From the NCBI GenBank assembly GCA_003707115.1, contig PPNB01000006.1, positions 124,001-188,000 on the forward strand: DNA of 64,000 bases, written 5' to 3'. Origin of the DNA: Tortispora ganteri. Lineage: Eukaryota. Under the pieces are notes generated by a model. It had not been told where the DNA came from. It saw only the letters and a program-made list of their open reading frames with translations, and made no database searches. Both the position numbers and the translations under genes were made by a program. How positions within the stretch are numbered: the first letter of the stretch is position 1; every line of letters begins with the position of its first letter. Below are positions 1 to 64,000 of this stretch, in pieces.

Positions 1-1571
1 ATTTTCCTCAGAAATACTTCAGAGACTGCATGATAGGAAAACAACGTGTCCCTGTTGACATAGAAAAGCTGACAGTCATCCGGATGCGGATAATTGGTCG
101 GTTGTGTAATCGCACGCAGTCCTTTAGTAGGTGTACCAACGTCCAAGCATAGAAGATCGTTAAGCCATTTCTCTACAGGGTCACCAGGTGCATAACGTAT
201 AGGTTCCTCAAGTGTAATTTCACGCAATGATCTAGCAGAGACAGAAGAACTGCTATCGGATGAAGACCTACCGGCAGATTGCTGGCGAAGCTGTTGCAAG
301 AGTTTAAGGGAAAGAGATCTGCCTGTACCTTCATAACCATTGATAGTAGAAGCCATAAAAATCAAGTAATTACCCAGTAGCTTTTGAACTATAGGTAGTG
401 GAATTGCTGCAGCTTCATCGATAACCAAAAGTTCAGCCTGTCCCAGCACATGAGCATCTGAAGGTTGGATGTATTGAATAGTTTGTCTGTGAGACCTGGT
501 AATATTGACCCGAACAATAGCTTTGTTGAAAGCGGCATGGTTGGACTGCAGAATATCATAGTCAAGGTGTTCTTGGTAGCCGAGTGCATCAAAACCTTTA
601 AATACAAACTGGAAAAGGGTTTTCAAGTTTTCGGGGGAGGGTGAAGTAATGAAAATGTTAGAATAACCATGTGCAATTGCAGCTGCTATCGCAAGCCCCA
701 TAGCAGCTGATTTACCGCGGCCACGCGCAGCAGTAAGTGATACTGTCGCGCGCAATGTTTTCTCGGTTATAGCTTCAACAAAAGTAAGTACAGCATTGGC
801 CTGATCAAGAGTTCTAGCAACAGATACAATAGATCCAACAGGTTGAGTATCTTTAAGCTTTTCCTTCAGTTCTTTTAGCTCTTCAGAGACTTTCGTTACT
901 GGCTCAGCGTAAGGAAGTGCCTTGACATTTCTTGCACCTGAAATTGGTAAAACATTCAATTCATCATCAACAACTAAACAATTCGGATTGCTGCCTAGTG
1001 ATAATATAAATCTTTCGTTAAATCTACCCACAATATCGCCATGTGCTTCTGTTCTATATCGAGAGTGAACATCCATGGAAAGAGAATAAAGCTGTTTCAG
1101 AGAGTTCATTGAACGAAGCATCAAAACAATAAGTCCTCCGCCTTCAACAGTTTCTATGGTGCGAGCAAGAATATTAGGTGTCATGGCTTCAAAATCTTGA
1201 AGTATACACATACCGTATGTATTACCAAGAATTTTGTCAGTTTCCTTGTAGTATACATAACGGATATTTTGAACGGTTAAAAAAAGCTCAAACGGGTCTT
1301 CCTGGTTCACTTCACGTGTGCCTCTTTTTACCTCTTTTCTAATCTTCTTTTCTCTTTTTTTTCTATGTGATGTGAATCCGAGCAGCTCTGTTTTATAAGC
1401 CCATAAAACAGATCTAGTAGCCTTCACATCGACTGACGACAAAAGGTAGTGAAGGTTAGGCAGTTGATCTCTGGCTCTATCTCCCACAATAATGATAAAA
1501 GAACGTGTTTTTGTTTGGTGACCATTCCGTATCAGCGCAGGTATTCGCGAATCTATCGCTTTTTTGCCCAT
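1..1571 (-). CDS. KRE33: RNA cytidine acetyltransferase Kre33/NAT10, N-terminal part (runs off window start)
   Basis: Manual translation from ATG at 1571: MGKKAIDSRIPALIRNGHQTKTRSFIIIVGDRARDQLPNLHYLL, with later ARGRGKS P-loop, LLVIDEAAAIPLP and STINGYEGTGRSLSLKL motifs. No stop inside the window, so it is absent from the ORF track. Confidence 0.96.
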   Translation of the reverse strand, partial: MGKKAIDSRIPALIRNGHQTKTRSFIIIVGDRARDQLPNLHYLLSSVDVKATRSVLWAYKTELLGFTSHRKKREKKIRKEVKRGTREVNQEDPFELFLTVQNIRYVYYKETDKILGNTYGMCILQDFEAMTPNILARTIETVEGGGLIVLMLRSMNSLKQLYSLSMDVHSRYRTEAHGDIVGRFNERFILSLGSNPNCLVVDDELNVLPISGARNVKALPYAEPVTKVSEELKELKEKLKDTQPVGSIVSVARTLDQANAVLTFVEAITEKTLRATVSLTAARGRGKSAAMGLAIAAAIAHGYSNIFITSPSPENLKTLFQFVFKGFDALGYQEHLDYDILQSNHAAFNKAIVRVNITRSHRQTIQYIQPSDAHVLGQAELLVIDEAAAIPLPIVQKLLGNYLIFMASTINGYEGTGRSLSLKLLQQLRQQSAGRSSSDSSSSVSARSLREITLEEPIRYAPGDPVEKWLNDLLCLDVGTPTKGLRAITQPTNYPHPDDCQLFYVNRDTLFSYHAVSEVFLRK

Positions 1572-1657
1572 ATTTTTGCTCTGTTTCACAAAAGGTAGCT
1601 TTGGTCGTACCGAAGAAAAAGAGGAACGTAAGGATGAAAGAAAAAAATAACTTCTTG

Positions 1658-1669
1658 AACCCTAACCCG
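1658..1669 (+). promoter_or_regulatory. Tbf1-like/telobox motif (AACCCTAACCC) in the KRE33/ATG14 divergent promoter
   Basis: Motif seen directly in the 190-bp intergenic region; function inferred. Confidence 0.35.
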
Positions 1670-1762
1670 ATGACATCTCCCAAATTTGGCGAGTGGTGTT
1701 GGCCTTAGATACAGGATTATCCCGTCCGCACATTGATCGCTTTTGCCTTCTACATAACATAC

Positions 1763-2734
1763 ATGGAATGTCCGTTATGCGGGTTCCAGCGCAGACGAAT
1801 GCTATGCCGGCGCTGTACCAATAACTTAGTGCTAGGTCGGAGACTGGCGCTTGTCGCAATGCTAGAAGAGCGGCATCAGGCTAGCAGTAAGATCAAAGAG
1901 CTACTTGGGAAAGCGAGCGATGGAAGACGAAAGGCAACTTTCACGATGCTAGTTAAGGCTAGAAGAACTAATGCTGGAATTAGTGAAGCAATTGAAACGG
2001 GAAAACGTATGATAACTGCTACAGAAAAGGAAATTGAACAACGGCGAAAAAGTATAATGCTAGTGAAACGGCAACTTGAAGCTTCGCGACAGGAAGACAT
2101 AAAAAAAGCGCTGGCGTCTTCTAAACGTAGCTTTGAAATGGCTGTGAAACATGTTGAGTCACTTCAGAAGGAGTTTATCGAAGTTAGGAGACAGTTGTGT
2201 ATCCGATTAGGACAGGTTTACTTCAGTAAGCCGATATCACCGGGACACTTAATAAAAGAAATTTCATTTAGAGAATTTGCAAGAGTTGACAAAGATACAG
2301 CGAACGCAGGCTTAGAGCGTCTCTCTTCATTGATTCAGTTCTTGTCTCATTACCTAGGTGTCAAGCTACCTTATGAGATCACGTTACCCTCCAAGAGCAT
2401 GCCGTGCGGTGTTCGAGGCCCAGATGGTGGACAAAGATTATTGTGGCTCGCCTCTGACAATACGGAGGTAGGTAATAATGTAGATTATGTTGAAGGCATT
2501 GCTATGCTTTTGTCTGATGTGGCCTGGTTAGCCGAATCTCAAGGAGCTAAAATTGATATCGACATGGTTCTTGATCCGGTGAGAATCATAACTGAAGAAT
2601 TGCTTGCCAGTGATGATCTGGGGACTTGTTCTCATTTAAATGCTACCAATCTACTTCGAAAATCGCCTACAATTAAATACATGGCTATAATGGATCTTTT
2701 GCTTGTTCAATCGCAAGAATGGCATCTGGTCTAG
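1763..2734 (+). CDS. ATG14: Atg14/Vps38 (UVRAG)-family PI3K complex subunit
   Basis: N-terminal CxxC...CxxC (MECPLCG...LCRRC), coiled coil, HYLGVKLPYEITLP motif, C-terminal EWHLV. First ATG at 1763. Confidence 0.75.
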   Translation: MECPLCGFQRRRMLCRRCTNNLVLGRRLALVAMLEERHQASSKIKELLGKASDGRRKATFTMLVKARRTNAGISEAIETGKRMITATEKEIEQRRKSIMLVKRQLEASRQEDIKKALASSKRSFEMAVKHVESLQKEFIEVRRQLCIRLGQVYFSKPISPGHLIKEISFREFARVDKDTANAGLERLSSLIQFLSHYLGVKLPYEITLPSKSMPCGVRGPDGGQRLLWLASDNTEVGNNVDYVEGIAMLLSDVAWLAESQGAKIDIDMVLDPVRIITEELLASDDLGTCSHLNATNLLRKSPTIKYMAIMDLLLVQSQEWHLV

Positions 2735-2853
2735 GGAAGTTTGGATTTACTTAAAGTTTGAGTAGGATACACTCACTAAAGCCTATCATCTCCATGTGCG
2801 TTATAATTTCTCCCTTTTACGATTTACCACGACATATCTTTTAGCACAACACT

Positions 2854-4194
2854 ATGAATGACCTTTCTTACGCTAAAGAACTGGATTCAAGAGATACCAT
2901 TATATGTAGAGACAAGTTTAATATACCTCTAAATCAGAGTGTTCAAGCAACAAAATCATTTTGGGGCGGTCCAGATAAAGAATGTGTCTATTTCTGTGGT
3001 AACAGTCTTGGTTTAATGCCAAAGAGTACCAGATCTGCTGTAGAAGCAGAACTCGATGCCTGGGCTTCATATGGCGTATATGCACATTTTTCGCATGCCA
3101 TAGAACCTTGGGTATCTATTGATAGACCTGTTGGACCCGAAATGGCGAAGATCGTGGGAGCGAACGACGACGAAGTAGCTGTGATGAACACTCTTACCAG
3201 TAATCTGCACGCTGCCCTATCCACTTTCTATCAGCCTGATATTTCTACTGGAAGAACCAAAATAATGTACGAGGATAAAGCTTTTCCTTCGGACAACTAT
3301 GCGTTCATGTCTCAGTGCCAATTACATGGATTAGACCCTACAATTCATACGATAAAGGTTAGTCCGGAGCCAGGAACTTACAGCTTGACCACCAAGCAGA
3401 TCCTTGAAGCCATAGATAGTAACAAAGATGAACTTGCGCTTGTATGCTTCAGTGGAATTCAATTTTATACGGGGCAACTGTTTGATATTGAAACTATAAC
3501 AGCTTTCGCGCACGAGCGGAACATCCTAGTTGGCTGGGACCTTGCACACGCTGCAGGAAATGTGGAGCTCAAATTGCACGACTGGGGCGTTGATTTCGCT
3601 GTCTGGTGTACTTACAAGTATCTTAACTCTGGACCAGGAGGGATTGCTGGTCTATTTATTCATTCTAAACACGTCTCCCGGCCTAGGCAAGCTGGCTGGT
3701 GGGGAAATAATCCACGAACTAGGTTTGATATGCTCGATATATTTGATCCTATACCGGGAGCAGAAGGATTCCGTATGTCTAACCCGAGTGTGTTGAATAT
3801 GGTGTGCGTTAGAGCTAGTCTAGATATTTTCAGATCTGTAGGCGGAATGAGCGCCATAGTTCAGAAGAGCAAGAAGATCACAGGGTATCTGTACGATTTA
3901 CTACGAAATCTTCCTCACTACAAGGCGAAAGAACTAATGGACAGTGGTTACCCGTGTTTTGAAATTATCACGCCCGAATCAAGAGGTACGCAATTGTCCT
4001 TGCTGTTCCATCCTCTGAATTCCACTACAATGCAGCAGGTGATGAAACACTTGAACAACAACGGTATCATTGCGGATGAAAGAAAGCCGAATGTGATACG
4101 GCTGGCGCCTACACCATTGTACAATACATATAGCGAATGTCTCTATGTTGCAGAGATGATTGAGTCGGCGCTCAATGAGGTGCAGCTAGACTAA
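2854..4194 (+). CDS. BNA5: Kynureninase (PLP-dependent)
   Basis: YFCGNSLGLMP, AFPSD, WDLAHAAGNVELKLHDWGVDFAVWCTYKYLNSGPG and IRLAPTPLYN motifs. Confidence 0.97.
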   Translation: MNDLSYAKELDSRDTIICRDKFNIPLNQSVQATKSFWGGPDKECVYFCGNSLGLMPKSTRSAVEAELDAWASYGVYAHFSHAIEPWVSIDRPVGPEMAKIVGANDDEVAVMNTLTSNLHAALSTFYQPDISTGRTKIMYEDKAFPSDNYAFMSQCQLHGLDPTIHTIKVSPEPGTYSLTTKQILEAIDSNKDELALVCFSGIQFYTGQLFDIETITAFAHERNILVGWDLAHAAGNVELKLHDWGVDFAVWCTYKYLNSGPGGIAGLFIHSKHVSRPRQAGWWGNNPRTRFDMLDIFDPIPGAEGFRMSNPSVLNMVCVRASLDIFRSVGGMSAIVQKSKKITGYLYDLLRNLPHYKAKELMDSGYPCFEIITPESRGTQLSLLFHPLNSTTMQQVMKHLNNNGIIADERKPNVIRLAPTPLYNTYSECLYVAEMIESALNEVQLD

Positions 4195-4207
4195 TATCTG
4201 ATTACTG

Positions 4208-4230
4208 AAAAAAAAAAAAAAAAAAAAAAA
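4208..4230 (+). repeat. poly(A) tract, 23 nt
   Basis: Seen directly in the 60-bp gap between the convergent BNA5 and DUF3237 stops. Confidence 0.95.
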
Positions 4231-4254
4231 CAACAAACAGAAATCGCGATATAC

Positions 4255-4737
4255 TTAGGGTGCGTATACTTCATAGAACACTTTCAGTGTTCCACCCAAG
4301 CTCTGGAGTTTACCTCTGCCAAAAAACATAGTTTTGTTGACCCAGTTTTCTTCTGGCTTGGTTGAAGGAGTGTGAGCCAAAATTCCTACATAATACTCGG
4401 AGTCGCCGTATTTTCCGTCAGCTTCCTGACCAGCAAACACGGGCGCCAGCTTCTCATTGACGTTCATAACGCCTTTGTACTCAATATGACAAGGAGCTCC
4501 TGATGGAAGGGTAGCCACACAATTGACATTCAAGTAATTTACATGATTCTCCTGATCTGAAGATATCCAATCGGAGCCACCTTTAACTACGCCAGTTATT
4601 GGATACTTCTCCGGGTTTAAGGAAGTGATCTTACCGTCTAAGATCGTAATACATACTGTTCCGATTCCTCCCTTTGCACCAGCAGGAATTGGTGCTGCAA
4701 CTGTGAGCTCGATTTCAAAGCAGGGGTTTAATTGCAT
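4255..4737 (-). CDS. DUF3237 (UPF0311) beta-barrel protein
   Basis: GGSDW...YLNV...IEYKG...NWVNKTMFFGRG...VFYEVY pattern typical of DUF3237. ATG at 4737. Confidence 0.75.
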   Translation of the reverse strand: MQLNPCFEIELTVAAPIPAGAKGGIGTVCITILDGKITSLNPEKYPITGVVKGGSDWISSDQENHVNYLNVNCVATLPSGAPCHIEYKGVMNVNEKLAPVFAGQEADGKYGDSEYYVGILAHTPSTKPEENWVNKTMFFGRGKLQSLGGTLKVFYEVYAP

Positions 4738-4830
4738 TTTTAAAACTTGCTTATTCTTTGAATACACCTGTGTGGGGTTATACAGTGTGTTGGCTAGAAT
4801 GGTTAGTATTTATAGACTACACCGCTCAAA

Positions 4831-4851
4831 TGCCAAGGTTTCCCCGCATTT
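4831..4851. promoter_or_regulatory. Adjacent Rim101/PacC (TGCCAAG) and Mig1/CreA (CCCCGCATTT) motifs upstream of the DUF3237 gene
   Basis: TGCCAAG at 4831-4837 and CCCCGC at 4842-4847 with an AT-rich flank. Confidence 0.4.
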
Positions 4852-5325
4852 TCAAATTCTAATAGTCAAGCGGGATTTCTCTGCCACTGTAGGCATCCAT
4901 GTCAATAGCGTAGCAGAACATAGTCACATAACTCTATAAATTAGTTACCTTATATAAGATATTTATTTACTCGTATCGTAGCTTGTTCATTGATATCGGT
5001 GTAGGTAGATCAAGTTCAGCTTTATAATTGATTTGAGTACATGAATAGTATGTTCATTTTATTTCAATCGATGTAGTACTATAAAACTAAAATTTACATT
5101 AACCTTTCTAATTTTTTTATTTAATATTACTTGTATTTAAAATCTTTACCTATTGTTTTCCCTATAAGAGACAACATTCTACGGCGATTACACTGTGCGG
5201 TATTACATTGCATTTTATAGAGTTTGAGCCCGCACAAGCGACACTCCCAAAAAGAACCTTCGATACTTAACATTCTTTTATGGTGAATCACGCTACAAGT
5301 TTTATGCACGCGCTTGATATTTAGT

Positions 5326-6402
5326 ATGATAGAATATTGTAATAAAGTTGCCCTCGCGCCTATGGTCAGATTTGGAGAGTTCCCTAGCAGACTTTTGGCA
5401 CTCCACTTGGGAGCGGATTTAGTATGGGGACCTGAAATCATTGATCGCAAACTTATCGACTGTATTCGAATAAAAAATGACAGTTTAGGAACTATAGACT
5501 TTGTGCATCCTAAAGCTGGCATTGTATTTCGGACATGTCCTTTTGAGAAAAAACGGCTAATCTTTCAGATAGGTACGGCTAGTCCAGATCTTGCAGTGCA
5601 GGCGGCCAAAATAGTCGCATCAGATGTCGCACAGATCGATGTAAATGCGGGCTGTCCCAAACATTTTTCATACCACGGTGGGATGGGGGCAGCACTTCTA
5701 AAAACACCGGATCTCCTAGAAGAGATTTTACGATCACTTGTCACTAAAGTTGGTCATCCTTTTCAGCTTCCTATTTCTGTCAAAATCCGCGTGCTCTCCA
5801 GCGTGGAAAAAACGGTGGATCTGGTTGAAAGGCTTTGCAAAACTGGCATATCATGTCTTACTTTGCACTCAAGATTTGTCAAACAAGATCCTTCATCGTC
5901 GGCTATACCTAATAGAGAAGTTTATCTGGAAGCTGTAGCTAAGACCTGTGCAGCGCACGGTGTTGCCTGCTTTGCTAATGGCTCTATAAAAGATAAAGCA
6001 GAAGGTCTGTCTGTTATCTCTCAATATGGGACCACCGGTGCCATGATAGGTCACTCTGCTTCTCATGACCTTTCGGTTTTTCACTCGTCGCCTGTTCCGT
6101 GGATGACCCAAGTGCGCTCATTTCTAGAGCTTGCTGTTGCATACGAAAACTCTCCGCCAAACACCAAATATTGCGTTCTACGTTTGATTCCTGGAAAAGA
6201 CCCGCTTCGTCAGATAATGACTCGCGTGAAATCGCATGACGAAATGCTCTCCTTAATGGAAAGCACTTCCGTCCTAGAAAATCTCAAGGAGCTATACACT
6301 GATGAAATCCTCAAATCTCTCCAAAAGAAAGCAAAAGACGCGCAGGATAGCGAACGTCTGATTGGTCTAACGGCATCATTTAGCGAAATATCAGTTGCTT
6401 GA
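5326..6402 (+). CDS. DUS2: tRNA-dihydrouridine synthase Dus2/Smm1
   Basis: LAPMVR, GADLVWGPEIID, IFQIGTA, DVNAGCPKHFS and GMGAALL motifs. Confidence 0.92.
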   Translation: MIEYCNKVALAPMVRFGEFPSRLLALHLGADLVWGPEIIDRKLIDCIRIKNDSLGTIDFVHPKAGIVFRTCPFEKKRLIFQIGTASPDLAVQAAKIVASDVAQIDVNAGCPKHFSYHGGMGAALLKTPDLLEEILRSLVTKVGHPFQLPISVKIRVLSSVEKTVDLVERLCKTGISCLTLHSRFVKQDPSSSAIPNREVYLEAVAKTCAAHGVACFANGSIKDKAEGLSVISQYGTTGAMIGHSASHDLSVFHSSPVPWMTQVRSFLELAVAYENSPPNTKYCVLRLIPGKDPLRQIMTRVKSHDEMLSLMESTSVLENLKELYTDEILKSLQKKAKDAQDSERLIGLTASFSEISVA

Positions 6403-6607
6403 ATTCTCCTTTCCGTGCATGCATAGACTAATTTATTGAGATTACAGTTGAATTTTAAGTTTGATCGATCAAGGCGGTCAAAACCTTATAGAAGTTTCCA
6501 TTACATCATGACACTGAGCCACTCTCTACGTATAACTATCAAGGCGAATAATAATTAAGCCCTTGATTACGAAGTGCTTTCCTCTTCTTTGCCTATACAC
6601 GAAATAT

Positions 6608-8188
6608 ATGAGTGACAGTAATCAAGACACTCCAGAACCAACGGAATCTACGCGATTATTGCCTAGCGAAGGCCACGGCTTGGCTTCTCTTTCCCCAGAC
6701 CGAGTATTAAATCCGTATGATGCCTTTCTTGTGAGGTTCTTCCACGGACTTACTGTTGTATTAATTGTACTCTCCTTGCTTTGGTGGCTTATTCAGATAC
6801 TCAACGTATTTGTCACGCTTCCAGGACTGTATTCTCCTGGCGGAGGGTTCACTTCTATTGGATACACTGAAATTAGTGTGATCTCCTTGATCCTTTCACT
6901 TCTGTTTTTTTCAATTCCGTCTACTATCGATCTCTACTTATGTGTATCTATGGCTTGTGTTGCTGCCTTGGACTTGATCCTCATTGTGGCTTCCAGGAGG
7001 CTTAGAAGAGAAGAGGGCTTATATGGGGTTCTGACTGCAGTTGCAACGGTGGTGGTGCTTGCATGGACATCTATAATTGCTCACATGGTCAGATTTGAGA
7101 AGCGTAAACAGGTTGTTCAACTTACGGAAGATATATCAGGTAATACGCATACGCAGCAAATTAACGAACCTGATAGCATGTATGTTTTGCGGCACAAGCT
7201 TCAGCATCTGAGACCTCTATCTGAGTGGTTCTTGGTTGTTATTTCTTTCTTGTTACGTTTATTATTACTTATCTCAATTGTGCTTGGCTCTTTACTTTTG
7301 ATTCTCCGTCTTTATGATGGTTCATTGAAGCCCGAAGGTGATATTGTTGCGGTGGAAGACGGTCTCTTTAATGTCCATATTTGGTGTAAAGGAAACATCT
7401 CTGATGATTCTAACAAACCTATTCTGTTTCTAGAATCAAGCCATGTTTCTTCAGAGAGATTCTCTGGCTGGGCGGATGAACTCATAAATGACGGATCAAT
7501 TCCAGGATATTGCAGCTGGGACAGACCAGGCTATGCCTTTAGTGAAAGCGCGCCCTCCCCGTTTAGTGCTGGAAGGGCAGCTGACTCTTTAGTTGAAGCT
7601 CTCAGTCAAGCTGGACTCGGAGATAAAAAATTGGTTATTGCTACTGCAGGTATTGGATCTATTTACAGCTACATTTTTGCGTCTAGACGACCTCACTCGG
7701 TGGCTGGGATACTTTATGTTGACGGTGTTTCGCCTGACCTCTTCTTGAGGGAAGTCGGTTCTAGTATGAGAGGTTTGAAACTATTCTGGGATGCAGAACT
7801 GTCAGAACTCGGTATAGGATCTCTCATTGGCTGGGTATTTGGTGGCAGAACACGTCAAGACAGAATATACGGACGGTCGTTTTATCATGGCCGAGGTTCC
7901 ACGGCAGGTAAATTTCAAAAGGCCCTCATTCAAGAACAATCCGCCGCAAAACTACTTACTATGCCGGAACTTCGATCCGCAAAACAATTGGTTCCTTTGA
8001 CTATACCTGTGTCTGTTATTTCCTCGGAACAGCGATCGAGCAAGGATGCAAAATGGTCCAAAGGACAGAAAGAGCTAGCTGATAGTGGGTCATTGGTGAG
8101 TTTTACAAGCATTGACGCTCCTCATCATATTTGGGAAACATCTAAAGGCCGAGCTACAATTCAGCAGTTGATTATGGAACTGTTGTAA
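6608..8188 (+). CDS. Integral membrane protein with C-terminal alpha/beta-hydrolase fold (YNL115C-like)
   Basis: N-terminal E-x-T-R-LL dileucine-type motif, about 5 TM segments, then YCSWDRPGYAFSESAPSP and HSVAGILYVD. Confidence 0.7.
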   Translation: MSDSNQDTPEPTESTRLLPSEGHGLASLSPDRVLNPYDAFLVRFFHGLTVVLIVLSLLWWLIQILNVFVTLPGLYSPGGGFTSIGYTEISVISLILSLLFFSIPSTIDLYLCVSMACVAALDLILIVASRRLRREEGLYGVLTAVATVVVLAWTSIIAHMVRFEKRKQVVQLTEDISGNTHTQQINEPDSMYVLRHKLQHLRPLSEWFLVVISFLLRLLLLISIVLGSLLLILRLYDGSLKPEGDIVAVEDGLFNVHIWCKGNISDDSNKPILFLESSHVSSERFSGWADELINDGSIPGYCSWDRPGYAFSESAPSPFSAGRAADSLVEALSQAGLGDKKLVIATAGIGSIYSYIFASRRPHSVAGILYVDGVSPDLFLREVGSSMRGLKLFWDAELSELGIGSLIGWVFGGRTRQDRIYGRSFYHGRGSTAGKFQKALIQEQSAAKLLTMPELRSAKQLVPLTIPVSVISSEQRSSKDAKWSKGQKELADSGSLVSFTSIDAPHHIWETSKGRATIQQLIMELL

Positions 8189-8405
8189 CTAGGAACGCAA
8201 TAACATATATGCTAAGTTTGGAAATGAGATATGTTAGTTTGCGAAGAAAGGTGTAAGTAAAACTGTAGGAAAAGAGGACTTTTATAAAGAGTAACCTGTT
8301 AACGCGCTACAAAACATGCAAGACATTATTTCAGAATAAAAATAATAAGCCTAAGTTTTTTGCGCTGTCGACCCATTCGTCAAAAACTTCGTCTGATAAG
8401 AAAAT

Positions 8406-8723
8406 TTATTCCGTTTTAAGCCTCTTGAAAAGTAGTATATGAGGTTCTGGAGCATGTATTTCATAGTGTTCCCATCCAAGGCTTTGAGTTATTCCAAGAC
8501 CTCTCCATTCTTCCTCTAACAGTATCCGCAAACATCCAGTTTCTGGTATAAAATAGTCGCTTGGTATTACTTTCATCATGTTCTTTGGCAATATCACATG
8601 TCGGTACTCGTAGGTGTCATCGGAATATCGCGGTGAATAATGAATCATGTCCTGGAATTCCAAAACTTTGCTTCTTTCGGCTTCAGTCAATCTTCGAGGC
8701 TGCTGATGGCTATTCGAAGACAT
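8406..8723 (-). CDS. CKS1: CDK regulatory subunit Cks1/Suc1
   Basis: [20 protein letters not shown]...[32 protein letters not shown]. Confidence 0.98.
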
Positions 8724-9165
8724 TTTGGTGTGTGACTAAAAGACGAATTATATTAAAACAGCAAAAGAGGCTAGGCAGCAGATATTGCAAACCAAAATGC
8801 TTGAATAGTGATAAAGGTGGGAAGGTCGGTCAAACAATTCAGTTGGATTCTGAAATGTATTCTTCAAATTATTGTCTCAATCAAATGGCAAAAAACTCTC
8901 TGGTATTCACAGGTTGAACTATTTACACTGTGGTATATCCGTTTCTCTAAAGAGTCAGGGCGTTCGTGCTTATGAAGTAAAAAATGAAATACGCGACTTA
9001 AAAGGTTCTGTTATAGCTATTAGAAAGTGTGTAGGTTGTGCAAATTCAATCTAGTTGGTTGCTATGGTTACTTTGGCGGCATTCTGGTTTTTTGACGAAG
9101 GACCAGGGAAGGTTAGGCAAGCTACACCACCACTGTTTACTCGTAACTCTTTCTGTAATTATACA

Positions 9166-10725
9166 ATGGCTCGATCGAAACGTCGAAATTCGCATCCTGA
9201 TACCTCTAAGCGAGCAAAAGTGAGAATTAGCTCTCCAGCTAAGAAAACTTATTCAATAGCTGATGCTGGTAAAGCTTTTGACACTATTGTTGAGCAGATT
9301 GATGCTGCCACGGTTGATGGCCTGAGCTTTATCGAAGAATTTAAAGCTCTTCCCAGTAAAAAGGCCCTGCCAGATTACTATGATATCATAGAAAGCCCTA
9401 TTTCGCTGCATGAAATACGGAAACATGTTACTAAAAATGGATCGCTCGAGCAGCTGGAAGATGACTTTAATCAACTTGTCAGCAATGCTCAGTTATATAA
9501 CGCTCCAGGCAGTGAACTATATCGAGCTGCTGAAGAAATAAAAAACATTGTTGAGAACGTTTTACACGGCTCAAATAGTGTAACTCCTAAACCAGATGTT
9601 ATGAAGACTATCATAGATGACCTGATTAACACTACGGAACCACGCAAGAAAAGAACCCTGTCTGCGTTATTCATGGATAATCCGGATAAGGATGATTATC
9701 CTGAGTATTATGAGATTGTTAAGACACCGATGGCTTTCAACTCTATATTGAAAAAAATTAGCAAGTACACGTCATGGGATGAATTTGAGAACGACGTAAT
9801 GCTCATATTCGAGAACGCCAAAATATTCAATGAAGAATCTAGCCAGGTCTATAAGGATGCGATAACATTGGAGTCAAAGTTTCGCAATCTTATTGAAGAT
9901 GCTATGGCTTCGTCTTCATCTCCATCTACCACTCCGCAACCTGCAGTCAAACTTAAGCTTAATGTTAAGCAACCTAAAGCGGCGTCTAAGCCTGGACCCA
10001 TAATACGCTTTAAAAATCCAAAGAAAAGCTCAACCACTGCCGAAGATGAAGCAGAGGATGAATCAGAAAAAGAAGAAAGTAATGAAGAAGATGACGATGG
10101 TGAAGATGACGATGACGCCGATGAAAGTAAGGAATCTGAAGATGCGGATGATACTGCTGGTGAAGGTATCGAGAATGGTGACAACAATAGCGTAAAAGAA
10201 TTTGAGGATGAGACAAAAGAGTCTCTCTCCACGGAATTACCTGATACAAAACTCAGACCGGAGGGTGAAGATGCTACAGATGCTTTGATTAGGCAAGTCA
10301 CTATAGCTTCAACACCCTCTCTACTGTTCAATGCGCATGGACGAATTTTCACTGCTAATTCGTTCCGACTTCAATTTTCAGCTAATGACAAATATACGGA
10401 GCAGACTCAGATTCTCTCACTTCCTACACATCTACAGAACATGGTATTTACACCTAGTTTACGTGGGTCTTTATATTCACGACCATTCAATTTATTTGTG
10501 TCGCATAATTACAGACGATTGTCTCCTATCGTTGTGCCAGGAAATTCAGATGACTTCGTCCCCGAGGATCTCCTTCAGTCAACTTATGAAATAAAACTCA
10601 CTCCTGGTTTGAATCTTATTGATTGCACATTGTCTGTTATGGCAGAAAAGGCAGATGAACTTAGCAAACCAGAAAAGCAAGAAAAGTTTGTTTTTTGGGT
10701 TAACTTCCCTGGCGCTGTTTCTTAA
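9166..10725 (+). CDS. RSC4: Tandem-bromodomain RSC complex subunit (Rsc4-like)
   Basis: Two bromodomains (PDYYDIIESPISL...NAQLYN and PEYYEIVKTPM...NAKIFN), acidic linker, C-terminal beta domain (LTPGLNLI). ATG at 9166. Confidence 0.75.
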   Translation: MARSKRRNSHPDTSKRAKVRISSPAKKTYSIADAGKAFDTIVEQIDAATVDGLSFIEEFKALPSKKALPDYYDIIESPISLHEIRKHVTKNGSLEQLEDDFNQLVSNAQLYNAPGSELYRAAEEIKNIVENVLHGSNSVTPKPDVMKTIIDDLINTTEPRKKRTLSALFMDNPDKDDYPEYYEIVKTPMAFNSILKKISKYTSWDEFENDVMLIFENAKIFNEESSQVYKDAITLESKFRNLIEDAMASSSSPSTTPQPAVKLKLNVKQPKAASKPGPIIRFKNPKKSSTTAEDEAEDESEKEESNEEDDDGEDDDDADESKESEDADDTAGEGIENGDNNSVKEFEDETKESLSTELPDTKLRPEGEDATDALIRQVTIASTPSLLFNAHGRIFTANSFRLQFSANDKYTEQTQILSLPTHLQNMVFTPSLRGSLYSRPFNLFVSHNYRRLSPIVVPGNSDDFVPEDLLQSTYEIKLTPGLNLIDCTLSVMAEKADELSKPEKQEKFVFWVNFPGAVS

Positions 10726-10767
10726 ATGTACTATCGGTGAAAAGAAAAAATATAAATAGTTTCATAA

Positions 10768-12294
10768 TCATATTGTAAATATCAGAAAAATGTATGTAAA
10801 AATGCCAACGAGAACAATACCTGCTCCGTTCTTAATAAATTGTCTCATGAATCCCACGTTAGCGCTGCTATTCTTCTTCTTAGGAGAGTATCCATCTCTG
10901 GTGCTCGTCGGCAGAATAGACCCTGGTACCGTTCGCCTTAGGTTGCGTTTAGTGTATATAGCGACTATGATAAATGTCAAGATACCCAGAATTCCGTACA
11001 TAGTAAAAACGTCATACTGTCCAGGTAGGTTGCATATACGCGTTTGAAACGTTGGGGTATCAATTTCCTGTCCATCGTTCAGAAGTTTTGAGTTTTGGTG
11101 GTAGTCTGTTTCTTTATTTGGAGAGAGATACATTCCTCTGGTAAGTGGCTCGTGCGGATTATATAACGATATCATTTGGAATGCAGGATAATTAATGCCC
11201 ATTGCAAGGGAAAAACTTTTGACGTTTATTTCGTCAACTCGTCTTGCAGTGGCTTCTTCCCGCCAATGTGTGACATGGCAATAATCGTGGTCATCGCCAG
11301 AAAACACCCATACGGGTTCAACAGCATCTAGAATGTGTCGAGATAACTTTTCAGAAATGATATTCTCGTATTGATATCCCTTTCCGTATGATACAGGCTT
11401 GGAGCTCTCTCGTAAAGGGCCACAACTGGTCCCTTGTGGTCTAAAAAGAGGCACATGTGTAAGTAATATGCGAGGATATGTTTCCAGCCGCGCTGTTAAA
11501 TCTTCTAGGAACCCATGGACTGGGCCATATATTTCATTGTCTTTGGTATTAGACATTGATATGGTATCTAGGAGAACAAATGAATGATTTCCTATAACAA
11601 TCTCTCGGGATGTTTCACCAAAATACGTTTTGAAACGGGCGAGCGCTTCAGGACGAATTGTATCTGAAAATCCAATGTCATGGTTTCCGGGAAGTGACAT
11701 AATGAGTGAATCTTGATTTGGGGCTTTGAATATAGATTTGAAACGGTTATACTCGACTAGCCATGGCTCTAAATCCCATTCGCGACCGCCGTCAAACAAG
11801 TCACCCAGAAATATGGTGCGATCAGGTTGGAGTCGAGACTGCAAGTATTTAAAATTTCTTCGCATGTATAAATCTGCATAAAATTCTGTAATCGTTTCCA
11901 GTATAGGATTCCTACCAGGATATGTGTTCTTGTCAACGATCTGAGGATCGGCGATTAATGCAACGTGCGTGGGATCTGAATTTTTGTCCCATTTTTCCCA
12001 TGAGTTCCATCGGCATTGATATATAGCCGACTTCCATATGTATCTTTCGTAATAATAGATAATGAAGACCCACAACACCTGGAGCCAGTTGAGGAAAGAA
12101 AAGCGGCGTCTTCTGCTAGAAAGACACCATCTGCTTACTACCCCTGACGAAGTAGCTGAGAAAGTGTTCATAGGGTATCGAGTAGAATTTGGTCGCATAA
12201 AGGGTGCAATTCTTCCAAACATGTTATTTCCCCGCCTTTGTGGCAGGAGTTTCTTTTGCTGGGCTTGATTGCCCGCCAATCTGTTAACATCCAT
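10768..12294 (-). CDS. CDC1: Cdc1 Mn-dependent metallophosphoesterase (GPI remodelling)
   Basis: ADPQIVD, FLGDLFDGGR, PGNHDIG, THVPL and FSGDDHDYC motifs plus TM segments. Confidence 0.92.
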   Translation of the reverse strand: MDVNRLAGNQAQQKKLLPQRRGNNMFGRIAPFMRPNSTRYPMNTFSATSSGVVSRWCLSSRRRRFSFLNWLQVLWVFIIYYYERYIWKSAIYQCRWNSWEKWDKNSDPTHVALIADPQIVDKNTYPGRNPILETITEFYADLYMRRNFKYLQSRLQPDRTIFLGDLFDGGREWDLEPWLVEYNRFKSIFKAPNQDSLIMSLPGNHDIGFSDTIRPEALARFKTYFGETSREIVIGNHSFVLLDTISMSNTKDNEIYGPVHGFLEDLTARLETYPRILLTHVPLFRPQGTSCGPLRESSKPVSYGKGYQYENIISEKLSRHILDAVEPVWVFSGDDHDYCHVTHWREEATARRVDEINVKSFSLAMGINYPAFQMISLYNPHEPLTRGMYLSPNKETDYHQNSKLLNDGQEIDTPTFQTRICNLPGQYDVFTMYGILGILTFIIVAIYTKRNLRRTVPGSILPTSTRDGYSPKKKNSSANVGFMRQFIKNGAGIVLVGIFTYIFLIFTI

Positions 12295-12478
12295 GAGTAG
12301 TGAATGCTATTTGACAGGTGAGTGTTTGCTAATAAGGCTAAGAAGGTGCGTTGCTTCGCTGATAAAGTTTCTTGAGGAAAGGGGTTGGCATTGTTACCCA
12401 GCCAAGAATGGCACTATATATAGAATGAGAATTCAACATAATAAACGTACCATTATTCTTCTGAAGCAACTAGAAATA

Positions 12479-14074
12479 TTACATGAAGTTGGCAATTCCC
12501 GCATCTCCTGCCACAATTTTTTCTGGGTCTTTGCTGCGACACTGTTGGCAGTACCATGCTGATATATCACCCGTTGAATGCACCCTCTCGTATATATAAA
12601 TTGAGTCTCCAAGTGTCAATGTTCTGCCCACAAGCGTTTCATACCCTTTGAAAGATCTTTCAGTCAGTATCTGTTGCGCAAATTCTTTGAGCGGATCAAG
12701 TGAGACTCCGTGCATAGCTATTACTATGTGGCGCAGTACCCATGAATCGGTCGAATTAAGTATAAGTGCGTAAGGCTCCGATGCGACTGAGACCAAAGCG
12801 AAGTCATATAGACCTTTATTCCATTCTTCACGAAAGTCTTCTTCGTTTTCGGTTTTATAATAGGTCCAAATTGGCTCGTTGCTCTGTCCAAACTCAGTGG
12901 CACCAGTCATACACGTGAATACATCCATGTAAACCGCAACAGGCATGTTGGCAGGAGCCATCTGATTGACTGCTTGCAAAGCGTAGCCACCAGGGTAATT
13001 ATATGAAGAAGCGTATGCTTTGAATAGTGAAGCCATCAGTGACAGACCTGTTACTGCAGTCAGTGCCAACTTAAATAGACGCTGTCCCAGAGCACCATGA
13101 ATAACCAGAGGTACTTTTTGTACTCCATCGGCCGCCGCAAGGGTTATAATAGGGACTATATAGACTATAAACCTCCATTCTTTGTGTCCGATAAACGAAT
13201 AAAGTGTTGTGTATGCAATAGCAGCATATGTGAGGCGATTGAGTATGCTGTTGCGAGTCACGGAGAAAATTGCTAAAGCCAAAGTAGCAGGATTGGCCAG
13301 TAGAAGCGGCAGGTACAGCTGGAAGTATGTGCTAAACGGTTGGACTCCCCAGTCGTTGCTTTTATGCGCCACTATGTTGAAGAGAAAAGAATAGAGCTCG
13401 GGAAATATAAAAGGCTGCTGCCAGAAGTAGGAGTCGATTGCCACTGTGACAAAGGTAGCGCATATAGCAGATATAATTGCGGCCTTTATAAGTGCTTTCA
13501 GTTTCTTGTAATTGCCAAACGTGGTCGCAAGCGTTATTGTGCCAGCGAATACCAACAGCTCAGCTCTCAGTGTTACACCAGCGAAGACAAGCAGACAGAT
13601 AGCTCTTTTGTACTTGTTTCTCAAGAGCAACGCTAGAGAAGCCCACACAAAGGGGAACGCTATGAAGTTAGGAAGAGTTCTTGAGGCATAGAAGATTATG
13701 TGAAATTGTGATAATTGCAATAGAATGTACCAGTTGGCAGTGGATGTATTGAAGACAGTCTTTACGGTGTTATAGAAAAAGATCAAGCCGATTGCATTAA
13801 AAGCACCTAGACATGCTCGTGAAGCCGCCTGAAGGTCCAATCCAGATACTCCCAAATATTTTAAAGGCTTTAAAAGCAATGCAATGATTAACGAGCCCAA
13901 AAAAGATCGTGGTACTGCACCGGGAAACGATAAGTGATCATACCGATCTATATTTTTGCCGTAATACAAAATATCATGAATAGCTTGTATATTAAAGGAC
14001 TCTTCAACTTTTGTAAAAGGAGCTAGAGAAGAATAAAATTGAATCAACAATGTAACTATTAATTCTATAATCAT
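12479..14074 (-). CDS. ALG12: Dol-P-Man alpha-1,6-mannosyltransferase Alg12
   Basis: APFTKVEESFNIQAIHD, YDHLSFPGAVPRSF, FYASRTLPN, HKEWRF and NYPGG motifs. Confidence 0.95.
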   Translation of the reverse strand: MIIELIVTLLIQFYSSLAPFTKVEESFNIQAIHDILYYGKNIDRYDHLSFPGAVPRSFLGSLIIALLLKPLKYLGVSGLDLQAASRACLGAFNAIGLIFFYNTVKTVFNTSTANWYILLQLSQFHIIFYASRTLPNFIAFPFVWASLALLLRNKYKRAICLLVFAGVTLRAELLVFAGTITLATTFGNYKKLKALIKAAIISAICATFVTVAIDSYFWQQPFIFPELYSFLFNIVAHKSNDWGVQPFSTYFQLYLPLLLANPATLALAIFSVTRNSILNRLTYAAIAYTTLYSFIGHKEWRFIVYIVPIITLAAADGVQKVPLVIHGALGQRLFKLALTAVTGLSLMASLFKAYASSYNYPGGYALQAVNQMAPANMPVAVYMDVFTCMTGATEFGQSNEPIWTYYKTENEEDFREEWNKGLYDFALVSVASEPYALILNSTDSWVLRHIVIAMHGVSLDPLKEFAQQILTERSFKGYETLVGRTLTLGDSIYIYERVHSTGDISAWYCQQCRSKDPEKIVAGDAGIANFM

Positions 14075-14682
14075 TCTATATGGCAGTGACTTGGTCGTAG
14101 TAAAGGTTTAGTGAGTCCGTCCGCCCAACATTTCCACTTACACTTAGATTTCGACATGATGCTGGCTTTCGGTCTAATACAGCTAATAAAATGTACAGTT
14201 CCTTTAATTTCGCAGTTCATTAAATTGCCTATATTAACTAACGTGTATTTTTAGTCCTGACATTATTGGCTAATGCCGTAGTTATTCTATCTGAAGATCG
14301 ATTCTTAGCAAGAAGTAAGTCAAACGCGCACATTGTCATCAGCCATTCACCCCCTTACTAACTATATATAGTCGGCTGGATAAACCATCCTTCTGACCAA
14401 TTCTCGACAAATAATGATAATGTAATGCACAGATTAATGGAAGTCATAAAAAGTCTGCGGACCGTCTTAAGAAGTAAGTACTTGCTCATATATACATACA
14501 CATAGGGCGGTATACGCACCTCCTACCTTTTTTCGCTTATCATTGCTAACTCTTCCCCTCCCACACAGTTCCTCTAGTAGGGATAAATACCATACTAATA
14601 ATTTACGAATTGGCTCTAGGCTGATAAATAAGCTGATCGGTTCTTTTATCTCGGTTTAAAATTATATATAATAATGCCTTAA

Positions 14683-17600
14683 TTATACCATTTTCTCTCC
14701 AACTAGTGGCCCAGATGGTACGTCCTTAGCTGCTGGCACTGCACTCTTCTCAAATGATTTGGCAATTGACATGTATTGCGAAAATGGCGTAATGGCGCCT
14801 TGTTCAAGATCATTGGTTGGGTCATGCGCCAGTTCGTCCTTGATGTAATGTCTGAAAACAAACCGCTTCGTAGCCTTGTATGCTTCGGCCAGGGTAACAA
14901 ATACAAGCAGTCCAATTATAGATACTGCCCATTGCCATCCGATAGGTGAGTGCATAAATACAATGGTATTTATCACAGGCACGTAAATGGTAACAAACAA
15001 TGAGCAGAAACCCAGAATAACAGACCAGAACAGAAATTGGTTTCTCCAAATGTCAAAAAATGGTTGCTTCCATGGAGTTGTAGTATCTGGGTTCATGCGG
15101 AAGAATGATCGACGAGGGTGTATTACTTCCCATGCCAAAAGGAGCATACATCCTGTTAATTCAACAAATGTAGCAGATCTGGCTTGAAAAACTAACTTGC
15201 AGGCATCAGAGTATTCTTGGTTGCAGTTGAAACCCAAATTTCCATCTCCAAATCCGTAAACAAGAATAACAAATGAGACCAAACAAATTCCTCCAATAAT
15301 TATTCCATACGAAAACATATCAATGATCACTTCCCATGTAAACACACCAACTCGAGCATCCTTGGGTGGCTTATCCATCACATCGGGTGTTGCTGGCTCT
15401 GCTCCAAGTCCCATAGCGGGAAATGAAGAGGTGATCATAATAACCCACAAAACTTCAACAGGAGACAACGGGAAAACTGACAAACCATCCTCGTCTTGGA
15501 AAGCAAGGCCGCATAGCAAATAAAGTGCCTGTGCAACATTTCCACCAAGCAAGTGTAATACAAACTTCTGAATATTATCTGACATGCGTCTTCCTTCTTC
15601 AATCGCATTAAGAATAGAAGCAAAGTTGTCATCTGTTAACACAATATCTGAAGCACTTTTAGCCACATCAGATCCGGCCATACCCATGGCAATTCCAACG
15701 TCGGCCTTCTTTAACGATGGGGAATCATTAACACCGTCACCAGTCATTGCAGCAAACATCTTTCGACGATGAAGAGCCTCGATCATACGAACTTTGGTCT
15801 GAGGAGCACATCTAGCAATAACAAGAGGGAGTACAGGGAGGTCATCAATTTCATCATCACTCAACGCATCGAACTGAGGTGCGGTCATGACCATCGCATT
15901 AACAACCTCACGAGAGTAGTTGTGAATATCTTTAGGAACAATACCTACTTCTTTCGCAATAGCCTTCGCAGTGCCAGGGTGATCACCAGTAAGCATGTGT
16001 ACATTGATTCCAGCATGATGGCACTTAGCCACAGCACCAGCGCTTTCTAAGCGTGGAGGATCATATATTCCAACTAGACCCAAGAAAGTTAAATCACATT
16101 CAACCTTGTCTCGAGGAATTTCATTCCAGTTCTCAGTTCCTGTATAGCTCCAGTTACCTTCCGCAAATGAAAGCACGCGAAGACCTTCCGAAGCCATAGC
16201 TTCCATTTGAGCCAAAATAATACTGTGCTCCTCTTCGTTTAAAGGATGACGAGTCATATCGGTTTGTCCATATTCGCAGCCATACCAATGACTGCAGCAT
16301 TCAAGAACGCGCTCGACAGCTCCTTTAGAGAAAATTCGATATTCTCCGAAGCCCAATCCATCTTGGGGAGAACTTCCGTACTGGTTGTCCTTGTATATCG
16401 TAGACATACGCTTGATCGAAGAGTCGAAAGGAAACTCGGATAGAAGAGTGTAGCGAGCATCATCACCTTCAGTCCAGCGAGAACGAGCCCAGTCCATTCT
16501 ATGAGCACCAACTTGAATTGCGATTTCAGTCGGATCTCCATTGGCTTTCCATTCTGACGTTTCTCTGTCCTGACGAATTACAGCGATATTAGCTAACGAT
16601 GCAGAATTGAGGAAGCTGATAAATCGAGGGTGCTTCTCATTCGGAATTTCATCATAATCAACTTTGCCATCATTATCGCGAGCTTCCTTGGCGATATCAT
16701 GAGGATCTTTCGGTGCAAAAACAGTAGAACCAATCGTAGGATTGTAAGGTTCAGTGGTACCAGATATCTGGTAAGTTCCGTGTCCAGGGATCCACATAGA
16801 ACGTAGAACCATCTTTCCTTGTGTAAGGGTACCAGTCTTATCCGAGCAGATATCATTTACAGCGCCAAGTGCTTCTAGAGAATCTAACTTTCGAACAATG
16901 ACATTCCGTCTAACCATTGCTTTAGTGCCTACAGCCATTGTAATGGTAAGCACAACAACCAGTGAAGCAGGGATCATCGACAAAGCGGTCGCAATAGCAT
17001 AAATGGCAACAGCGGATGTAACATGAAATTTGTTAGCGGCCATTACCACAATTGCAAAAACAACGGCAACAAAAAACAAATAAATAGCAAGTTTGGAGAG
17101 CTTTCGGTGAAGAGGTGTACCAACATTTAATCCTAAGAATCTGCCGATCTCGTCACCAACTGAGTAGCAGAATGCTTTTGAGCGATCGCGCTTGCGGATC
17201 CTACCAGATTCGTCAGGCATGACAGGACGCATGCGCTGTCTCTTGCCACTCAAGCTTTCGGCAATCTTACCAATCTCGGTCTTCATACCAGTACCTACTA
17301 CAATTCCGGTAGCACGGCCCTTTGTGACGATAGAGGAAGAAAATGCCATGTTTGATCGATCTCCAACGGGAATAATCTTGTCGAATACGATATCACCATG
17401 CTTAGCCACAGGAAGAGATTCACCGGTAAGTAAAGCTTCATCAGCCTCAAAGTTCATTGATTCAGTAATTCGAATATCAGCAGGCACTGTATCACCTACC
17501 TTAACTTGGCAGATATCGCCAGGAACGAGTTCCATTGAAGGAACGACCAAAGCATCGCCATTGCGAATGACGTGGGCGGTTGGAGAAGAGAGTGACTTCA

Positions 17601-18099
17601 ATGAATCCATGATCTTCTCAGCGTTGAACTCCTGATAGAATCCAACTACAATATTAATGAAAATAACGGCAGCAATGACACCACCAGAAATCCAATCACG
17701 AATACCAAAAGATATGGCCATGGCAATCACTAAGACTAGTGTCATGGCATTGACCACTTGGGCCAGCAATATTTGCCATGCTGATGAGCCACCGCCCGCA
17801 TCTAATTGGTTCTGACCATGTATATTCAAACGCTCCTTCGCTTCGGCATTTGATAAGCCATTCACGATGTCAGTATTGAACTCTTTAGCCAGATCATCTA
17901 CCGACCAGCAATAGTAATCGTTAGGACCAGGGGCCTGAGGTGCTTCTGGCTCAGCTGAAGAGAACTGACTAAACTTTCGAGTAGTGGTTGAATTGGAATA
18001 GGTAGACGCACTGTCTGATGTGCCGTTTGTTTCAGCAGTAGGGCGTTCAGGGTGCTTACTCCCATGGAATTTTACAGAGGTTGTTGCATCATCCCCCAT
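14683..18099 (-). CDS. ENA1: P-type IID Na+/K+ efflux ATPase
   Basis: LTGES, CSDKTGTLTQGKM, MLTGDHP, TGDGVNDSP; GTPLHRKLSKLA and GDGNLG-x-NCN are ENA-type signatures. Confidence 0.95.
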   Translation of the reverse strand: MGDDATTSVKFHGSKHPERPTAETNGTSDSASTYSNSTTTRKFSQFSSAEPEAPQAPGPNDYYCWSVDDLAKEFNTDIVNGLSNAEAKERLNIHGQNQLDAGGGSSAWQILLAQVVNAMTLVLVIAMAISFGIRDWISGGVIAAVIFINIVVGFYQEFNAEKIMDSLKSLSSPTAHVIRNGDALVVPSMELVPGDICQVKVGDTVPADIRITESMNFEADEALLTGESLPVAKHGDIVFDKIIPVGDRSNMAFSSSIVTKGRATGIVVGTGMKTEIGKIAESLSGKRQRMRPVMPDESGRIRKRDRSKAFCYSVGDEIGRFLGLNVGTPLHRKLSKLAIYLFFVAVVFAIVVMAANKFHVTSAVAIYAIATALSMIPASLVVVLTITMAVGTKAMVRRNVIVRKLDSLEALGAVNDICSDKTGTLTQGKMVLRSMWIPGHGTYQISGTTEPYNPTIGSTVFAPKDPHDIAKEARDNDGKVDYDEIPNEKHPRFISFLNSASLANIAVIRQDRETSEWKANGDPTEIAIQVGAHRMDWARSRWTEGDDARYTLLSEFPFDSSIKRMSTIYKDNQYGSSPQDGLGFGEYRIFSKGAVERVLECCSHWYGCEYGQTDMTRHPLNEEEHSIILAQMEAMASEGLRVLSFAEGNWSYTGTENWNEIPRDKVECDLTFLGLVGIYDPPRLESAGAVAKCHHAGINVHMLTGDHPGTAKAIAKEVGIVPKDIHNYSREVVNAMVMTAPQFDALSDDEIDDLPVLPLVIARCAPQTKVRMIEALHRRKMFAAMTGDGVNDSPSLKKADVGIAMGMAGSDVAKSASDIVLTDDNFASILNAIEEGRRMSDNIQKFVLHLLGGNVAQALYLLCGLAFQDEDGLSVFPLSPVEVLWVIMITSSFPAMGLGAEPATPDVMDKPPKDARVGVFTWEVIIDMFSYGIIIGGICLVSFVILVYGFGDGNLGFNCNQEYSDACKLVFQARSATFVELTGCMLLLAWEVIHPRRSFFRMNPDTTTPWKQPFFDIWRNQFLFWSVILGFCSLFVTIYVPVINTIVFMHSPIGWQWAVSIIGLLVFVTLAEAYKATKRFVFRHYIKDELAHDPTNDLEQGAITPFSQYMSIAKSFEKSAVPAAKDVPSGPLVGEKMV

Positions 18100-18409
18100 G
18101 TCAATTAGGCTAGGCGATTTTGTTCAAGGATACGGTTATCTATAAAGTGAAAACAAAAGAAAAATGATAAATTATCCCACACTGCGGAAAGATAGATGGA
18201 TCAAGTGACTGGAAGGAAACGACTATGTAAACTTGTACGTGTCGAATCGTAAACCTGCAATGTCTGAAAAATTGAAGACTATCCAAGTAAAATGAGAATC
18301 GATATCAACCTGTTTAAAGTTAAAACAGATTTATAGCTCTAATAAAACGAGAAAATCAAAGTAGTTTACCTGTATATACAAGTCTACGTACGTAGTACTA
18401 TAAAGATCC

Positions 18410-19340
18410 CTTGGCTGTGCGCAGGTGTTTCAACTATTTATACCCCATCGATTCTAATAATTTACCCTAACCATAACCTAATAACTGTTATCTCGAAACT
18501 TAAACGCACGTGACTGCCAAGCGGCTCCTGAATGGTAGGTGCTGTAACGGATACTTAGAGAAATTTTACAAGATTTATGGATAATACATTGTTGCAAATA
18601 TATCGTATATTTTAAATGGGTACCATGCGTACTTTTTGGGGTGTGATTTACAGTTTGCTGGGCATAACTATGAAACCGTATCTCCTTTGCTCGTATGTCA
18701 TGAACTATCGTGAAGCAACTGAACTTTATTTGGTGGGAAATGCCAATTTAGTAAAAATATAAAAGCTAATTTCTATTGGGCCAATTGAAAGTAGTTGTTA
18801 TCTTGTCCGCCCCCAAGCCTTCCTTCTGCTACAGGAAGCAGCCGGTTACTGCGCCAAGGACAAAAGTGCGATTCTGGTTTTCGTATCACCGTTCTGAGAT
18901 TCAACGGCCAAATATATCGGCTTTTTTTCATGATGTATACTAGTATACTAGTATAAAGGACATAATATGATAAAGTCAAATTGATGCAGCAATTTATGCT
19001 GAAGCGAGGATCAAATAAGATTGGGAGGAATATTCTAATCCTTAACCCAAACCAATTCGTTGTGAGGAAAAACGCTACCGTAACGTAAGATTCTTGGGAG
19101 TTTAGACAAAGAAAGTAATAATCCCACCTAATAGAGGCCCCACAATTCCCATGTGATGCACCCGTATAGAAACAGGATAGCAGTATGGAGAAAGTGCTCA
19201 TTTACTATAATGAGATGCATTTTAGCATGAGACCCGGGTGGACTCCCATAGGTTATCGAAACGAGTTAACAGCTAATTCAGGAAGAGTACAACAGGATTA
19301 GACCATATAGATAAGACTCCTGCAATAGGGCAATGCCAAG
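18410..19340. promoter_or_regulatory. Four Rim101/PacC GCCAAG sites plus a CACGTGAC E-box upstream of ENA
   Basis: CTTGGC 18410-18415, TGCCAAG 18515-18521, GCCAAG 18853-18858, TGCCAAG 19334-19340; CACGTGAC 18507-18514. Confidence 0.6.
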
Positions 19341-20280
19341 ACATTTCGCGGGTATTTTCCTTCCTTTTCCACCGAGTGGCTGCATCCATCGGGAATAATA
19401 CGGTGCAGTGCAATAAGACGGATTCTTTTACTTTTAGAGGTCATTTCATAGTCTCAAAGAACCAACGTGCTGTGCGGCATCCAATCGAGTGCAAATTGAT
19501 ATGACTTTCTTGAAGAACACTCGTACGGCTGTGAATGACCGGCTGGTTCATCTGTTCGTCCAGGGCAGGTTAACTCCGGCCACCCAATGCAATAAATTTC
19601 AAAGAGAAAATCGAGTTAGATTCGGTTCTCGATCGAAAGCCGATTATCGCAGCTGAATTGTCATTGCCTTCGTATGAGACTTGAATATAGTTTTTTGCTA
19701 AGCATTCTAGCAAATCGCGAGTGCAACATACGCACTGAGTAAACGTTAAAAATACGAGTTGGCCGGGGTATAGGGGAGGTGGGTAAGGGTCCATCTGTCG
19801 GATTCAGAAAGATCCCTCGTCCTTGCCATGGCGTTACGCGTCAGTATACCTTCGTGCGATTTTGTATGATCTTCAAATAAATCAATTGCAAACGGGCAAG
19901 CTAGGTCTTTGTCACAATTTCGCACTGAGAAAACCGTTATACTGAAAGCTGTTTCATGCATGGGTGACCATACTTCATTTACATCCGCCTCTATGGGTTA
20001 TTAAAACTGCGCTGTCGGTTTCGGATCCCTGCAAACAAAACGTCAAACGAAACATGACTCCATTTGCGACTACCGGAAATATGTGGCAAACCCATCATGT
20101 GAGATTACAGCGTCCAATCTCAGACAATTGATGTACATCTCGTAGTGGATCTCACAATGTATGCATCGTGCAAGGCATAGAGATGATTGGTAGTATCATC
20201 TTGCGTGTCTCTAATTTGTCTTTCCAATTTATAGAAGTAGATGCAGTCACTTGAAGTTAGTGCTGTAAGTGCTGCTCATT

Positions 20281-22344
20281 TCATGATGCAGACGACTTCT
20301 TTTTAAATAGGCCAAGTCCGCGACTTTTCTTCGGCTTATTGACAGACGTTTGATCGCCGTTCTCGCTCAAAGGTGCTGGCTGTGTTTGCTTTGCAGGCAG
20401 CTCTTCAGGCACACGAGATACAGCAGTTGAAAACCCACCATTCTTGGGCTTGGAGGTAACACCGCTGTTGGGTGACAGATCGCCATCTTGGTGGATGTTC
20501 TCATCTATGCCATTTGATGTAGAGGCAGCATCAATCTGAGGATCGCTAACTGTTCGAGTCAGATGCAATCCTGATGTAGTTGAATTAGAAGTAACACGAT
20601 GTACTGTTGACGGCGAAAGTGGTGCAACAGCATTTAAGTCAAGTGGTTCGAGCCTGCTCGCATCAAACTCATCTTCTGATACCTCTTGATAGAATAGCAC
20701 ATAGGCTGACGCTAACCCTGGCATGTCGCCGAAGAAATTAGTGACATAGTCATCACTGACTTTCTCTACCATTTCGTCGTCAAATAAGAACCACCCATTT
20801 TTTTCGGTCTTGATGACTGCAACATAATGACCATGATAGGGTCCGCCTCCTATATGTATGATGGCTGCGTACAGTTCATATAGCCTTTCTGCCCGTTCTG
20901 CGTCGTCTGTGGTGTTCGTGAGCCGCAGATTATACGGGAACTGGATTCTGTGAAACAATTTTACGTTCCTTTGGTGTTCTTCAGAATATTTGAACCGTTT
21001 GAGATGTAAGGCTAGTACCTTGGGCAGTCTTTTGATTTTCATCCTTTTCTCCGCCTCTTGTAGGCCTCCACAGCAGTCGCAATGAAATTTATTTCTTTCG
21101 CATAACATTTCAGAAGCAGAAAATTGTCTCAGACAAGAGGTTACTGATGTATTCTTATCTAAATCAATAGACAAGTCAAGAAATTCTTCGTCTCTGCTAG
21201 AGACGTTTTCACATGTTAGACATCTCGTTTCGGATGTGAGCACACCTTGGAAGATTTCGTGGACCCATTGTGTATTTGTATTAGAGCCATTATTTCGGCT
21301 ATATGTTTCAACGGCATCTATGACTTCATTCAACAATAGGTTGAAGAATTCGTGAGCATCTTGGTGCATTGAAGACCGGAATAGCTCATTTTCTTTTTTC
21401 AGAACTTCAATTAGTCTAGAAGGTGTGACAACACCTATTCTTGAATATGACTCAGCCATACATTCAAATATATCTTTGAGACAGGTAAAAAGAGACTCTT
21501 TCATATTGTATTCTTCGCTTAAGCCGTGATCAACGTTGAGTATAGGACCTCTGAGTATTGCCACTCTTTTGCGCTGTTCTACGGTTAGAATCTGCATAGC
21601 GCCCGTATCGTCTGGGTAAATGTGAGTTGTAGGTGGCACTATTGCCGCAATAGGTATCGGGCCGGCTCCTACAACCATGCCCTTTTTAAGTAGTTGCTGC
21701 GACAGATCTGGAAGATTGCTGTGGTAGCCACATATTCCCACGGCCCGTTTACCATTTGTGGCGTCTTTAGCAGAAGAGTTGGCTTCGCTTGTATTCGTTA
21801 TCGTGCTTGAACCGCGGCGAAGTAAAGACGGGAAATTATCTGAGGATTTTCTAGAAGAGTCGGACGACTTGGAGTTAGACGATGTAGTTCCGTTTGACGA
21901 GCCTGGTGCCGATGCTGATTCAGCGCCGATTTGTGCTGAAAGTGGGATATTTGGGTCGATCGTAGTGAACAGATGACGCTTTTTTCCGGGCATAGACAGC
22001 TTTACGGTTCTGTTGGGGACATTAGGGAAGCTGAGTATAGCTTCTCTGAGAGGTTTCGTGTAGTAAAGACATTGCAGGACCGAATTACAGTAGCAGGTGT
22101 TACCAAAATTCTCGATACCGAAGAATTTGTCTGAGGGTCCAAATTCACAAGGAACGAGCGGATCAGGAACCGGTGGTAATGATTTCTGAAAATTGCTGAG
22201 CTTTGTAGGCGTTGCTGGATTCGCGGGGGTATCCTTGACCACGTTGCTTACTGAGGGATTCTTTGACATCAGAGGTTAGCAGTGTTCTTAGCACTATAAC
22301 GAATGATTTCTACTTACATTGTTTTTCTTCTTAAAGAATGACAT
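20281..22344 (-). CDS. UBP13: Ubiquitin-specific protease Ubp9/Ubp13/CreB (USP12/46 family); exons 22344-22318 and 22260-20281
   Basis: Cys box [23 protein letters not shown], His box GPYHGHY. Exon 1 (MSFFKKKNN) joins in phase 0 across an intron at 22317-22261 (GTAAGT...GCTAAC...AAG). Confidence 0.88.
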
Positions 22345-23012
22345 TATGAATGAATAATAAAATAATAGCGTCGATTACCCGCAGTTGCGTGTGGTTAGCA
22401 GATGCTCTGGAAGGAATCAACTGATGCTTAATGATTATACGTTGTGGGAGTTAGCAACGGTCAATAGAGGCGCAGGATTGGTGTATTTAAACCCATTCTG
22501 AAGACCGGATCCCCACCCTCCCCACCCAGCAGAATAGCTGAACACATGGACAGCCCATAGTATGATCCAAGTGAATGCTGTATTCTTTCGTCCATGACCT
22601 CTTTTGTTGTTTTTATATTGTATAACAATTTTATCAGATCTTTGACTGCTCAATTCTTTCTCATCACTGCCAATTAGTCCTTAACATGACTCTCGCGGTC
22701 AAAAAAATGCGGTAACCCCTCCCCCAATGATCTTCCTTTAGGGCACATATCACTCGAGATTCGTTTACTTTAGCTTTAGCCTTAGCGACTGTATGAGTTC
22801 CTCGTTCCATCGTGTGGTTACTGTCCTCTAGCTATCTTGTGATTTGCAGATGCTGTATATGTACACATTATAAGACCCTTATGTATCCCTTCGTTTGGTG
22901 GCCCCTAGAAGGCCGCTTAGAGCAGCAGAAGATGCTATGAGAGGACGCACTTTGCTAACACTGTTCACTGACACGGTTGGTATCTCTCTGTTGCACTCTA
23001 CCTTTTTAGCAG

Positions 23013-24524
23013 ATGAATTGGACACTTTTTGGATTGCCTAGTCAGATTCTTAACCCAAAACGTAACTGCTATGACTATTATCGTCCTCCACTATTCGCTG
23101 GCCTGAGTACCCCATTCGTCTCTGGCTCCTTCATACACGCTATCGTTCTAGGACAGCAGAAGCAGTCAATTGGTTGTCCAACTGATAATACAACGCATAA
23201 ATTGCCTGTGAAGGGCATAGCAAACCGTATTCTCACCTCCTGCAATAACCTTGACGGAGTCTCTGGTTTTAATATTGTTCCACTTACAGATGAGGTGCTA
23301 TTGCAGTGTGTTGCTCGATCTATTTCCGCAGTATTAGATGAACCGTGGGAAGTTACAGCAGAGTCTCTTAGAAGTTTCTCGTATGACCAAAATAGTCCGA
23401 AGGATAGCACTGACTGGTGCAGCTCATTTGCAGCTTCTTCTGAATCGATATCAGACATGTCGCAACGTTCGCCTCAGTTTGATCCTCTTATTCAGTGCAG
23501 ATCAAAATCTGTCCCTGACTGTTGTCAAACGTTTACTTGCGACTCCTGCGCTGCTTCTATGTTAGAAGACATAAAATCAATAACGCGTCAGACGTTGGAG
23601 ACTGCTAATGACCCATTAGCTGATACTTTGGAAGAAATAAAATGGGCTCATCGCAGCCGTCTTCGAATTCTTCGTAAAATTGCACAAAAAATGGAGAAGA
23701 GAGAAGAAGATAAGCAGCTATCTAGAGATAATCAACACCCAGACGATGAACACTGCGTTAATGGAGCCAGTCTAAAGGGTCGTCTGTCTATAGAAGACTT
23801 GTTCCACAGTCCTAACAATTATAAGTCTGTATATAAGGAATCTCCGCTTCCTAATGGCGATATACTGCTTAGACAGACTGTGAAAAGGATCTCAGATGTG
23901 TTTAATGAGGCTACCGATGTGTATGGCGCACTTTCTGAATGTAATGGTTATTCGAAAGATCACAAAGTGGTGTTTGATAGTACATCATATTCCGTACAGA
24001 CAGTGTCTCAGAATCCTTTCCTGATTTATATGCCGCACAGTTCTCAACTTCACTATTCTCACTGTGTATATCCCGATTTTGCTACTGTTGCCTTGTCTCA
24101 TCAGTACGATATGCAATTGTGCCAATATCAACATGATAGAGGAACTCGCGTGCCAGATACATCTGAAGTGTATGTTGAGCACCAAGGGCCAGAGGGCCCT
24201 TGTGATAAGAAAAACGTTGACCATACTTGTGGTGATAATTCTACAGAGAAACCAACTGCGATTTCGTTATGGGATTGTGGCCACATGCAAAATATGGTAT
24301 CAAATCAAGACAGTCCTGAGCAAAGCCCATGGCTGAAAAAACATCATGGGATAAAGAATGATGAGCTATGTGTAGCGCAAGCATCTTCATCTGTATTGTC
24401 TCCAATGTCTTCCTCATCACCGTCCCCTTTACGGTCCTTTTCGCGTTCTTCGCGCTCCTCTACGAGACCGAAGCGCTCTCATAAGCAAAGAGTACCGAAA
24501 AGTGGCCGAAAATGGTCGCTTTAG
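23013..24524 (+). CDS. Hypothetical protein, 503 aa, no recognised family
   Basis: Long ORF with a Ser/Arg-rich basic C-terminus. The ATG is preceded by an acceptor-like TTTTTAGCAG, so upstream exons are possible. Confidence 0.7.
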   Translation: MNWTLFGLPSQILNPKRNCYDYYRPPLFAGLSTPFVSGSFIHAIVLGQQKQSIGCPTDNTTHKLPVKGIANRILTSCNNLDGVSGFNIVPLTDEVLLQCVARSISAVLDEPWEVTAESLRSFSYDQNSPKDSTDWCSSFAASSESISDMSQRSPQFDPLIQCRSKSVPDCCQTFTCDSCAASMLEDIKSITRQTLETANDPLADTLEEIKWAHRSRLRILRKIAQKMEKREEDKQLSRDNQHPDDEHCVNGASLKGRLSIEDLFHSPNNYKSVYKESPLPNGDILLRQTVKRISDVFNEATDVYGALSECNGYSKDHKVVFDSTSYSVQTVSQNPFLIYMPHSSQLHYSHCVYPDFATVALSHQYDMQLCQYQHDRGTRVPDTSEVYVEHQGPEGPCDKKNVDHTCGDNSTEKPTAISLWDCGHMQNMVSNQDSPEQSPWLKKHHGIKNDELCVAQASSSVLSPMSSSSPSPLRSFSRSSRSSTRPKRSHKQRVPKSGRKWSL

Positions 24525-24631
24525 AAAAACCAAATCAAGCCGTATATCATGTAAGTAAATATAGAAAACCAACCCATTTCAAGTACACTTATAAAGTAAA
24601 TAAAGCAGTAACTACTAATTTGTGCTTAGGT

Positions 24632-25168
24632 TTAACTCTTTGCTAAGTTATTAGTCCATAGAGGTGCCCATTCTGCAACTGGCGACCCAAAACAGTCCAC
24701 AAGTGCTAGAGAACCACCGACCCAGCTTTGACAGCTTTCTATTATGTGCGTATATGCTTGAACTGCTGCTTCTTTCAGTTCAGAGTGATTGGATATATCA
24801 ATATTGGAGTATATTAGAGACACATGAGGGTCATAAGTCTGGATCCAAGTATCTACCTCTGGATCAAACAGTGCCCTGCATTTATGGGTCAGTTTTAGCA
24901 GGCTTTCAGATTTTTCTACTCGAATAAACGCATTCTTGAAGAAGTATGTGCCAAATACCAGTTGAGTGAATGATACAGATGTTTTCTCTAATAGACTGTC
25001 GGCGATCCCCTGTAGTGCTTCTCGATCAATGTCTGGGGGAACTTGAGTAGTAATTGTTATATGTGGAAGGAACTGATCCGAGTTTGCAGCTTGTGATAAT
25101 TTATTAATACTGTCTTGTAGTACAGCTCCTATTTCCGGTGGAGGTTGCAACCACAAAGCTAATGCCAT
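24632..25168 (-). CDS. CPD1: 2',3'-cyclic nucleotide phosphodiesterase (2H family)
   Basis: Two HxT/S motifs (PHITI, PHVSL) and an N-terminal ALWLQP. Confidence 0.85.
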   Translation of the reverse strand: MALALWLQPPPEIGAVLQDSINKLSQAANSDQFLPHITITTQVPPDIDREALQGIADSLLEKTSVSFTQLVFGTYFFKNAFIRVEKSESLLKLTHKCRALFDPEVDTWIQTYDPHVSLIYSNIDISNHSELKEAAVQAYTHIIESCQSWVGGSLALVDCFGSPVAEWAPLWTNNLAKS

Positions 25169-25509
25169 TTTAAACCGATTAGTTTACCTTTGATGAATTT
25201 CACTAAACGTGTAAGTACAGGTTGTGTATGGGTTCCTCCTATCGGGAAATTCGCTCTTCAAGCTTACTATTAAATGATCTGGCACCCTTCTTCGTATAAC
25301 CGCCGCACCACCAGACCAATATCATAAATCAACATAATAATAAAAATGCATTGAAACTATTATTTATTATATATACCTCTTACAGATTCGATATAAGCAA
25401 TATACAAGTGTAGTTGTCCATATGTATACAATATTGGCCAGCTCAGGGTTAAGGTTACAGCATTAGCTTCTAGTCAACTTAACTAACGGTTTCTGCTTCA
25501 ACCACCATC

Positions 25510-25887
25510 ATGGATCCAGAGCTTGAAGCGCTTAGAAAGGCGCGGCTTGCAGAACTGCAACATTCACAAGGACTTGGAGGAAGCAGCAGTAATGAACAAC
25601 TAGATAAGAACCAAGGACCTGCAGATGATGCCCGGCACTCTATACTGGCGCAGGTTTTATCAAATGGGGCTCGAGAGCGATTGGCAAGAATTGCGATGGT
25701 GAAAGGAGATCGCGCTAGAGCGGTCGAAGATATGATAATAAGAATGGCTCAGACTGGTCAAATCAATCGAAAAATCGAAGAAAATGAACTTGTACAAATA
25801 TTAGACAGACTATCAGCAAACGCCCCCAAACAATCAAACATAGTGTACCAAAGGAGATCTACCGATAGCGATGATGAATGGGATTAG
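25510..25887 (+). CDS. SDD2: PDCD5 homolog
   Basis: MDPELEALRKARLAEL...ARERLARIAMVK...RARAVED. Confidence 0.92.
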   Translation: MDPELEALRKARLAELQHSQGLGGSSSNEQLDKNQGPADDARHSILAQVLSNGARERLARIAMVKGDRARAVEDMIIRMAQTGQINRKIEENELVQILDRLSANAPKQSNIVYQRRSTDSDDEWD

Positions 25888-26016
25888 TGATTGTTATAAA
25901 GATTATTGTTAATGATCCAACGCATGTTTATCTTCTATATATATAAAAGAAAATAAGACGAAAATCAAAAATTAAAAAGTATAATAAACAGAAAACATTA
26001 ACCTTCGCTAAAATGT

Positions 26017-27111
26017 TTAAGAGAAGAATTTCTTATAAGCAGAGCGCTCCTTTTCAGCTCTCGCCTTTTTCATCCTGCGTGCTTCGTTTAACTTATTTGC
26101 AGTTGCCGGATCTTGGCGTAGTTTGAGAGATTTCTCAAAAGCTTCAATTGCTTCGTCGTCCGATTTCATACCAATGAGACCACAGCCTAGACGATAATAA
26201 GCCTTCGCCTTTTCTATATCGCTGAGTTCAATCTTGGTGTCAAGTGCGCTTTGCGCAGATTTCACCACGTCGCTCCATTTGCTCTTCTTAATGTAGATCA
26301 GTGCCAAGTTTAGATGCGTCAATGCAAGCAGTTTTTCGAATTCAGGTCCATAGGGATCAATAACATCCGGCATAAACTCGTCAATGTACCTGACAACTTT
26401 CAGGTATTTTTCCTCGGCGCCATCCAGATCGCCTTTCTTGAACTTCTCAGTAGCGATGGACTTGATTTCCTCAGAAGCCTTGTAGGTTTGTTCCTGGTTC
26501 TCTGGGTCTAATGAGCTCTCGTCTTCTGGATAATCTTCATATTTGTCGCCGTCACTGGTACCGACTTGGATCTCCTGGTCGGCAGGAACCTCTCCGCAGT
26601 CAGTGATGACTACGGGGACTTCAGGCTTATCGCCGACCACGGTCTTGGTGTGTTCGATCAGACGTACAATGCTCTTTCCGGCAATGACTTTGCCGAAAAC
26701 AACATGCTTACCATCAAGATGCGGCGTGGGGACCGTAGTAATGAAAAATTGAGAGCCATTCGTATCAGGACCGGCATTGGCCATAGAAAGCAAGAACGGT
26801 TCCTCGTGCTTTAAAGGAAAGGCCTCGTCTTCGAACTTCTCGCCATAGATGCTTTCACCTCCAGTTCCATCGCCGTTCGTAAAGTCGCCACCCTGAATCA
26901 TAAAGCGCTTTATCACGCGATGAAATGTAGAGCCCTTATAATGCAAAGGTTTTCCGGACTTTCCTATGCCTTTCTCGCCTGTACAGAGCGCTCGGAAATT
27001 TTCAGCAGTTTTCGGGACCAAATCCTTGAATAGTTCCATGTATATGCGTCCCTTGGGTTCATCGTTAACAGATATGTCAAAGTAGACGCGTGGATTAGTT
27101 GTGTTCGACAT
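26017..27111 (-). CDS. CPR6: Cyclophilin 40 (PPIase plus TPR)
   Basis: [31 protein letters not shown] and NGSQFFITT, followed by a TPR domain ending YKKFFS. Confidence 0.93.
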
Positions 27112-27206
27112 TTTTTAAGCGTATAAAAGAGAGTCTAGAGTGATAACACTACGCAATGGACCTCCGCGGGGGTTAGTGGAAGATATATATATATACCTCT
27201 AGCTTA

Positions 27207-27219
27207 GAAATATCTAGAA
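27207..27219. promoter_or_regulatory. Imperfect heat-shock element upstream of CPR6
   Basis: GAA-AT-ATC-TA-GAA, about 100 bp upstream of the ATG, next to a TATATA tract. Confidence 0.5.
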
Positions 27220-27582
27220 GGATTGACCCTTCCCAATTGGGAGATCTTCGCCTGCACAGAAAAAGCGAGTCATCTGCATAGAAGCAGCTGTGTCTGTCGC
27301 AGTTTGATCGCAGATGTGCTAAAGAATCAAAAATAGCTAAAGAAGTGACAAAAGCATCGCAATAGATACCAAAAAAAATACAAACAAAAGGAATTAGTGA
27401 CCGTGCATCAGTGCGGCGGCTTGCGCGAATTGCGTATGAAAGTGAACGTTACGCAAAACTTTAATATGAACTAAGGTCAGGAGATTACAGACTAGACAAC
27501 CTAGACGGTTGAGCAGAAGATACAGAAGTAAATTTACAAATTAACGATGTACCCAAGTTAAGCAGTAGAAACTATGATAGTT

Positions 27583-28086
27583 TCAGAATCGCCTAATGAA
27601 GTCAAGCCCATACACTATAGTGGCAATGATAGAGACAAGGTTCATAAACATGGATAGTCCGTGAATTCGCTTGAAAGTCTTATCGGCTTTCTCGTACTTT
27701 GCATTAAGTTCCTGAGAATTAGGATCAGAGTTCAGACTTTCAGTCAAAAACTGTCTTTCTGCCACCAGCTTGTTTGTGACGGGATAGATTAGGAATTGAT
27801 TAGACAGTCCGAGCACGCTGACTAGTGCAAGACTGACACAAGATGTGACAGCAGAAGACAATTTGAAGGGAGTTGTTAATGCGATCCCGATAGGTGCCAC
27901 AGCTTGAATACCAAAATAATAGGGGAATAGGTTGGTCTGTAGAGTAGAAAAATTCTCCTTTGAGAGTTTTTTGAATGCCAATGGTCCTACAATGAAGCTG
28001 TCGAACAATTGGGATCCAAGCAACGTTCCGTAGATTAAATAGTTATAAGTTGCAGGTAAAGCAAGAGTTTCCAAAAGTGAGATCAT
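27583..28086 (-). CDS. DUF4149 / TMEM205-like membrane protein
   Basis: SFIVGPLAFKKL...FSTLQTNLFPYYF...FKRIHGLSMFMNL. Confidence 0.85.
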   Translation of the reverse strand: MISLLETLALPATYNYLIYGTLLGSQLFDSFIVGPLAFKKLSKENFSTLQTNLFPYYFGIQAVAPIGIALTTPFKLSSAVTSCVSLALVSVLGLSNQFLIYPVTNKLVAERQFLTESLNSDPNSQELNAKYEKADKTFKRIHGLSMFMNLVSIIATIVYGLDFIRRF

Positions 28087-28583
28087 GTTTTATTTTATTA
28101 CTCTATTAATTGTTTAGAGTGGTTGACGGAAGTTAAGTTGTAGAGCGGCCTTCATCAAAATATAAAGCCTATATTTTATTGTCCTGTGGCTCCACATTAG
28201 CTTAACAGTTGTATTTCAAACCTTATTCAAATACCATTATAACATCATACAGCGCCACTATATATCATATTTAAGTGATATAAGTCTCAGAGCATGTGAA
28301 TAATTAGTAAAACAAAAGGTTAAATGGCACAAATGAAGAAAATAAACACATGCGGTAGACTAAGGGGCTAGATCTGATTATTCAAAAGAGGAAAGACGTT
28401 GCAGGTAGACATGTTCTACCAATGTCATGGATGCACTATTACAGACAACCACACATAATCTCACATCTAAAGCCTTTCAATAACTATAAAAGCGTACAAT
28501 TGTATTGCAAGATATACATATAAATGCATTTTTATATAAAAAATATGTTGTCTGCAGAAGAACTATTAGAAACATTAAGGTTG

Positions 28584-28612
28584 AATAGCCAGAAACTTTA
28601 TTTCTGGCTATT
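28584..28612. repeat. Perfect 12-bp inverted repeat (AATAGCCAGAAA-cttta-TTTCTGGCTATT)
   Basis: Seen directly, about 70 nt downstream of the DTD1 stop. Confidence 0.9.
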
Positions 28613-28623
28613 AAAAGAATAAC

Positions 28624-28647
28624 ATATATATATATATATATATATAT
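28624..28647. repeat. (AT)12 microsatellite
   Basis: Seen directly. Confidence 0.95.
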
Positions 28648-28683
28648 CCAGTTTTTTCAGAAAAACGCTCTAGAATTTACAAT

Positions 28684-29288
28684 CTATGATTTCTCAGTAT
28701 CATACTGTATAGTTACTGGCCCATCATTCACCAGTTCGACGTCCATCATGGCACCGAAAATTCCATCACCAGGCTCCTTGTTCATATGCTTACCGATCAA
28801 TTCCTTCACCTTGTTGTACAATGCCTGTGCGTCAGCGCCTAACTGTTAGAACGAAACTCAACCAGTATCAGCCTATAAACTAGTGCACTTACCTTTAGCT
28901 GCAGCATGAAAGTCAGGCTTAGTACCCTTCTTGATTGTTCCATACAACGTGAACTGCGAGACTGCGACCACGATTAGTTGAATATCCTAAATCTGATTTG
29001 ATTTACTTACCGCATAGAACTTCGCCATTTATATCGGTAACGCTTTTCTTCCACTGTGAATCGCCATCCGGCCATAACCGAACCTTAACAATCTTATCGG
29101 CTAGCTTCTCAGCTTGTGCCTCTGTATCCTCGCTTGACACCCCCACGAGCACCAGCAAGCCCTTTCCTATTCTATCATTGTTAGCTCTAGCGTCCCTGAA
29201 GACTACGCCACAAAGTTACTTACTCCGATACTTTGTTTGAATCTACAGTGACAGAAGCGCGTTTTACACGTTGGATTACTGCTCGCAT
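28684..29288 (-). CDS. DTD1: D-aminoacyl-tRNA deacylase, 4 exons (29288-29224, 29171-29011, 28961-28893, 28838-28684), 149 aa
   Basis: Manual splicing gives MRAVIQRVKRASVTVD...IGKGLLVLVG...VSQFTLYG...KGTKPDFH...FGAMMDVELVNDGPVT. Three GTAAGT introns (52, 49 and 54 nt) with CTAAY branch sites. Confidence 0.95.
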
Positions 29289-29465
29289 CCTGACACTAAT
29301 CCACTATCTGTCTACGAACTAGCTAAGTTATTAACTCCCGTTACAATTATACTACACTAAAACTACTTGCATTACAATTACAAACCAACTTAAGTTAATA
29401 TTAATATTATTATACACATAATTTCAAGTGACATGCAATAATACTATCATCTATTTATCACATAT

Positions 29466-32138
29466 CTAATCAAGATCCTCATCTGCAGATAAGTCGTAAT
29501 CCTCATCGTCCAGATCATCCATTAGCACGTCACCGTCTTGCGGATCATGATTAGGCAGGACAATCAAACCGGAACCATCCTCGCGTGCCGTTATGTGCGC
29601 AGTCTCATGGTCACGAATAAGCCCACGCAGCATAAGAACAGCCAGTTTGTTCAACACCTCATTCTGAATGAGACGATTCAATGGACGCGCACCCATATCC
29701 TTAGAGTAGCCGTGATCGCAAAGATAATCCTTAGCTTTGTCGTCCACATCCAATTCAATATTCTTGTTTGCCGATTTGAGTCTATCCTGCACTTCTTTCA
29801 GCCTAATGTCAACAATATGTCTGATGTTCTTGCGTGACAGCCTGTTAAATACCACCATAGACGAAATACGGTTCAGGAACTCTGGCTTGAAGTGTGCTCG
29901 TACAGCGTTCATGACAAGTCCACGAGTATACTCATCAATGTGTGATCCTGTAGACTGCTGAATATATTCTGCACCTAAGTTGGAAGTCATAATGACGATA
30001 CAGTTCTTTGCGTTCACAAGTTTGCCTGAGGAAGCATGAATGATACCATCATCCAGAAGCTGTAATAGAACAGTCAAAACGGAAGGATCAGCTTTTTCCA
30101 CCTCATCAAACAGAACAACAGAGTATGGTCTGCGAAGTAAAGCCTCTGTGAGTAATCCACCTTCCTCGTATCCGACATAACCAGGTGCAGCTCCCAGTAG
30201 TTTACTAGAAGACCACTTGTCAGACAATTCAGAACAATCTATACGGATCATGGCCCGTTCATCAGAAAACAAGAAACCAGCAAGTTTCTTAGCCAATTCT
30301 GTCTTACCAGAGCCAGAAAGGCCCAAAAACATGAATGATGCCGGTGCATTAGGGTTCGCTAATCCTGCTCTGTTAAGACGAATAGCATTAGATACAGCCT
30401 TCACAGCATCTTGCTGTCCAACAACTTGGCGAGAAAGTTCACGCTCCATATTTATCAATTTTTGATTTTCAGCTTGTGTCAACTTCTGTACTGGGATACC
30501 CGTCAAACGGGCGACAGTCTCAGAAATCTGTTCAGGACCAACAATATCATGGAGCATAGACTTATCTTCCTCTTGCTTAGCTTCTTCTTTCTCTTTTATC
30601 TTCCTCTTAATTTCAGGAATAGCAAAGTATCTCAGGTCAGCCGCAGTTGCTGTATCGCGCATACGATCAGCTTCAACTGCTTTATTCTCTAGCTCGGCTA
30701 GTCTGCGTTTGAGACGGTTAACCTCTTCAAGGCCAGCTCTCTCTTGTTCAAACTGTTCACGCAGAGGACGTAGTTGATCCTCTATTTCAGCTTCATGTCG
30801 TTTGGCTTCTTCAATGCGCTTTGTCGTGGTCGGATCAGTACCTTTATCGCGTTCCAATGCTTTAAGTTCGACCTGTACAAGGTTAAGCTGACGTTCCAAA
30901 GTGTCTAGTTTCTCAGGGCGAGAGTCTCTCGCAACGGCAACACCAGCAGCAGCTTCATCTATGAGATCGACAGCCGAGTCGGGAAGCTTGCGATAAGTGA
31001 GATAACGTCCAGCCAATTGTGCAGCTGAAACAAGAGCACTATCGAGAATGCGAATACCATGATGAAGTTCATATTTAGGTTGAAGACCACGAAGAATAGC
31101 AACTGTTTCGTCAACAGTGGGTTCGCGTACATCTACCTTTTGGAAACGACGCTCGAATGCAGCATCCTTTTCGACGTGCTTCCTATACTCCTCATTCGTA
31201 GTAGCACCAATACAATGGAGCTCACCTCGAGCAAGCATAGGTTTTAGTAAGTTAGCAGCATCGGTCTTACCGTCGCCCATTAGCATATGGATCTCATCAA
31301 TGAATAATATGATCATATCTTTTGATTCTTCAATTTCTTTGAGAACGCCTTTAATACGCTCCTCAAACTCACCTTGATACTTAGCACCAGCTTTAAGTGC
31401 ACCAAGGTCAAGCGAAAGGAGTTTACATCCCTGAAGGACTGTAGGAACATCGTTATCAACTATTCTTTGAGCGACACCTTCGACAATTGAGGTCTTACCG
31501 ACACCAGGGTCACCAATCAAGACGGGGTTTGATTTAGTACGGCGAGCAAGAACACGAATGCATCGACGAATTTCTTCTTCACGGCCAATGACGGGGTCAA
31601 GTTTACCTTCACGAGCACGCTCAGTCAAGTCAATTGCGTATTTTCCAAGGAACTCATTCTCGTCGCCAGTGTCTGCAGACCGCGAATCGATTCGACGGTT
31701 TCCACGAAGAGCATCGACAGCAGCTTCAAGAGACGAAATAGCAATACTGACTTCCTGGAACAAGGCCTTTATAGAGGGATCGTCCAACAGTGCGAGTAGC
31801 AGATGATCCTGGCCAATGTAAGAGTCTTTCTGTTTCGATTTGACCTTCTTAGCCGATTGAAGAACGTGCGCCAGTTGCGGAGAAGGGGTGACTTCGGCAG
31901 GAGCTGGATTCTGCATAGGAAGTCTGACTAAATGTTTGTTTACTGCCCTTTCAACAGGAGGCCATTCATACTTTGCCTTTTCGACGATGAGTTTAAGGAA
32001 AGGAGTTTCATCGCCTGAAGCATCAGCAAGGGCAGCAAGCAGATGTATAGGCATGATTGTTGCATGAGAGTGATCGGTAGCTATTTGAGCAGCATCCGAT
32101 ATCAACTTCGTTGCACGATCAGTTAATTGTAAATCCAT
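29466..32138 (-). CDS. HSP104: Hsp104 disaggregase
   Basis: Two AAA+ modules ([16 protein letters not shown]), a middle coiled coil and an acidic C-terminus ending DEDLD. Confidence 0.97.
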
Positions 32139-32269
32139 TGTGAAATGAAATGTAAAATGTTTAAGAGAAAAGTGAAAAGCGTTATGAGCATGTAGAGTAG
32201 AATATATATAATAGTGAGATATCCGGAAATAACCTTATCTGTAATAAGGTTATCGTACCACCTAGGAGA

Positions 32270-32331
32270 TTCGAGAACATTCCATGACATTACAACTTCT
32301 AGGTCGATCAGGGTCATCAACTTTTCTGGAA
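32270..32331. promoter_or_regulatory. Heat-shock elements upstream of HSP104
   Basis: Perfect TTC-GA-GAA-CA-TTC at 32270-32282 and TTCTGGAA at 32324-32331. Confidence 0.8.
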
Positions 32332-32793
32332 ATGCCAATAAGACATATAAGAAGGTAAATACTAGTTATGAACATATAAATGATATTGGTGGAATATTGT
32401 GGATGTCTTATGTGCAATAATCTGCACTGTGGAGCCGAAGCAAATCTAATTTCCAAATTGAGAAGTCCCAGTTTAGATGACATAGTGGGCAGAGCGGGTT
32501 AAGAAGTGCGACGTATTACTTATTAATTGAATGAAATTACGCTTAAAAACATATTGAGACTAAATAAAATAGGTTCTCACACATCTCAGAGGGTTTAAAT
32601 TATCAATTGTATGTCACAGTGAATGATAATCGCTAGTACTGGTATCGGAAACAAACGCTCTTGATGAAAACTTTAATACGACAAGAAGAAAGTGGACCGA
32701 TCCATTTAGTCAAGCTAGTCGCTTAAAAAGTCATTTATGAGCGCAATAATTGTGGTTAACTAGGCTTTTGCGATCTCATGTATATTCTGACAG

Positions 32794-32913
32794 GTATGTT
32801 ATTTCATTCAAAAATTAAGAAGTGAACTCTGGGTCTTTGCTTGTAGATTTATATGCTCGTTAAGATGTTTTTATTTAGTTAAATATATAGTAATCGAATA
32901 ACTAACTATATAG
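32794..32913 (+). other. Consensus spliceosomal intron with no assigned host gene
   Basis: AG|GTATGT at 32794, ACTAAC at 32901-32906, TAG at 32911-32913. Confidence 0.4.
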
Positions 32914-33391
32914 GAGTAAATGTAAATGTCGATTTAAGAAGCAGTGAATCCGCTTAACTAAATCTCATAGCATGGTGAATATAAGAATATAAAATATAAA
33001 GCCAAGAATATTATTAAAATTTGGATATAAACCTTTATAAACGGATAACTAAGAAAAATATAGCAATAGAAATTATGCAGATCCCTAAAATTATACAGCC
33101 ATATATACACACGTGGAGGCATAACAATAGGAGGCAGGGTAACACACACACATACACAGAGCGGAGCAATGTATATATTCCTGAAGCGTGTATAGTGCTA
33201 TGTTATGTTGCACCCCTCTTTACGTTAACCAAACCAAACCTTTTTAAACAGACAAATAAAAGACCAATTGCGACTAAAATTCTTGGTTATTAACGCAATA
33301 AGTTGGTCTGCACAATTGACTTCCTTTAAGACCTGATAACTTGAATACCCATATATATATATCTTATTGACCAATTGGCCGCCTACCCGAC

Positions 33392-36300
33392 ATGGGAATC
33401 CAGACTGTGCTTATAACGTACTTAATAGGAGGCGTAACATTCATACCGCTGCTTATCGCAGCGTTATTCTTTTTGTCTCCGAAAGTTAAAGAAAACCAGG
33501 ATGATCCAGAACCAAGCGACAATGGTCTGGAGCTCTCACAACAAGAACTAGAAGATGCCAAATCTGCGCATTTATTGCCTCCTCAACCTTCTCAAGGTTC
33601 CGCGGCTATAGGTTTCTTTGTAGTTACTCGCCAATTCATATTGTTTCCATACGAATCGCAACAAGAAAAGCCAATAGTTACGCCAGAATCCGCCTACTCT
33701 ACAATATACAAACATCTCAAAGGCTTCAATCCCTCTTCCAGCCCTCTCCCTGCCCCTGATTCCAAGAAGAAACCGCAAAAGCGCACCAACAGGAACGAAT
33801 TTTATCTTGTACTCAGACATGGAAACCTGTTCCTATATAAGGACGAACTGGCAAATGATGTCAAGCACGTAATCGTTCTCAACAACTACGTTGTAATGAT
33901 TTGGCCACCTCATTGCACAGACGGCACCTTATTCATTAAGCGACATGCACTATGTCTATTAAAGCACACAGAAGCCCTGAAAATCAAAAAACTAATGGAT
34001 GCTGGTGTCAAGCATATTCCAGAACCTAAAGATGCATTCTTCCTATTCTCGCACTCATGTTCTCTGAAAGAAGACCTTTATTTCACTCTAATTAATGCTA
34101 CAGCTGGCCTCTCTAAGTCAAATCCTGCTCTCGAGCCAATAGATCCTCAACTAGTCGCAGAACCTATAAAACCTACCAAACAAGACTTTGTTTCTGTCAT
34201 TCACGCATTGACATCAACAGAATCTGATATTGAACTAAGATGGTTTAATGCTTTCTTTGGAAGGTTGTTCCTTTCAGTAAACCAAACAACGCATGCTGAG
34301 AACTTCTTCAGAAACCGCATAGAAAAGAAACTAAGGAACTTGAAACGCCCCTCATACCTTGGAAATATATCTTTAATTCATGTTAACCCAGGAATAACGA
34401 TTCCCCGATTCCTGGATCCCAATCTAATCGAGTTTTCTCCCGAGGGAATGCTCAAATTGGAAGTAAAAATAGTATACTCGGGCGAGTTTTCGCTTAAGGT
34501 ATCAACCGCAGCTTCTATCCCTTTTGCAGGACTAAAATCAAAGGACGTCTCACTTGTGCTGGCCGTCAGAGTGTGCCGTATCGTTGGAACTATGGAAATA
34601 CACATCAAGCCGCCTCCTAGTAATAGGCTTTGGTACGCTTTTAAGACTATGCCAGAAGTTGATTTACAGATTGAACCTGTTGTCAGTAGTCGAAAGGTTA
34701 GTTATAATGTTGTCAATAGCGTGATCAAGTCTAGAATAATGAACAGTATCAAAGAGAGTCTGGTCTTACCTTACATGGATGATATCTCGTTCTTTGACAC
34801 GTCTGGAGACTTATTTAGAGGTGGAATATGGAAGCAATATATGTATAAAGAAGACGCTGAAAAACCATATAGCTCAGATGAGAAGGAACTGGATGACACT
34901 GAACTCAAAAGAGAACCGCCAGTGTCCGAAGATGACAATCTCAAGAATTTTGAGTCGAGAGATCCAAGCATGTCCAACCTCGTTTCTAACAGCAACTTCG
35001 ATGACTATGCAGCAGTATCTGCTTCTACTAGTGCCCAGCAGTTATGGTCAGGATCATCATCCAATTCATTGAGAAGGCGCACATCTATGTCTTCCACTAG
35101 CTCTGCTACGATTGGCATTAACAACTCACGCGTTTTCGTTCAAGAGGGTCAAATGAAACATATGGAAGGACAAGATATCTATAAAGACATTGGAACAAAC
35201 CCGCTTGAAAGTTCTCCTGTCGCGTCATTTTCTGGAAGTCCTGACAAATATTACGGTGAAACGGGAATAGAATCAAGCAGTACTTCGCCAAGAAAAGGCT
35301 CCCCATTCTTGGACAATACAGACACATTGGGCCCTGATATCAGACAGAGTTTTGATTCTGAATCATATAAAAGCGATATATCTAGAAACTTTACCACCGA
35401 TGACAGAAAACTGTCTACCAGAGCCGAAGCAATAGCTGGGAATGTCATGAAATGGGGTTCAAAATACCTTAACCGCAGGAATCTCACTTCCGAGCAAAAG
35501 AAACGGCAAGAATACATTGAAAGAGCAAGAGCAAATATATATGGTAATGAGGAACTTGTCAACCATAAGAATATCCAAGGGTTTGCTCCTGATGGAACTC
35601 CACTTTCTCAGCCGTTGGAAGACCTTAACGAAGGTCCCTCTTTAATGGATGCTGCATCGGTACATTCCCCTAGAAATAACTCAATCGATTTTGCGAATGG
35701 AAGCAACTTTACTGCCCAAGGATACTCAAGAGCCCCCGTTATGCGAATGCCAGGGCTCCCTAGCAGTTCGTTAGACGGTGGAATTGTTTATTCTTCAGGG
35801 AACATGAGTTCCTCCCCCACACGAACTGAAAAAGTCTCAAAGAGTTATCAGGTCGCACGTAAACCTGTTTCTGCTGAAAAAGATGGAGAAACTGATACTT
35901 CGACTACCATAATGGACACGGAGAAAGTTGAGAACACAAAGAACCTCGATATAGCTGAGGGGATAGAAAAGGAACCTACAACAACAGAAAACGAGGCAGA
36001 AATGCCACTAACTAGCGGCTTCAATGGGCTTGAATCGGAGAAAGAGCCGCTTAAAGAGGATGAAAAAGGCAGCGTTTCTGGTGTAGACCTGGAGACAGTA
36101 GACCCAGAGAAAGAATTACAGGAAGTGGTTTATGACGTTAATACTAAGGTGGATGAAACAACTGATCAGAATGAAAAATTATTGCTTGAAGATTATGATA
36201 CGGCGATTTCACCTGAAAAAATAATCGAGAATGACCTAGATAACGAGGTGCCTGAACCTGAAGGAATCTCGACAGAGGATCGAACTAAATCGCAGAATGA

Positions 36301-36418
36301 AGATAACGTTTCCTTCAAAGAAAATGTGACTATGGAGAGTGAACCAGCACAGATAGAGCGCAAATTAAGCATACCAGCAATGCCGGGAAAGATTGCCAGG
36401 AAGCCTGTTGGAGAATAA
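33392..36418 (+). CDS. NVJ2: Nvj2/TEX2-like TM-PH-SMP lipid-transfer protein
   Basis: N-terminal YLIGGVTFIP TM, PH domain (LRHGNLFLY...KEDLYF), SMP domain (WFNAFFGRLF...PPPSNRLWYAF...ESLVLPYMDDISF) and a disordered tail. Confidence 0.88.
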   Translation: MGIQTVLITYLIGGVTFIPLLIAALFFLSPKVKENQDDPEPSDNGLELSQQELEDAKSAHLLPPQPSQGSAAIGFFVVTRQFILFPYESQQEKPIVTPESAYSTIYKHLKGFNPSSSPLPAPDSKKKPQKRTNRNEFYLVLRHGNLFLYKDELANDVKHVIVLNNYVVMIWPPHCTDGTLFIKRHALCLLKHTEALKIKKLMDAGVKHIPEPKDAFFLFSHSCSLKEDLYFTLINATAGLSKSNPALEPIDPQLVAEPIKPTKQDFVSVIHALTSTESDIELRWFNAFFGRLFLSVNQTTHAENFFRNRIEKKLRNLKRPSYLGNISLIHVNPGITIPRFLDPNLIEFSPEGMLKLEVKIVYSGEFSLKVSTAASIPFAGLKSKDVSLVLAVRVCRIVGTMEIHIKPPPSNRLWYAFKTMPEVDLQIEPVVSSRKVSYNVVNSVIKSRIMNSIKESLVLPYMDDISFFDTSGDLFRGGIWKQYMYKEDAEKPYSSDEKELDDTELKREPPVSEDDNLKNFESRDPSMSNLVSNSNFDDYAAVSASTSAQQLWSGSSSNSLRRRTSMSSTSSATIGINNSRVFVQEGQMKHMEGQDIYKDIGTNPLESSPVASFSGSPDKYYGETGIESSSTSPRKGSPFLDNTDTLGPDIRQSFDSESYKSDISRNFTTDDRKLSTRAEAIAGNVMKWGSKYLNRRNLTSEQKKRQEYIERARANIYGNEELVNHKNIQGFAPDGTPLSQPLEDLNEGPSLMDAASVHSPRNNSIDFANGSNFTAQGYSRAPVMRMPGLPSSSLDGGIVYSSGNMSSSPTRTEKVSKSYQVARKPVSAEKDGETDTSTTIMDTEKVENTKNLDIAEGIEKEPTTTENEAEMPLTSGFNGLESEKEPLKEDEKGSVSGVDLETVDPEKELQEVVYDVNTKVDETTDQNEKLLLEDYDTAISPEKIIENDLDNEVPEPEGISTEDRTKSQNEDNVSFKENVTMESEPAQIERKLSIPAMPGKIARKPVGE

Positions 36419-36957
36419 CGATTTTAGTTTCGGACACATGATGGAATAACTACGATGTAAGATAATTCTTAGAATATTGCGTATATTAGCATGCTAGCAC
36501 TACTTTCAATAGAAGAGTAGGCATTATAAGGAATAGAAAGGGCAAAAGATATTAGAACTAATCAAAAAAAAAGACTAGCTCAAGAAAATCTAAAAGTTCT
36601 GTACCATTAAGAACCGAACCATCTGTTTGAGAGTAGGTAGCGATTAGAGTAAGATATAAGGAAGGAGAAGTGAAAACCAGTTACTGAAAAGGTGGCCGAT
36701 GGAAATAAAGAACAAAGAAGGGGAGACAAGCGATCAAAGTTGAAAGCACTAATATGCGCTGGATCAGTTCACAGAAATTTCACCACATATAACACTTTAT
36801 CCACTCTGAGTCAACAACGAGTAGCAGCTAAACCCTTTCAAAAGGCAAGATATCCAAAATCTAAAGATATAAAAATCATAGTTAAAGGGAGAATAATACT
36901 CATGTTGATGCAAAGCAGGTCTACGAAAGCTGATATGTTATTTTACCCCTTGCTGCT

Positions 36958-37290
36958 TTAGAAACCATGGATCTTAACAGCTTTCTTGTCGACACCACAC
37001 TCAGTGGTCAAGAATTTAAGAGCATTCATACGCTGATCGCCTTGAAGCTGGATAACTTGACCCATTTCTAAGTTATCGACCAAAGTGCCATTGCAAGCGA
37101 ATTCCTTCTTCAAGGCACGAAGAAGCTTCTTGAGGTCCAATTCCTTAGGGATACCTTGGACAGTAGTAAGTGTTTTACGACCATTTCTCTGTTGAATTCT
37201 TATGTGGATGTAATGACCAATGTCATTATTATCGTTCTCTGCGAATGGATCCTCTCCATAAAACTTGAGGTCGCCCACAGTACCAGACAT
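36958..37290 (-). CDS. SUI1: Translation initiation factor eIF1
   Basis: YIHIRIQQRNGRKTLTTVQG...FACNGT...IQLQGDQR...KIHGF. Confidence 0.98.
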   Translation of the reverse strand: MSGTVGDLKFYGEDPFAENDNNDIGHYIHIRIQQRNGRKTLTTVQGIPKELDLKKLLRALKKEFACNGTLVDNLEMGQVIQLQGDQRMNALKFLTTECGVDKKAVKIHGF

Positions 37291-37495
37291 ATGCTAGAGG
37301 AGGCGAAAGTTGATAGATAGGTTGTTTAAGCGGGAAGGCGAAGTAAGAGCGAGTGCTGTTTTGATTTGCAGAAAGAACTAACCAAGAAGCAAGCGATTCA
37401 AAAAAAATTCGAGATTGAAGGCTGATTTTTCTTCTTTCTCTCTTAGGTAAATATCTCTTCTAGGTGCAAGAAGAGAGGATGGTTAAACTGATTGA

Positions 37496-37886
37496 CTAGC
37501 TTAGTGAGGAAAGATTAGTCGCAAGAGTGGAATATAGGAAGAGACACTCTAACAAAAACTACTAAAAAGGAATTTATGAGAATGTAAGAGTTGTTAAAAT
37601 AACGAGGCTTGAAATCAAAAGTGGGCAGAAGTTTGAACGCCTTTGAAGTCTGAAAACAAGCTAATAGGTGAAGGGAAAACAATGCCACCTTACTAAATCT
37701 CAGAGAAAAAGGAGGAGAAATTATTGCCATGACAACACATCACGTGATACAAAATAAAAAGTGAGATGGAGTTGATGCGGCAAGGCATAAGAATGGCACG
37801 AATCGCGAAGAAGAGGCTATAAAAAACAAGTATACCAATAAGTAAAAGAAATAAAAGTAGATAAGAAAAATAGTTGTAATACTTAC
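37496..37886 (-). other. Probable 5'-UTR intron of SUI1
   Basis: GTAAGT at 37886-37881, GACTAAT at 37520-37514, acceptor AAG (37500) or TAG (37496). Confidence 0.5.
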
Positions 37887-38423
37887 AGACAGTGGATAGG
37901 TCCACCAATGGAAGGATAGAGATGCAATTTATTCCATGGATTGAGCAGCAGATAAAGCGGCACGTGATTGGGAAGCGGCTAGCAGGGTGATCTAATGAAG
38001 CCTTATCTAATGACAACAGACCATAGAGGGAAATATGAGAATGAACTCGCTGTATAGAAAGAGACAGCGGTTAAGATTATTGTAAGCGTGTACTTTGTGA
38101 AGAATAGGAATGCAATATGGACACTAATAAGAGCTGGTAAAGCCGAAAAAGCCGCCGGTACAAAATCCGGGGGAAAGACCCATGTACCACCAAAAAGTTA
38201 AAAGACTGCGTAATCCCGCACTTCGAACCTACCAGGCTTGTCCACCCTAAAAACTTATCGCATAGACGCAGCATTGACCTGGAAAAGACGGTCAAATTTG
38301 CGTTCTTTCATATTTATAACGAAGATTGTTACAAAAAATCAAAGGGCTAATTTATATTGTGCCTAGGTAGAAAAATTAAAGGGGACTCTTTCTTTCCTCT
38401 TCCCGTACCCACCGTAACTAGCT

Positions 38424-41400
38424 ATGTCTACGACCAAAGGCCGTCACGAGACCGTTTTAGCGGTAAATGTGAAAAAGGCAACATCACCGGAAGAAACCTC
38501 GCCTAAAAGAAAACATGTTAGAGCATGTATTGTGTACACCTGGGACCACCATTCGGCTAAAGCGTTCTGGACTTCATTGAAAGTGTTACCAATACTGAGC
38601 GACGAAATCCAAACCTTCAAGGCGCTAATTACTATCCATAAAGTCATGCAGGAAGGACATCCTTCGGCTATAAAGGAGACTATAAACAACGTCTCTTGGA
38701 TCGATGGCTGTGCGCGAACGCACCAGGCAAATACCAAAGGGTACAGTCACCTCATTAAAGCCTACGTCCAGTTTCTCATGCAGAAAATTGCCTTTCACAA
38801 GCAACACCCGGAATTTAACGGAACATTCGAGTATGCTGAATACGTATCTCTCAAGACTATTTCCGACCCCAACGAAGGCTACGAAACTGTGTCTGATCTT
38901 ATGAACCTCCAGGACGAAATCGACAAGTTTCAGAGTCTCATATTTGCCATGTTTCGTCGTAATTCTTCTAACGAGTGCAGAATAGCCGCACTTGTACCTC
39001 TTGTTACAGAAAGTTACGGCATATATAAGTTTGTCACCAGTATGTTGCGAGCATTAAACTCTACTATTCAGTCCGAAGATGCTCTGCTGCCCCTGATTGA
39101 TCGCTATAATATACAACACCAAAGGCTTCGCGATTTTTATTATGACTGTTCTAATCTGCGCTCTCTGACTTCACTTATTACTGTCCCTAAGTTGCCTATC
39201 GATCCGCCAAACCTATATCAGGAAGATGCAGATGCTCCACCTTTGCCTATGCGCCCCGCTGAGCACGAGAAAACTCCAGACGTATCTGAACTGACCCCTG
39301 ATGCTTCTGGAGTCCAAAGTTTGGACGCTGCACCAATGGCCGATTTCTGGTCGGAGCAACAGCGACTAGAAGAAGACAACCTTCGTATGCTTCAACAGCA
39401 AGAGGCAGAACGTCTTAGACAACAGCAATTGGAAGCACAGCAACAGCGCGAATACGAAGAACGCGCCAGAATGCAAATGGAGCAACAGCGTTTGGCTACA
39501 GAGCAATTGATGCAAGAACAACTTGCTCGTCAAGCACAGGGCCAAGTAGCCGAACTGGAACGTGCTTTGCTTGAAATGAAAGGTGCTCAGGATAGAAATC
39601 AGCTCATGCTAGAGCAATATGATTCCAGGGTTAAGACTCTTGAGGCCGAATTAGAAAGAGTTAGTGCTTCTGGAAACCAACAAATTGCTGCTAAGAACGA
39701 TCTAATCCAATCTCTTCAAGGTCAGGTTGATAATTGGCGCAAGAAATACGAATCTCTAGCCAAGTTGTATTCTCAATTGAGACAAGAACACTTAGAGCTT
39801 ATGCAAAAACATAAGCAGCTGCAATTGAAGTCCGCATCAGCGCAAGAGGCTATTGAGAGAAGGGAGAAAATTGAAAGAGACATGAAAGCCAAAAATATCG
39901 AACTTGCAGACTTGATAAGAGAACGTGACCGCGCTCGCAATGAGCTGGAACGCATTAAGAATGGCGAGTCTGACCGTTCCGAGAAGCTCGAAAGGGAAAT
40001 TAGAGACTTGAAAGAAAAGCTGGCAGATGCTGATCGTTCGAAGGGCTCTGAGTTGTCTTCCCTTCTTTCTCGCCATAATCGAGAGCTTACCGAACTGGAA
40101 GACGCACTTCGCGCGAAGCAGCGTGCAATCGACGACTTAACAGATAAATTGAACGGGTTTGATCCAGATACCGAGCAGAAGCTACGTGATAAAGACGAAG
40201 AACTTGAAATCTATAAGGTTGGAATGGATGAAGCACTGAAAGAGCTGCAAAAGCTAAAGTTAGCTCAAGATGACGGCGAAGCTGGAATGAATGCTCAGAT
40301 AGATATGGTGCTGAAAGCTAATATCGAACGGTTGTACAATGTGCTCGATATGCTGCTAAGGACCGGAGCAGCGCGAATCAAGGACGCTGTTATCAATTTA
40401 GATTCTCCTATGCAGGCGGGCAACCAGAGCACATCGCCTGCTTATACTCTGTCGATTGTTGAATATACGAGCGGTGCTGCGCTAGATTTTGCTTCAGCAT
40501 TTAATAATTTCATCGCGGAAGGCCCGTACGGAGACCAAGCGCCTCTTATTACAGCTCAAAACGAGTTCTGCCAAGGTATCACTTCTCTTCTAGATAACTG
40601 CAAGGGTCTCACAAGACTCGTCGACGACAAGGAGACGAACGTTCTAAACCTTTCAATTGATTCTGCGGAGACCAGCCAAAATTTCTTTTTGGGTTTGACA
40701 TCTGACAAACTTGAAGGTTTGAATGAAAACAAAAAAGTAGACAAGGTGTTGAACCTTATGGTTGCAGTACAAGAGAAACTTCAACGTGTGTCTGAAGAGA
40801 TTACTCGAATTTCTCCTGGAGGCGCAGATATCAGTTCTGCGGGAGATATTGGACAATTAGTCGACGACGAGCTTGCGAATGCAGTTCGTGCGATTGAAGA
40901 GGGCGCTAAGAAACTGGAGAGCCTGAAGGCGAAGCCCAAGAACTTGAATTTGAGTACGAAACAACTTAAGGTACACGAGAGTATACTTGCAGCAGCGATT
41001 GCGGTGACAAGGGCCATTGCGGCGCTGATCAAGGTCGCTACGGCTGCACAAAATGAAATCGTGGCTGCCGGTCGGGGCACTAGTTCCAAAACGCAGTATT
41101 ACAAGAAGCACAATAGATGGACTCAAGGGCTGATATCAGCGGCAAGAGCCACTGCAGTATCTACACATGATTTGATTGAGATATCAGACGGCGTGTTGTC
41201 GGACGTTAACAGTTATGAAGAGATGATTGTGAGCTGTCGGTCAGTTACTGCGGCTACTGCTCAGCTGGTAGCTGCGTCACGAGTGCGTATGAACACTGTA
41301 TCTAAGACGCAAGAGGGACTGGAGACATGCTCTAAGGACGTTAATAATGCATGCCGAGAGCTAGTGAAGCTTGTGGAGGAGCTAATTGCTGGAAGAAATG

Positions 41401-41594
41401 AAGGAGGAGACGATGTGGACTACGCATCGTTGTCTTCGCGCGATTTCAAGCAAGCGGAGATGGAAGCTCAGGTAGAAATCTTAAGACTGGAGCGCGCACT
41501 GGCGAATTCGAGGAAATCTCTTGGCAATATCAGAAAGATGAGCTATGTGCATGAATACAAAGGCGATGCTATTCGCGAATCTAACGGGAGATGA
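38424..41594 (+). CDS. SLA2: Sla2/End4 (ANTH, coiled coil, I/LWEQ)
   Basis: KATSPEETSPKRKHVRACIVYTWDH, YYKKHNRWTQGLISAA and EMEAQVEILRLE. Confidence 0.97.
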   Translation: MSTTKGRHETVLAVNVKKATSPEETSPKRKHVRACIVYTWDHHSAKAFWTSLKVLPILSDEIQTFKALITIHKVMQEGHPSAIKETINNVSWIDGCARTHQANTKGYSHLIKAYVQFLMQKIAFHKQHPEFNGTFEYAEYVSLKTISDPNEGYETVSDLMNLQDEIDKFQSLIFAMFRRNSSNECRIAALVPLVTESYGIYKFVTSMLRALNSTIQSEDALLPLIDRYNIQHQRLRDFYYDCSNLRSLTSLITVPKLPIDPPNLYQEDADAPPLPMRPAEHEKTPDVSELTPDASGVQSLDAAPMADFWSEQQRLEEDNLRMLQQQEAERLRQQQLEAQQQREYEERARMQMEQQRLATEQLMQEQLARQAQGQVAELERALLEMKGAQDRNQLMLEQYDSRVKTLEAELERVSASGNQQIAAKNDLIQSLQGQVDNWRKKYESLAKLYSQLRQEHLELMQKHKQLQLKSASAQEAIERREKIERDMKAKNIELADLIRERDRARNELERIKNGESDRSEKLEREIRDLKEKLADADRSKGSELSSLLSRHNRELTELEDALRAKQRAIDDLTDKLNGFDPDTEQKLRDKDEELEIYKVGMDEALKELQKLKLAQDDGEAGMNAQIDMVLKANIERLYNVLDMLLRTGAARIKDAVINLDSPMQAGNQSTSPAYTLSIVEYTSGAALDFASAFNNFIAEGPYGDQAPLITAQNEFCQGITSLLDNCKGLTRLVDDKETNVLNLSIDSAETSQNFFLGLTSDKLEGLNENKKVDKVLNLMVAVQEKLQRVSEEITRISPGGADISSAGDIGQLVDDELANAVRAIEEGAKKLESLKAKPKNLNLSTKQLKVHESILAAAIAVTRAIAALIKVATAAQNEIVAAGRGTSSKTQYYKKHNRWTQGLISAARATAVSTHDLIEISDGVLSDVNSYEEMIVSCRSVTAATAQLVAASRVRMNTVSKTQEGLETCSKDVNNACRELVKLVEELIAGRNEGGDDVDYASLSSRDFKQAEMEAQVEILRLERALANSRKSLGNIRKMSYVHEYKGDAIRESNGR

Positions 41595-43220
41595 AATAAA
41601 AGGTTGCCGCGCTCACGTACAAGACTTGAATGAGAGAGTTACCGGGCGAGAGCAACGAATTTGCGAGAAAAGAAACCAATTCAGACCATTGCTAAGTGAT
41701 TAGCTAATTCATTCAAGCGGTTTTCTATCATTTTATTTTATCATTTAAAGGCCTCAGAAGTGGATGTCGGTTAGTTACGGTTGACAACTTTTGCCTACTG
41801 TTGTCTAGCCGGGTCTATGGAGCACAATAAATAACTGAGTCATAAAACTCAATTTAGCTTTATATAAACCTATTCAAAAGGACGATCATTTCCCCTTTTT
41901 TATTTTTGTGCGATATCACTGTAATTTTTATAATGTAAGTAATTATTTTACATATTTTGCATTTAATTCAACGTATTGCAATCAGAATGGACTCTATGTG
42001 TGTATGTGTGTGCAATAAGAGCGGACCTATAGCTGAATGGTTGTGGTTTCCAAAAAAAAAGTACCAGGACTTACCGAGGATAATACTGCCGAAATAACCG
42101 AGAAAGATACCCCAAAATCACACTGACATTGACACATTGACCTTTTATTTATATTAAACAGCGATAAAATGATCTAAAAGCGAAGCTAATGACCCGCTTT
42201 GTACTCTGATTTAGATTGGATTGTACTATGTCGATTGTCCTACTGGAGAAGAAACGCCGCCCGGACGCAAGGACTCGTGCGCCGTTAGAACAGATTTTTG
42301 CCCTCGAACCTATTGCTACGAAATGTTACAAACAACCGCTATGAATATATTGTTTACAAGAATGGGGGAGCCTTTATGTTTAGGGCCTACTACGTTAATC
42401 GACCAAGACCGCTTCGACCGCTCCTCTTAGGGGGTAGTGCTTCTAGGGTTACAGGTCTGTCGTTGCTACACGGCTATTTCACATGCCTGTTCTCAAATTA
42501 CCCACAAACTGCTCGCCTGTCGGCTTTGACTGTCTCCACGGCTAAACAGATAGGCTCGCCGGTTATTCAACTCTACTTTCGCACTTTGACTAGGACTCAC
42601 GGCGGTTTGCCCTATCTGGCTCTACACCATCACTACTTACCCTGGTACCCTATTTTCGACAAGTAGTACCAGTTAGACAAATCGGCACTCCTGAACCTAA
42701 TTAACACCCCTAATAGGGTGAGCATCTGAAAGCTTAATGTATATTATCGCCGTTGTGATTGGACTATTCTTTGGAAATTTCCATCCAAGCGCACTGTAGG
42801 GACCCCGGCTATCAGAATCGCGTTTGTGGGTTGGTAAGAACCCCCACGGTTTCGGTCTCTATTATGTGTTCCAACTGCGCAATCGGAACAATCGCGGAAC
42901 TTTTTTCTTTATATTGCAGCATCGTCACTGGCATATACGCATGTATTTTCGCGTTTTTAAATCATCACATTGCTACCGCTACACGAATCAATACACATAC
43001 CTTTGCGCGAAACGGATCCTGTCGATCGCATGAAACTTGGTACCAATGTCAAATCGATCGCGGAAATCCCCTCCCTCCCCTTTCCACTCCTTTCCACTTT
43101 TAAACTTTTCTCATGCTTTTCTCAACCTCCATTGTCGGGTCAACAGCTATGTTCCTCCCCTAATAGGTGCTCGCACACTCACTAACGGCTTATTGCACAC
43201 ATTCTGCTAGTTCTTCTCAG

Positions 43221-43290
43221 GTACGCAATATCGCATCTATTTTTATCATTCAATTCTTCACACAAATGCCCTACTAACACTTTTGAACAG
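43221..43290 (+). other. Consensus intron (70 nt) in the distal upstream unit of the IDP locus
   Basis: CAG|GTACGC, TACTAAC at 43272-43278, CAG at 43288-43290. Confidence 0.7.
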
Positions 43291-43362
43291 CTCCTTTGCA
43301 GATTCTTTCTAGTACGAGGAAAGTTTAACACATTTAAACTTTCTAATTACCTTTTTTCTACT

Positions 43363-43453
43363 ATGCCTTCCCTTATTACGAGAGAGGTGAGCACCATTTC
43401 TAGACTTTGTACTAGGAATCTACTTTCTCACTGTTCACACTCCAAGATGTCTT
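43363..43453 (+). CDS. Candidate distal coding exon (MPSLITREVSTISRLCTRNLLSHCSHSKMS) ending in a phase-1 GTAAGT donor
   Basis: ATG with A at -3. The donor at 43454 is in the same phase as the IDP acceptor at 44438. Confidence 0.45.
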
Positions 43454-44179
43454 GTAAGTATTCACTCTCTATATTGCCTTGGTGTATTTTTCTTTTCGCC
43501 AAATTTTATCTTAACTCAAATCACCATTTCTCAATACAGATTTCATGATTTTCAATGGCCGTTTTTCCTGATTCTCTCTTATCCCCAGACAGCGATTCAA
43601 CACTTACAAAGCGTCAACTTCTTTCCATCCTTCCCTAATAGACAAATTCGCCGGCTATTTCTGCGATTGTTGTTCGAAACATCAAATTGACAGTATAAAG
43701 TTCTCAGACTTGTGCTATTCAGTCAATGTTTTCCCCCAGTACTGCACAACATTACCGTCCTTTCCGCACTAAAGCTTTTCATTTCGCTGCGGCAGGATGA
43801 CCAAATCTCTTCCTTTAGAGGATCAGGTAGGCATCACTAATCTAACCCCTTTGATGCATACTCGGGTCAAGTATTCGGCGAATGTTTATTGCGGTGAACC
43901 TCTGGCCTCTTTCGACGCTCTCTTCGTTAGATTTTCGCCGACCGCCTACCAGATATAGGGTGTGGGGGTTCTATTCACTCCACAATTACTCTTCATTATA
44001 TGAGCTGCCTTCGCCAGGTTGCGTTATGGATACGCCGTTGCTAGGAAAGATTGGGCTCTTGTCCTACCGCGCTAAAGCCCTGGGATTTGCCCCCCTCCCT
44101 TGTTCTTTTTCCCGGTTCCCGGTACATGGCCTTCTGCTAGACCGAGGGTGAACTCTGTTTTCAAAACCTTAATCTAACC

Positions 44180-44189
44180 AAATGTGGGG
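44180..44189 (+). promoter_or_regulatory. Mig1/CreA site (AAATGTGGGG) upstream of the proximal IDP exon
   Basis: SYGGRG with an AT-rich 5' flank, about 80 bp before ATG 44269. Confidence 0.45.
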
Positions 44190-44268
44190 ATTGCATTTGC
44201 TCATTTGAGTGAGTATCTCTTCTCTTGACATATACAGGTTACATATTCATTTTCTCTTTGTAACAATC

Positions 44269-45667
44269 ATGGAAACCGCCAGAAAGAGATTGAATCTAGT
44301 CTCGTCTCAGTTGACATCGTCTTCTTCGTGTACGTTTCGCTAAAGGGGAGGGAATAGAAAAGAAATAAAAAAGAAAGGCACTCCTGTCGAACCAATCAGT
44401 CATATTTATTTCACGTTCTTTCTACTAACTATTTCTAGACTCAACCGATGCTAAAATTAAAGTCAAAAACCCCATCGTCGAGATGGATGGTGATGAGATG
44501 ACTCGTATTATCTGGAAAATGATCAAAGATAAGCTCATTTTCCCTTACTTAGATATTGATCTCAAATATTACGATCTTGGAATCGAATATCGCGACCAGA
44601 CCGATGATAAGGTCACTATTGAGGCTGCCGAGGCTATCCTTAAATACAAGGTCGGTGTCAAATGCGCCACCATTACTCCTGACGAAGCCCGTGTGAAGGA
44701 ATTCAACCTCAAGAAGATGTGGCTCTCACCTAACGGAACTATCCGCAACATTCTTGGAGGAACTGTTTTCCGTGAACCTATAGTTATTCCCAGAATTCCT
44801 CGTTTAGTGCCTGGATGGGAGAAGCCTATCATTATAGGTCGTCATGCTCATGGTGACCAATACAAGGCCACTGATATTGTCGTTCCTAATGAAGGTACGG
44901 TCGAACTAGTGTACAAGCCCAGTGATGGCAGCGCTCCTCAAGTTCACAAAGTTTTTGACTACAAGAATGGCGGAGGTGTTGCCATGGCTATGTATAATAC
45001 CGACGAATCAATCAGAGGGTTCGCACACTCTTCGTTCAAGCTAGCATTGAGCAAGAAGTATAACTTATTCATGTCTACCAAGAATACTATCTTGAAGAGA
45101 TACGATGGACGATTTAAGGATATCTTCCAGGAGATCTACGACAACGAGTATCAGAAGGACTTTGAAGCCGCTGGCATCTGGTACGAGCACCGTCTGATCG
45201 ACGATATGGTTGCCCAAATGGTAAAGTCTAAGGGTGGATACATTATCGCCATGAAGAACTACGATGGTGATGTTCAATCTGACATTGTTGCTCAAGGATT
45301 CGGATCTCTTGGACTCATGACATCCGTACTTATTACTCCTGATGGCAATGCTTTCGAGAGCGAGGCCGCTCATGGTACCGTTACCCGTCACTACAGACAA
45401 TGGCAGCAAGGAAAGGAGACTTCCACCAACTCAATTGCTTCTATTTTCGCCTGGACCCGTGGACTAATTCAACGTGGAACTCTTGACGAGACCCCTGAGG
45501 TTGTTGAATTTGGCAAGCGTCTTGAATCCGCTGTCTTGGACACTGTTCAAATTGATGGAATCATGACGAAGGACTTGGCTTTGTCTTGTGGGAAGACCGA
45601 CCGCAGCTCTTATGTTCTCACTGAAGAGTTCATTGATGCTGTTGCCGACCGTCTTGCTAAGAACTAA
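44269..45667 (+). CDS. IDP: NADP-dependent isocitrate dehydrogenase; exons 44269-44329 and 44439-45667, N-terminal PTS2
   Basis: [42 protein letters not shown] and [10 protein letters not shown]. Intron GTACGT...TACTAAC...TAG at 44330-44438. Exon 1 is [20 protein letters not shown]. Confidence 0.95.
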
Positions 45668-45967
45668 AAAGAAAAAGGATAGCTATAGAAGACTTTGTGA
45701 GATGCAGTAGTTTTCTTTTTGTTTTTTCTATTTCCAGCTGGGCTAGCTAATTACGCCGATGTGCGGCGGGTGTATTTGTAACACGTTCTCCGGATGTTGT
45801 CTGATTCACATTAGTCTCAGTTTTATAGTAAAACGATAAATCCTTTTGCCAACTTACATTAATGTATTTGCTATCGCATAAAAAACCTTAGTGCCTTGAC
45901 ACCTACGCGGCATAGTTGTTCCAGATCCAGATAAATCGCCTCAGGGCGTGTGTATTATATGAGTCTG

Positions 45968-45975
45968 TGACGTCA
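45968..45975. promoter_or_regulatory. CRE (TGACGTCA) upstream of the OM45-like gene
   Basis: Palindrome GTGACGTCAC, about 95 bp upstream of ATG 46070. Confidence 0.5.
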
Positions 45976-46069
45976 CCGCAACTTTAAACAATATTGAAAG
46001 CCGCCCATGTGCTATTAAATGGCAATATTTCCTGCTATTCTCCTTTAGATACAATTATTCTGATTATCA

Positions 46070-46843
46070 ATGTCTGGTAGATTATTGAAACCTATAGCTA
46101 TAATTGGTGCATTTGGAGGCGCAGGTTACTGGTATTACCAGAGGCAGCAGAGCAAGACGGTTACACAGTTCAGTATACCGCCGAGACAAGTTGGACCGAA
46201 TGAACAGGTGGGCTCTAAGATTGGAAAATCAATTGATGATGCAGCTGAAAAAACCAAAGATCTCACTTCGCAGGCTCGGGCACAAGCAGTTACACTCACC
46301 AATGCAGCCTATGACAAGATCATGGCTGCGAAGGACTCGTTTGATCAGATGGTAGAGAGTACATTAAACCAAAGTAAGGAGGCGTTTGATGCTGCGAAGG
46401 AAGAACTAGAAAAGGCTAAGGAGAGTGCGAAGAAGCTGGCAAAAGATGGAGATCAAGCCGCGCGAGACGCTGCCGAGAAGGCTTCTAAGGCGGCGCAGGA
46501 GAAGTACGACGAAACTGCCAAGTCATATGAGGAAGCTAAACAGTACGTCTACAATAAAGCTGTAGAGCAGCAAAACATGATAACTAAGGAGATGCAAAAG
46601 AATTATGATTCTGCAGCTTCCAAGTACCGAGAATTGCAAGCCCGTGCGACAAAGACTATAGGTAAGGCTAAAGACTCCGGATCAGAGTCTTTAAAAGAGT
46701 CAATTGACAAAGCCAAAGAAGCTATGGACAGTGCCAAAGATAGCCTCGATAGGCAGCAAAAAGATGCAAAGGAAGAGATTGCTCGTGCGAATGCAACTAT
46801 ATATGGCAAATCGAGCTGGTGGCCCAGCTGGCTCAGCAAGTAA
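46070..46843 (+). CDS. Signal-anchored, Ala/Lys/Glu-rich helical protein (Om45/LEA-like)
   Basis: Short N-terminal anchor (IAIIGAFGGAGYWYY), AK/E-rich helices, and YGKSSWWPSWLSK, which resembles a Trp motif I recall from Om45. Confidence 0.6.
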   Translation: MSGRLLKPIAIIGAFGGAGYWYYQRQQSKTVTQFSIPPRQVGPNEQVGSKIGKSIDDAAEKTKDLTSQARAQAVTLTNAAYDKIMAAKDSFDQMVESTLNQSKEAFDAAKEELEKAKESAKKLAKDGDQAARDAAEKASKAAQEKYDETAKSYEEAKQYVYNKAVEQQNMITKEMQKNYDSAASKYRELQARATKTIGKAKDSGSESLKESIDKAKEAMDSAKDSLDRQQKDAKEEIARANATIYGKSSWWPSWLSK

Positions 46844-47016
46844 AGTGTCTCAACCAGTAATAGTCACTGGTCTCCCATATCAATATTAGTTTGATTCGTA
46901 TGTTTATAAAGATGAAGATGAGTTCCAGTGCATATGAGAGTAGATAAGATATAAAGCAATAAGAAGCAGTTCATATAATGACTGCAGAGAGTAGTGAATG
47001 AAGTGAATGCAATTTT

Positions 47017-47412
47017 CTATTCAAAACGCGTTCTTTTAGCAGTAATTGTAGTGCAAGAGGCAAAATTTAAATCATTGGGTCGTTTTGTAGATATCTGAAA
47101 GTCACAATAAGTAGAAGAGGTCGCGTTTTGTATATTGTAAGCAGTATTCAGTTGATTTATAAATACCTGCTTGCGAAAACGGGGGTTCCACCTATAAGGC
47201 CCAGATATCATTATCCAGGCATTTCCATCTTTATAAACAATTTCAAAAGATTCGGGTGATATCAATCTTATGTTGTACAGCTGATCAGGCGATATATGAG
47301 CATTGTGCAAGGCTTGGGCTACAGAGAGCTTTTGTCCGTTGCATTTACTCAGTTCGTGAAACAAAGTAGTATCCAGTTTTAAAAATGAGTGAATTAAAGT
47401 ATCTGGGTCCAT
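47017..47412 (-). CDS. Hypothetical protein, 131 aa
   Basis: ATG-initiated ORF with globular-looking composition in an AT-rich gap; no recognised family. Confidence 0.45.
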   Translation of the reverse strand: MDPDTLIHSFLKLDTTLFHELSKCNGQKLSVAQALHNAHISPDQLYNIRLISPESFEIVYKDGNAWIMISGPYRWNPRFRKQVFINQLNTAYNIQNATSSTYCDFQISTKRPNDLNFASCTTITAKRTRFE

Positions 47413-47994
47413 GAAATTAAGAGAATATAATAAAATAAACAGAAATCAATCTAAGAATAATGGAAAAGAAGTGTTTGTAAGAAGATAAGAGCGATATTTT
47501 AGATGGCTGTACATCGAGAGGTTGTCAAAATAAAGCTTAATGCCATTTGACTTTATGCCCCGCAAAAATTGACGTGCAGACACGATTCTATTTATAGATA
47601 AAACGTATCACATATCTTTATATAAAGCTGCATCAAAACAGCCAATTGTCTAAATTTTTAAAAATCAATTAACTCTTTTAATATAGAGGGAAACAGATTA
47701 AATATATATTAACGCATACCAGAGAATTTAAACTTAGAAGACAAGCTTTTGTCAGAAATGAACCCTGTATAGCGCCTCCTATACTTCGATAAGGCATGCT
47801 TGTACTGTTGAGTCTCATTATGTATTTCGCGCACAACATAATGTTGATAAAAGGCATAAAGGGTTGAACTGCTTTGTGTGGATTAGTACTGTTTGTATTT
47901 TAAGGTATAGTGACATTTAATGCAACAGATTCAGGTATTTAACAACATGTAGGGAACTAAATTGCGCAGTTTTCCCGCAGTTTGCTTCAAAACT

Positions 47995-50412
47995 ATGGAA
48001 GATCAACTGAATAATTCTCCTAATCGGACATCGGTGAATGAAGAGAAAACAGACTCATCAGAATCTACTAAAAATAATTACATACCTTCGTTACTTTATG
48101 CGATACCTGCATGTATTAGACCACAAATATGTGGACTCATGTATTCTATTTCACCAAATTTTTGCGACACTGCTTTATCTTCACAGCCACAAGAAGTTTT
48201 TAATGCTGTAAATACTTCTTTAAGGAGGTATACAGAGGCTGTTGAAATAACTACGACCTCAGAAGAAGCTGACCCAGACAACCCTGGCCAGTTCCGTACT
48301 CTTCAAGAAAAGCACCAGAAATTTAAATGGAAGCATAGCTTACATATACCATCAGGTATAGACGGTCATGATACTATAATGTGGCTTTTAGAAATACTTG
48401 CTCCTATTTCTAGTAATACTACATGTTCCTATGCTACCTCTTTAGAGCATCCGATCCGCACAGAGACTCCTGCTTCTGGAACGCCCGGTTTTGAAGAATT
48501 CTTTTCTCATTGCGAGGTATTCCTTTATCCAAGAGCTCAATATATTGTCTCTAAAGATAGTTCGACAGAAACAAACTTTGTTTTTCAATGGAAGTACATA
48601 TTAGTGCCAGGAGTAGTTGTTCCTGTTACTTCAAGTGAGTCCAACCTCGAAGACACTAAACACTTAGCTCTTACTGTGTTGATTACTCGTGTCAGAGAGT
48701 TATGGTCTTCTCAACCAGGGCGCAGATATGTTTGTGCGTTTTTGATTGTGGGCCGATTTGTACAATTTTGGATATTTCATCGTGCCGGTGGAATAGCTTC
48801 TCCTATGAGTGAATACACAGATAATCCACGAGACCTCATAATGATGATGACTATATATTGCAACTCGAGTTTAGCCTTTCTAGGCTATTCTACTGATGTT
48901 ATGAACATAAATAACAAATCAAGTTTGCACATAAATGCTAAATTAGGGGAGAAACACACATCTTTTAATCTCAGTGCTGATCCTTTGTGCGTACCGGCGA
49001 ACTTGATCTCTCGTGGAACCACTATTTGGAAGGCTCAGTTACAAGACGAAAGTGCATTTCGATTTGCTGTGAAAGAAGTGTGGCAGACGGACGACCGAGT
49101 GCCGGAATCAATTGTTTTGGAATTGGCTACCAAATTGAATATACCTGGCATAATAAAGTGTTATGGCTATGAGTATATGGTACATGACGGCAACTTTGAC
49201 TCTACAGTTGCACTAGAAACTGAATATGATACAGTTGGGCTTTATAGAGTTGCTTTTCACGGCACAAAACAGCTTCATGATTTATTTAATGTGGTTACAA
49301 ATGAGGTAAAAACGCCTGAAGGGATATTACTCGAACGAAAGGTAATAGACCATTCAGATACATGGAATATCCCTTACAGAAAACGACATCGATTTCGCCA
49401 AAGAATGTACCTTGCACCCGTTGGTCGTCCACTGCTTGAATTTTCCACTTTGTATAGCTTAATTGCAGGTCTTTTATCAGCCCTTGTCGCTCACTGGGAA
49501 CTATATCGAAGAATGCGGTGTCTGCACCGTAATGTTTCTGTTGACAATATTCTGCTAGATGAAACTAAACTGAGTTCAACAGAAGCCGAAGACCAATCGG
49601 AACAAAATGAAACAAATGAGGCTAGTGCTGGTTTTCTCGTGGATATGGCTATGACAATGAGAATTCATGAAGATGATACTGTTAATGCTATTTTCCCGAA
49701 CAGTATAGATCCTTTAGAAGAACTGAGCTCAATCTTACCATTTGAATGGGATAGTCACCTGATGGACAGTACGTCTCATCTACGTACAGGAACTTATGAG
49801 TTTATGGCTATTGGAGTTCTGTTAGGGTTTCGTCATTCTTATAGGCACGATCTTGAGTCGTTTTTTTATATTCTATTATGGATATGTTTGCGTTATGATG
49901 CAGAGCCCATAAAGGAAATTCCATTACTGGAAAGAGTCGCCAATGTGCCTACGAAAAAGAGCATAAGTAATTCATCTGAGGATGGATCGGAAAATGTATC
50001 GGAGCACAAAAATAGATTTAATCTGCAGAACAAAATTAACGAATATTTTCATTCTCAGTCTTGGCCTGCTAAAAAGACCCTAATTTCAGGAACTACACCT
50101 GTTCATGCAGCACCTCGTCAAAACTGGCCGAAAATTTTAAATGAATGGGTTCTATTGGGCTACCAAGAATCTGCACATGCAAAGTACAGAAGAATGTCCG
50201 GGAAGCTCGAGTTTGATCAAATCATATCAGAATTCGGCAAAGGGTTCAATTCCTGTGCACCTCTTAAGAAACTTGTAAAAGATCTAAGAGGCATTCTATT
50301 TGCTGATATGGAAGATTCGTTTATCTATGAAGGTAAGCATTCAGATGTTGATCATGAGATTTTATTCATGAGGACGGCAGTTGCTTTCTCTAATTGTCTT
50401 GATGAACTTTGA
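47995..50412 (+). CDS. FunK1 (Pkinase_fungal) family kinase, probable pseudokinase
   Basis: FWIFHRAG, LISRGTTIWKA, AVKEVW, LHRNVSVDNILL, GFLVDM and RTGTYEFMAIGVL...HSYRHDLESFFYILLWIC. Confidence 0.85.
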   Translation: MEDQLNNSPNRTSVNEEKTDSSESTKNNYIPSLLYAIPACIRPQICGLMYSISPNFCDTALSSQPQEVFNAVNTSLRRYTEAVEITTTSEEADPDNPGQFRTLQEKHQKFKWKHSLHIPSGIDGHDTIMWLLEILAPISSNTTCSYATSLEHPIRTETPASGTPGFEEFFSHCEVFLYPRAQYIVSKDSSTETNFVFQWKYILVPGVVVPVTSSESNLEDTKHLALTVLITRVRELWSSQPGRRYVCAFLIVGRFVQFWIFHRAGGIASPMSEYTDNPRDLIMMMTIYCNSSLAFLGYSTDVMNINNKSSLHINAKLGEKHTSFNLSADPLCVPANLISRGTTIWKAQLQDESAFRFAVKEVWQTDDRVPESIVLELATKLNIPGIIKCYGYEYMVHDGNFDSTVALETEYDTVGLYRVAFHGTKQLHDLFNVVTNEVKTPEGILLERKVIDHSDTWNIPYRKRHRFRQRMYLAPVGRPLLEFSTLYSLIAGLLSALVAHWELYRRMRCLHRNVSVDNILLDETKLSSTEAEDQSEQNETNEASAGFLVDMAMTMRIHEDDTVNAIFPNSIDPLEELSSILPFEWDSHLMDSTSHLRTGTYEFMAIGVLLGFRHSYRHDLESFFYILLWICLRYDAEPIKEIPLLERVANVPTKKSISNSSEDGSENVSEHKNRFNLQNKINEYFHSQSWPAKKTLISGTTPVHAAPRQNWPKILNEWVLLGYQESAHAKYRRMSGKLEFDQIISEFGKGFNSCAPLKKLVKDLRGILFADMEDSFIYEGKHSDVDHEILFMRTAVAFSNCLDEL

Positions 50413-50579
50413 CCATAATGAAAACTATAAGAAGGCATTTAGCTACATCATGCCTGATAATTAATTATATCTAATATATGTCTCCCCTACGTTAAGCACT
50501 TAATATACAATAGAAAGTATATATATAATATTGTGATTCATAAGTCATTCAGCCATTTAGTCGAAATGAATCATAAGTT

Positions 50580-53500
50580 TCAACAAAATGGTCTTGATGC
50601 ATCAAAAAGTGTAATAGATATAGGAACGTCGTTCTCTCCTGTACCTGGATTTGAATCTTCAAATAATTCAAAAGGCTTGACTTCTAAGGGCCCAATAAAT
50701 CGATGAGTCTCTTTATTAACCAAAGTGAGATTGTATGAATATGGAGATTCGTACAAACTAGAGATATCTGACCTCAGTGCATTTTTAGCTACAATGCTTC
50801 TTTTTGCTTCAAGAGCAGAACAGTCAAACTTCCAGAGAAGTCCAAGATTCGAAATCTCTTCTCGAGACCTTTCTGCAAAAAACTCTGCAATTGAAGAATC
50901 AGATGATGAAACCTGGCCGTCCTTAGACGTCATATGAGTTTCAGGCAGTTTCTGGAATGACATTCCCGTGGCAAAATTGTCTTGTGAAACCTCTGAGAAA
51001 AAATTCGTACTATCAATTAGCTTCTGAAGCAAGCTAGCCTGACAAGGCAAGCGCATAAAGCTATTGCTTATAAGGTTCACAGTTGCTGAGAGTAAATCTT
51101 GCCTTATAGAAGATAACGCAGAAGCATCTGCAGGTAAATCCATATCGGAAATTCCCCTTCCACATAATGATAATAAACAGCAAAACAATTCAATTGCTAT
51201 TCTGAGATCAGCCTCATATTCTGCGGGAAGTGCATTAGAGGTTGCGGCTGACACATTGTTGTCATGATAATTCAGTTGAACATTAGAACAGCAGTCTGAT
51301 AGTTTTACACAACATGGAGCCATAATCAAGTAAAGAGACATATCCAGCTTCACTGAAGGTTCTCTAAGAATAGCTGAGAGAACTTGGAACATCAGCGGAA
51401 CTAGATTAGCCGCAGGAGAAGTCTCGCTATAAGCATCATGTTCTTGCACGAAGCCAGAAATAGTGTACACATAGGGCAAGTCATTTGACTTCAAGAAGGC
51501 CTGAATAATATTAAACTTCACATTTTGTTTAAGATGAAGAGGTATCTTTAACACTATGGAATCCAACAATAGGCCTTCAGCCTGGTCCTTAGCAAGAGGG
51601 GGAAAAGACAAGTATAAATCGTTCAGGCTTGGTACATGTGAATCCAAGCGAATAGAAGGAAAATCGGCCTTTAAGTCCGAAAGAACAAAATAAACATGGG
51701 TAAGGCACTGGGAAGCGGATACCAAAAGATTTCCAGCAGATTTTAGCAACGTCTTTAGAGTGGTCAACGGATCTGAGGATTGAAAATTTTCATCAAACAC
51801 ACAACTTTCCATTACCCGCACGACGCATGAAAAAAATTCAGAGATTTCAAGATGTCTGTCGCTGAGTTCAGAAAATAACTGAGGCCTTTCATCGTTCTTG
51901 AGGCATGAAGCATTCTCTCTACAAAGTGACTGAACAAATGAATCAAATCTTTGAATAAAGAGTTCACTCTGGAATTGCAATATTAGAGACATAGGCGCCT
52001 GAAATTGCTTTGAGATGCTTTCAATCATGTCTCCAGGTAAAGATTGCTGTAAAGACTTAGCTGCAGCAATTTGACTTGAGAATTTGAAAAGAACATCAAT
52101 TATGTACCTGGATTCCTGAGTTTGAAACATTTGTCTATACATCTGCAAACTCAGTGCCTCAGAATGCTTGATCATATAGCCAGTTAGATCTTCTCTTAAC
52201 ATTAGATCCAGTAAAACTTGTGACATATCTGTTGTTATTTCTGTGGATATGTTAGACATATCAGTGGACAAGTTTTGAACGTCACCAGCTACAGCAAACC
52301 ATATATCGCAGATAGCCCTCAATGACACAAGACCGTGAGCGATCAGCATAACACAAATCCGATATAAGCATTCAGGACCAATATTCGAGCTCACTACAGG
52401 AGTCTGAGGAACCGCTTTCGGAGACTCAACAATATTATCCGAACAGGTTGCACGTCTTTTTAAGTCCCAGGTAGGGTCCACTTGCACAGATATCCATTTG
52501 GAAATGCAAGAGTCAAATTCTCCATTTCCTTGAAATCTTAAATATTGCAAAGCATAGAGAATCTCCCTTGATTCAAAAGTCGAGTCACTAGATCTCGAGC
52601 TTGATGCAGCCACGAGCTTAGACAGCAATATCTGGATATCATTCGTGAGAGACTTCTCTCCACGATCACCTGCAGAAGATAAAGACTCGAGCACACTGGT
52701 AACTACTATATCATCAGATACGTCTGGCTGCACATCTGACATTGGCGTGAGATAGTTCTGAGAAGCCATGTTTCGCACATAAAGCGTGACAGAGTCAGCA
52801 TGAATATCGGGGAAGTATTCTTTCGTGTCCTCAATAAGTGTAACAAAAGCGTACTCTGAGATTTGGCTGGTTCTCTTCACATGTTTAGCTTGTTGCACAA
52901 GAGTGCGACTCATTCTTTCAAGGATTCCGATATGATTTAATTCACGACGAAATCTGCGGATAACTACAGCAAAAAGGGATAGCACATGCCCATCAGTTGT
53001 TTTAGGAACAATTAACTCAAAAATCTCAACAAACCTGTCAATATATTGCAATAAGAGAAGGCTGCTTATCAAATATGCAACAAAATCAACAGAAAGGCTC
53101 GAAACATCGTTAGCTTCCAACAATCTTTGACAATATTCAACCATCCAGTGAGCTAGAGATCGTTTGACATCAAAACTGAGGTTAGAATAAAATTTTTCAT
53201 GTTCCAGTCTCCATTCAAAACCACGACAGTGAGACGAAGCACTTGGTGAAAGAGCAGTGATCGGAGAAGGACCATTAACACCCACGGACTGTAAGAAATA
53301 CTGCTGAGCATCAGTTTCGTCCGGTTTAAGTACAGTTGATGTATCACTCAAAATCTTTGATTTGAAGTTTTTCAGCAGAAATCCTTTCTGAGAATTCAAA
53401 GCTGGGCTTAGCGCTGAAAAATCTAGCAGTTCTAGAATGCTATAGTGAACTTGGGCCGATTCTTTGTTCTTCTCAAGGAAAAGAATACCACGAGAAATCA

Positions 53501-55361
53501 ATCTTCGAACATATAATCCTGACTTAAAGGCACCGAGGGCAGAGAGCTCCGATAGGATTTTGCAGACGGAATTTGTGTCAAGGGAGAACGCTTCAAGGGC
53601 CGAGAAAAGGCTATCCAGAAGGACATCTGCAATTTCTTTCTTCTGGCTATAGGCGTCCTTTAGTAAAGACGTTGCAAAATAGATTCGATCAATTGAGTGG
53701 TAGGTAGTCCCAGAAGCACCCCAGACGAGTATAGATGATATGATTAAATCGAGAGACAGTTTAGAGTTGAACAACTTTAGTATGATGCTTGTTAAGGACT
53801 CGTCACATAATAGATGACTATCAAATAGGGTGAAAACATCCAGTTGAGTCTCCAAAAGAATACCCCCAGATAAGAAGTATGTAATGTCACAATTTCGGTG
53901 ACTTATAGTATGGAGATCACGCATGACACTGGGTACGTTGCTCAGTTGAATTATATTGTAAAGTGTTCCGGACACCTCATTCCAGGTCCACGGAATAACA
54001 AAAGCATGAGGCATACTAATAAAGAGCTCAAGAATATAAGTACCTGTTCGATAATACAAAGGCAAGAGATTGCGCTTTTCAGAAGGGTTATCTGTGATAA
54101 AGGCAGCAATATTCTTACATTGAACAAGAAGTACTACAGCCAATTTTCGCAAAGCAGACGGATTAGCAATGTAGCGTTTCCAGAAGAAGCAAACCAATAC
54201 TAGGTATACTGAGAAGGAGCTTATATCGGCAGCCTTAAGTGATTTTGTCAGCCAAGAAAGAAATGAGGGTAAATCAATTAGGTTTTCAGCTATTAACTGG
54301 GAAACAAAAAGGATCATGTATTCGAAACGGCTGTCCCAAGGTCTTGTAGAAGAAGCACCAATAGTGGTGTTTGTGAAAGAAGAGGAAGGGTTGTTATTGG
54401 AAGAAGTTGAACGATACATGGACGACATAGATGAGCGCAAAGGCGAGATTCCAGCCCTAGCCGTTGGACGAAGTGCAGAAGTAGTCGGAGCAGTAGTACT
54501 TGAAATTGGAGTTGAAGCTCGAGGAGCAGAGTTCGCAGAAGAATTGTCGAACTCGTCACTAATAAGGGTTGAGATGAACTCTATGACATTGTTTGTCCAC
54601 TCCATTTTCCACTTGAATTCGTTTTGCTGATTAGACGACAATTGTTGGCCCTTGTTACGCTTCAGTCCGCGTATTTCGTTAGCAGCGACGCATTTCACTA
54701 GCCAGAGGGCGCGATCTATGGGGATGTTTTTAGAGCAGCACTGGTCAATTAGGGCGACGTCACGAACGGAATGAGGAATAGTTCTTGAGAGTTTTCTGAG
54801 TGGCACGGTGGGGGTAGCGAGATCGCGGAGCCAAGCTTCACGCCGCTGTTCAGTTAAGGTAACGCGTGGCGGGGGTTTGAAGGTTGGAGGGGCGGTGATA
54901 GTCTCGAGAGTAGCTCGACGGCGTAGAGCTTGAACCATGAAAGATGACATGGCGGTAAGGGAGGAGCTAGATTTGACTAACGGTAAGAGCTGGCTAAATG
55001 CGGAATTAGTTTCCTCTGGATCATTTCGGCGATTATAGGACTGCTGAACTGCGGCGTCTTCTGGAAGAGAGGCGCTGCGAGGAAAGAAATCTGGATAGAC
55101 TGATTTAGTTGACGAGGACTGGGTAGAGCCGGAGAGAGGTTTAAGGAAGGAAGGAGGAGTCATGAAGTAAATGACTCGCTCATTTCGCAGTCTGTGTGTA
55201 AGCGAACTAGGTGAATGAGTGGAATTAACAGGTACTGGGCTGGAGGAAGCGGAAGCGGGGGCAGCAGGCGCTGTTACAGGTCGTGAACCTGGCAGTCTTT
55301 GATTGGAAGCCATGTTCGGTGGGCCAGCGGAGCTTTGTGGTCTAGATAAGTCAGAAGACAT
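50580..55361 (-). CDS. SRB8: Mediator kinase-module subunit Med12/Srb8
   Basis: Med12 domain TFKPPPRVTLTEQRREAWLRDLA...PLRKLSRTIPH...IPIDRALWLVKCV; C-terminal KPFELFED. Confidence 0.9.
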   Translation of the reverse strand: MSSDLSRPQSSAGPPNMASNQRLPGSRPVTAPAAPASASSSPVPVNSTHSPSSLTHRLRNERVIYFMTPPSFLKPLSGSTQSSSTKSVYPDFFPRSASLPEDAAVQQSYNRRNDPEETNSAFSQLLPLVKSSSSLTAMSSFMVQALRRRATLETITAPPTFKPPPRVTLTEQRREAWLRDLATPTVPLRKLSRTIPHSVRDVALIDQCCSKNIPIDRALWLVKCVAANEIRGLKRNKGQQLSSNQQNEFKWKMEWTNNVIEFISTLISDEFDNSSANSAPRASTPISSTTAPTTSALRPTARAGISPLRSSMSSMYRSTSSNNNPSSSFTNTTIGASSTRPWDSRFEYMILFVSQLIAENLIDLPSFLSWLTKSLKAADISSFSVYLVLVCFFWKRYIANPSALRKLAVVLLVQCKNIAAFITDNPSEKRNLLPLYYRTGTYILELFISMPHAFVIPWTWNEVSGTLYNIIQLSNVPSVMRDLHTISHRNCDITYFLSGGILLETQLDVFTLFDSHLLCDESLTSIILKLFNSKLSLDLIISSILVWGASGTTYHSIDRIYFATSLLKDAYSQKKEIADVLLDSLFSALEAFSLDTNSVCKILSELSALGAFKSGLYVRRLISRGILFLEKNKESAQVHYSILELLDFSALSPALNSQKGFLLKNFKSKILSDTSTVLKPDETDAQQYFLQSVGVNGPSPITALSPSASSHCRGFEWRLEHEKFYSNLSFDVKRSLAHWMVEYCQRLLEANDVSSLSVDFVAYLISSLLLLQYIDRFVEIFELIVPKTTDGHVLSLFAVVIRRFRRELNHIGILERMSRTLVQQAKHVKRTSQISEYAFVTLIEDTKEYFPDIHADSVTLYVRNMASQNYLTPMSDVQPDVSDDIVVTSVLESLSSAGDRGEKSLTNDIQILLSKLVAASSSRSSDSTFESREILYALQYLRFQGNGEFDSCISKWISVQVDPTWDLKRRATCSDNIVESPKAVPQTPVVSSNIGPECLYRICVMLIAHGLVSLRAICDIWFAVAGDVQNLSTDMSNISTEITTDMSQVLLDLMLREDLTGYMIKHSEALSLQMYRQMFQTQESRYIIDVLFKFSSQIAAAKSLQQSLPGDMIESISKQFQAPMSLILQFQSELFIQRFDSFVQSLCRENASCLKNDERPQLFSELSDRHLEISEFFSCVVRVMESCVFDENFQSSDPLTTLKTLLKSAGNLLVSASQCLTHVYFVLSDLKADFPSIRLDSHVPSLNDLYLSFPPLAKDQAEGLLLDSIVLKIPLHLKQNVKFNIIQAFLKSNDLPYVYTISGFVQEHDAYSETSPAANLVPLMFQVLSAILREPSVKLDMSLYLIMAPCCVKLSDCCSNVQLNYHDNNVSAATSNALPAEYEADLRIAIELFCCLLSLCGRGISDMDLPADASALSSIRQDLLSATVNLISNSFMRLPCQASLLQKLIDSTNFFSEVSQDNFATGMSFQKLPETHMTSKDGQVSSSDSSIAEFFAERSREEISNLGLLWKFDCSALEAKRSIVAKNALRSDISSLYESPYSYNLTLVNKETHRFIGPLEVKPFELFEDSNPGTGENDVPISITLFDASRPFC

Positions 55362-55734
55362 TCAGGCGTGCCAGCTTCTGACTATATCCAGTGGAAAGTC
55401 CAATTCCAGCAGTGAATGAGGTTAGGAAAATTGCTGAAAAGCGGGCTTTATGTGTATTTCTGTATGTGTGAGAGTGTGCTGATTAGAAGAGAGATAGTGG
55501 TCCGAAACAATCTAGCGGGAACCGCATTAGAGTTAGAACGCAAAATAGTGTTGAATAAGGGTTAAGGGTTAAATAAAGTTATTTTTTACGTTATTATGGT
55601 GTGCTGTTTTTGACGGGCCAATGTCAGGTTAGCCAGTAGGTAACTAACATCAGTAAAAGCTTAGCGTTCTCCTCTCTTTTTACGCTGGTAGAACCTTCTA
55701 AGGGAGCCCCTCCACCGACGCAGAAAATAACATC

Positions 55735-56088
55735 ATGCCTTCAGATAAGCGAAAATTAGAGCTGGCAGTACCCTACGTGCCTGCGAAACTGAAAAAAACT
55801 CAGGGATTAGGTATGGTTAACACATCTATGCCCATGATGGCCACTTTTATGCGATCTAAGGTCCTAGCATGGAGTTCTGTATTCAACGCGATGCAGACTT
55901 ACATGTCTGACACCGATGATAAGGTTGAGGAAGGCCTTTCGACGCTATTCAAGATTGGAATAGCTGGCGCTTCAATTGTAGTTACATACACTGACCTACT
56001 CTTTCCGAGTAAACCCGCTGCGCCGACCAAACTTGACACTGTCGCTTCTACGGTCTCCAGCATCATTTCTACTGCGACGGCTGCCTGA
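55735..56088 (+). CDS. PAT complex subunit Asterix (UPF0139)-like
   Basis: DKRKLELAVPY...SMPMMATFMRSKVLAWSSV pattern in a small membrane protein. Confidence 0.7.
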   Translation: MPSDKRKLELAVPYVPAKLKKTQGLGMVNTSMPMMATFMRSKVLAWSSVFNAMQTYMSDTDDKVEEGLSTLFKIGIAGASIVVTYTDLLFPSKPAAPTKLDTVASTVSSIISTATAA

Positions 56089-56179
56089 ACGCAGTAAGTT
56101 AGCAAGCTGGAACTTGCCGAACGTCAATAGAAGTTATGTCTGTTTCAAATGCAATAGTTCGTAAATATTCCTTTTCTTT

Positions 56180-58006
56180 TTAATCAGCGTTAAAAATTAC
56201 GTAGCAGTTGGTGAGGATGGTCTCGATCACCTGGCTTGTGCTAGGCATATCCTCCGCCCCTCCAGTAGTGCCCATAAGGGTAGGTCCCCATACCACCCCG
56301 AGATTGTACGCCGACATCCGGTTTTGAGTTTCGTGCTCCTGCACACGATACAGATGGAAGCACAGGTACCGCAGTGTTGTATAGTTAGGGTCCGGAAGCT
56401 TGTTAACCTGGGTATGAATCGCATCTCTTCGCTGAGTTTCGTTCTGGATTTTGGACCCTTCAATAAACGCATTGTACAGTTCATTCGTCAAAAGAGGGTC
56501 AGGTATCTCGCGGAAGTACTGCTTTAATAGACCAGATACGTTATTAATATCATTAAAGAAATCGTCTGGACTAGAAAACTCTCCCGGTTGCGACCACGGA
56601 ATATTGAACTTCTGCTTCAACATTTGAATCTTCGAAACATCTCCATTTATCCGGTATATACCCTCAGAATCAATACCAAATTCATCTATCGCGCGAATGC
56701 AATGGTACACGACATACGGCACCATACCTCCTTCATAATCGAGCAAATCTCCAATTGCAGTGCCAAACACCGCCGGCGGAACACCAGGTGGAAGATTTGA
56801 TTTTGTGACTTCCATTGCTAGTGAGGTCTCATCATTAGATAAATACTCGCTCGAACTTTGGAAATTAACAGCAGATGATTGGCCTGCGCCTGCACTCGGT
56901 AGAATGCTCTGCCCAGGAGTTTGTTCTGAGGCACTGGTAACTATATTCTCGGAGGGAACATCAGACGTGCGTACGCCAGGATCAGTACCGATGGAAGTAC
57001 TGGTATTAGTAGTATTATTAGCTTGGACACCACTTTGAGACTCTATTTGGGCTCTTGTGACCGGCCGAGAGTTTATGCTCTGGAGCACATAATTGTACAG
57101 ATCCAGCTCGTTGTCAATAAGAGCAATTGTCTCGCGAGCTGTGAGGGCAGTAGATGTTTCCGTTTTAATGGGACTGACGGCTAGACCATCATTGAGAGCC
57201 TTAGCTTCGCAGAGACCCGCGTAGCGTTGCAGCTGTAAAGTCATCGCGGCATCGCACTCAGCAATTAGATCCTTAAGTTGCCTCACCGCGTCAGGGCGTA
57301 AAGCGTTGAGCAATTGTCCACGAAGTTTTTGCGCAGTTAAAACTTTCTGGTTGTACTCTGTTTCGGCAGTTACGATCTTGCGCATGAGCTCCTCCTCATG
57401 CTGGGGTCCGGCCTTTGCACCTCTTAAGAAGCCTTTACGGGGATCGCCAGACCGCGAACGATCGAGATCTTCACGTAGAGACAAAAGTTTTGATTTTGCT
57501 TTATCCATTGCTTGTTCTGCATCTTGGACGAGCTTTTCGTTTCTGAGGTTGGATTCCTTAACCACTTTGCGACTTTTTTCTATGTTCCTGATGACCTCGG
57601 TCAGTTCGTCGAAAATCGCCTGCACGCCTGCAACAAACCTATTAGTAGCATCGGCTCGTCGCTCCTCTATACGTATAAGCTGTTCGAATTGCGACGAAAA
57701 AGAGTCCTTTCTTCCTTCAGGCTTAGCAATGGCCTCCTTCGTATTTCTGTATAGTTTACGCATATCTGACGCATAGCTCTCCTCAGCACTCACTTTTTTC
57801 TTAAGAAAAGACAAGCACTCCTTGCCAGAGACTATGCTACGCTTCAATCTAGCAAGCAACAAGCTCACGCCTCTATCAGAATGTAAGATCTTCTGTATGG
57901 TGACATCTTGTACCAGGTTGGCAGATTTCGGTGGCATAATGCGGTTATCATCTGCAACGCCACCCATCTCTTTTGTGGCCTCTATACTATAATCCTTGGT
58001 ACTCAT
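56180..58006 (-). CDS. RGD1: F-BAR/RhoGAP protein Rgd1
   Basis: SDRGVSLLLARLKRSI F-BAR region; RhoGAP motifs EGIYRING, LLKQYFREIPDPLL and NRMSAYNLGVVWGPTL. Confidence 0.9.
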   Translation of the reverse strand: MSTKDYSIEATKEMGGVADDNRIMPPKSANLVQDVTIQKILHSDRGVSLLLARLKRSIVSGKECLSFLKKKVSAEESYASDMRKLYRNTKEAIAKPEGRKDSFSSQFEQLIRIEERRADATNRFVAGVQAIFDELTEVIRNIEKSRKVVKESNLRNEKLVQDAEQAMDKAKSKLLSLREDLDRSRSGDPRKGFLRGAKAGPQHEEELMRKIVTAETEYNQKVLTAQKLRGQLLNALRPDAVRQLKDLIAECDAAMTLQLQRYAGLCEAKALNDGLAVSPIKTETSTALTARETIALIDNELDLYNYVLQSINSRPVTRAQIESQSGVQANNTTNTSTSIGTDPGVRTSDVPSENIVTSASEQTPGQSILPSAGAGQSSAVNFQSSSEYLSNDETSLAMEVTKSNLPPGVPPAVFGTAIGDLLDYEGGMVPYVVYHCIRAIDEFGIDSEGIYRINGDVSKIQMLKQKFNIPWSQPGEFSSPDDFFNDINNVSGLLKQYFREIPDPLLTNELYNAFIEGSKIQNETQRRDAIHTQVNKLPDPNYTTLRYLCFHLYRVQEHETQNRMSAYNLGVVWGPTLMGTTGGAEDMPSTSQVIETILTNCYVIFNAD

Positions 58007-58577
58007 TAAAAATACACACGTCAATAAATAGTCTGACTATACAGATAAAAGACTTTGCTGCTATAGTTCCTGAATACAAGGGCTAAATATGTGTATCGTT
58101 TTCTGCCCTGAAAGTTGGATAGGTGTCCCCCCTTGACCTTCCACATAGCAACACATCAAGGTTGGTAAGTGAGTTCTGCCTTTTACTTCGAGCTTACCAC
58201 CCGCAACACTACCCTATGATTTGTCATTTGCCACATGTCACTCTAATTGATCGAATAATTTAGATTAAAACACAAAACAGTGTTTCTAGAAAGCTATATT
58301 GTACTGTAATACCAGAATTGTTATTTTGCAAGCAGTTACCCTACCACTTCACGTTATAATGAGGTCAAACGACTTTCCCCCTCCAGTCGTCCCAGTCGTC
58401 TCAGCCGTACTTTACCTTCCCTCTCAATTGGGTCGTTTCCACCTGACACGGAATCAATATTACAATTCGGAATGAGCCTAAAGCTTTTAGTTCCCCGCAA
58501 ATGATAGAGACAAATCCGATCATAAAATATAAATACTAGTGATCACTTTCTTAAATGTCTTCTTATCTCTGAGTAAT

Positions 58578-60401
58578 ATGACTAAACGCGCTATAAGAAT
58601 TGGAGGTGCATCGGGATGTAGTGCTGACCAGATCGATGGCATTGTTCGTCTGGCAGACCCGGCCCAAAACGTTGATGTCATTATTGGCGACTGGATGTCT
58701 GAAGCGAACATGCCCAAAGCCGCCTTTCGTAAAATCTCTGGTTCCGTAGGATACGAGGCTGACTTTCTGAATGCACTAAAACCAGCTATATCTAGACTGG
58801 CCGAGAGAAAGGGCAATCTGAGGCTTGTCGTAAACGCTGGCGCCGCAGACCCCGAAGGTCTAGCAAAGAAGACACAGGAACTCACAAGCAGAACAGATCT
58901 CTCTATTGCTTACATAACTGGAGACGATGTGACTAAGCAGGTTTTGTCTGACGGAAAGCCTACAGATTTCATCAACTTGGATGATCCTTCTAAGACTCTC
59001 GCTGACTGGAAGTACAACGCCGAGTATGCTCAGTGTTATCTTGGTGCATTTGGAATTGCTACAGCACTTTCTGCTGGTGCAGATATAGTGATTTGCGGAC
59101 GCGTTGCTGACGCTAGCCCTGTAATTGGTGCCGCTCAATGGTGGCATGGCTGGAAGCGCGATGATCTCGACTACCTTGCGGCATCATTTGTCGCTGGTCA
59201 TTTCATTGAATGCAGCTTTTACGTTACAGGAGGCAATTTTAGCGGATTTAAGCGTCTATCAAACGGTGATTTAACGGATCTCGGCTATCCAATTGCTGAA
59301 ATTGGCCCTGCAGGCGAAGTCGTAATCACAAGAGAGTCTGGTCATAAGTCGGGCGGTGTGACTATCGAAACAGTGGCTTGCCAACTGCTCTACGAAATAC
59401 AGGGACCTTATTATTTCAACTCTGATGTAACAGCAGTACTTGATGGTATTAAGCTCAAACAGGTTGGTAGTGATCGGGTTGAACTCACTGGTGTTGTAGG
59501 TAAACCTGCTCCGTCAACTACCAAGGTTGGCGTCATGGCTAAAGGTGGCTATGAGGTTGAGGCTTACTGGGTTTTATGTGGCCTTGATATCCCAGAAAAG
59601 GTGAAGGCTCTCGAGGAAAATGTGAAAAGCTCTCTTGGAGACAATTTGAAGAACTTCTCTCATTTCAAAGTATCTACGATCGGTTCTGCTTTTCCTAACG
59701 CCGACAGCCAGGCTGCGGCTACTGTTTTAGCTCGTATTCATGCTCGTGCAGACAGAGCAGAGGATCTCTCGGGAGAGAAGTTTTTTCTCCCTTGCATGCG
59801 TGTATTGATGGAGACTTATCCAGGATCCACACCTCACTTGACACTTATACCATCTGCTATTACACCAATGCCGTTCTATGAATACTTTTTGACAATCCTT
59901 GACCAAACCAAAGTTACACACCAAGTACATATGATTTCTACTGGTAAAGTACTTGATATAGCCCCTACGTCAGTTACTGCTCCTTATGATGAACAGCCCT
60001 CTTACGATGCTAAACCATTCAGTGAAGAACAGAAGGCTGCTTATCAAGACACTGTAAGACTACCTCTTGGTACGATAATTGAAGGCAGATCAGGTGACAA
60101 AGGTGCGAATGCTAATGTTGGATTTTTGGCCACAAATGCTGAGCATTATGAATGGCTGAGATCCTTTCTGTCAATTAGCAAGATGAAAGAATTGCTGGGC
60201 AAGGATTACGACCCATCACACAAGATTGAAAGATTTGAGATCCCAGGTATTAGAGCTGTGCATTTCCTTCTTCGTGGACATCTTGGCAAGGGTGTTAACT
60301 CTACTGAGACTTTAGATTTCTTAGGTAAGAACGTTGTTGAGTTTTTGCGTGCACGTTATGTGGATATTCCTCGATCATTCTTGCCTTCATCTTCTCTGTG
60401 A
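58578..60401 (+). CDS. AtuA (DUF1446) acyclic terpene utilisation family protein
   Basis: IRIGGASG, DVIIGDWMSE, GADIVICGRVADAS, GHFIECSFYVTGGNF and RSGDKGANANVG. Confidence 0.9.
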   Translation: MTKRAIRIGGASGCSADQIDGIVRLADPAQNVDVIIGDWMSEANMPKAAFRKISGSVGYEADFLNALKPAISRLAERKGNLRLVVNAGAADPEGLAKKTQELTSRTDLSIAYITGDDVTKQVLSDGKPTDFINLDDPSKTLADWKYNAEYAQCYLGAFGIATALSAGADIVICGRVADASPVIGAAQWWHGWKRDDLDYLAASFVAGHFIECSFYVTGGNFSGFKRLSNGDLTDLGYPIAEIGPAGEVVITRESGHKSGGVTIETVACQLLYEIQGPYYFNSDVTAVLDGIKLKQVGSDRVELTGVVGKPAPSTTKVGVMAKGGYEVEAYWVLCGLDIPEKVKALEENVKSSLGDNLKNFSHFKVSTIGSAFPNADSQAAATVLARIHARADRAEDLSGEKFFLPCMRVLMETYPGSTPHLTLIPSAITPMPFYEYFLTILDQTKVTHQVHMISTGKVLDIAPTSVTAPYDEQPSYDAKPFSEEQKAAYQDTVRLPLGTIIEGRSGDKGANANVGFLATNAEHYEWLRSFLSISKMKELLGKDYDPSHKIERFEIPGIRAVHFLLRGHLGKGVNSTETLDFLGKNVVEFLRARYVDIPRSFLPSSSL

Positions 60402-60512
60402 TGCAGGCATACAAGTATACTTTTTTATATACAGATCTTTTATCATTCCTAGAGTTTTATAATAAGCTACAAAAGACTAAGATTATATGCAAAAAATGGA
60501 TAGATTCTTGCA

Positions 60513-62396
60513 TCAAGATTGTTCCAATTCCCATGCAAGAAACTTTCCACTTTCAACATCCTTTCTAGAGAATTTGACTTCATCCGGCAAGCCCATGGAA
60601 TGTAAGAATACAACTGCAGCGTCCCATTCTAGTTGTTTTCGCCGAGAGTCCCATGAGAGTTCGTCTGCCATCGTGTCAATAACCTGCGGAAGCGCTTCTA
60701 GCGCGCCTTTGACATTCAGGAACGACAAACGGGTTCTTCTTGCTATTACGTCAATGGCTGTGACTGCATACTCGTGGCGGACAGCATAGCGAACTTCGCC
60801 ATCTATAAAAAGTTCACTTTGAACTAGTTTTTTGCCTTTTACGGGCCATCTGGTGCCTGTGAGGCTTGACAGTTTCAGAACCTCATCAGCACGGTCTCCG
60901 TAGTTCTCAGAAAGGTGCTTTGCAGTCGCATCGTCAATACCGTAAGTATTAGATAATTCTATAAAATGAGTTGAGAACCACTCTTCACCGCCGACTAAAG
61001 GAATTACTTCTGTTAGGCACATTCCAGCTGGCAGTCCCAGAAGCTCGGCGGCTTTATCGACAGTTTCTTTAGCCATTTCACGATAAGTAGTCCATTTTCC
61101 ACCAGCGATAGTCAACAAACCAGACGGAGATATAGTTATAATGTGATTTCTGACCAGTGACTCTGTATTTTCCGCGTCGGGATCTTTCACAAGAGGACGG
61201 ATGCCAGACCATGAAGCAAGTACGTTCTTCTTTGAGAGTGGGTACCGCTTAGAATCTATGTAGTGACTAACTTCGTTGAGTATAAAGTCAACATTATCTT
61301 CAGTGGCTTTCGGGTTGGCTTCTATGGGGCAAGGTTCATCAGTAGTACCAACAATAGTCTTTGACTGCCATGGAAGGAAGAAAATGACGCGGCCATCAGA
61401 GGTGTTAGGGTCGATAAGACCGTATCTGCTAGAAGAGTAGTGTCCTGGAAGTATTAAATGTGCGCCAGAGGAAGGCTGGACCATGTTTGAGACGTTAGGG
61501 TTATCGAGTTTCCGTATACTGTCAGTGAACGGGCCTGTAGCGTTTACAACTAGCTTTGTTTTGACGGTACGAAGAGCGGTCGAGTTTTCGCCTCCAGCTT
61601 GCGGAGAAACATCTCTGACAGTGACAGATTCTATACGACCTTCTTCATTTTTACCAAAACACACGGCTTCACAGTAATTAAGAACAGTTGCACCGAATTC
61701 TGCAGCAGTCATGCATAGCGCGACGTTCATTCTTGAGTCATTGTGCGTGCCGTCGTAGTAGACAAGTGCGCCCTTTAAGCCTTCAGATTTTAGGGCAGGA
61801 AACTCTGTCAGGACTCTTGAAGCACGCATAAAAAACGAGTTTCCTATAGAACGGTGGCCGGCGAGCAGATCATAGGCCTTTGTGCCGACAAAAAAGTAGG
61901 GGATCTCCCAGTACTTGTATGTGGGGACCATTATAGGCAAAGAAGCTGAAAGATGAGGAGCTATAGACAAGAAGACCTTACGCTCATGTAAGGCCTCACG
62001 TACTAGGTTGAATTGCTCGTAGTCAAGATTGAAGACCGCCTTTTCCAGGTACCGAACACCTCCATGGACCAATTTTGTTGATTTAGAAGAAGTACCTGAA
62101 GCAAAATCGTTTCTATCTATGAGCAGGACATTTTTAAACTGTCCTCTTGTTATTGCATCTACTGCTATTCCAGATCCGGTTGCACCTGCGCCGATAATAA
62201 CCAAATCGTACTGATCGTCTAGTCTAGCCAGCTGCTGTTCTCTTGTCGGCACGTTTCTCGATCTCGGGGGCACCAAGGAACGCGCTTTTGTGAGGTACGC
62301 ACTTTCTAGAGAATTTGAATAAACAGAGTACGCAAAGGACGCGCCTACCACTGCACCAGAAGCCATCAGGCACTTCTTGAGGAGTCTGGAAGGCAT
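60513..62396 (-). CDS. GUT2: Mitochondrial FAD glycerol-3-phosphate dehydrogenase
   Basis: IGAGATGSG, DFASGTSSKSTKLVHGGVRYLEKA, GGKWTTYR and ARRTRLSFL. Confidence 0.96.
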   Translation of the reverse strand: MPSRLLKKCLMASGAVVGASFAYSVYSNSLESAYLTKARSLVPPRSRNVPTREQQLARLDDQYDLVIIGAGATGSGIAVDAITRGQFKNVLLIDRNDFASGTSSKSTKLVHGGVRYLEKAVFNLDYEQFNLVREALHERKVFLSIAPHLSASLPIMVPTYKYWEIPYFFVGTKAYDLLAGHRSIGNSFFMRASRVLTEFPALKSEGLKGALVYYDGTHNDSRMNVALCMTAAEFGATVLNYCEAVCFGKNEEGRIESVTVRDVSPQAGGENSTALRTVKTKLVVNATGPFTDSIRKLDNPNVSNMVQPSSGAHLILPGHYSSSRYGLIDPNTSDGRVIFFLPWQSKTIVGTTDEPCPIEANPKATEDNVDFILNEVSHYIDSKRYPLSKKNVLASWSGIRPLVKDPDAENTESLVRNHIITISPSGLLTIAGGKWTTYREMAKETVDKAAELLGLPAGMCLTEVIPLVGGEEWFSTHFIELSNTYGIDDATAKHLSENYGDRADEVLKLSSLTGTRWPVKGKKLVQSELFIDGEVRYAVRHEYAVTAIDVIARRTRLSFLNVKGALEALPQVIDTMADELSWDSRRKQLEWDAAVVFLHSMGLPDEVKFSRKDVESGKFLAWELEQS

Positions 62397-62841
62397 TGTA
62401 GAAACAGAAAAGGTAGGGACGAGATTCACAGAAATGCGATTAGAAAAGAGCGAAGATTTTATGAAAATCAGCTAAGTCAATGACTTAATTAGTTAAAAAT
62501 CAAGAAGAAAAAAAAGGTAGAAAAACAGAAATTGTTTATCAATTATATAAGCAACAAAAATGAACAGGAAAAAACTATGAACTAAATGAGAATTGGTTTC
62601 GCCCTAAACCATCTCAAAACTCTATTTTAAGCAACGGGGAAGAAAATAATGATGACACTTTTAGTGAAATGGTGGGGGGTAGGGAAAAGGTGTCTAGTTT
62701 GATTTCATGTGGCAGGCGATTTTAATGGTCAAACTCTAAATTACCACAGAATTCAAGATTAACGACCATTGTTTAGTACTTACAACTACAAAATCATTTA
62801 TTGATGATCTACTATATATATTTATCATTTAAATGTCAATA

Positions 62842-64000
62842 TTAAGTAGTCCAACCAGTAGCTAGCCTTACTGCTTTTTCCCATAGCTGTATTTTACTCG
62901 AACGTTCAGCTTTCGTAGACGTCGATTCAAATCTCGTAATGTTGTATGCAGACATATGATCCAATTCTTCTATAGATTTCCATATTCCAGCACCTATACC
63001 TGCAGCCAATGCTGCTCCAAAAGCTGAAGACTCTTTCATCAATGGTCGTAAAAGAGGGAATCCAAGAATGTCTGCCTGAATCTGGCAAAACTCATCAGAT
63101 GCACTCATACCGCCATCAACCCGCAGCTCCTTCACAGAACCTGCACCAGGTTCGCCAGTACTAGCTGCATCAGCAGACATAGAAATCATGATAGCATCGG
63201 CCTGAAAACAAATAGCTTCAATCAGAGCCCGTATAATATGAGCCTTAGTAGTAAAGCTAGTAATTCCAAATACTGTGCCACGTACGCTGTCTATCCAGTA
63301 TGGAGCAAATAGTCCAGAAAAGCCCGTAACAAACACTACTCCACCTGTATCAGGTACACTGGCTGCCAAAGGTCCCACTTCTTTAGCATCCTGTATGAGA
63401 CCCATACGGTCTTTGGCCCATTGTAACGCTGATCCAGCAACTGCTATGCTTCCTTCCAACGCGTACACGGGTTTCATGCCTTTAAAATGGTATCCCACAG
63501 TCGTTAGGAGCCCGTTTGACGACATCACAGGCTCGTTACCTGTATTATACAGTATAAACGCACCCGTTCCGTAAGTTGCTTTACATTGACCGACATTAAA
63601 TGCCTTTTGCCCTACTAATGCCGCCGATTGGTCTCCGAGGCATCCACTGACAGGACAATTCTGCAATTTACCAAACCCCAATGTACAATACTTTTCAGCT
63701 GAACTGACAATTTTAGGCAGTTTAACACCTTCCAATCCAAAGAATTTAATTAAAGCAGGGTCATATTCAAGCTTTTTGATGTCTATAAGCAAATATCGTG
63801 AAGCGTTCGATGCGTCTGTCACATGAATCCCACCGTCTTTGGCGCCGCTGAAATTGTATAGCAGCCATGAGTCGACAGTGCCTGCCATAAGTGTACCAGC
63901 TTCTTTGGCAGTTCTCACATCAGGCACATTATCTAATAGCCACCTCAATTTCACTGCAAAAAAGTACGATGAAATATTCAGACCGGTTGTCTTGCGGACA
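62842..64000 (-). CDS. GUT1: Glycerol kinase, C-terminal part (5' end outside window)
   Basis: GTVDSWL, TDASNASR, GDQSAALVGQ, KATYGTG, YALEGS, FSGLFAPYW and VDGGM. Confidence 0.95.
   Translation of the reverse strand, partial: VRKTTGLNISSYFFAVKLRWLLDNVPDVRTAKEAGTLMAGTVDSWLLYNFSGAKDGGIHVTDASNASRYLLIDIKKLEYDPALIKFFGLEGVKLPKIVSSAEKYCTLGFGKLQNCPVSGCLGDQSAALVGQKAFNVGQCKATYGTGAFILYNTGNEPVMSSNGLLTTVGYHFKGMKPVYALEGSIAVAGSALQWAKDRMGLIQDAKEVGPLAASVPDTGGVVFVTGFSGLFAPYWIDSVRGTVFGITSFTTKAHIIRALIEAICFQADAIMISMSADAASTGEPGAGSVKELRVDGGMSASDEFCQIQADILGFPLLRPLMKESSAFGAALAAGIGAGIWKSIEELDHMSAYNITRFESTSTKAERSSKIQLWEKAVRLATGWTT

Follow-up and report, generated by a model that had tools for sequence, protein, structure and literature searches.

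We asked how the catalytic exon of an NADP-dependent isocitrate dehydrogenase (NADP-IDH) gene, located in the 64,000-nt stretch of DNA analyzed here (the window), obtains its N terminus and to which compartments the resulting enzyme would be sent. How NADPH-producing enzymes reach peroxisomes and mitochondria is usually accounted for by gene duplication, as with IDP1/2/3 of Saccharomyces cerevisiae, or by a presequence combined with a C-terminal PTS1, as in Aspergillus nidulans. Two candidate first exons lie upstream of the catalytic exon at this locus.

The catalytic exon needs an upstream start exon

The catalytic exon (exon 2) occupies 44439..45667 of the plus strand, stop codon included. 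Its start at 44439 was read from the sequence, after a TACTAAC branch-point motif (44423-44429) and an AG at 44437-44438, and the 408-codon frame opens at 44441 and is closed by the stop codon at 45665-45667. Residues 7-401 of 408 matched the whole of the Pfam Iso_dh profile (PF00180, positions 1-348 of 348, E 8e-66). The product was 84-85% identical to the enzymes of Geotrichum, Magnusiomyces, and Blastobotrys; Geotrichum-/Magnusiomyces-type matches covered 98-100% of exon 2, and every one of the 120 matches listed had an E value below 1e-214. By these matches the locus is a eukaryotic NADP-IDH (IDP/IDH1-IDH2 type), the identity that the initial annotation had given it. We infer specificity for NADP only from the high identity to NADP enzymes. 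Judging by the best protein matches, the host of this IDP gene would be a budding yeast, Dipodascales-like. The codon-usage score of exon 2 was 0.334 per codon. The protein ends in AKN, without a PTS1-like tripeptide; a C-terminal [SAC][KRH][LMI] was found in 7 of 182 relatives and is absent from the window's IDP.

Exon 2 has no usable start codon. Since its first in-frame Met is residue 15 and sits inside the conserved fold, an upstream start exon is required. The first two bases (AC, 44439-44440) complete a codon whose first base comes from that exon, and the acceptor is therefore phase 1. When all donor-like hexamers in 41601-44340 were scanned, exactly two consensus donors had a phase-1, ATG-led frame, at 44330 and 43454; the remaining phase-1 cases were weak GTGTGT, GTGTGC, or GTGCGC sites far upstream. 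The positions proposed earlier for exon 2 and for both donors were thus correct. Both candidate first exons share one branch point and acceptor (TACTAAC at 44423, AG at 44438).

The weight of such signals was judged across the window, where introns with coding continuity or full signals measured 57, about 60, 70, 96, 109, and 147 nt. TACTAAC was not enriched on its own (4 occurrences versus 6.7 expected), and complete sets of donor, TACTAAC, and YAG signals numbered 3, as against 0.77 on average in 300 shuffled windows. GTAAGTA occurred 18 times versus 7.2 expected. Because this motif is overrepresented even antisense to genes, a good donor alone means little.

The proximal first exon encodes a PTS2 match

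As defined by splice phase, the coding part of the proximal first exon spans 44269..44329 (plus strand) and comprises 20 codons and the first base (T, 44329) of a split Tyr codon. It is followed by a 109-nt intron (44330..44438, plus strand) with a GTACGT donor (44330-44335), the TACTAAC motif at 44423-44429, and a TAG acceptor 9 nt past that motif. The ATG at 44269 has an A at -3. The codon-usage score of the exon was 0.197 per codon, a value reached by 13% of 165 nulls.

Residues 7-15 of the proximal isoform (44287..44313, plus strand) read RLNLVSSQL, as the initial annotation had implied in proposing a PTS2-bearing N terminus. The PTS2 consensus is (R/K)(L/V/I/Q)xx(L/V/I/H/Q)(L/S/G/A/K)x(H/Q)(L/A/F), and the nonapeptide satisfies both published forms given in PMC8124512. 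The S. cerevisiae Gpd1 PTS2, RLNLTSGHL in the same source, has the same residue at 6 of 9 positions, conforms to that consensus too, and likewise lies near the N terminus, although the enzyme is unrelated. Strict matches occurred 10 times in the 127,996 six-frame residues of the window (7.8e-5 per residue), for an expectation of 0.001 in an exon of this size, and shuffles of the exon's own residues produced one in 91 of 200,000 cases. The match is far beyond chance; its position near the N terminus depends on the gene model, which itself rests on splice signals only. Because a canonical PTS2 stands at the N terminus and there is no PTS1, the default product with the best support is predicted to be a Pex7-imported peroxisomal enzyme. 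No Pex7-like gene was found among the 15 of about 23 long window ORFs that were scanned.

About 125 nt before the proximal ATG is a CCTCGG hexamer (44142..44147, minus strand), which we take to be a site of the fatty-acid regulator type and which adjoins a tandem TTCCCGG TTCCCGG at 44113-44126. With 11 matches in the window versus 13.1 expected, the hexamer shows no enrichment and is a weak lead.

A distal exon may supply a mitochondrial presequence

The coding part of the candidate distal first exon, again set by splice phase, spans 43363..43453 (plus strand) and consists of 30 codons and the first base (T, 43453) of a split Tyr codon, with a second ATG at 43447-43449. Use of its GTAAGT(AT) donor (GTAAGT at 43454-43459) would create an alternative intron of 985 nt (43454..44438, plus strand) that takes in the proximal exon together with its promoter region and the 109-nt intron.

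The earlier description of the distal peptide as presequence-like held up under simple measures. The peptide has a net charge of +3, one acidic residue, 57% R/S/T/A/L, and a hydrophobic moment of 0.76, all within the range of relatives' presequences (medians for 27 relatives, +4, 0, 58%, and 0.58). None of 89 intergenic nulls was as presequence-like, and neither were more than 118 of 5154 and 20 of 719 local-composition nulls (2.3-2.8%).

The DNA just upstream contains a candidate 5'-UTR intron of the distal transcript, 70 nt long (43221..43290, plus strand), with a GTACGC donor, TACTAAC at 43272-43278, and a CAG acceptor. It is one of only three complete signal sets in the window and has one of the window's only four TACTAAC motifs; by our arithmetic, about 0.016 such sets are expected on the plus strand of the 2.7-kb upstream region. 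The set lies 73 nt upstream of the distal ATG. As there is no ATG between 43291 and 43363, the latter would be the first AUG of the spliced transcript. The signal set speaks for a spliced plus-strand transcript that runs across the distal ATG.

The 43221-43290 intron signals were not among the features listed in the initial annotation.

Together, these features suggest a model in which one IDP gene carries a PTS2 on its proximal exon and a presequence on a distal exon served by a second promoter, a reading to which we assign a probability of roughly 0.45. The catalytic exon (44439-45667) would receive its N terminus through the shared branch point and acceptor. A second promoter, located about 1.1 kb upstream, would give a transcript with its own 70-nt 5'-UTR intron, and the AUG at 43363 would open the 30-codon exon. 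The strong donor at 43454 (GTAAGTAT) would then splice over 985 nt to the same acceptor and skip the PTS2 exon, so that a basic, Ser/Leu/Arg-rich, presequence-like peptide would be placed on an identical enzyme to yield a mitochondrial form. As a mitochondrial start exon, the distal exon is a candidate at about even odds. Through a downstream start site or leaky scanning, the second AUG (43447), two codons before the junction, may yield a cytosolic form that has no signal. Compartment would be set by promoter choice between mutually exclusive first exons.

The cytosolic form is the weakest and most speculative part of the model. An internal Met near the presequence end was present in 19 of 56 relatives, so the ATG at 43447 discriminates little. 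We advance only tentatively the full version, in which one NADP-IDH gene would serve three compartments by means of two promoters, two mutually exclusive first exons, and a nested AUG for the cytosol, the PTS2 having replaced the PTS1 of other fungi.

A dedicated peroxisomal IDP is possible

In another account, which we consider possible though doubtful, protein would start from the proximal exon alone. The gene would then encode a dedicated PTS2-type peroxisomal IDP, equivalent to S. cerevisiae Idp3, which uses a PTS1, and mitochondrial and cytosolic IDPs would come from one or two other genes. The distal frame and donor would be due to chance or would belong to a noncoding or regulatory upstream transcript that modulates the proximal promoter, for example through a long undecoded 5'-extended isoform or promoter interference. 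Two or more IDP genes are indeed present in many budding yeasts among the matches (Nadsonia P0062/P0113, Scheffersomyces P0083/P0094, and the 413-aa and 439-aa forms of Geotrichum). In a tree of 77 of the first 120 matches, the window's enzyme fell on an unresolved polytomy and the two Geotrichum forms made a lineage-specific pair (SH-aLRT 89); for these reasons the tree says nothing on paralogues here.

Several properties of the distal exon are also consistent with this account. It has no codon-usage signal: 65% of 89 null frames equaled or exceeded its score of -0.019 per codon. Among 2000 dinucleotide shuffles of 41601-44268, 7.4% contained a phase-1 consensus donor with an ATG frame of at least 28 codons; for dinucleotide shuffles of 43101-44268 the figure was 2.0%. 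Donor-by-phase trials in the window's other intergenic DNA gave at least 20 codons in 8 of 105 cases and at least 28 in 1 of 105. By these figures the distal configuration, taken on its own, would be no more than mildly surprising as a chance event. At position 8 the peptide has a Glu, and an acidic residue was present in the first 10 in only 2 of 66 relatives' presequences. At the junction, K-M-S precedes the Tyr with no Arg at -2 or -3; relatives, compared by eye, mostly have R-x-F/Y-S. The resemblance to relatives' presequences is in composition only. When each peptide was compared with those presequences, 0.49-0.94 of the distal peptide's shuffles and 0.32-0.65 of the proximal peptide's shuffles scored as high, so homology is not demonstrated for either exon.

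The intron required is very long for the window, 7 to 17 times the length of its supported introns, and its predicted fold was no more stable than those of shuffles (z -0.30). No 5' splice site-to-branch point "zipper" was found (duplex of -20.5 kcal/mol versus a shuffle mean of -22.7). A polypyrimidine/polypurine pairing of 43474-43518 with 44344-44381 was rejected; it was equaled by 69% of 500 shuffles and ranked 86th of 103 control windows.

What a dedicated peroxisomal gene leaves to coincidence is the joint occurrence of a phase-correct strong donor, a presequence-like peptide equaled by 2-3% of nulls, a complete upstream intron signal set, and the first AUG directly after it. Moreover, neither a terminator nor another coding use was found for the distal transcript.

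The proximal motif compared with N termini of related enzymes

It is also conceivable, though unlikely, that the proximal N terminus is ambiguous, acting mainly or partly as a short mitochondrial presequence, like that of IDP1-type relatives with the R-L-x-x-L-x-x-Q-L pattern, and perhaps reaching peroxisomes too, with the distal exon unneeded. A strict PTS2 near the N terminus was found in 4 of 182 relatives (P0011, P0013, P0017, and P0154), or 4 of 66 unique presequences versus 0.064 expected from shuffles; none of 2000 shuffles reached 4. This recurrence also counts in favor of the PTS2 reading. Near matches were present in P0122 and P0132. In the four strict cases the motif is embedded in longer, mitochondrial-looking presequences, and it could for that reason be one part of an amphipathic signal for mitochondria and not a dedicated PTS2. 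The proximal peptide is itself basic and Ser-rich (net +2, 70% R/S/T/A/L), and in some yeast IDPs a short presequence, of 14-17 residues, precedes a KIKV-type anchor. However, the peptide begins Met-Glu, and since D or E at residue 2 occurred in 0 of 66 unique relatives' presequences, we argue that it is not an ordinary presequence. Its amphipathicity is also low (moment 0.38 versus the median of 0.58 in the 27 relatives), and it lacks the Arg-containing tail that trails the motif in Geotrichum-type forms.

Close relatives are the 439-440-aa Geotrichum-type IDPs (P0013, P0017 from Geotrichum reessii, and P0011) and P0154, which are 82-83% identical to the window's enzyme and have a strict PTS2 at residues 3-15 (RLASLASQL, RISALAAQL, RLNALKAQL). 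In these proteins another 15-20 presequence-like residues come after the motif within an uninterrupted N terminus, whereas the motif exon of the window is short, at 20 codons, and a separate upstream exon has the presequence-like peptide. The presence of the motif in the N termini of Geotrichum-type IDPs and one Wickerhamomyces-like IDP suggests that it may predate this species and be more widely distributed. A metagenome scan returned 80 loci, of which only one (L001, 79% identity) looked like yeast; it was intronless with a cytosolic-type start. The other 79 were 64-68% identical and are assumed to be bacterial-type IDH.

The upstream region has no other recognizable gene

The 2.7 kb upstream of the gene contained no other recognizable gene and was not repeated elsewhere in the window. 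No tRNA was found in the window and no Rfam family in 41000-46200 at E≤1; the 20 stop-to-stop frames searched in 42149-44340 matched no Pfam family (best E 0.18). That the distal frame is instead an independent small gene unrelated to IDP (61 codons unspliced, with a basic N terminus and a hydrophobic stretch) is highly improbable: its ATG-led frame does come after a candidate 5'-UTR intron that could be its own, but it had 0 relatives at E≤0.001 among 1.84 billion representative proteins, no Pfam family, no convincing Atlas match (best 0.84, low recognition), and no codon-usage signal over the part that was scored, its first 30 codons.

Other gene structures were rejected as well. A three-exon model joining the distal exon, the proximal exon, and exon 2 failed on inspection by hand: the sole acceptor-like site before the proximal exon (a CAG ending at 44237) gives a stop within 8 codons, phase 0 applies to the donors at 43387 and 43827, and the donor at 44209 has a stop before it. 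Read in the same way, short introns from the distal donor to acceptor-like sites at 43540 or 43641 yield only short dead-end frames. A minus-strand gene in 41600-42900 would have just 30- and 36-codon frames, without convincing splice continuity.

Relation to known multicompartment enzymes

The locus would be a variation on established targeting of a single gene's product to several compartments. According to PMC3798809, A. nidulans idpA (Szewczyk et al. 2001) is one NADP-IDH gene for mitochondria, cytosol, and peroxisomes. The mitochondrial presequence comes from a longer transcript, and a shorter transcript has its start at a second in-frame AUG immediately ahead of the mature enzyme; the gene has a C-terminal PTS1 and one contiguous 5' region. 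In the NADP-IDH gene of the window, the ATGs at 43363 and 43447 flank a presequence-like peptide. In contrast with idpA, its protein ends in AKN, the PTS2 is on its own exon, and the proposed first exons are mutually exclusive with one acceptor. S. cerevisiae has three separate intronless genes, IDP1, IDP2, and IDP3, and Idp3 supplies peroxisomal NADPH (PMC3798809 and PMC9549241). The family and the three compartments are the same, while here a single intron-containing locus with a PTS2 would take their place. What the initial annotation had stated on the S. cerevisiae genes and on idpA agrees with PMC3798809.

Two further yeast cases involve alternative splicing. In Candida albicans GND1, which encodes 6-phosphogluconate dehydrogenase, alternative splicing adds a PTS2 and the enzyme is found in cytosol and peroxisome (Strijbis et al. 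2012; PMC3798809). As with GND1, a budding-yeast NADPH-producing dehydrogenase would here acquire a PTS2 through one of two candidate transcript forms of a single gene. The difference is that the enzyme here is IDP, the PTS2 exon is proximal and would be the default, and the alternative is a distal presequence exon, presumably with a second promoter. In Yarrowia lipolytica, from the same broad yeast lineage, alternative splicing of MDH2 produces cytosolic and peroxisomal isoforms through a 4-nt shift of the 3' splice site that creates a C-terminal PTS1 (Kabran et al. 2012; PMC3798809 and PMC8124512), whereas alternative first exons are proposed here. Literature searches found no case in yeast of alternative first exons with peroxisomal and mitochondrial targeting. 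They also found no paper describing a PTS2-bearing NADP-IDH.

If the two-exon model is true, NADP-IDH would have a third solution in a PTS2 borne by a first exon of its own, and promoter choice alone would set the peroxisomal and mitochondrial shares, for instance during growth on fatty acids versus glucose. Such enzymes will be wrongly labeled as cytosolic or truncated by gene callers that overlook first exons of 60 nt. Three relatives of 391 aa (P0085, P0121, and P0139) start at an internal Met, and missed first exons would fit these cases.

The IDP gene and its phase-1 splice sites

The IDP reading frame extends from 44429 to 45667 on the plus strand (408 residues counted from 44441). Pfam Iso_dh covers these residues end to end (E 8e-66), and a protein search found 84 to 85% identity to NADP-isocitrate dehydrogenases of Geotrichum, Magnusiomyces, and Blastobotrys. 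The surrounding fungal chromosome segment is gene dense (42% G+C), and its few, short introns have TACTAAC-type branch sites in the style of budding yeasts. Upstream, a Sla2-like gene (ANTH and I/LWEQ) ends at 41594 on the same strand; downstream lies a gene for a small coiled-coil protein that matches Mitofilin weakly.

The first start codon of the catalytic frame is found only at residue 15 of the conserved fold. Directly before exon 2 lie the branch motif TACTAAC (44423 to 44429) and the acceptor TAG (44436 to 44438), both on the plus strand, and exon 2 therefore starts at 44439 with two split-codon bases, in phase 1. The reading frame and these signals confirmed the acceptor proposed in the initial annotation. 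Its two phase-1 donors were confirmed as well. GTACGT at 44330 closes a proximal candidate exon (ATG at 44269, 20 codons plus T, plus strand; 109-nt intron), and GTAAGT at 43454 closes a distal one (ATG at 43363, 30 codons plus T, second ATG at 43447, plus strand; 985-nt intron). The T from either exon completes an identical Tyr codon. When all donor-like hexamers from 41601 to 44340 were scanned, no further consensus donor with an ATG-led phase-1 frame was found.

In a tree built by a quick method from 77 of the best 120 matches plus the window enzyme, the latter fell on a polytomy and two Geotrichum forms made up a lineage-specific pair (support, 89), so the tree is not informative on the number of IDP genes in this yeast. 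The sole yeast-like IDP locus found in a metagenome collection was an intronless gene of the cytosolic type.

The proximal exon encodes a PTS2 motif

A PTS2 exon on an IDP that has no PTS1 is the firm core of the finding. The sequence leaves little doubt that the proximal exon is real. Residues 7 to 15 of its isoform, RLNLVSSQL, match both published PTS2 consensus forms given in PMC8124512 and share 6 of 9 residues with the S. cerevisiae Gpd1 PTS2 quoted there. Six-frame translation of the window (127,996 residues) contains the strict pattern 10 times; therefore, about 0.001 occurrence is expected in an exon of this size. Shuffling the residues of the exon itself reproduced it in only 91 of 200,000 trials. 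The PTS2 proposed in the initial annotation held up, and the IDP C terminus, AKN, is not a PTS1. Among 182 relatives (IDP proteins from two protein searches), 7 carry a PTS1-like C-terminal tripeptide. Codon usage of the proximal exon leans coding (0.197 per codon; 13% of 165 null frames were equally high). Its peptide starts with Met-Glu, and Glu at residue 2 is absent from 66 unique mitochondrial-type presequences of the relatives. Because the PTS2 match exceeds chance, PTS1 is lacking, codon usage leans coding, and the peptide starts with Met-Glu, the product made by default is predicted to be a peroxisomal enzyme imported through Pex7. No description of a PTS2 on an IDP was found in the literature searched; where the consulted parts of PMC3798809 and PMC9512073 deal with peroxisomal or glycosomal IDHs, these bear a PTS1.

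At 44113 to 44147, about 125 to 155 nt upstream of the proximal ATG, two tandem copies of TTCCCGG precede a CCGAGG. The stretch is a possible site through which a zinc-cluster regulator would act on the proximal promoter; the window as a whole shows no excess of the CCGAGG/CCTCGG hexamer.

Of the 182 relatives, 4 have a strict PTS2 match in their first 15 residues (P0013; P0017, from Geotrichum reessii; P0011; and P0154). These represent 4 of 66 unique presequences, versus 0.064 expected from shuffles, with three of the four being close kin. In each of these proteins the motif precedes a longer tail that contains Arg and looks mitochondrial, consistent either with dual targeting or with the pattern being habitual in IDP presequence helices. 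The proximal and distal peptides both aligned with the relatives' presequences no better than their respective shuffles did, and we therefore claim recurrence of the motif and not homology. Four further relatives (P0085, P0121, and P0139, 391 aa; P0026, 403 aa) start at an internal Met within the conserved fold, which would fit missed first exons separated by an intron.

The distal exon may add a presequence

A distal presequence exon is a plausible extension of the PTS2 core, and on sequence features the odds of its being used appear about even. When the 2.7-kb upstream region was shuffled, an in-phase consensus donor behind an ATG frame of at least 28 codons turned up 7.4% of the time; the figure was 2.0% when only the nearest 1.2 kb was used. 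Intergenic DNA elsewhere in the window gave this configuration in 1 of 105 donor-by-phase trials. The distal peptide carries a net charge of +3 with a single acidic residue, is 57% R/S/T/A/L, and scores high for helical hydrophobic moment, measures that fall inside the range of 27 relatives' presequences; equally presequence-like peptides were seen in 0 of 89 ATG-led intergenic frames and 2.3 to 2.8% of local-composition shuffles. The presequence-like character first ascribed to this peptide was upheld for charge, composition, and moment but not for its Glu at position 8 (an acidic residue falls in the first ten for only 2 of 66 relatives) or for the R-x-F/Y-S processing motif, which relatives show ahead of the mature enzyme and which it lacks.

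A complete set of intron signals (GTACGC at 43221, TACTAAC at 43272, and CAG at 43290, plus strand) lies 73 nt upstream of the distal ATG. The window holds three such sets, versus a mean of 0.77 per shuffled window; besides this one, the sets mark the IDP intron and, at 14315, one intron of a small gene with several introns. Since this set is present and no ATG lies between the candidate intron (43221 to 43290) and 43363, a spliced plus-strand mRNA with 43363 as its first AUG is likely. A 14-nt direct repeat, TCCYYCCCTAATAG, occurs on the plus strand at 43153 to 43166, before this candidate 5′-UTR intron, and at 43628 to 43641, inside the long intron; it may be due to chance.

Codon usage of the distal exon is non-coding-like (−0.019 per codon; 65% of nulls equally high). 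Its intron would span 985 nt, whereas supported introns in the window span 57 to 147 nt, and neither a stabilizing fold nor a zipper was found in it. GTAAGTA occurs 18 times in the window on both strands, versus 7.2 expected (0 of 100 shuffles reached 18); since several copies run antisense within long ORFs, some cannot be splice donors. Because a second AUG of this kind is common in the relatives (19 of 56), the one at 43447 is weak evidence. Besides the candidate exon features, no recognizable gene, RNA family, tRNA, or repeat was found in the 2.7 kb from 41600 to 44268. G+C-richer patches (about 0.47 to 0.49) cover 42200 to 43100 and 43800 to 44200, versus 0.34 to 0.40 in typical spacers. 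Read as an unspliced 61-codon frame, the distal sequence found no relative in a search of 1.84 billion representative proteins, nor was any Atlas match convincing.

Comparison with known systems

We put the complete three-compartment scheme from one gene, as originally proposed, at about one in three. According to the sections of PMC3798809 consulted, A. nidulans idpA is a single gene whose alternative 5′ ends decide whether a presequence is present, and in C. albicans Gnd1 an NADPH-producing enzyme gains a PTS2 through an alternative transcript. The logic proposed for the window locus, one gene with alternative 5′ ends, would match that of idpA, but the IDP here, checked for a PTS1, has none. 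It would also match Gnd1 in that transcript choice would supply the PTS2 of an NADPH-producing enzyme, but the enzyme and the number of destinations differ, and the candidate first exons here would be mutually exclusive and share one acceptor.

Other candidate introns in the window

Three successive intron signal sets (GTGAGT..AACTAAC..TAG, GTAAGT..TACTAAC..TAG, and GTAAGT..TGCTAAC..CAG) lie at 14111 to 14570 on the plus strand, between two minus-strand genes, and calibrate intron style. The small exons resemble a Yos1/IER3IP1-type small membrane protein; Pfam gave no match for the 33-residue third exon. On the minus strand, the interval 22257 to 22345 apparently holds a 9-codon first exon of a ubiquitin hydrolase gene (ORF 20281 to 22275) and, after it, an intron of about 60 nt (GTAAGTA, TGCTAAC, AAG). 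Two possible 5′-UTR introns are also on the minus strand: at 4791 to 4808, TACTAAC and TAG lie directly upstream of the ATG of ORF 4255 to 4809, and at 62470 to 62783, the ATG of a glycerol-3-phosphate dehydrogenase-like gene is preceded by GTAAGTA at a distance of about 390 nt.
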